Position numbers and translations under genes: made by a program. A DNA stretch of 63,858 nucleotides, filler included, from Dugesia japonica (taxonomy: Eukaryota), in the NCBI GenBank assembly GCA_001938525.1. It is 5 parts of 5 records of this genome, joined end to end, with 100 filler letters (N's around TTAATTAATTAA, not from the genome) between each part and the next. Parts side by side here need not be neighbours in the genome. Positions count along the whole stretch, not along the records: positions 19,418 to 30,620 come from MQRL01604592.1; 4 more parts are not named here. One strand, 5' to 3'. The number at the start of each line of letters is the position of its first letter. Position 1 is the stretch's first letter. Positions 1 to 63,858 of this stretch are shown piece by piece. The notes beneath the pieces are model-generated. The model searched no databases and was not told the origin of the DNA. It saw only the letters and a program-made list of their open reading frames with translations.

Positions 1-13789: not shown

Positions 13790-14129
13790 TACAAGAATTC
13801 ATGGCGAAAATGATGTCATAAACCAGCAACATTATGAAGATATTCGAGACCGTGATGAAATAATTGCTTTAAAATAAATATTAAATTTATTAAACATTTT
13901 TAAAATTATTATGAAAATTTTACTTGATAAACTTCCCGAAAATAAACCCTGGATTAAATTTCTGGGAGGAAAATTAAAATAAACCTGGGCTTGTTTTTAG
14001 TAAAACACAATCAATATGTTTGTCTTATTACATATGCTGCTTCTGATCTTACTGCCCATGGACGTTTTGCACGAAATCATACAAAGGGCCTCTATAATGG
14101 TTTAGCTTAGAGTCTTAGATTTTAAATCC

Positions 14130-14484
14130 AGTTCCAGATCAAATGAAAAATTATTAAGTCACATACCGCCAGAACGGCCTTCAACAAATTTGAAGAATTT
14201 GATGGTATAGATTTTTTCATACATCTAGTCCAATCATTCCTCGATCTTCTTCCGATCAATGCAGCACTTCATAAAAGGTAAGCGATTTGAGTCATTCAAT
14301 TAGGTTGAAGAAGAATTTTTCGATTTAAAGCCGAAAACCTGGTACTTTGACCAAATTCGAAAGCTTACAGATGGCCATGGGAAATAACTGTATTTATTTT
14401 GAAGAATAGTTCTTTTTGAATAAATTATTACAAAAAAATATCGTTATTTTAACACGTTGCACGAAGTTTTTTCCTCAACATAGT
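14130..14484 (+). mobile_element. Mariner transposase C-terminal fragment
   Basis: LFRSMQHFIKGKRFES...FFDLKP..WY..QIRKL remnant; TIR-like end ...ttcctcaacatagta. Confidence 0.7.
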
Positions 14485-14655
14485 ATTTGTTATTAAAATT
14501 AATTTTATTATGGCAATTATGGCGCATTATTAAAATTGCAGATTCACAAAAATAACTAAACACTTTTTACAAAACAAATATACAGTAAATTTAAAATTCT
14601 TTTTACAATATATTAATATAAAAATTAACAGAAATCACTTCAAAATGAATATTAC

Positions 14656-14739
14656 CGTTGATTTCTTGGGAGGAATATGCTTACAATAGAAATTGATAAC
14701 TTTCAGTAAATACTTTCGATTCTTCCATGTGCCATAAAC
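14656..14739 (-). CDS. ZP-domain gene exon (probable end of ZP-N)
   Basis: Acceptor ttttAG, donor GTaata; 84 nt open, VYGTWKNRKYLLKVINFYCKHIPPKKST; phase 0/0. No upstream exons were identified. Confidence 0.65.
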
Positions 14740-15399
14740 CTAAAAGCAAGGCATTTTTTAATTATTTTACATATAAAAAAATATATTTATCAGTAGAATA
14801 TAAATTTTAAGATTATTTTACATAAAGAATTAATGTTTTAACTCAATTTAACTCGAGCTACTTCAACAATTGTAGATACTACAAATTTCGAAAAAATTTA
14901 AATATCTAAAAACAATTAAATTGATTAATAAACGAGAACTTAAATGCAGAAAACCAATAATAAAATATTTTTTTAAATAATGCATTATTACATATGTATT
15001 GTGACAAAAAATTACTCATCTTTTACTGAAGTATCTAAAAATATGAATGCAAATTTTCAAAATATAAAATAAATACAAAAATTTATTGCTGATTAATTTT
15101 TTAATATTGAAGTAATCAATTAAAATATTTCATAAAAACTTTATATCCAAAAAGAATGCAAAAATATTACAGAAAGAAACGAATTACAATAACTAAAAAC
15201 GCAAGAAACTGTTTGTTAAAGGAATATTAATCTAAGAAAATAACTCAGAAAATTAACAGAAATAAGTGTTGCTGTGCTTAAAATATTGGAGAATTCAATA
15301 TGGACTTTTCGATAATATTGTTTTTGGTGTGAAAACAAAATGATCAAAAATAAAAAATTACAAACTGAAATTTACAGGTTGGAAATAAATTGATGAGAT

Positions 15400-16162
15400 T
15401 TAGCATGTATTTTAAAATCACTACAAAATGTTTGGAAGCATTTCTGTCAGTTTACCACTTTTATGCCAAAAAAATTCTGTAGGAAAAAATTAACTGGGTT
15501 TGAGAAAAGTGAATAACTCTCGCAGTTGACCATCATATAAGAATATACTTATTCGGACGCGGCTTCATTTACAGGAACTGTTTAGAGAACTCATAAATTG
15601 ATAACCATTGTGCAGAATGTTTACGGTTATCATAACTAATCCACTTTTCATCACAAGTAATGATGTGATCCAAGAAGGAATTAGTGGAATATCTTCTGTG
15701 ATATTGCCAACTCTAGCCTCCTTTTCATTTGGATTTCCGTAAGGTCATGCAGCACCACTTTATCAAGTTTTTTGATATTCGCCTTCAGTCTTTCTAGACT
15801 ATTTGTTTTAAAAAATCGTCGTCAAAAACTTTCTTTATCTTTAAGAAACTCATTTCTACTTTGGAACATATGGAATCATCTTTACACGGCACGCTGAGCT
15901 ACAGTACCATCTCGCAATCTTTGTTTACATTTTAGTGGTCTCTACTGCATTGCGACCGAGTTAAAATTCGTTAAGTATAATGGTACGAAAAGCGATTTAT
16001 GCCCATGGTAACTAGTTTATCTACTGATGACTAAACAGTAATATAATTTACATTAATAACTTTTGCGATATATAAACATGGTTGGTAATTATTTTAAAGT
16101 AGATATTCCTGAAATTCTGGACTATTGAAAAATCCGCCATTACTTTCCGAATGACCTAATAT
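15400..16162 (-). mobile_element. Mariner fragment (5' half, rearranged)
   Basis: Minus-strand FLDHIITCDEKWISYDN and KKLDK-W.PH.L remnants; TIR-like ccgccattactttccgaatgacctaata at ~16135-16162. Confidence 0.75.
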
Positions 16163-18109
16163 ACTATTGAAAATTTATACTATTATTGCTGTTTATGGAT
16201 AGAATTTATGAAATGTAATACTTGTATACTGAGTGAGAAATAAACTAACCACGAAGAATTATTAGATCTCGCTAAGATTCGCAAATATTGCAAGAATTTA
16301 ATGAGTGGAAAAAAAATCACTTATGAAACTCAACTCATGAAAATTAAAACTCATTGTTTCAATGATGTAAGTAAAACGTGTACTTTAATCATGAAAATAT
16401 TTGACCGTTCGTAAGATAAAATTGCTAAGATATCTGAAATTTCTAGTTGTATCGATGTAGAAGATTAGAAAGAACTTGGGGAAAACAAAGAGGTTATTGG
16501 TGAAAACAACGACTATATAATGATTAAAATTTTATGACAAATAAATAAAATTTCTAAGCTGAATTTTGTAAAAATCATCAATTATTAATTAAATTCAATG
16601 TAATCTCGCAAGAATCTAATGTGAATCAATCAAGTCTAAATAGAACAAATTTATTTTTGCTTATTTATAAATAGTTGTTTTGTAGAATGTTATTATATAT
16701 TTTGGTAATTTGGCATAATTACCTAATTGTACTGAATAAGTTAAACCAATCTTCATATTAATACTTGTTACATATCTATTTAAATAATTTACTAGTATTG
16801 CTTTGTTACTATTTAACCATAAAATATATATCTATTCAAGGATTTAATATGCATTTCATATTTATGTAATTCTATTTACAAAAGTTTTAATTTTGCTTTA
16901 TCATTCGTCGCACCATAATATATATTTTTATAATCTACTTCTTGGTATGTTTTTAATTTATAATAATTTGTTTTAAAATAATGAATTAATTTTGATAAGT
17001 ACATGTATCAAACATTTTAAAATAAAAAAGTGCTNNNNNNNNNNNNNNNNNNNNNNNNNNNNNNNNNNNNNNNNNNNNNNNNNNNNNNNNNNNNNNNNNN
17101 NNNNNNNNNNNNNNNNNNNNNCCGATATATATTGATGAAAACTACTGGCTGCCACTAGCACATTAATTATATTGTATTCAAAATTGAAGTTACATAAATG
17201 TGATTAGGCCGTCAAAGTGTTAAAAATAGTTTTTAATTTTTGAAATTTACTAAATTTACAAAATATTATTTAGTGAGTAAAGAAATTTAAAATATTGACT
17301 CTTGAGTAGAGTAATTTTAATTTTTTCATTAAAATATAGCGAAATTTCTTCTAAATATAATTAAAACTAAGAAAAAAGTTCACGTATTAAAAAAACTAAT
17401 CAAAAGAAGCTATAAAACTAATAATCATTCATTGAATTGCAACTGAAAGAATTACGGATTAATGAACTTTTAATAAAATAAAAAATTGTATTTTAAATAT
17501 TGAAATTAAATAAAATTCATTTCTTGAAAATTGCATCAAAACATCAATCGACATTAATTTATGGTAATATTTTCATGCGAACAGTAGAACAGAAAATTTT
17601 TTAGTTGAAAATGCCCCTGCAAAATTTCTTATTTATGAAAATTAGAAAGTAACAAGCCATTCCCACTGTCAATAGCAAAATAATAATTTCTAGAAAACTT
17701 GTAAAATAACTAGTTTCATAGAACAAAAATCCCTCGGGAGAAATGTATCAATCATATTAGATTTGGATAGCTTGATTAAAAAGGTGACCGAACTCATTAA
17801 TTTATTCATCTAATCATCATCCATAGTAGTCGGTGATATTATTTCTTATTATTGAAATGATTTTTAAAATAGATCATTTTTCATCATCCTACTGCTGATT
17901 CTATTTTTGATTAATTTTATTTGATAATCATTTGATTTACTAAAATACCTCGTTTTAATAAAACAGTTTACACTAATAACATTTTAAAACTACATTTTAA
18001 TAAAATTAAAATCAAAAATAAAAGCGTATACCAAAAATGTTTTTTATTATATCTCCAAATTTTTTATTATTGTCTTCGTCAGTAATTATTAATTAACAAT
18101 ACAAATTTA

Positions 18110-19109
18110 CAAGGTTTGTACCCACATTTCGAATTTTTGTAAATTAATTTAAAATTATTATTAATTATACAAACCCTGAAATGATTTCAAACGATATAAA
18201 AATAACGATATAAGGATAATCGATTAATATTTAAATGCCCATTCAAAAATAGAAATTTCTACAATACTCAATATTCCTTTATCANCAATATATTCAATTA
18301 TTAATGTCAATTTATAAGAAGAGCGTGTTGAGAGTAAACTGAAGGATGGTCCTAGAAAGAAAGCATTGAACGAAGAGTATATAGCGGCTCTTAAAAATAA
18401 GATAGGCGAAGATGATAGTATAACACTTGCGCCATTAAGACAAAAGTTAATTGATTTATATAATGTTTCAGTGTAATTAAAAACAGTTTATAATTATGTA
18501 AATGGTTTTAGTTATTCACTTAAGAGAATAACATTGATTCCATCTAGAAGAAATGACGAACAATCAATAGAAACAAGGACTACTTACATCTGACGTTTCT
18601 TTGAAATTTTAAGATTACATGATGAATGTCTTTATGTGGCACAAAACCCGTGCAGGTAGTTACAGGCTTAAAATCACGCAATATTTCAGTTTCTTGTGCA
18701 TTAGCAAAAGCAGAAATTATCAAGCACCACGCCCAAACCACTCCTTATAATAGGATTACATTTGCTTCCTATATTAAAAATTTAATAACAACAATTGATG
18801 GACATGAGCGTGTAGTAATAATAATGGATAATATTCCATTTTATCGATCACGTCAAATACAGGAAATAATTAGTGAGGAAAGACTTCTTACATATTCATT
18901 TTTAGTGTCTATGTTTTATAATATATATACGAAAAGATTTTAATTCGTATTTTTCGAAATGAGCATAATACCATAATATATTTTAAATGTGTTTACAAAA
19001 TTTTAAAATTATGATTCAAAAATTTTTAATGAAGGTAAAAATGTTTGAAAAATAAGTACGAAAATTCGAAAAAAGGTTACAAAATTTCGAAATCTGAGTA
19101 CAAACACTG
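18110..19109 (+). mobile_element. IS630/Tc1-like (DDE_3) transposon, internally deleted, ~33-bp TIRs
   Basis: caaggtttgtacccacatttcgaatttttgtaa versus ttacaaaatttcgaaatctgagtacaaacactg, TA flanks; VIIMDNIPFY motif in ORF 18626..18943. Confidence 0.85.
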
Positions 19110-19317
19110 TATTTTAGAAATTATCATAAGAAAAAATTATTCAGAAATGTTAAATTAAATCGAGAATATTTTTATTGCTAAATAAAAGTGTTTGAATCCT
19201 TTATAAGAAAAGAAATTAAATTTATTTAAATAAAATAAAATTTTATAATTTTTAACGGCATATTTTATTTACAAACCCTCTAAAAGGATTATAAGCGAAA
19301 TCACATAACAAATTATT

Positions 19318-19417
19318 NNNNNNNNNNNNNNNNNNNNNNNNNNNNNNNNNNNNNNNNNNNNTTAATTAATTAANNNNNNNNNNNNNNNNNNNNNNNNNNN
19401 NNNNNNNNNNNNNNNNN
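19318..19417. other. Artificial contig linker 44N-TTAATTAATTAA-44N (also 30621-30720, 43037-43136, 54185-54284)
   Basis: Four identical 100-nt spacers containing a six-frame stop 12-mer. Confidence 0.95.
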
Positions 19418-19915
19418 AGGTTGGATTTAATAGTAAAGAAGCAGAGCGACCTAGCGGTCCAAACCAAGGCCCTGGAAGCAGAAGCCAAGCAACTGTTACT
19501 TAGGAAGATACAATTTTTAAAACAATACATAGCCGACCTTTCCCGCCAGATAGATAATCCAACTTGGGTCCAGTGGGTAGACAATGATGATGTCGCCACC
19601 TGTAATTTTTCGTTAAGGGACCCAACTCAGTGGTTAGACCTAGGAGCCTTGGATCTGTTGTAAATGTTTTATAAAATAGATAGCGTATCATTAATGGTGT
19701 TTTTTTTCTAATAACTTAAAAAGAAGATATATAGGGAAAATAATGAACCCGAATACAAAGGTTTGTGGGCGTGCACCTCTCATTAAGTGAGGGGTCAACC
19801 ACCATAAGCTGAATACCTAACCTAGGTGCGTTAGGTAAAATTCTTGAAAGGGTTCTTCTGAGCTGTTTTTCCCCAGCCACGGTTATCTTCACTCAACTCA
19901 GGTGGAACCAGAACA
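19418..19915 (+). mobile_element. 3' part of coiled-coil-ORF repeat unit with structured 3' end (copy A)
   Basis: ORF ...KIQFLKQYIADLSRQ...PTQWLD is homologous to ORF 20957..21181; 19746-19915 is homologous to the reverse complement of 20788-20958. Confidence 0.7.
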
Positions 19916-20307
19916 AATTAATCATTTTAATCCATTTATAATGGCTAAATTTCTTTATAATCAATTCTTTATAGTATTCATATAATATGTTGACCACGTT
20001 TAGTAGGCTAATTACTGCAAACCATAGAAATATTATTCTTAAATAAACAAAATAACTATGAAAACATTTATTATTCTAGAGATGTCAAATATTAGAACAA
20101 AAACTGTTTAAATTTACTGTATGCTATAAAGTATTTTATTATATTGAAATTATTGAGAAATAAAAATAATAATTATAAAATAATAGTGAAATCATATTTC
20201 ACTTAGAAGATATAATCACTTACAATCAAAGTAAAGCTCTATTTATTGACAAGTAATTTTTGCTAGTACATGTGAAGCACTGTGAACCATATTTTAGCAC
20301 CTTGAAT

Positions 20308-20346
20308 TCCGCATGCGACCTGCGAGCCGCATGTTTGAGACCTCTG
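20308..20346 (-). mobile_element. hAT Charlie/Buster-like terminus
   Basis: Reverse complement CAGAGGTCTCAAACATGCGGCTCGCAGGTCGCATGCGG, adjacent to atctaaac (nnnTAnnn-type target). Confidence 0.6.
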
Positions 20347-20787
20347 ATCTAAACTAATACATAAAAATTCAAAACCAAACATAAAAATTTTAATCCATAT
20401 TTTGGGATAGAACGCTAAAAATTTGGAGTAAGAAAGAGCAAAAATATTTCCGTACAAACGAAAAATATATACAAAAAAAGCAAAAAATTAGGAAAAAGAA
20501 TAAATGCTGGACCAGAAATTTGATTAATAGTATTAATATTATTATTATTACTATGTAATTATTATTATAATTATTATTAGATTATTATAAAATAAATGGA
20601 GAAAAATGAAAATTGGGCGCAGAGGATCCTATTTTGGAAGCTTAAAATAAATTTGACGACAAATAAGAGGAGAATGAATAAAATAAATAATTAAAATCAT
20701 ATAAAATGCTATAATAATATATTAAAAGGATCTCTACGACCGTGTATCTTTATTATAATCACGCTAATTAGCATTTAATAGTATTAT

Positions 20788-22560
20788 TGTTTGGGTTCCA
20801 CTTGAGTTGTGGGTAGAAAATAATGGCTAGGGAAAAAAACAGCCCTTAGGAGACCCCTCGAAGAATTTACCTAATATCCCTTATTAGGTTATTAGTGCAG
20901 AGTGGTTGACTTCCAAAGTGTACTTGGAGTGCTCACCCGTACACCTTTTGTTCGGGTTAAATGCTTCCCCGTCTCATTAAAATTATAAATAATAGTTCAA
21001 AAGGAAGATTTATTTTCACACAAACATCTGTTAACAACATGTAATTTAACGCCTCAGGGTCGAGCCACTGGGTGGGCTCGTCATTCGAAAAGTCGAATGC
21101 GGTCTCGTCGTATTCATTATTACACCAGGTCCAACTTTTTAATTCCAACCGGGTGGATAGGTCGGCGATGTACCTATTCAAGAAATCGATTTTGTTAACT
21201 AGTATCTGCTATTAGGTAGACGTATTCTGAGCACTAAATAGAAACAAAATTAAACATTAGAAACTCCGTTAGACTATATCAAATAAAACAAAATAGACAT
21301 AAAATTATAAAATGTAACAACTAATTATCGAAGTAAGGACTAATTTTTTTTATAAAAACCTAACAGCAATGAGAAGGTTAAGTATGAGAGATTCTAGTGC
21401 GACTTGTTTTCTCATTTCTACTAGATCAGACACCAATTTATTATCTCAGTCGTGGAGGGACCAGATAACGTCCGCGAACGTTTCTAATTGTTGTTTCCCC
21501 ACGCGCTCTTGGGCGTTTGAGGCTTCAGCTTCAAGTCAGTATGAATGGCACCTCTGCTTATATCGTTTTACTTTGGAATTCGCCGCCGCCGTGCCCGCTT
21601 CCCATTTTCTCTTTGCTAACTTGTACAGGTCACATATCAATGTCCTCACTACCTATCCGGACCTTTTTCGTTAAGCAACGGATCGATTAAGAAAAGAATG
21701 CACTAAATAGAATAACAATGTTCAAATTGATTAATGATTACAGTGACGGAGTAGATTCTCATGAGTAATGAAAATATTCACTGACAACTCGCAGTCTAGC
21801 AAATTTAGGTCCATCAGAAAAACAAAACAAAATAATATAAATATAATTTATAAATAAGGCTGCACATAGGATAAAACAATTCAATTAGATAAGACAAGAT
21901 TCATTAACAGATTATACTGGGAAACATTTATTAAAAATAACACAAGGAACACAGTCAGTTCTAAAAAACCATAATTAGTATTTGTTATGATAATGTAAAT
22001 GAAAGAAATTTAAAATGAACACGTGTAAATATTTATTTTTAGTAACTCGCAGATTGCGGATTGCGGTCTAAGTCCACTTCCCATGGTAAGGGGAACAATT
22101 CTTGGAAGCATCATAAATCGGTTTCATCTGGATGTTATATTAGGGGGGGGAGTTTTATTGTTTCCGACGAGCTGATCTTCGTGCCTTGTGGATAAAACGC
22201 AACGTGGCTCTTAGATCTGCTGGCATTCTCTAAATAAAATTAATAGTGAAGGTAAATTCAAGACAGTATCAAGGATATTCTTGTGATGCTCTCATCGTTT
22301 GTTGACACCATCGAACGGGCGTTGGAGGTAAAAAGTTAGTGTAAATAATAATAAATAGTCAATAAAATAAAAATATTGTTAGTGGGGACGCTGGGAAGCG
22401 TATACCAAACCCTACTTAAGATGAAAAACATCGGAATACTACCAAATGAGTGATGATGTCGGTATCCGTAATGTTGAGACCATAGTTACGCATAACACAA
22501 ATTGAATATATAAACAAACATACACATCCATAACATAAAAGGAGTATCATTGATAATCAA
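20788..22560 (-). mobile_element. Spliced coiled-coil-ORF repeat unit (copy B)
   Basis: Relatively GC-rich exon-like blocks (~22230-22030, ~21680-21361, ~21234-21030) separated by AT-rich stretches with GT..AG ends; KIDFLNRYIADLSTRLE...PTQWLD; ends ...GGAACCCAAACA. Confidence 0.6.
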
Positions 22561-24659
22561 ACCATCAATGTACTAATTTAATTATGTAATCTGAATGGTG
22601 TTGTATTGATTTTTACTTTTTAAAGTGAAACTTATGTTATTTATTGACTTTATTTTTCTCAAAATATGTAAATCGAAAAATTTAGGAATTTATTTGCAAT
22701 CTGTTTATTGTATTTATTTTATAATTTTAGAAATTTATTTGCAATCTGTTTATTTTATTAATTTTATAATTTGGAATTATTTAAAAAATTATTTTGAGTA
22801 ATGGAAAACATTATTGATTTAATGGTTAATGGAAATTAAATTATTTGAATAAGAAAATTTTTATTAAATTTTGTAAAGTTTTTTATTTTTATTTATTGGT
22901 CAAATTTATTTTTTATTTATTTTTATTTATATTGTTCTTGCATGAGAATGAAATCAGTATAAATACTGACTAATTTCATTCAGTTTTTAGGAAAATTTGT
23001 CATCTGGACTCTGACCTTTGTGGGAAGCAGCTCCAGTTTGATATCAAATTTGCTAATAAGGTTTTTAATAAGGTTATAAGTAGTCTGTATCTATTATACA
23101 TAAAAAATAAATTATTATTAAAATGTAGTTATTTAATTTATTTATATAAGGAAAAATAGACACATAATACGCTATTTATAATTTTCGATTAACGATATAT
23201 TTTATATAATATTTGTATCAACATACGAAAGGGAAAATCAACACCCATAAACTCAAGCATGTTTTCATTCAATAGTTATAAAATAACGAACCATAAATTA
23301 ACTTGTTGAGTAGAAATACTCTACAGTAACAATGGCAGTAATCACCAGTAACCGAATATTCCTAATTTTTTTAGCAGGAATATTAGCGATAATAATAACT
23401 TTAAAAATAATACCTATAACTATAGCAATATTTGACATAGCAATACAGGGGTAATAACAATAATTTTAATAACCATAACATCAATAGTAATGAAAGAAAT
23501 AGAAACACTAATAGCAATATTAATAATAATGATCATAATAATATTAATAACTATGGTACTAATAATAACCGTTTAAGTCTAATAATGAAGTTAATATTTA
23601 GACCGTAGACATTGTGATTAATATGCTAACATTAAAAACTGATATTAAGCCCATAACTATAGTAGTTTTATTAATATTAAAATTAATAATTAAGCTCATT
23701 AATTAAGGTTAAAAATAATAATAATACCTATATTATTCATAGGGCATACACATAAAAGAATTAATGAACACATATTAATTATCACTGTTTATGGTCTGCT
23801 TATTGTCGAACAATCCCGTTCACATTTGATCCATAAAGAACACAACAATTTTGTCATAATGATAAGATAGTAGGAAATTCTTCACTTAAGAATTGTATGG
23901 TTGATGGGAGTAATTCCAATACTTTGTCCTGTTTGCTGGCCATTGAGACGATAAACAATCATATTAACTCTCCGAATAAGTATAATGCCATTGATAGTTA
24001 TAAAACTATCATAATTAGAATGACACATGTTTCTGCTTTAAATATTAGGCTATTATTCTTAATGATGAAGATTGGGTGATCTCACGATCTCTTTCAACCG
24101 ATGTTAGTGTGTCTAGCTGATACTTGGCTAACTATGCATATTCTGAGAAACATTATGTGTGTACGATGATGACTGGTTCTAATAATGGATAGTTATTACT
24201 TTGCGATTCTGATAGGAGAAATAAGTCGTGATGTCATGCTGTCAAAGTTTGTTGGAAGTCCAGTGGAATTAATTCAATATCAAATTTGTAGGAGAGTTAT
24301 CAGACAGTGTTTACACTTATCTCAGCCAAATGAGTGAACCGACATTAAAAAATTAAAGGAACATATAAAAACTGCTGTGTTCTCTGAATCATCATGTGGA
24401 ATAATTANTCTACATTACAATCGGCTCAATAACAAAAATTAAATGGTTATCATAAAATTTTGTTATTCAACAATATATCAATATGTAACAACCATTTCAA
24501 ATCAAATAAATACTCACTCATAAAAATGATGAGATTCTGCAACTGAGAGTTTCCAAATAGTAAATAATGTTTCGTTTTTGGTTATTATAACTCGTAATAC
24601 GTAACTTAACTTAAAAATTGAAACTGTTTTCATCTAAAATCTGGGGGGTTCATATACCT

Positions 24660-26480
24660 TTTGCGTTTACATCATGACTTCCCCAGTATTGGCTGGCTAT
24701 TTTTGTTTTTTGATTCTTTCATCTTATTGGTGCCAGTTCTACAATTCTCAGATTTTTTTCGATTTTCTTCAATTTCATTGGTGCCTAATTTTGCAGCACC
24801 TGGTGATTTTTAGGGCTTTATTTTTCGTTTATTTTCTGGGCTCTCATTAGCCTGTTCTTTAAAACCTTTCCTGGATCCTTCTAATATCGGTAGAAAAATC
24901 TATTGCACCTCGCCGTTTTGCTTCTGAATTTTCTTAAGAGATTGTAAAGTGGCATCTAATCAGCAATCGTAAATTATAAATGCGACGTCGCGATTGGTTG
25001 GCTAATCGAGAGCCAATTTTTCTCAAATCACTGGTAATAAAACCAGTCAACCCGATAGTAAAGCAGCAGAGTTTCAATACTAATTTAAACAATTACTTGA
25101 TATTAAATTTGATTTTAAAGCTTGCTTAGCATAAATTTGTTTTTGTTGAAAATCAATTATCAGAATTTTGATTGTAAAACTTACTTATATTGAACCTATT
25201 TTCAAGATAAGTTACTTTTGTGAAGTTTGATAACCTCCAAAACGAAATAACGTTAATTCTTTGGTAAAAGAAAAGTAAAATTTATAGTTATTGTTAACAA
25301 GATTTATCAAATTTTTATATAAATACTACTATGATGCTGAGTTCCCCAATCACAACGAGATCGTGATCCCGTAAGCATTGTGAAGGGAAATTAAAACTAT
25401 GATAATGAAAAACATCGAGATCGTGAGGAATATGATTAACTGAAGTTAAAATTATTATTATGCCTAAATGAGATTAGTGAGATTGGTAACGAATTTAGTC
25501 AGGAGCTCGATGCCCAATTGTCTTTTTATTATTCTATGGTTTCGTATCGCAGTTATTATTTTTTTTGCAATAAGTCTTCAAATCTATGCGTTCAAAGTTT
25601 CATTGAAATATTAAGTATTCACGCATCTTTAATATTAGGTGACAATATTTTTAAACTTTGTGATTTAACAAATAATATTTATTGACCACAAAGATAAAAT
25701 AAAGGAAATCCAATTTGTTTTTATATTTTTTCCTAATTCTTAAGGAAACTTTATGAGAGCTCCGTACGATTGGGGACGAAAAAAGATGGTAGTCTAAGAG
25801 TGTTATTTTCTCTGATCCGTAATCCAAGAGTGGTAGACTCAAAACTGATAGGCCATAGGCAGAAGAAATCGTTACTTATGATTAAACTATTGTGAATTAA
25901 AACAACATTTTTTGATCTGCTTTATATTTTTATCTTCATTTATTGACAGATTATGACTGAATACTGCAGACCCGATATTTTGTTGGTACTCACCAACAAC
26001 GGAGAAGAAGGGACGTTCTGGATTTTATGGCGGTGTACAGTGGAGCTACTTGATGAGAAGAAATCCGTTTATGAAATGAAGTTAAGATGAAACATGGGCA
26101 ACAAATACTGATCAATAAGAACCAGTAATTTAAGAAGCAAGTCAAGGAGCTTCAGGACGCTAATCAACTGCTTGAAAGTAAATTAGTCCAATTGCAAATG
26201 GAGATGCGTGCGATGATGGAGTATGTTAATCAGTCCTCCCAACAACTCATGGAACATCGGGCATTGATGGAATGCACATAGGAACAATTAATGACGCGAA
26301 TGTTGGACAATACCGGGGATCGGTTAGAAGTTCAGGATCCAGTAATCGTAAAGATGGAATCATTACATTAATAAATGTATACGTGTTAACTTTGTTGTTC
26401 ATTAAACAAATAAATTCCTGTGATACGTATGTGACAATGTTGTTTGGTAGTTATGAATACGGGTTGTAGGGACAGCGAAT
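24660..26480 (+). mobile_element. LTR-like unit: CCAAT promoter, intron and decayed coiled-coil ORF
   Basis: Homology to 1-720; acceptor tttattgacAG at ~25950 followed by ATG ACT GAA; frameshifted helical ORF (LLESKLVQLQMEMRAMMEYV). Confidence 0.45.
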
Positions 26481-27879
26481 AGTTAATAGTTGATTTAGTT
26501 CTATTCTTTCGACCACAGAGAAAGTTGTTCATAAGAGTATATTAGTAGAAAATTCAAGTTTTTGTCTTTACATGATATTAATGAAATTGCTGTCAAATTG
26601 CTACAATTAATTTCTATTAATCCATTACTATAAAATTATTTTAATGAACAAATCTAGCAAAGAACAAGCACATATAAAAGAGCTGATAACCGCACAGAAA
26701 AAGTGTGCCGAGAAGCGCAGGGAACAACAAAATGAAATCTTGCGGTTGAATGGACAAGCGACAAAGTCAGCATTCAAATATGCTCAGCTAAAAGAGAAAA
26801 ATTATCCCTTCAACTACGCCAATCGAGAAGCTTTCAGGTTTACTACTCTCTACACGCTATGGATAAAGTACAGGTTCATGCCAGCAGATTCTGAGGAGAG
26901 ATCTAGATGCATGGGAGTGGTAATGGTGTATATAAGAATAAATTGTTTCAATGTTGTCACGATTTCTGTGTAGTTTAGTAAAGTTTATGTACGACTAGTT
27001 TGATTCATATAATCTGGCTAAAATATTGAGCGTGAGATGAATGATTGTCTATTAACATCAATCGAGAGTAAGACGCAATACCGCAAAGTCGAGCTGAACC
27101 CGTGTAATAAAGGTGCATGGTACAGAGGTTTCATAAACGCTTGAGGTTATTAATTATGTCCCTAGATTGTAAAAATGATGATTAAATATAAAGGCAAGTG
27201 GATAAGAGAGAATATGTATTTTTCTAACATAAAAAATCTTAGAAACCCAACACATAATACAAATATTTTAAACAAACACTTTAAAATTCTAATCCAACAC
27301 AATAAAAATTGTAACACATTACATTAAATTTATAATCCATAGTACAAATATCTAAACCAATTAATGAAAACTTGAAACCAATATATTATAATTTCAAGCG
27401 AACACATAAAGATTCAAAGTCAATAAATGAAAATGTAACTTATCATGATAAAATTCAAAATCATTATAAAAAGTTTGCAAACAAACTGTAAAATTTTAAC
27501 CAATCATGAAAAAATTTAAATCAATACATAAAAATTCAAAACCAAAACACTAAAATTATACTTAACATGTAAAATTTAGAAATATAAAAAGGGTCAAAAC
27601 TTTAAAACATTACTAGGGGCCAGAATTTTAAGAACAACCTTCTAAAAGTTAATTATAACTTAAGTAAAAATTATAAAATAAACCCGTGAAAATCTTATAT
27701 AAAAAATTAAATACCACTGGGGACAATTAACCGCTGAAAAATAAGAAAAATAATCTTTTATTATACTATATGAAAATATAGTAGAAAAATTTTAATTTTT
27801 ACATTATTTACATTACAAATTTGCAAATCACTTTTTTGTACACGGGGGATTGGATCTGATGTGCTACTATCCCTCAATT

Positions 27880-28390
27880 CAGGAAGATGTTGTTAATCTG
27901 ATCAAAATAAATCCAAATCTTCTTTGGTTAATTTTGTCTTCAATAAATATTCTGTCATTTCAAATTCTTCAATTTCCTTCTTCTGTTCTTTTTTATCCAA
28001 ATAATTCGATGAATTTGGTTGATGTTGATTTGTGCTTCATCACTTTTTTGGATATTTTTCTTTATTTTTGCTATGTATGGTTTGACAGAATTACCTCTTC
28101 TGTAATTTAACCGCGTCTCTAAATCGTTAGCCAAATTGTTTTTCTTTTAAAACGTATTTTTAATTCGTTGAACATAATCTTCTTTAGAAGTTTTATCAAA
28201 TTTTTCTCTGACAGATTTACTAGAATAATCTCTAATAACAATGTTTCTTTGCACATTGTCAAGTCTTATCAGAGAAAAACATGGTTACATTTTCTTGAAA
28301 AATTTGTCTAGATCATCTCTAATTTCATAAATCTTTGGTTGAAGAAGTATTTGTAATAATTCTGGGTCGATAGAGTGCTCGCCATGTTAG
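27880..28390 (-). mobile_element. LTR-retrotransposon PBS plus decayed gag-like fragment
   Basis: Minus strand reads ...TAACA TGGCGAGCAC (LTR end + TGG PBS), followed by degenerate A-rich coding sequence. Confidence 0.5.
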
Positions 28391-28730
28391 AAGACAAATA
28401 AATTATAGTAAAAATTATTTTTTATGACATTATTTTTCTATTTTATATTGTGGAAATCTCCAGTGATTTCGAAATGGAGGACATACTCATTCATAAACAC
28501 ATCATTCCAATAAACATTAAACTTCATATCAAAATCAAAACATGCATACCCAAACCCATATGTTACATAATCATCAACTCTCGTTTACCACATAAAACCA
28601 ATTTGCCGATATTATACAATACAATGGTAAATTTTAATTTTAATTAATTTATTATCACTATAGTAACCATCTATTTATAGCAACAATTTATAGTTTCATT
28701 TTATATTATAATCAATTATTATTTATCAAC

Positions 28731-28731
28731 A

Positions 28732-28799
<68 letters not shown>

Positions 28800-28935
28800 N
28801 NNNNNNNNNNNNNNNNNNNNNNNNNNNNNNNNNNNNNNNNNNNNNNNNNNNNNNNNNNNNNNNNNNNNNNNNNNNNNNNNNNNNNNNNNNNNNNNNNNNN
28901 NNNNNNNNNNNNNNNNNNNNNNNNNNNNNNNNNNN

Positions 28936-29002
<67 letters not shown>
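28731..29002. repeat. (ATT)n microsatellite spanning a gap
   Basis: Direct reading; source of the poly-I ORF. Confidence 0.95.
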
Positions 29003-29119
29003 GTAATTTCATGGTTTTTATTGAAAACAGTAACAATAATAATGAAATTTGTTCAACAAAAAATAAATACAATTAACTATCACTTTTGACAATATTTATT
29101 TTTATAAAGATTGAGACTA

Positions 29120-29835
29120 TCACTTCAAAAGTTGTGATTTATTCTTCGATTTCGACTTCAAAGTAATATTTTCTCTAGATGGTAAGCAGCTAATCAATTT
29201 TCTTAACTCTACTAATCCAGGAAATAATTCGATATCGAGTCCATCTTTAACTAAAATTGTACCAAAACAAATTATCATATTTTCAGACGGTACTGCAATC
29301 ATTTCCATTTTTAAAATATTCTTTCTACTGATTTTCGGTTTTAAATACTTATATTTTTTGTTATATGATTTATTTTTACATAAAGATTTCATTTCTTCTT
29401 TATTAGCAANNNNNNNNNNNNNNNNNNNNNNNNNNNNNNNNNNNNNNNNNNNNNNNNNNNNNNNNNNNNNNNNNNNNNNNNNNNNNNNNNNNNNAGTTTG
29501 TTCGAATAGATTCCAAACAAAAATAAATAGCCTTTTATAACGTGATTTTCATAAAAACTTTGACCTAATTCATAGCTTTTCCTACAATTTTTCGATACAA
29601 CTCGAGTCTCGATATTATCGACAGTGGATAAAATCATATTATTATATGGTTTGTTGCAAACTGAACAATTTTGATTACAATTTAAATTATTAATTAAAAG
29701 ACAAAAATAATGGTAACGATGACCACATGATGTCAACAGTACTCCGAGTTCTGGTAGAATATTTTGTTGGCAGACTTCACAAACAGGATCAAATAAAGAG
29801 CTTGAGAAAGTTTCGTTTAAAGAATTATTTTCCAT
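29120..29835 (-). CDS. RING-H2 zinc-finger protein (putative E3 ligase), frame interrupted by N gap
   Basis: CEVC-x14-CGHRYHYFC-x11-CSVC (C3H2C3) in ORF 29389..29835; ORF 29120..29392 probably continues it beyond the gap. Confidence 0.7.
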
Positions 29836-30068
29836 TTGTTTACTTTTTAATTAATATCGACATTCTTATAAACATTCATAAATAAATAATTATTGCGCAA
29901 TTTATTGAAAATGCTATTTGTAATTCCGTAATTTCTTTAACACCAGATTTACGGATCTAATAAATATAATTTAAATAATTCATTTACAGAATTTTCAATA
30001 AATTATAAAGCGTAAATCATTTTTTCAGATTTTCTTCAATTTCCAAATATAATTCTAGTAATAATTGT

Positions 30069-30186
30069 AATTCATTTAATATAAAAGCTTTGATCAAAAT
30101 TTTGGTTTTTTTATTGATATCAAATTATTATCCAATATCAATAAAAAAACCAATATTTTGATCAAAGCTTTTATATTAAATGAATT
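30069..30186. repeat. Near-perfect palindrome, ~52-bp arms with 14-nt loop
   Basis: aattcatttaatataaaagctttgatcaaaat.ttggtttttttattgatat and its reverse complement, one mismatch. Confidence 0.92.
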
Positions 30187-30720
30187 CTAATAAAAGATCA
30201 ATGGTTATGTCCACCAATTATTCTCGCAATAATTGCAATTGTAAAATAATTGTAAGTATAAAATAATTTACAGTAAATCATATTCATTTTCATTAATATG
30301 ATTAAAGATATCCTTTTCAATTCTCTTAGTATTTGTAGTGCTACGCTGTATTTACTGTAAAAATCAAAATGTAAATTATTTTTAAAAATTGAAATACAAA
30401 TATAAATAGACTGCCAAATATCTTAAACATATTAAGTTTTTTTGAAAAAAAATTTAACATATTTTTCAAATTTGTGTAAATATTTTTAGATTCTCTTCAA
30501 TATTGTAATATATGATTCGTGAAGCAAGAAAATCTTTTTCAAGCATAAACTTTATTAGGAGTAAATAGTGTGATCTTTTTATTGATGATAACATGAAATC
30601 ATGCCTAAAATTAAAAAAAANNNNNNNNNNNNNNNNNNNNNNNNNNNNNNNNNNNNNNNNNNNNTTAATTAATTAANNNNNNNNNNNNNNNNNNNNNNNN
30701 NNNNNNNNNNNNNNNNNNNN

Positions 30721-31062
30721 AATGGTGTTCCTTCTAAATCTAAAAATATAGAAGTGAAAGCACCACCTTTGAATAATTGTACTATTAAATTACAAGAAAT
30801 ACTAATAAATTCAAGATTGAATCCAGAAAGGGTGGTTAACCAAATGATAAAAGATGAAGAAACTGCATTTAAATGCAAATTTTTTAAAAATCAAGATAAA
30901 ATTGATCGACAAAGAAAGCTTGTCCAATTATATAAAAAGCATTTAACAGCTAGTCTGGATTTAAATAAAGTGAATGACAAACACTCCTCGTTTGACGAGA
31001 AAATGTTAGCGAAGTCTAATTCTACAGGATCTTTGAAATCTATTTATGACAATAAAAGATGA
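30721..31062 (+). CDS. 3' end of an unidentified coding region
   Basis: Open frame from the contig edge to TGA with protein-like composition; no recognisable domain. Confidence 0.4.
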   Translation, partial: NGVPSKSKNIEVKAPPLNNCTIKLQEILINSRLNPERVVNQMIKDEETAFKCKFFKNQDKIDRQRKLVQLYKKHLTASLDLNKVNDKHSSFDEKMLAKSNSTGSLKSIYDNKR

Positions 31063-31163
31063 TTTTGTATTGTTTTTCAGATAATAATAATAATNNNNNN
31101 NNNNNNNNNNNNNNNNNNNNNNNNNNNNNNNNNNNNNNNNNNNNNNNNNNNNNNNNNNNNNNN

Positions 31164-31210
<47 letters not shown>

Positions 31211-32431
31211 GATTATTATTATTAGATAGATAGTGGCGGTCATAGCCTACACACATGCAGTAGCTCCCCGTATTTAAAAAATTTTTCTAATGTAAATACT
31301 TGAAGACATCTTATCCTTACCTTATTAACCTTATCTTTCTCTGTTTACCCTGTTTTACATTGTTTTTACCCTATTTACCCTGTTTTCTATTAAAATTTAT
31401 GAATTAAGCTTTGAATATCAATAATGACCCATGGTATATTTTATTGGTTGATTACGTAATATGACAAGCCACTATTAATAAGTTATGTTTTAATATATTG
31501 CATAAAGGAATGAGTGTATTATAATTTCGGTTCAATATAGGTTTCAACATCAAAAAATATGGGTTTTATTTTGTAAAATATAGTTATTCGTTTACAAATA
31601 ATCCTTCACTATTTTTGTCTTTGCTTTCTCATTGGCATCCTTGCTTGCACATTATTAAATGGTTTCGTTTTTGAAAATATGAATTTCAACAATACAAAAT
31701 AATGGTTTATCTTTGAAAGTGCTAGCTTTATCATAGATAATTTATGGAATTATTGAAAATAAAATTTTTACCATTGTAAATTATGTGTTTGGACATAAAA
31801 AAATATTTAACAGAGTAAATCAAGTCACTTAAGATACCGCATTTATTCTATACATAGTCATTTAATTTGCTTAATTAGTCTATTTTTGTCACTTTTTGCC
31901 AATTTTTTCACCATTTCCCCTACTTTGGTCATTTACCTATTTTCTTGATTTACCCTTATTTAGCCATATTTAGCTATATTTTCCACCATCTTCCATCATT
32001 TCTCTCTATTTAACCTATACAATTTAACCTATTTCTCTCGATTTAATCTGAATACAAATTTCCTCTTATTTTCCAATATTTATTTCTATTTAGTCATATA
32101 TTTAGTCATTTTCCATCATTTATTATTTATTCATATTTTATCTCTAATTTATATTTGATCTTAATCTTTAAAGACTAACATTTAGAGATAAAAGAAGATA
32201 ATAAGACTGAATGATAGTAATAGTTGGTATGACGTACATCTTATTTAAAATAATACAACTATTTCAGTATAATTTCATCATCAGATTATCCTTCTACTTC
32301 TTTGCTTGCTCCTTGGTTCCTTGCGTTCACCTTAGCAACTCTATTTGGTTTTTATAGGTTTATTTTGATTTTTAATACCTAATTATCAGTTACATTAATA
32401 ATTGAACACGAACATTTAAAATATTTATTTG

Positions 32432-32472
32432 TTGCGATCAATTTTGACGGAATAACCGTCATCTTCGGGCAA
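32432..32472 (-). ncRNA. Degenerate minimal type I hammerhead ribozyme of a Penelope-like element
   Basis: Minus strand TTGC-CCGAAGA-T-GACGG ttatt CCGTC-AAAA-TTGA-TC-GCAA has stems I and II intact but two core substitutions; ~80 nt downstream of the GIY-YIG stop. Confidence 0.65.
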
Positions 32473-32479
32473 TATAAAA

Positions 32480-33265
32480 ATATTAAAACAAACTTTCTAC
32501 AAAGTTTAAATGATTTTATAATTTCAATTGTGCAATTTCAATAATAAAATTAATGAAATAATTTTAAGAGCGATGTTGAATCCGTTAACTGAACATTAAT
32601 TTTAGGATTTAATGCCCTTATCAACAAAGCTTCACACATCACTCTCTCCCAATAATTATTAAATAGATTGCACAAGGTTTTAAAATCAGAACACCCGATT
32701 GATTTTATACATTTTTTCCGATGCTCAACAATATTACTATTACCACTATTTCGGATATGCTCTTGAATTCTAGTGCAGAGATGACAAGAAGTCTCTCCAA
32801 TGTATGTGGCGTTACACCCATTACATTTAAATTGATTGACCAAATAGGAGCACAAGCCTAAAGGGTTTATAGATTTATTATCGAACATATTTATAACCTT
32901 ATGAGATTGAGATACAACTTTTATATTTAAAATATTCTTAAAAGCACTTTCAATCGAAAGTTTGAGTTTTTAAAAGCCTTCAAAATAAGGCAAAGATAAA
33001 ACAATTTTATGATTTGTTTCTACAACCTCATATACATCAACACAAAATAGATCACTTTTAAGTTTATTCAAAGTTTCATAGACCAATTTGTCCATAAACA
33101 ATTTAGAATACCCATTATTATGAATTTAGTCTAGTAATTTTTTTAAACTCTTGTCTGCTTTGATAAAAGTAGAAAAGAGATACTAAGAACGATGACCTAG
33201 TCATTTAATCACTTAACTTTTATATTTTATGTCACTAAAGCTGTCAGAACTTCTATACAAACCAG
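32480..33265 (-). mobile_element. Penelope-like element 3' fragment (RT thumb + GIY-YIG endonuclease)
   Basis: ORF 32550..32888: FKCNGCNATYIGETSCHLCTRIQEH...EALLIRALNPKINVQ; TGLY motif remnant near 33260. Confidence 0.9.
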
Positions 33266-33269
33266 TAAT

Positions 33270-36200
33270 AGGGATAACTACGAATATGATTCAAGACCGT
33301 TGGTTAAACTATAGTGCAAATGATAAGAAAATACCAGTACAACAGAGTTTGATACCGGTGGAACAGAAAAAAGCAGTGATTACATAGGAAAAAAGTGGGT
33401 TATCATTAACAGTAGAACAAAGTTTTATATCAGTAGAATAAAAAAAACTAAGGTTTGTGCTTTTGAGTTGTGGATTTTAGTGGAAGTTTTGAGTTATAGT
33501 TTTAAGTTAACGTTTTGAGGCTTCGCAATAAAAAATATCAGCGCACATTTAATAAGCCAAAAATGTCGATTCATATTCGTAATTATCACTATTATTCTAG
33601 TTTTTGTTATTTTTAAAAATATAATAAAATTTTTTATGTATAAAATGAAAAAAATATATTTGTAATGATTTTAAAGAAAATTTTGATGGTAAAGTTAATT
33701 TATTTAAACATTTAGACTCGATTGAATATAGAAACATTTTTATTAATAAATGGGAATGTTATTGTTGTCATGAAAAATTTAAGACTACTAAAACTAAATT
33801 TAAAGAACATAAAAATTATGTCTTGTTAGCAAATTAAAACCTTCTGGTGTTGTTTATTCAAAAGAAGAAATTAAAGAACTTCATAAATATTATGTTAAAA
33901 ATTGTTTATATTGGAATCATCATAAAAAATAGTTTTTATAATTGTAGAAATAGATGTTGTTTAGTCAAACTAATTATTTAATTGTCAGTGTTTTAAAATA
34001 TATTTTGTGTATCAAGTTCCTTTTAGTTATCAAAACAACATGGCGTCACAATCAGTTTTAGAAGAATTTCTCAAATTCCTTTAAGAAAATACGAATTTCC
34101 ACAATCGATTTCAGATAAATGACAAAATATCGCACAAAAACGATCAAGGTAATTAACAATAATTAATGAGCTTAATTGTAGACAGGAAAATATGTCTATT
34201 TGCGAATATTTAACGACCGTTCGAGTTGCAGGCATGACAAAATTGCATAATCATGATGACATAGAACGAGAAGGGATCCTTATTAATATATTTTTAAAAG
34301 GGATTAACAATCCAAATGCTGCCAAAGCGACTGAATTGACGAAACTAAAATCACTAGAAGAAACGTTTAATCTTATTAAAAAAAATGAAGACAAAAAATC
34401 AGAAAATTATTATGTGAGAAAGAATACCAATGAGATAGACTGTCAAAGATCCAACAAAAATTGAAATTTTAAAGAAACGAGTCTCCGATTTAGAATATAA
34501 AATAAGACAGTTGGGAAAAAATCATGTTATTAAAAGTTACCTTAACCATGAAAAAACATAAAAAGACTTTAAGAATCGAATTGAATGCTATTATTGCAAA
34601 GAAGAAGGGCATATTGCAAGAAACTGTTTAAAACCTCTTAAATGAAATAAATCTAAGAATACTAGACATATATCCAGATTTTGCAAAAGTAATGACAAAG
34701 TCCAACAAAAACAAAATATCCGGCAATTTTAGGATACAAATTTTAATCACGAAATCGAATATTATGAAATTTTTTGTGAAAACGATAGTATTATTACTGA
34801 TCATAAAAGTAAAACCGAGGAAGAAAATGGATTATTTAAAATAGTAGCAAGTAGAAGAAAAACTATAAAACATTCTAGGCCAAAAATTAAATATCCAGAC
34901 GATATTATTCAAATTGAGCAATTCATCAATGGATCAAGGAAAACAAATCCAATAAAAGTGGCTACAAAAACGATGATATCAGAGAGCAGAAGTAAATTGG
35001 CGCCGAATAAACCAATTATTAGAGATTATATAGAAGCTAAAGATGAAAAGATATTCATTGATTTAGGAATAGAATCAAGTATTGTCAACTATGGACTATT
35101 CCAGAAACTTCAAGAAAGAAAATGACTCAAACTATATCGATCCAACAAAGTGTTAAATTGTGCTAAGGGCTCAAATATATAGGTGATTGGACATTAGACA
35201 TATTAAAAGTGAAAATAGGAAATAAAACTAGTAGAGTTAAAATGATAGTATGATAAATTATTTCCTCAAGTAATTATAGGCATTAAAGAAATGAAAAGTC
35301 TAAATATTGCGGTGATGCGAGCAAATGACTGCATTTTTGTAGATGAAGAACGATTCTCATTTATCTCTTAAGTAAGAGAGACAAAAAACTAGAACGCTCA
35401 GTTTATGAGAGTCCAAAAGCTGAGGCGAACCATTACAGGGGGTTCAAATTTGTAATATTAGAATACTTTTAGATAGAACAAATTCATTAGTTATAGTTTT
35501 CCCGAATCGAACAGACACTTTTGTATTAGATACTGACGCAAGCAATCATGCTATGGGAGCAGTTCTGAACCAGTTACAAAATAATGAAGAAAACGTTATC
35601 TGCTATGGATCAAAAAAATTTACAAAGACAGAGCAGATGTACTGTGTAACTAGTATAAAACTCTTGGCAGTTTAAATGTTTTTGGAACACGATTTAAACA
35701 TTACCTTTTAAGCAAAAAAATTAGCATACACACGGAACATAAAAGTTTAACATGAATTCTGAATTGTACAAAGCCAAATATCTCCCAATATTGCTCATGG
35801 ATAGCAGAATTAGAGGCTTATGATTTTGAAATTCAACATAGACCTAGGAAATTTTATGTGAATGCGGACGCTTTATCTAGAGAGAAACAATGCAAACAAT
35901 GCAAAAAAATACCTGTAAAAGAAACGGAATATAAAGGTGGTAAAATCAATAGTTGAAAACGAGAAAATAAATTATCATGAAATCAAAGAAATTGAGAAAG
36001 AACGAGAAACCTACGATACGAATCGAGTAAATGAATTATTAAATTATTTTCACAATAGATTGGGACACCCAAGTGGAAGACAGACTCTGCACAATGCACA
36101 AAGATACCACCAGTGGAATAACATGAAAATCGACATAGATACATTCATTAACAATTGTATTCTATGTGTAGAAAGAAAAGAAGGAAATAAACTAGGATGT

Positions 36201-37020
36201 AAGATAAAATTAGCATTCAACGACGCAGAGCCATTTGAAACAATATGTGTTGACATTAACATGACCATTAACAACAGTAGCCGGTTATTCCTACATCTTA
36301 GGCATAAAAGACGCATACTCCAGGTATGTATCATTAATCCCGATGAAAAGTATTACCGCAGAAGGGATAAAAAAATCTTTACTAGAAAGATGGATAGCAT
36401 ATTTTGGAATTCCTAAAATCATTCATTCAGATAATGGAACACAATTTAAGTCAGCATCGATGAACATACTATGCAAGGAGCTACAGATAAGTCAATTCTA
36501 TTCGTCTCCATATTGCCATGAAGGAAATGAACTAATATAGCTGGCATTCAGAACAGCAAAAGATAAATTATTTATGATGAGCCAATCAAATAAACAAAAT
36601 TGGGTAGAAACTTTACCATTTGCAGAAATGAGCATGCAATCAGCTAAATCAAAGAAACACAATATTTCAACATTCCAAACAATATTTGGTACTGAAATGA
36701 GATTAAGTACTAAGATCGCTTTAGGAGAAATAAAGAATCAGAAAACAAATGAACAGGCAAAGAAAGAGTTTGCAGAAAACAATATTAAGGAGAAAAGGAA
36801 CCAGCTAAAAATACCGGAAGAACCACGAACAGAGCAAAACAAAGCTAAAGTAAGGGATTTGGTTACAGTGAAAATCAACGAGAGTGGTATGCTTAAGAAG
36901 AGATTCTCAGGACCATGGGAAGTTAATAACATTTTACCTAATAATAATTTAGAATCTGAATCTTCATCAGTGGAACAACTAGACCTAATAAATTGGACTT
37001 GGAGAAAACCGAATATCAAC
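33270..37020 (+). mobile_element. Ty3/Gypsy LTR retrotransposon relic lacking RT
   Basis: LTR end AACA + PBS TGGCGTCAC at 34041; gag knuckle CYYCKEEGHIARNC (~34587-34630); protease IFIDLGIESSIV; RNase H FVLDTDASNHAMGAVL; integrase HHCC (HNRLGH...CILC) and IHSDNGTQF; GPW motif near 36910. Confidence 0.9.
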
Positions 37021-37610
37021 CAAGAATCATTAAAAAAAGCTTAAAAAATATATTTGAAGAAAATAATAGAAATTCAAATTATATTTGGTTTGATAAAGAG
37101 TCCGCAATTAGATCAAAATATTTTAATAAATTTCTTAAAGAAAATGAGATAATTTATACCATACAAAAATTAGGGTAAATCGGTTGTTGCTGAAAGATTT
37201 ATTAGAACTTGAAAAACTAAAATGTGGAAATATTTTACATGAGTTGGAAATCTAAAATGGAATAAAAACTTGTTAGATAAAATTGTTGATGAATATAATA
37301 ATACAATTCATTCAAGTATAAAAACAACACCAAAAGATGTTAGTAAAAATCCTGAAAACATAAAATAAATAATCGAAGATCATAATCATAAAAATGATGA
37401 TTTAAAAAAGAAAATAAATTTAAAATTGGAGATCGAGTTAGAATTTTTAAATATAAATATAAATTTGAAAAAGTTTTTACAGGATAAATGAACTATTTGT
37501 AGTAACCCAATTTTATAAAACAAAACCTTTTACTTATGGAATTACTGATTTAAAAAATGAAAATATTCTAGGTAGATTTTATAGCAATGAACTTCAGAAA
37601 ATTGTTTTAA
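37020..37610 (+). pseudogene. Polinton-type rve integrase (decayed)
   Basis: YIWFDKE..., KSVVAERFIRT.KTKMWKYF, DEYNNTIHSSIK.TP, FKIGDRVRI, GRFYSNELQK. Confidence 0.88.
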
Positions 37611-38369
37611 AAATTTTACTTTAAATAAATTGATAATGGTTAATAATTCTTTTAAATTTATTTTAAAAGATACTTTAAAAGAAGCCTTGAAAGAGGACTC
37701 ATTAATTTCAACTGATAAAGAAAAATTAAAAACAAGAAAAAAACTAGTCTAAAAAGACTTGATTAAAAAAAGAAAAATATAAGAAATCCACGAGAATGGT
37801 TTTGGAAGTGGATAATTGTAAATAGTGTTAGAGATAAATATTTAAACATGCCATCTGAAAAAGTAGATGAAGTTTATAATATATTAATCAACTATTTTAA
37901 AACTTTTAATTTTACTAATATGGATATATATAGTATAAGTATATTAAATTTAGTACTAAGTAAGCTAAATAAACCTTATATGAAAGGTAGTATAGAAAAA
38001 ACAAATTGAACATTCTCTTGATGAAATAATGATTTCTGATTATGATTAATTTTTATTAAATAAATGACTTCATTAATTAGTAAAAAGGATGATTACCAAA
38101 AAGATGATACTTGGTTTGCCGAATTCTTTTTTATTCATGGCAAAACAAACCTAGCAATATTTGATTTGTTTACAAAGGAAGTATTTATAGAAAACAAATC
38201 ATCATTAACAAGTTCACTTGGAAAAATAATTAATGCTTAGAATAGAATTCCAAACCAGTTATGTGTTTTAAAAGAAAGAGTATTTTTTAAATCTTATTGT
38301 AAGAAAAATAATATTTATTTTTTATTAAATAAAAATGTTTTCTCTAATCTGAAATAAAAATAAATACAT

Positions 38370-39100
38370 TTAATAATAAAATCTTTCCATCTATTTTTAG
38401 ATTATTAATAATTGAATCTTCTGGCTAAGGTAAAAATGTTTTGTTAATGAAAATGTTATTAACTCCAGAGTTTTTAAATAATGATCACTTGATAATTTAT
38501 TCTACAACTATAAACTAATTTGAATTACAGTTGGTTTATCATGGCTTTGAAAATAGTTTATCGAAACAAGATATTATTTTTATTTATGAACATCAAAATA
38601 TAGTTCCCGATAATTGTTCAACACCATTACAAGTTATAAAATGGTTTATAGAAAAAAACCAATTAAACCAAGATTAATAAATGTAGTTTTAAGTAATAAA
38701 CCAAATGAAGTTATTCCTTGTGATAAATTATCTAAACAAATAAAGAATTTAATAATTTTTGATGATGTTGTAAATTTAAAAGATCAAGAAATTCAAAAAG
38801 ATCTTTTACTAGAGGAAGACATAAATTGTAATGTGGTTTATATTTTTCAAACTTTTATACTATTTTCATTTGAATAAAAGCTCTATTAGAAATAATTCCA
38901 ATTGCTTTATATTTTTCAGATTAAAAAAACAGATAAAGATAATGTTTATTATGATTTATTTAGTAATATATTTTCTAGTAAAATGGAATATGATTATATT
39001 GTAACTTTACATTGGAAAACGAAGTATAACTATTAGTAATAATTATAGTCTATTACTATTTGGATAGAGAAGCTGATGTATTAATAGAAAATTTATTTGA
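38370..39100 (+). pseudogene. Polinton A32/FtsK-like packaging ATPase (decayed)
   Basis: Walker A remnant LLIIESSG*GK, Walker B LIIFDDV, RGRH.NC, IRNNSN. Confidence 0.8.
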
Positions 39101-39229
39101 AGAAGAGAAAGTGAATTAAAAGAGGTGTAGGTGTAATTAATTTCCCACCTTACCTCTTTGAAAGAGTTGAAAGAGTATTTGAATTTGGATACTAAACATA
39201 AATAATAATATTTTTATTATTTTTTTATA

Positions 39230-39750
39230 TAAAATGTCTTCAGTTATAGAAAAAGAACTTATTGATTTGATAAATTCAAATAAATGCAAATCTGTAAAAA
39301 ATTAATGGTAAAAACTATTGGATTAGTAATAAAGTTAAAGAAGAAATAAAAAGAAATTAGGTAAAGAGCATGAAGTTAAATTTGCTTTTTGTGCTGCAAT
39401 TCCAGGTATAATTGCTGGTTTAGCACCAACAGCTGGAAATGCCACTGGAAAAGCTTCAACTGTAATTAATTCAAGAGATGCAATTAAAAAATAAAACGAA
39501 ACTGAATTAGTTGAATTACAGACAAAAAATAATTCAAATAGAAAAATTAAATTCTGGATCAGAAAAAAAACTAGTTTAAAATCTGGATTATATCTAAAAC
39601 CTTATCAAGGAAATGCAATTCATAAATATTTAAAAAATAGTTTATTAAACACAGAATTAAAGATGATTACTAAAAACTTTCAAATAGGAGTATAAATAAA
39701 AACTAGTGGTGATGGTTTGTATTTAAAACCTTATGAAAAATCCTCAAGAT
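39230..39750 (+). pseudogene. Polinton/adintovirus pX-like core protein (decayed)
   Basis: AAIPGIIAGL..TAG.ATG.ASTVI hydrophobic block and two SG/GDGLYLKPY repeats. Confidence 0.65.
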
Positions 39751-40399
39751 AATTCTAAATAAAATGGATAATGAAGAAATATTGGCAAAAATAAAACTTT
39801 TGAAAGATTTAATTAAAGCTCAAGATGGTTCTAATAATTTATTAACTGGTAATGTAATTTAATCGAAACCTTTACAAGATACTTTAACCTTTGATCAACA
39901 ACCTACTATTAAGGCTATTGAAAAATTAATACAAGACCTAAAAACCCTTTTAAAAATGGAATACCATTCTTTTCTAAACTTAATTTAAATGTTGATAATT
40001 TATCTAAAACAATTATACCAATATTTGCAATAGAAGTTTTGTATAATAAAAACTTTCAAAAAATAATGTACCCACACAAAGAAATATATTTATTTGAAAA
40101 AAGTGATGGAAAGAAATACTTTTTAACAAAAGAAGAATTAATACCATGTGAGTATGTTTTAAGCGAGTTGAAATTTTTGTGTAGTTGGTGATCGTTTTAC
40201 TTGAAATCTTTTTTGAAAAAGATTTAAATTGAAATGAAAAATTAAATGACGAATAAGTAATTGTTTTAAATTATGAAATGAAATTTTAATAAGTAAACAG
40301 AAAATTTGTTTTTAAAAATCTTAATAAAAAATCAAATGACTAATAAGTAATTGTTTTAAATTCTGAAATTAAATTTTAACAATTAACAATTTAACAGAA

Positions 40400-40800
40400 T
40401 CTTGTAAGCTATCAACGTTGTGATCAAAAACTTGAGGGGTTTTTTAAAAACGTTGAAGATTTGGTCGATAAATTTTTAGAAAATGGAGTGTTGACGAAAG
40501 AAAAACTCTCATCAAAAATTCTAATGATTTGTGCAAATAGTAAAAAAGCAGAAGAAGAGATTATCATGCAAAAATGGGAGAAAGTAGAAAACATAAAATA
40601 AACATTATCATTAGTTAAAAAAATAGGAAGAAGAGAACCTATTAATGTAGAAAAGAGTTACGCAGGTGTCACACTTGGAGAACGTTAGGTAGAAAGAAGA
40701 CAAAATATTGAGAGAGTTACACAAAGAACAGTACCCCATTGTTGGACATGCCAGTGTTATGAGCATACAAAAAGAGAGTGTCCAAAAAATTCTCATGTGG
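40400..40800 (+). pseudogene. Gypsy gag fragment with CCHC knuckle
   Basis: CWTCQCYEHTKRECP near 40740-40785. Confidence 0.65.
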
Positions 40801-40806
40801 AAAATA

Positions 40807-42900
40807 AGTAGATCCTAGCACACTGGAACAACACCCCCGTCAAGGTTAAATTTTTTCAAGGTCAGTGTTCTACTTCATTCTCATTTGTTGAAATAATTCA
40901 AGGTCGAATTTTCAAGGTAAGTGATAGTATACTTCATTCACATTGGGTGATCAGTTATAAATCTAGTCAGTTCTAATTGGTGTAATATTTCAAGTTCGAA
41001 TAAATGTAGGTCAGGGTTAAATGAAAGTAGTTCAAGGTTATTTCTATGACAACTGTCATCCCTCAGACTTAATATTTGATTTCCCTGCACACATTTAATT
41101 TTATTGTTTTTTGGTTTTGTTTTTAATTTAAAAATCCAAGAGATCAAACAGTTGTTGATTTTCTAGTAAGACAGGCCTTTTCTAATAATAGGCAATTTCT
41201 TATTGAATCATTGATGCAACAATAAATCTACATGGTTATATTTTTATCGACTTTTCACAACAATGTCCAGACAAACTGAGAGTAAGAACCGATATTTTCA
41301 ATCATGATGGTGTTACTGTGGTTAAACAAATTAAGAAATTATTATACTTTTAAAATGACAAAATTTAAGAAAATTGTAGTTGATCAGATCAAAAGTATTT
41401 CTAAAATGAAGAAAGATAAACGATCAAAAAAGCGTATTGTAAAAAAGAAAAAGGGTGGAAAAAGGAAACAAAATAAACAGTTTAACATTTTTAAGAAACT
41501 TTCGAAACTGTATGGTAAGAAAATGTCGAACGTAAACGGAAAATATAAATCATTATTAACAAATACGGGTATTTATTATAAAAATATAAAATTAAATTAC
41601 AACGAAGTATTCCATTTTTTACATTATTAATTCAATCTTCAAACTCCGGCGAGAATGCAAATTTTGAAATCATTTCTAACGTTTGTTATAGATGATTTAT
41701 TTAAAATTATTATAAATATTGTTCGCGGAAATGTAAATGTGAATAACGCTAGAAAGGAAATATTGAAAAAACATAAAAGAACACTATTAACACTTGTAAA
41801 TACAAAAAATAGGAAATTGATGACGCGAGTAATACGAGATAATCAAGGAGGTGGTTTTATAGCAGCATTACTATCAATTGCATTTGCAACACTCGGATTA
41901 ACTCATTTTAAATAAACAATTCTTGGTTTTATAGAAGCATTATAATGATAAACTGATTCAAAAAAAGCAATGGGCGGCTTACAATCATTACCTAATTTTG
42001 ATTTCAAAATTTCATTTTATTGTTGTAATTGTAAATATTGTAACAATATCATATTGAATCATTTGAAGATGCAACAATAAATCTACATGGTTATATTTTT
42101 CTCGACATTTCACAACAATGTCCAGACAAACTGAGGGTGACGATATGGATTTGATGGAGATGATCCCGTATTCAATAAAAATAAAGGATACAAGTATATT
42201 TTAACATGTATTGATGCATTCAGTATATTTGCAAGAGCTATTTTGGTTAAATCGAAATTTGCTAATTATATGGAAAAGGCAATTAAATCAATGTTCAGAG
42301 ATGGACATCCGGATAATTTACAAACAGATTTGGGTAAGAAGTTTTACAACTTCAAATATTTACAAATACAAAAATATTTTATCACATCTAAAAATAAACT
42401 ATTATACTGTATTCTTTCAGTATAAAACGGCACATGTTGAGAGATTTAATCGCACATTAAGAGATGCTTTGAAAAATATTTTGTTCATACTGGTAATAAA
42501 ACCTTGATAAATGTGTTGTCAAAATTCATTCATGGTTATAATCATTCTAGTCATAAAGGTTTCAATGTAGCAATACCTGTTGACGTAAGTTCGAACAATG
42601 ATCTAAAATTAGGGCTATCACGTGATCAAGATAAAGCAAATAATAAACTAAAATATAAAGTCGGTGACCATGCTAGAATCTCAAAAATAAGTGAATCTCC
42701 ATTCAAAAAAAGTTTGATAGTAATTGAAGCGACGAAGTGTTTCAAATAACGAAAATACTAAACAAAATTCAGTCATGTATTTAATTAAAGATTATGAAAA
42801 TAATATAAAGTCATTCCACCTCCTACTATATATAGAATCGAAAAAATAATAAAATCAAAAGGAACAAAAAAGAATAAACAATATTATTTAAAATGGCATG
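40807..42900 (+). mobile_element. Second, rearranged Polinton: terminus, ATPase C-terminus, basic ORF, GGF-motif protein, integrase and chromodomain
   Basis: AGTAG start; KNPRD...RQAF...DAT..HGYIFIDFSQQCPDKLRVRTDIF (41130-41300); K-rich ORF 41304..41630; NIVRGNV...QGGGFIAALL (41655..41915); LQTDLGKKF and HVERFNRTLR; Y.IEKIIK..KQY..KW. Confidence 0.85.
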
Positions 42901-43476
42901 TGTAAGTAGTTTCCTCAGAATCTTCTATTTTGTTATTTGGTTCCATAAAAATTAACACTTGGGTTGTAAATAATATATTTCATAACAAAAGGTGATTAAA
43001 CAAACAAATTTGACAAGGAATTTATTTCTGGCAATTNNNNNNNNNNNNNNNNNNNNNNNNNNNNNNNNNNNNNNNNNNNNTTAATTAATTAANNNNNNNN
43101 NNNNNNNNNNNNNNNNNNNNNNNNNNNNNNNNNNNNAAAAAAACTCTCAGAAAATATGGAAAATTTTTATAACTTATATAAAGAAGATGAGAAATATTGG
43201 GAATCTAGAAAAGAAGAAATAGAAGAGAATATAAAAAGTATTAAATTTCTAGATACTTAGTTGCGTTCCAATCTACAGATAACAACTGTATCAAATGAGT
43301 CAGTGTAAGGCCCCCTAGGGCTTTAGTGTTATGTTTTGTTGTTAATTAAAACTTTCTATTATATTATTATCAATATAATATACGTTAGAATAATAAAATA
43401 TCAAAGTTTTATTAAAAAAGTCATCATCAAAAATAAAAATTTCAAAAAACCGCCATTTATTTTTATAAAACTTAAT

Positions 43477-44345
43477 AGATAGTAGTGCATAACGTTAAAC
43501 TCCATAGTTATTTAAGAATAATTTTTCTATACATAAGTGTATCAGTATCAACCAATCAAATTACAAACGTGTGTGTATGACCTTAAAAATGGCTTAGTAT
43601 CCACCAATTAGATTACGCGAAAAATGCTTTGTTCTCGTGAATGTGTGCATGAATATTTACGTCTGGTTTAGAGAAATGATAACTCATAGTCGTTGTTTTT
43701 TAAAATGATGATTCATTCATAGCAACTGATATCCTACATAATTTTTATAATCACGTATATTTTAATAAACAACCTTCAACTTTGTGAGTAATGCTATTTG
43801 TTATTTTGTTTTAATTATTGACTTTTTAATTTGTTTTTAATTTTTAAATAAAGATTTTGGTTCTTAAATTTTTAATATATCTTTCAAATTTAAATTTTAA
43901 GTTTTAAATTTTTTAACTTTAAATTTAATTTTTAAACTTCAACTTTTAAGTGGAATTTTACTTTTTGAATTATACGGTTTGAAACATGCCAGAGTTATGG
44001 TCATGCAAAAAGGAATTGTCCCGAGAATGCGCAAGTAGAATGATAGGCCTGTTACATGAATTGATATATATGTAAAGGTTTTCCAAGCAAGAAACCACTA
44101 AAAGTAGATTATGGACGGATATTGTATGCAAAAGATCTAAAAAATATGGATATAAGATAAATAGATTATGGGTTGTTTCGGATGACTTGTCTTTTTGTCT
44201 TAATTAAGTATAAATATTCATGCAGGCTACATGAGAACAAAGAACTTCTCTCGTAATCTAATTGGTAGATACTGAGGCACTTTCAAGATCATCCGCACAT
44301 GCCCCAAATTTGATTGGTTGATCCTAAGACACTTGTATAAAATGA
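43477..44345. repeat. Inverted pair of ~170-bp CCAAT-containing repeats (43530-43700 and 44180-44345) enclosing a gag knuckle fragment
   Basis: caaccaatcaaa...agtatc.accaattagattacg...ctttgttctc...gcatgaatattta occurs in both orientations; CQSYGHAKRNCP at ~43988-44025. Confidence 0.75.
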
Positions 44346-46398
44346 TTTCTCCTTACTCTTCGAGGTTTGTGTATTACTCCATAAATGAATGTTTGTCTTT
44401 ACCATTAACAAAATTTGGCAAGATAGACATTGCAACAAGCAAATTTTGATACAACATATATTTTAATATAATCATTTTATTTAAGGTTTCTCTTGAAACA
44501 AAAAAGAAAATAAAACGAGTTTGGCATATTGTTTCATTTATAATCAGTTGGATAACAGTTGGACTTTATTTGTGGGATACTGTGTCTTCATTTCTTTCAT
44601 TTAAATTTTGGACGTCAACCACTAATCGAACTGATATCATAAGTTGTTTGTATGCTTGGTTGGCGCTTACCATAATTGGGACCGTATTGCTTGTACTTTT
44701 AATCTATAATACTGTGATACATTCAATAAAGACATTTTCGAATCATGTCAAATGCCACTCATTTCCTCACCAATATTCAACATTTACATCATTTTATCTA
44801 TACGATATTCCAAGAGCAATCATTTTATTGATAATTATGATCAGGTTATTTGATTATTTATATTTTTAAAACGAAATACTTTTTATATTTTCTTCATTCC
44901 CATTTCTTATCTGGTAAACATTCTTGACATTGCCTACACACATATTTAAACATTATTGTCAATATTATGGCGATTTTTTGCTTCTTGTTTATTATAAAGG
45001 CTACTTTAGTAGCATTTTTGAAAATCCTATGAAGAGTGTCAATATATTAAAATGAAAAGATTATAGATATAAATTATATATTGAGTGTTTAGGATGAAAA
45101 TAAATCATAAATTACGATTCATAAATAAAAGTTTTGTTTATCTTTTTTTTAAATGCTACTTTTTTTCCACAAATGCTTCTTTTGTATTATTCATGCTACT
45201 TTTTAAATTTATAAATGCTACTGTTAAATATGCCTAGTCATAATTAACTTTTGAATTACTTCTCTGGTTACTTTCATACAAAATAATCCTGATGATATAT
45301 TAACTAACAAATTATATATGAAACCAATTCACAGTAAATTCACATATTTATTAATCTAGAATTATAGAAAATCATAAAATAAAATTTTAAAGCAAATTTC
45401 GGTATTAATTATTACTTGAAGAGAAATGCAACTAGAAAATATATGAAAATCAAATTGATACATTTAAATATTTATAATAATATAATTGCATGTGTGAGGA
45501 AATAATTATTAATTAATAATCTCACCCAATATGAATTGAGATATCTAAATATTAACATTTAAATACTTGTATTTCATAATTATTTATCTTATGAAATATA
45601 GTTTGTAGTAGTAAAATAAAAAATGTCTGACAATATGAATTCTGATTTGCAAAATGAATTAACAATTGAAGATCTACCTAACAGTATGTATTAAATATAT
45701 TTGGAAATTATTAAGAAAAACTATAGTTTTTGTCAGGTGGATCTGTAACATTCATCTTGGCATTTGAAAAAATTATCACTTTTCATTCTAAGATTTATTC
45801 AAGACAACAACAAAAACACCACTATCAATTTGTTTTTTTAAACAAATTTTTAAAACAAGCTAACATTTTTATTTAATTCTGACTGAAGTTATTTAAAAAT
45901 ATTCAAAAACAATAAATTTTAAAAAAAATTAATCATTTTGCAAAATTTTATATTTATCAAAAATATTCTGAATTAAATTTTTGAAAATTATCTTTTTACA
46001 AAATTTTATATTTAATAAAAACATTTTCAATTAAATTTTCTAACTTAATTACATGAAATGAATTTAATTATTTATTAAACTATTTTCGTTAACAACTTTG
46101 TTCGAACTATTAAAAAATTTAACTGTCGAAAACCATACTTACACTTTTTATGCAATTTTAAAAATGAAATATTAATATTCTTTATAATTGCAATTATTGT
46201 GAGAATAATTGTTGGACATATACGGACTTTGAAAGTGTAATTTAATATTGTAGAACATTAGATTTAGACTTATTATCATACAGATATACGATTGAAGTAT
46301 ATTGAAGTATATATATATATNNNNNNNNNNNNNNNNNNNNNNNNNNNNNNNNNNNNNNNNNNNNNNNNNNTATATATATATATATATTGAAGTAAATT

Positions 46399-46578
46399 CA
46401 TCATGAACTCCATAATTATTTAAGTGACTTACCTGTTGGAGCTGAACATCTAAACCTTCCAGGAAGTAAAGTAGAGAAATTGCGACTAATAAATCATACT
46501 AAAAATAATTATTTAGTACACTGGAGATTTTTACTATTATATTTACAATTAGGAGTTAAGATCTTAAAGATTCATAGA
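46399..46578 (+). pseudogene. Polinton pPolB internal fragment (stop-free, 60 aa)
   Basis: HELHNYLSDLPVGAEH...KL...KNNYLVHWRFL..YLQLGVKILKIHR matches the ELHD..DLPLAPE...KL..K..YV.H...G....KIHR pattern. Confidence 0.85.
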
Positions 46579-47469
46579 GAGTAGATAGATAGTGGCGCAC
46601 TGGAACAGTTACGGAATAATCGAAACTATACTGTACTGAAAATTTGAGCACTTTGATCGATCGATAAAAATACATGAAAACATTTTCGATTTCGATTTTG
46701 GTTTGCCGAATTTTTGGTCGGGAGTTCAAAAATTTGAATTTTCGGAATTAAATTTTTCAGCGAATTTTTATTGTACGATTTCATATTTAATATTTTTTAA
46801 CTCGGGATTAAATTCTTTATACGAATAAAATTTTACTTTTTTCTTAGCATTTTTGGTTCTCACTACAAAAATAGTGGCACACTAGAACACTTTAACTTGT
46901 TTTATAGAATTCTCGATTAATGCTTATTCTATAACTCTGAAAACAATAGTATTTTATTTAGAATAAAATTCTAAACATATTTTATATAGAGTTTGTTGAA
47001 AAAATATACTTGGTTTAAAAGATAGAAAATTACTGAATAAAATAAATTATCTACTCTGGAAATACTTATGATAAGCAAAAAAATTTGATGTCGTTGAAAT
47101 CAAAATAAAAAACTGAACATATTTCATAAAGGGTTTTCAGTAAAAATGCTTAGTTCAATAAATCATATATTTTTATAAAATTAACTATAAATTATAATTA
47201 TAATTAAAATAATAATAATTTTTAAAAGATTTTAAAACAAATCAACTAAGAATTAAAATCTAAACATATTTCAAATATGGTTTACTGTAAAAAATGCGTG
47301 GTTCTCGAAATAATATATAATTAATTATAATTAAAATAATAATAATAATTTTAAAAAATATTTTTAAACCATTAACCCCAGAATAAAAATCTCTTTATGA
47401 ATATAATTTTACTTTTCTCAAAACATGTTTGGTTCTCTCAGAAAGAGCTGTGGCTTTAGTATTTCTATA

Positions 47470-47683
47470 TACTATGTGTGTTGAGATGAAATAACTGTGT
47501 TGCGTTGAGTTACATAAGTGTGCTATGTTGAGTTGATTCAAAACTATTTATCTGTGTTGAGTTGAGTTAAGTTAAGTTGATAGTATTAATAATAATAATA
47601 AATAATAATTTTAATAATAATAACAAATAATAATTATAATTTTAATAATAGTAACTTTAATAATAATGATATTAATAATAATG

Positions 47684-47720
<37 letters not shown>

Positions 47721-47770
47721 NNNNNNNNNNNNNNNNNNNNNNNNNNNNNNNNNNNNNNNNNNNNNNNNNN

Positions 47771-47833
<63 letters not shown>

Positions 47834-48000
47834 TATGATTAGATCAATTACACATCACAACACAGATAAATATATTGAAGACAACACGACACAGAAAAAT
47901 AATTAACTCAACACAGCACGCATATTTAAGACAACACAGATAAATAGTTTGATTACAACACAACACGCATAAATATATTTAACACAACACAGATAAATCC
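47470..48000. repeat. Foldback-like structure: inverted arrays of tgtgttgag/caacacag around (AAT)n
   Basis: aaactatttatctgtgttg (~47541) is the reverse complement of caacacagataaatagttt (~47932); several modular copies on each side. Confidence 0.7.
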
Positions 48001-48299
48001 ATTTATGTTGTTTAGAATATACATATATTGAATTATAAATAATAATTATATTAGGAATAAATAATATTTGATAATTAATTAATTAATTAATATAATAAAT
48101 AACTAAATAAATTTAAATTAATTCTAAAATCATACATATAATTTAAATTACATGATTTGTTTCAAATCATATTGTATTTTTCGTTGATCATAATTGGTCT
48201 GGATTCTATAAACAGTCTTAAATTTAATGCAATAATTTAGTTAAATTGACTGATTTGATCGAGTACTGCGATAAAATATTACTAGTTATATTCAATAAT

Positions 48300-48780
48300 T
48301 TACTAAAACACTTGGAATTATTGCACCCATTTGCTTACTATATCACATGGGTTTTACTTTATCACGCGGGCTTACTGTGAACATTGATTTTACTGTTAGA
48401 CATTAGTTTTCTGTAACATTTTATTTATTGAAACACATGAGCTTACTTTATCCATTGGTTTACTCGTGAGCTTTACTGGGTAACATTGGTTTTGTGAATC
48501 TGATTTGTCTATTCTATCCATATGTTTACTGAAACTCATGGGTTTTAATATATCACATGGGTTTTCTGTACCCATTTGCTTACTATATCCACTTGTTTAC
48601 TGTATTTACTAGCTTTCTGTTGCTAAACTCTNNNNNNNNNNNNNNNNNNNNNNNNNNNNNNNNNNNNNNNNNNNNNNNNNNNNNNNNNNNTAAATTTGGT
48701 CTGTATTATTACGTTGTTTTCTACTATTTTACTATAACCATTGGTCTACTGTTTAATGCAACCGTTGAACTCTACAAGAC
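48300..48780. repeat. Degenerate ~19-21-bp minisatellite (ca.tgg.tttactg)
   Basis: Recurring cacatgggttttact / acattggtttt / gagctttactg; further copies at 49340-49420. Confidence 0.65.
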
Positions 48781-50229
48781 AAAGACAATAGAGTACATCT
48801 AATGAATACTATAAATCTATTAAACCTATTATATTCGATGAAATTTAGTGAAATTCATAGAAATTTGACAAATCTTAATAAAATTAGTCTATTTTAATAA
48901 CGAGTCTATACATTTTTAACGGAATTGCTTATGGACTTAGTATATATTTTGTGTATATCTATAAAAAGTTAAAAAAATCAAGTTATACAAATTAAATTAA
49001 GACCTAAAAATTTCAAACTAATGTCTCAATTGATATGTATGTGGTTGTAATTAACAAATAGTCGATTACGATTTACTCATAGCTTTCAACAATTTTTACA
49101 TAGTTTACTATATTTTACACATAGTGGTGATAATTTGCTTATAGATGTCTACAATCTATTCATAGGTGGTGAAATTTATGTATAAATAGTTACAATTTAC
49201 ACATCACGTAAGGAAAATAATGTGTGAATGATTGAACTTGATGAATTGATAATTAAAGATTAATTTGAGAAGTTAGTAATAAATCAAATAATTTACTTGA
49301 ACAACTTGATTTGATCAGGTATTAAGTGTATTATTGATTGACTTTACTATATTACACTGGTTTTACTTTAATACATAGGCTTTACTGAGACCATTGGTTT
49401 CACTGTTGCACATTAGCTAACTAGTGTATTTTCCTTGACAAAATTGTTATATAACTTAATAAATAATTATGTAAATTGATTAACTGTATGCGTAGTTAGA
49501 AGATAAAATGTATTATGATGGTAGACTATAGAATCATGTTAACTCTCAGTAAACATTAGAATCAGTTTGGAGTTTATTTTAATGAAAATAATGACTATTG
49601 TTTATAGATTTATGTCTAACAGAAAAAATTAAGCATATTCAATGAATTAATTGGTTGTATTGATTGATTTGAACGACTAGATTGAGATAAATGAAAACAT
49701 TGAATATAATGTAAGTCAAATATGTAAATGAATTGAATGTATAGGTTTAATGAATGTATCGGGTGCATGCAATTTTTCAGATTTATTGACTGCATTGGGT
49801 TAATGAATGCTTCAAATTTAATCATTTGTATTGGTTTAGATATAAGATATACAAGTGTTGACACATTTTTCTTTGTAATATTGAAGAATTTCTAAATGTT
49901 TTGAGTTGTATATACGAATAAAAAATTTCAAAATTTGAAAAGATTGCATTTATTGCAAACAATGGATTTAAACAAAATATATTTAATATGTTAATATAAT
50001 TAATTAATAATTTAAATTAAAATAATTTAAAATCAATACTAGGTTAATTTTTGAAATAGGACTAAATAATATTCACGTTTTAAGCACTCTATTGTCAAGA
50101 ATCGATGGCTTGTAACAATCAAACAAATATGTGCAACAACTTCTATTAATCTAAAGTAAGACAAATTCATGATTAAAATGGAAATCCTTGGACATAGTTA
50201 AATAAAGTATAGAATATTTTATCATCGTA

Positions 50230-50620
50230 TAACAATTTATGACTTCTCTAAAGTTTTTGTTAATTTTTACATACTACTTGGAAATTTTTGATAGATTTCC
50301 ATGACTTTTGTAAACATTTAGATATATTTCTATGACTTCAGTGAAATTTTGTATAATGTTTGAACACTTCTCTAAAATTATTCATAAATAAAACACATAT
50401 CGACATTCAATTGAATTATTTTCCCATTGTTTTACATAAGTTTTGAGAGTTTTCCAAGACGTCTCTGAAATGCTGTATAAATTTCTAATACATCTCAAAA
50501 ATTCTGTATGAGTTTCGCACAGTTCTCTGAAATTCTTTATAAATTTCCAACACGTCTATGAAAGTCTTTATAATATTTATACACTTCATGGAAACTCTGT
50601 ATAATATTCCTACATATCTA
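50230..50620. repeat. Degenerate ~32-bp tandem repeat; inverted homolog at 57430-57760
   Basis: Units tatgacttct..gaaattttgta; shared tttcccattgttt and its reverse complement aaacaatgggaaaa. Confidence 0.65.
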
Positions 50621-51689
50621 CAATAATATAATCATTTATCTTTCATCAGCACCATCTGCCTGTATTTTTGCGTGAATCTCTGCCTACAACTCATCTGTAA
50701 CTCTGCTTACACCTCTGTCTTCTCTATTCCCTCTTTTCTCTAAAAATTAAAAACAAATACTTTTAGTAATATATCCTTTATTTCTATGTATTTATTACTA
50801 ATATGAATAAAAATCTAAATACCCGGAGTATACTTTACTTATAATTTTCAACATTTGGTTTATTGATTGTATAATTTTAATAGTGTTTAATGGACTTGAA
50901 TAATATAATTATTAAATAAATTAAATGTATAATGGTTAATTGTATCACAAATTAAGTTATATTTGTATGAAAGTACTGTATATGTATGATATTAGTACAT
51001 ACATAATTTATTTAAAAAAAAAATGAGTATATGTCCCATTAAAATTAATGCTTAATTCAATAAAAGGAGCAATACACTTAATGAAATTACTGTTTACCTA
51101 AGAAATCTGTGTATTGACATATTACTTTGAAAATTCAAATACTTAACAATAAGATATAGAACAGATAACAAAACACAGAACAATTAGTAAAAACGCAATA
51201 AATATTATTGAAAATATTTATTCATGAAAATGGTCTATGATCTTCTCCTCGTATCCACTTATTCTCTGTGTAGCCACTCATTTTCTGTATCTTCATCATA
51301 TGGTGGCCACTGTTCCTTTATAACATCATCTTTAATAATATATTTGAACATCATTTTTAGTATTGCATCCATTTTAGTGATATGAGTACTAAAATTAAAT
51401 CTATTTATATAAAGATTCAATCAATCATGTTATACTTACATTACCCAATCAAATCCATATATGTATATATACCTAAATGTATATTACTTAATAGGCTTTA
51501 GTCTTGATAATAATGATTTTAATAGGCTTTGATCTTTGTCTTTAGGAAATCTGTCTATATTTATACAAGGTATGTATATTTCTTAGTGTATTTCTATTGA
51601 AATTTTTATGAAATTAATGGAATTGATAAAGTACTAAATAACACTAGTGTATGAATTATTGTACTTAATACATATTTTATTGGTATAAG

Positions 51690-63858: not shown

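What the first reader, a model, noticed from the sequence alone, without database searches (positions are those of the whole stretch)
19746..20958. Conserved, covarying ~170-nt structured element capping two divergent ORF units
Seen: 19746-19915 (+) and 20788-20958 (-) align along their length (AACCCGAA..AAAGGT..GGG..GCAC-[hairpin]-GTCAACCAC..ACCTAA-[loop]-TTAGGTAAA.TTCTT.A.GGGT..GCTGTTTTT.CCC.AGCCA...CAACTCA.GTGGAACC..AACA). Hairpin 1 has changed sequence but still pairs (CCTCTCA/TGAGGGG versus TCCAAG/CTTTGGA). Hairpin 2 shows a compensatory C-G to T-A change (ACCTAAC/GTTAGGT versus ACCTAAT/ATTAGGT) with unrelated loops. The 5' AACCC could pair with a downstream GGGT(T/C). Inference: pairing conserved despite sequence drift suggests a selected RNA/ssDNA structure. 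The shared AACA end looks like a Gypsy LTR U5 terminus, so this may be an undescribed cis-element (packaging, priming or 3'-processing) or a ribozyme.
Basis: partly seen in the sequence, partly recalled or inferred. Interest (0 to 1): 0.75.

Follow-up and report, generated by a model that had tools for sequence, protein, structure and literature searches.

The report
Folded end of a jumping gene
Two related 185-letter stretches each follow a small unknown gene and end a likely very abundant mobile repeat; they are predicted to fold as RNA and are most likely the right-hand end of a retrotransposon's long terminal repeat, not a new ribozyme.

Summary
The similarity is real: 19733-19915 (+) and 20971-20788 (-) share 120 of 186 columns, far above shuffles. 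Each lies just downstream of a homologous small gene (46% amino-acid identity, third codon positions 39%, no database match), and the two units face each other tail to tail. Public DNA contigs pile about six times deeper on the block than on the gene, and stop matching at its end, so it is the conserved terminus of a multi-copy mobile element. Three local helices form in both copies, with compensatory and G-U changes, but two copies do not give significant covariation (25-65 of 400 matched simulations do as well). No Rfam family, hammerhead core, second repeat, primer site, target duplication or shared AATAAA was found; RNA runs hold only a few partial reads. Best reading: the R-U5 end of a long (about 1.7 kb) gene-bearing LTR, left as solo or truncated copies (0.5). 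Rivals: a short 3' LTR behind a purine tract, a recombinase-type element end, or an unclassified element with a functional RNA end.

The parts
19418..19663 (+). 3' part of a small protein-coding gene, cut on the left by an assembly gap (19318-19417); predicted long helix followed by an acidic, tryptophan-rich tail
19664..19732 (+). AT-rich spacer with a U-rich tract; same length as in the minus unit within 6 nt, 46% identical
19733..19915 (+). conserved terminal block, copy 1: purine tract 19733-19740; AACCCGAA 19746-19753; stem 19760-19765/19805-19810 carrying hairpin 1 (19776-19794); hairpin 2 19815-19836; U/C tract 19866-19874; possible 12-bp stem 19851-19862/19897-19909; end AACA 19912-19915
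19916..20787 (.). not part of the element: AT-rich DNA holding two other multi-copy repeats into or beside which the two ends sit
   Evidence: depth about 700-1900 at 19970-20409 and 20630-20739
20788..20971 (-). conserved terminal block, copy 2: purine tract 20970-20964; stem 20945-20940/20899-20894 with hairpin 1; hairpin 2 20889-20869; small hairpin around the U/C tract; end AACA 20791-20788
21030..21208 (-). last exon of the homologous gene (46% amino-acid identity to the plus unit); the frame runs on to 20957
21209..21364 (-). likely phase-0 intron (GT at 21364 or 21403, AG at 21210-21209, pyrimidine tract, in-frame stops); absent from the plus unit
   Evidence: no spliced read seen
21365..21667 (-). 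preceding coding segment in the same frame, broken by three stop codons (read with X)
21668..22497 (-). upstream part of the minus unit: multi-copy, GC-raised patches; likely left edge near 22470-22500 (TGTTATG at 22497, no target duplication)

Best explanation
Each block is the conserved terminus of a multi-copy repeat that carries a small gene, and is likely the R-U5 end of an unusually long (about 1.7 kb) retrotransposon LTR whose U3 part holds that gene, left here as solo or truncated copies of two old subfamilies. In an intact element the block would be the first 185 nt of the genomic RNA: the purine tract would mark the start, the hairpins and alternative long-range stems would serve packaging or priming of reverse transcription, and the terminal CA would be the integrase site. 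Shown: similarity, conservation above third codon positions, multi-copy terminus, a gene under purifying pattern. Inferred: LTR identity, R-U5 role, RNA fold, intron, function.
For: 4121 contig pieces of one DNA run lie on 3.3 kb; depth 29,965 on the plus block against 4,287-5,074 on the gene and 3.55 for an exact-match contig; 62 contigs leave the window at the block's end into AT-rich sequence of low agreement. Both copies end in AACA, and the majority end fits the 3' integrase consensus YNYAACA (PMC3601003, passages). That paper says R and U5 are more conserved than U3 and links this to stem-loops. The minus unit's GC-raised, multi-copy span ends near 22500, where TGTTATG fits TGTTRNR. A long gene-bearing solo LTR explains why no second repeat lies in the window. 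A 7-bp purine-tract/pyrimidine-tract pairing is possible in both copies, like the Ty1 1-7/264-270 pairing needed for reverse transcription (PMC4974528, passages). The window is rich in RT, integrase and transposase remnants.
Against: No gag-pol, primer binding site or second LTR is linked to either unit. No target duplication flanks the favoured left edge, and TGTTRNR is expected by chance about once in 600 nt here (my estimate from composition). Neither window copy fits YNYAACA exactly. AATAAA, well conserved in animal Gypsy LTRs, is missing from both blocks and present upstream only in the minus unit. Reads of the neighbouring repeats match from 19911 and carry similar letters near 20787 (8 and 4 reads, one contig), so the terminal letters may belong to the target. 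One contig leaves the minus unit at 22471, not 22497, while depth stays at 40 in 22500-22609. 95% of depth has C at 19780, which breaks a hairpin-1 pair unless 19790 also changes (not among the 40 of 489 rows shown). The long-range stems differ between copies and exclude one another.
Confidence: 0.5

Rival explanations
1. The block is a whole short (172-bp) 3' LTR; the purine tract 3 nt before it is the polypurine tract, and the gene is an accessory ORF at the end of the internal region of a Gypsy-like or non-autonomous element.
For: TG at 19744 to CA at 19915 with a purine tract 3 nt upstream matches the ta-TRIM layout (198-bp LTR, PPT three bases upstream; PMC4558846, passages). Family-wide matching starts at 19731-19732 in 31 and 18 contigs.
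Against: The minus copy has TT, not TG, there; neither start fits TGTTRNR or is inverted to the end; the tract is only 7-8 purines; no 5' LTR in the window; solo copies should start at 19744 and no such loose end is among the 14 of 731 shown.
Confidence: 0.15
2. The block is the right end of a tyrosine-recombinase element (DIRS, PAT, Ngaro or Crypton type) that integrates through a short core shared with the target; the fold would act on a single-stranded intermediate.
For: Neighbouring-repeat reads carry the terminal letters at both 3' junctions; AACA also stands at 22475-22472, where one contig stops matching; no target duplication. DIRS ends share a trinucleotide with the circular junction (PMC3266345, passages) and use single-stranded cDNA (PMC7192593, abstract).
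Against: No recombinase, RT, inverted or split repeat or internal complementary region in the 1.7-kb unit; the contig that stops at 22471 does not extend over that AACA; the junction evidence is 12 reads and one contig.
Confidence: 0.12
3. An unclassified non-autonomous retroelement (non-LTR or Penelope-like) whose folded 3' end is the RNA signal, or a self-cleaving RNA, used by an enzyme supplied in trans.
For: The block follows a stop codon like a 3' UTR; depth falls toward the 5' side of the minus unit (953 to 20-150); a near-repeat of about 10 nt bounds the block at both ends; Terminons combine coiled-coil ORFs with a folded 3' end (PMC6431247 section 8).
Against: No hammerhead core, no Rfam ribozyme, no poly(A) or tandem tail; upstream depth is flat, not steadily falling; no piled RNA ends (table 6 empty).
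Confidence: 0.15
4. The block is the terminal inverted repeat of a Ginger-like DNA transposon with an intron-bearing gene.
For: Ginger elements have TGT termini, 40-270 bp TIRs and introns (PMC2836005, passages).
Against: No partner repeat at the far end of the minus unit; no integrase-like domain; both window copies fail TGTNR; flanks are not CCGG/CCGT or RTATAY; a cut-and-paste end needs no hairpins.
Confidence: 0.05
5. Two ordinary host paralogues with a shared 3' UTR element.
For: Codon pattern of a real gene and a likely intron.
Against: Thousands of diverged contig pieces, a sharp shared terminus, stop codons in the minus gene, and almost no RNA from this locus.
Confidence: 0.03

Closest known systems
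R-U5 regions of animal Ty3/Gypsy (Metaviridae) and retroviral LTRs (PMC3601003, passages)
   Same: CA terminus near the YNYAACA consensus; right part more conserved than the left; conservation tied to stem-loops
   Different: no shared AATAAA, no target duplication or linked gag-pol found; the left part holds a gene with a likely intron
Ty1 5' long-range pseudoknot, 1-7 with 264-270 (PMC4974528, passages)
   Same: a 7-nt purine tract able to pair with a pyrimidine tract over 100 nt downstream
   Different: here both strands lie inside the repeat, the second stem could not form together with the first (loop of 0-1 nt), and the pairing has probability 0.52 and 0.02
Retroviral LTRs with a gene in U3 (MMTV sag, HIV nef; recalled, no call)
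   Same: sense ORF ending shortly before a structured R-U5
   Different: no sequence relation; host is an AT-rich, TE-rich eukaryote; class of element not proven
ta-TRIM of taeniid cestodes (PMC4558846, passages)
   Same: block length near 200 nt, purine tract 3 nt before a TG, CA end
   Different: ta-TRIM has two LTRs, a primer site and no ORF, and is highly transcribed
Retrozymes (PMC4918200, abstract) and Terminons (PMC6431247, section 8)
   Same: folded RNA in the terminal part of a non-autonomous or accessory-gene-bearing retroelement
   Different: both are defined by a hammerhead ribozyme, absent here

Membership tests
Ty3/Gypsy-type LTR | 3' end CA within YNYAACA | tested here: inconclusive
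   both copies end in AACA but miss the second Y; the majority end fits; junction reads hint that these letters may be target-derived
Ty3/Gypsy-type LTR | 5' end TGTTRNR | tested here: inconclusive
   fits at 22497 and 22536, near the GC drop, but is common by chance; plus unit cut by a gap
Ty3/Gypsy-type LTR | 4-6 bp target-site duplication | tested here: not met
   none at 22497, 22520 or 22536; a 4-bp match at 22810 lies outside the GC-raised span
Ty3/Gypsy-type LTR | conserved AATAAA | tested here: not met
   absent from both blocks; one upstream site in the minus unit only
Ty3/Gypsy-type LTR | other copies followed by a primer binding site and gag-pol, or paired repeats | not testable with these tools
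   no genome held; neither window copy is followed by TGG; one pair only
Multi-copy mobile element | many diverged copies with a common terminus | tested here: met
   4121 pieces, 62 contigs diverge at the end; one DNA run laid
Short LTR with PPT (TRIM-like) | TG start 1-3 nt after a long polypurine tract | tested here: inconclusive
   TG in the plus copy, TT in the minus copy; tract 7-8 nt
DIRS/PAT/Ngaro | inverted or split terminal repeats, RT and tyrosine recombinase | tested here: not met
   none within the 1.7-kb unit; the unit may be truncated
Ginger DNA transposon | paired TIRs around a Gypsy-like integrase, TGTNR ends | tested here: not met
Retrozyme / Penelope-like | hammerhead ribozyme in the terminal repeat | tested here: not met
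   no core on either strand; no Rfam hit
Selected RNA structure | significant covariation in a deep alignment | tested here: inconclusive
   two copies only; not significant

The most novel reading that the evidence does not exclude
A new class of animal mobile element, not an LTR element: a 1.7-kb unit with a spliced gene of unknown family and a 185-nt switch-like RNA end (two exclusive long-range folds, bounded by a short near-repeat) that cleaves itself or guides insertion at a short core shared with the target, present in thousands of copies.
Probability: 0.12. Interest if true: 0.82.

Novelty: new variant of a known kind. Interest (0 to 1): 0.42.

Why it matters
If it is an R-U5 end, it gives a rare deep natural alignment (likely hundreds to thousands of copies in several subfamilies) for solving an animal retrotransposon leader structure by covariation, plus an LTR-borne gene family with no known relative. 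If it is not an LTR, it is a new kind of element with an RNA-defined end. Either way it is a repeat end, not a host non-coding RNA gene.

Tried and rejected
No whole genome is held, so copies could not be collected. Rfam: 0 at gathering score over the window; 3 weak matches at E 0.9-8.2, none on the block's core. Protein searches for the gene: none of 139 and none of 6 candidates; 1 of 1.84 billion representatives at E 7.5e-4, a 736-aa repeat protein judged chance; Atlas no usable hit; Pfam only sub-threshold matches; PDB sequences 0; Foldseek none at E 0.001 on a mostly single-helix model. Related loci: 0 confirmed of 257, 591 and 123 pattern matches in viral, metagenome and genome contigs. 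DNA patterns: 0, 14 and 2 matches; all 16 were chance by inspection, blastn and the covariance model. No RNA holder listed among 24 runs. A search with another window ORF found nothing; the organism was not identified and the planarian papers were read only on a guess from composition. An xrRNA-like pairing of hairpin-2 loop with the strand after P1 (topology recalled) gives only 4 of 5 pairs in each copy and competes with other stems. A Fanzor-like reading (recalled) was dropped: the gene end has no zinc finger or RuvC motif. My first intron register (donor 21403) was not among the 8 best of 591 registers; homology runs on to about 21383. DNA folding gave z -0.46 and -1.64. The sigma-70 scan is irrelevant to a eukaryote. 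Ten literature searches listed no description of this element; papers cannot be searched by sequence, repeat libraries were not available, one genome paper was not held and no supplements were read, so it may already be a named repeat.

Full report
Observation. The two stretches align from end to end. blastn gives 75% over 89 nt at E 3e-9, and the local score is 164 against a maximum of 69 in 1000 shuffles. The shared block starts at a purine tract, 19733 and 20971, and ends in AACA at 19915 and 20788; 120 of 186 columns are identical. A DNA profile and a covariance model built from the pair find no third copy in the window. Rfam has no match. The window is AT-rich eukaryotic DNA with reverse transcriptase, integrase and transposase remnants; no genome is held.

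The gene. Each block lies 70-80 nt behind the end of a homologous ORF on the same strand, so the units are tail to tail. The shared 56 codons give 46% amino-acid identity, identity by codon position 0.62, 0.71 and 0.39, and 14 of 26 identical residues use different codons: the pattern of a real gene. The predicted model is a 44-residue helix and a low-confidence acidic, tryptophan-rich tail. No relative was found in any protein, family, structure or contig search. The plus gene is cut by an assembly gap. The minus gene has a preceding segment in the same frame with three stops, separated by an AT-rich stretch with GT and AG borders. The best register against the plus protein runs to about 21383, which favours the donor at 21364 over 21403. 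The intron is inferred; no spliced read or clean joint was among the 15 of 31 joints shown.

Copy number and ends. I laid 4 of 24 listed runs, one DNA and three RNA, at 80% likeness. The DNA run gave 4121 pieces, 2245 of them under 90% alike. Depth is 29,965 on 19750-19859, 4,287-5,074 on the plus gene and spacer, 2,027 on the minus block, 20-953 along the minus unit, and 3.55 for an exact-match contig. The tool warns that depth is no copy number; the contrast still indicates a large family in which the block is the part best kept between subfamilies. 62 contigs leave the window at the block's end, with the same four terminal letters at the same distance and then AT-rich sequence of low agreement (0.59). 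31 and 18 contigs join at 19731-19732, just before the purine tract. The minus unit stays multi-copy and GC-raised to about 22500. RNA runs gave 12 of 10,544,396, 86 of 13,591,480 and 13 of 11,583,297 reads, 110 of 111 only partly matching, with no piled ends: these two copies are not seen as transcripts, though such libraries can miss small or non-polyadenylated RNA.

Conservation and fold. The block (65%) beats third codon positions (p 0.001) and matches first and second positions (p 0.71); spacer and flank reach 46% and 42% against higher backgrounds. Three local helices have mean pair probability of at least 0.5 in both copies: the stem under hairpin 1, hairpin 1 and hairpin 2. The one-sided changes use G-U on the gene's sense strand. 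Further shared pairings exist: purine tract with the U/C tract (7 bp), CCAC(C/U) with (G/A)GUGG (5 bp, one double change), a small hairpin round the U/C tract, and a 3' stem with 12 of 12 pairs in the plus copy and 9 of 12 in the minus copy. Several exclude one another, and the plus copy switches between them according to whether the purine tract is included. None of this is significant with two sequences: column shuffles are beaten on total pairs (0-4 of 400), but simulations that keep one copy and redraw its differences reach the observed counts in 25-65 of 400 for helices of 5 bp or more, and in 17-50 of 400 for 4 bp or more. Folding z-scores are -1.7 and -0.5.

How it most likely works. 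An LTR reading fits most facts. Animal Gypsy and retroviral LTRs end in YNYAACA, keep R and U5 better than U3, and owe part of that to stem-loops (PMC3601003, passages). If the whole 1.7-kb unit is one LTR with the gene in U3, no second repeat is needed, since solo copies are common. The block would then be the RNA leader; a purine-tract pairing like the one Ty1 needs for reverse transcription (PMC4974528, passages) is possible in both copies. These steps are inferred. Against them: no target duplication, no shared AATAAA, no linked primer site or pol, an uncertain left edge, and junction reads suggesting that the last four or five letters may also occur in the target. So it works like an R-U5 end, but membership is not shown. 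I give 0.5, with 0.15 for a short 3' LTR behind a polypurine tract (layout as in PMC4558846, passages), 0.15 for an unclassified retroelement with an RNA end (compare PMC6431247 section 8; PMC4918200 abstract), 0.12 for a recombinase element (PMC3266345 passages; PMC7192593 abstract), 0.05 for a Ginger repeat (PMC2836005 passages) and 0.03 for host paralogues.

Novelty. Ten paper searches listed no description; passages of PMC6839031, PMC8532177, PMC11410931 and PMC11381356 did not bear on it. Repeat libraries and supplements were not seen. Earlier scan notes held no look-alike and one generic parallel in another genome, where a structured stretch proved to be an LTR with a likely intron (untested lead). 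Verdict: a real, selected terminus of an abundant element with an unknown gene; most likely a new variant of an LTR end; ribozyme unsupported. Interest 0.42.

Noticed in passing
window 266-475 and 798-1007: Two 210-nt copies (94%) on either side of a gap, both ending in CCCCAACA on the + strand and then diverging; on the - strand this opens a decayed ORF. The octamer occurs only at these two places (0.27 expected) and resembles the block's terminus, hinting at a shared integrase-type end in this genome.
   Followed up: partly
window 19746-19757 / 19904-19915 and 20958-20949 / 20797-20788: A near-repeat of about 10 nt bounds the block at both ends in each copy and can compete for the same partner strand.
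   Followed up: partly
window 22472-22497: 26 nt that begin TGTT and end AACA on the + strand, exactly where one public contig stops matching the minus unit.
   Followed up: partly
window 30069-30186: A 118-nt near-perfect palindrome (92%).
   Followed up: no
window 43525-43659 and 44211-44342: Inverted repeats of about 135 nt (79%) around 550 nt, like a miniature transposon.
   Followed up: no
window 34153-37044 (+), 51829-54046 (-), 62597-62995 (-): Decayed Gypsy-like gag-pol remnants (integrase zinc finger and RT domains by Pfam); no copy of the block is attached to them.
   Followed up: partly
window 32550-32969 (-), 60420-60848 (+), 62179-62586 (+): ORF remnants that look like Penelope-type endonuclease and RT pieces (motifs recalled; no Pfam hit).
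   Followed up: no
window 5693-6100, 18626-18943, 56157-56471: Tc1/mariner-like transposase remnants (DDE_3 above cut-off at 18626; the others weak or by eye).
   Followed up: no
window 29389-29850 (-): An intronless RING-finger ORF beside an assembly gap, possibly carried by a mobile element.
   Followed up: no
window 19318-19417 and other N runs: Gaps carry a TTAATTAATTAA spacer: an assembly artefact, which creates false inverted repeats.
   Followed up: yes
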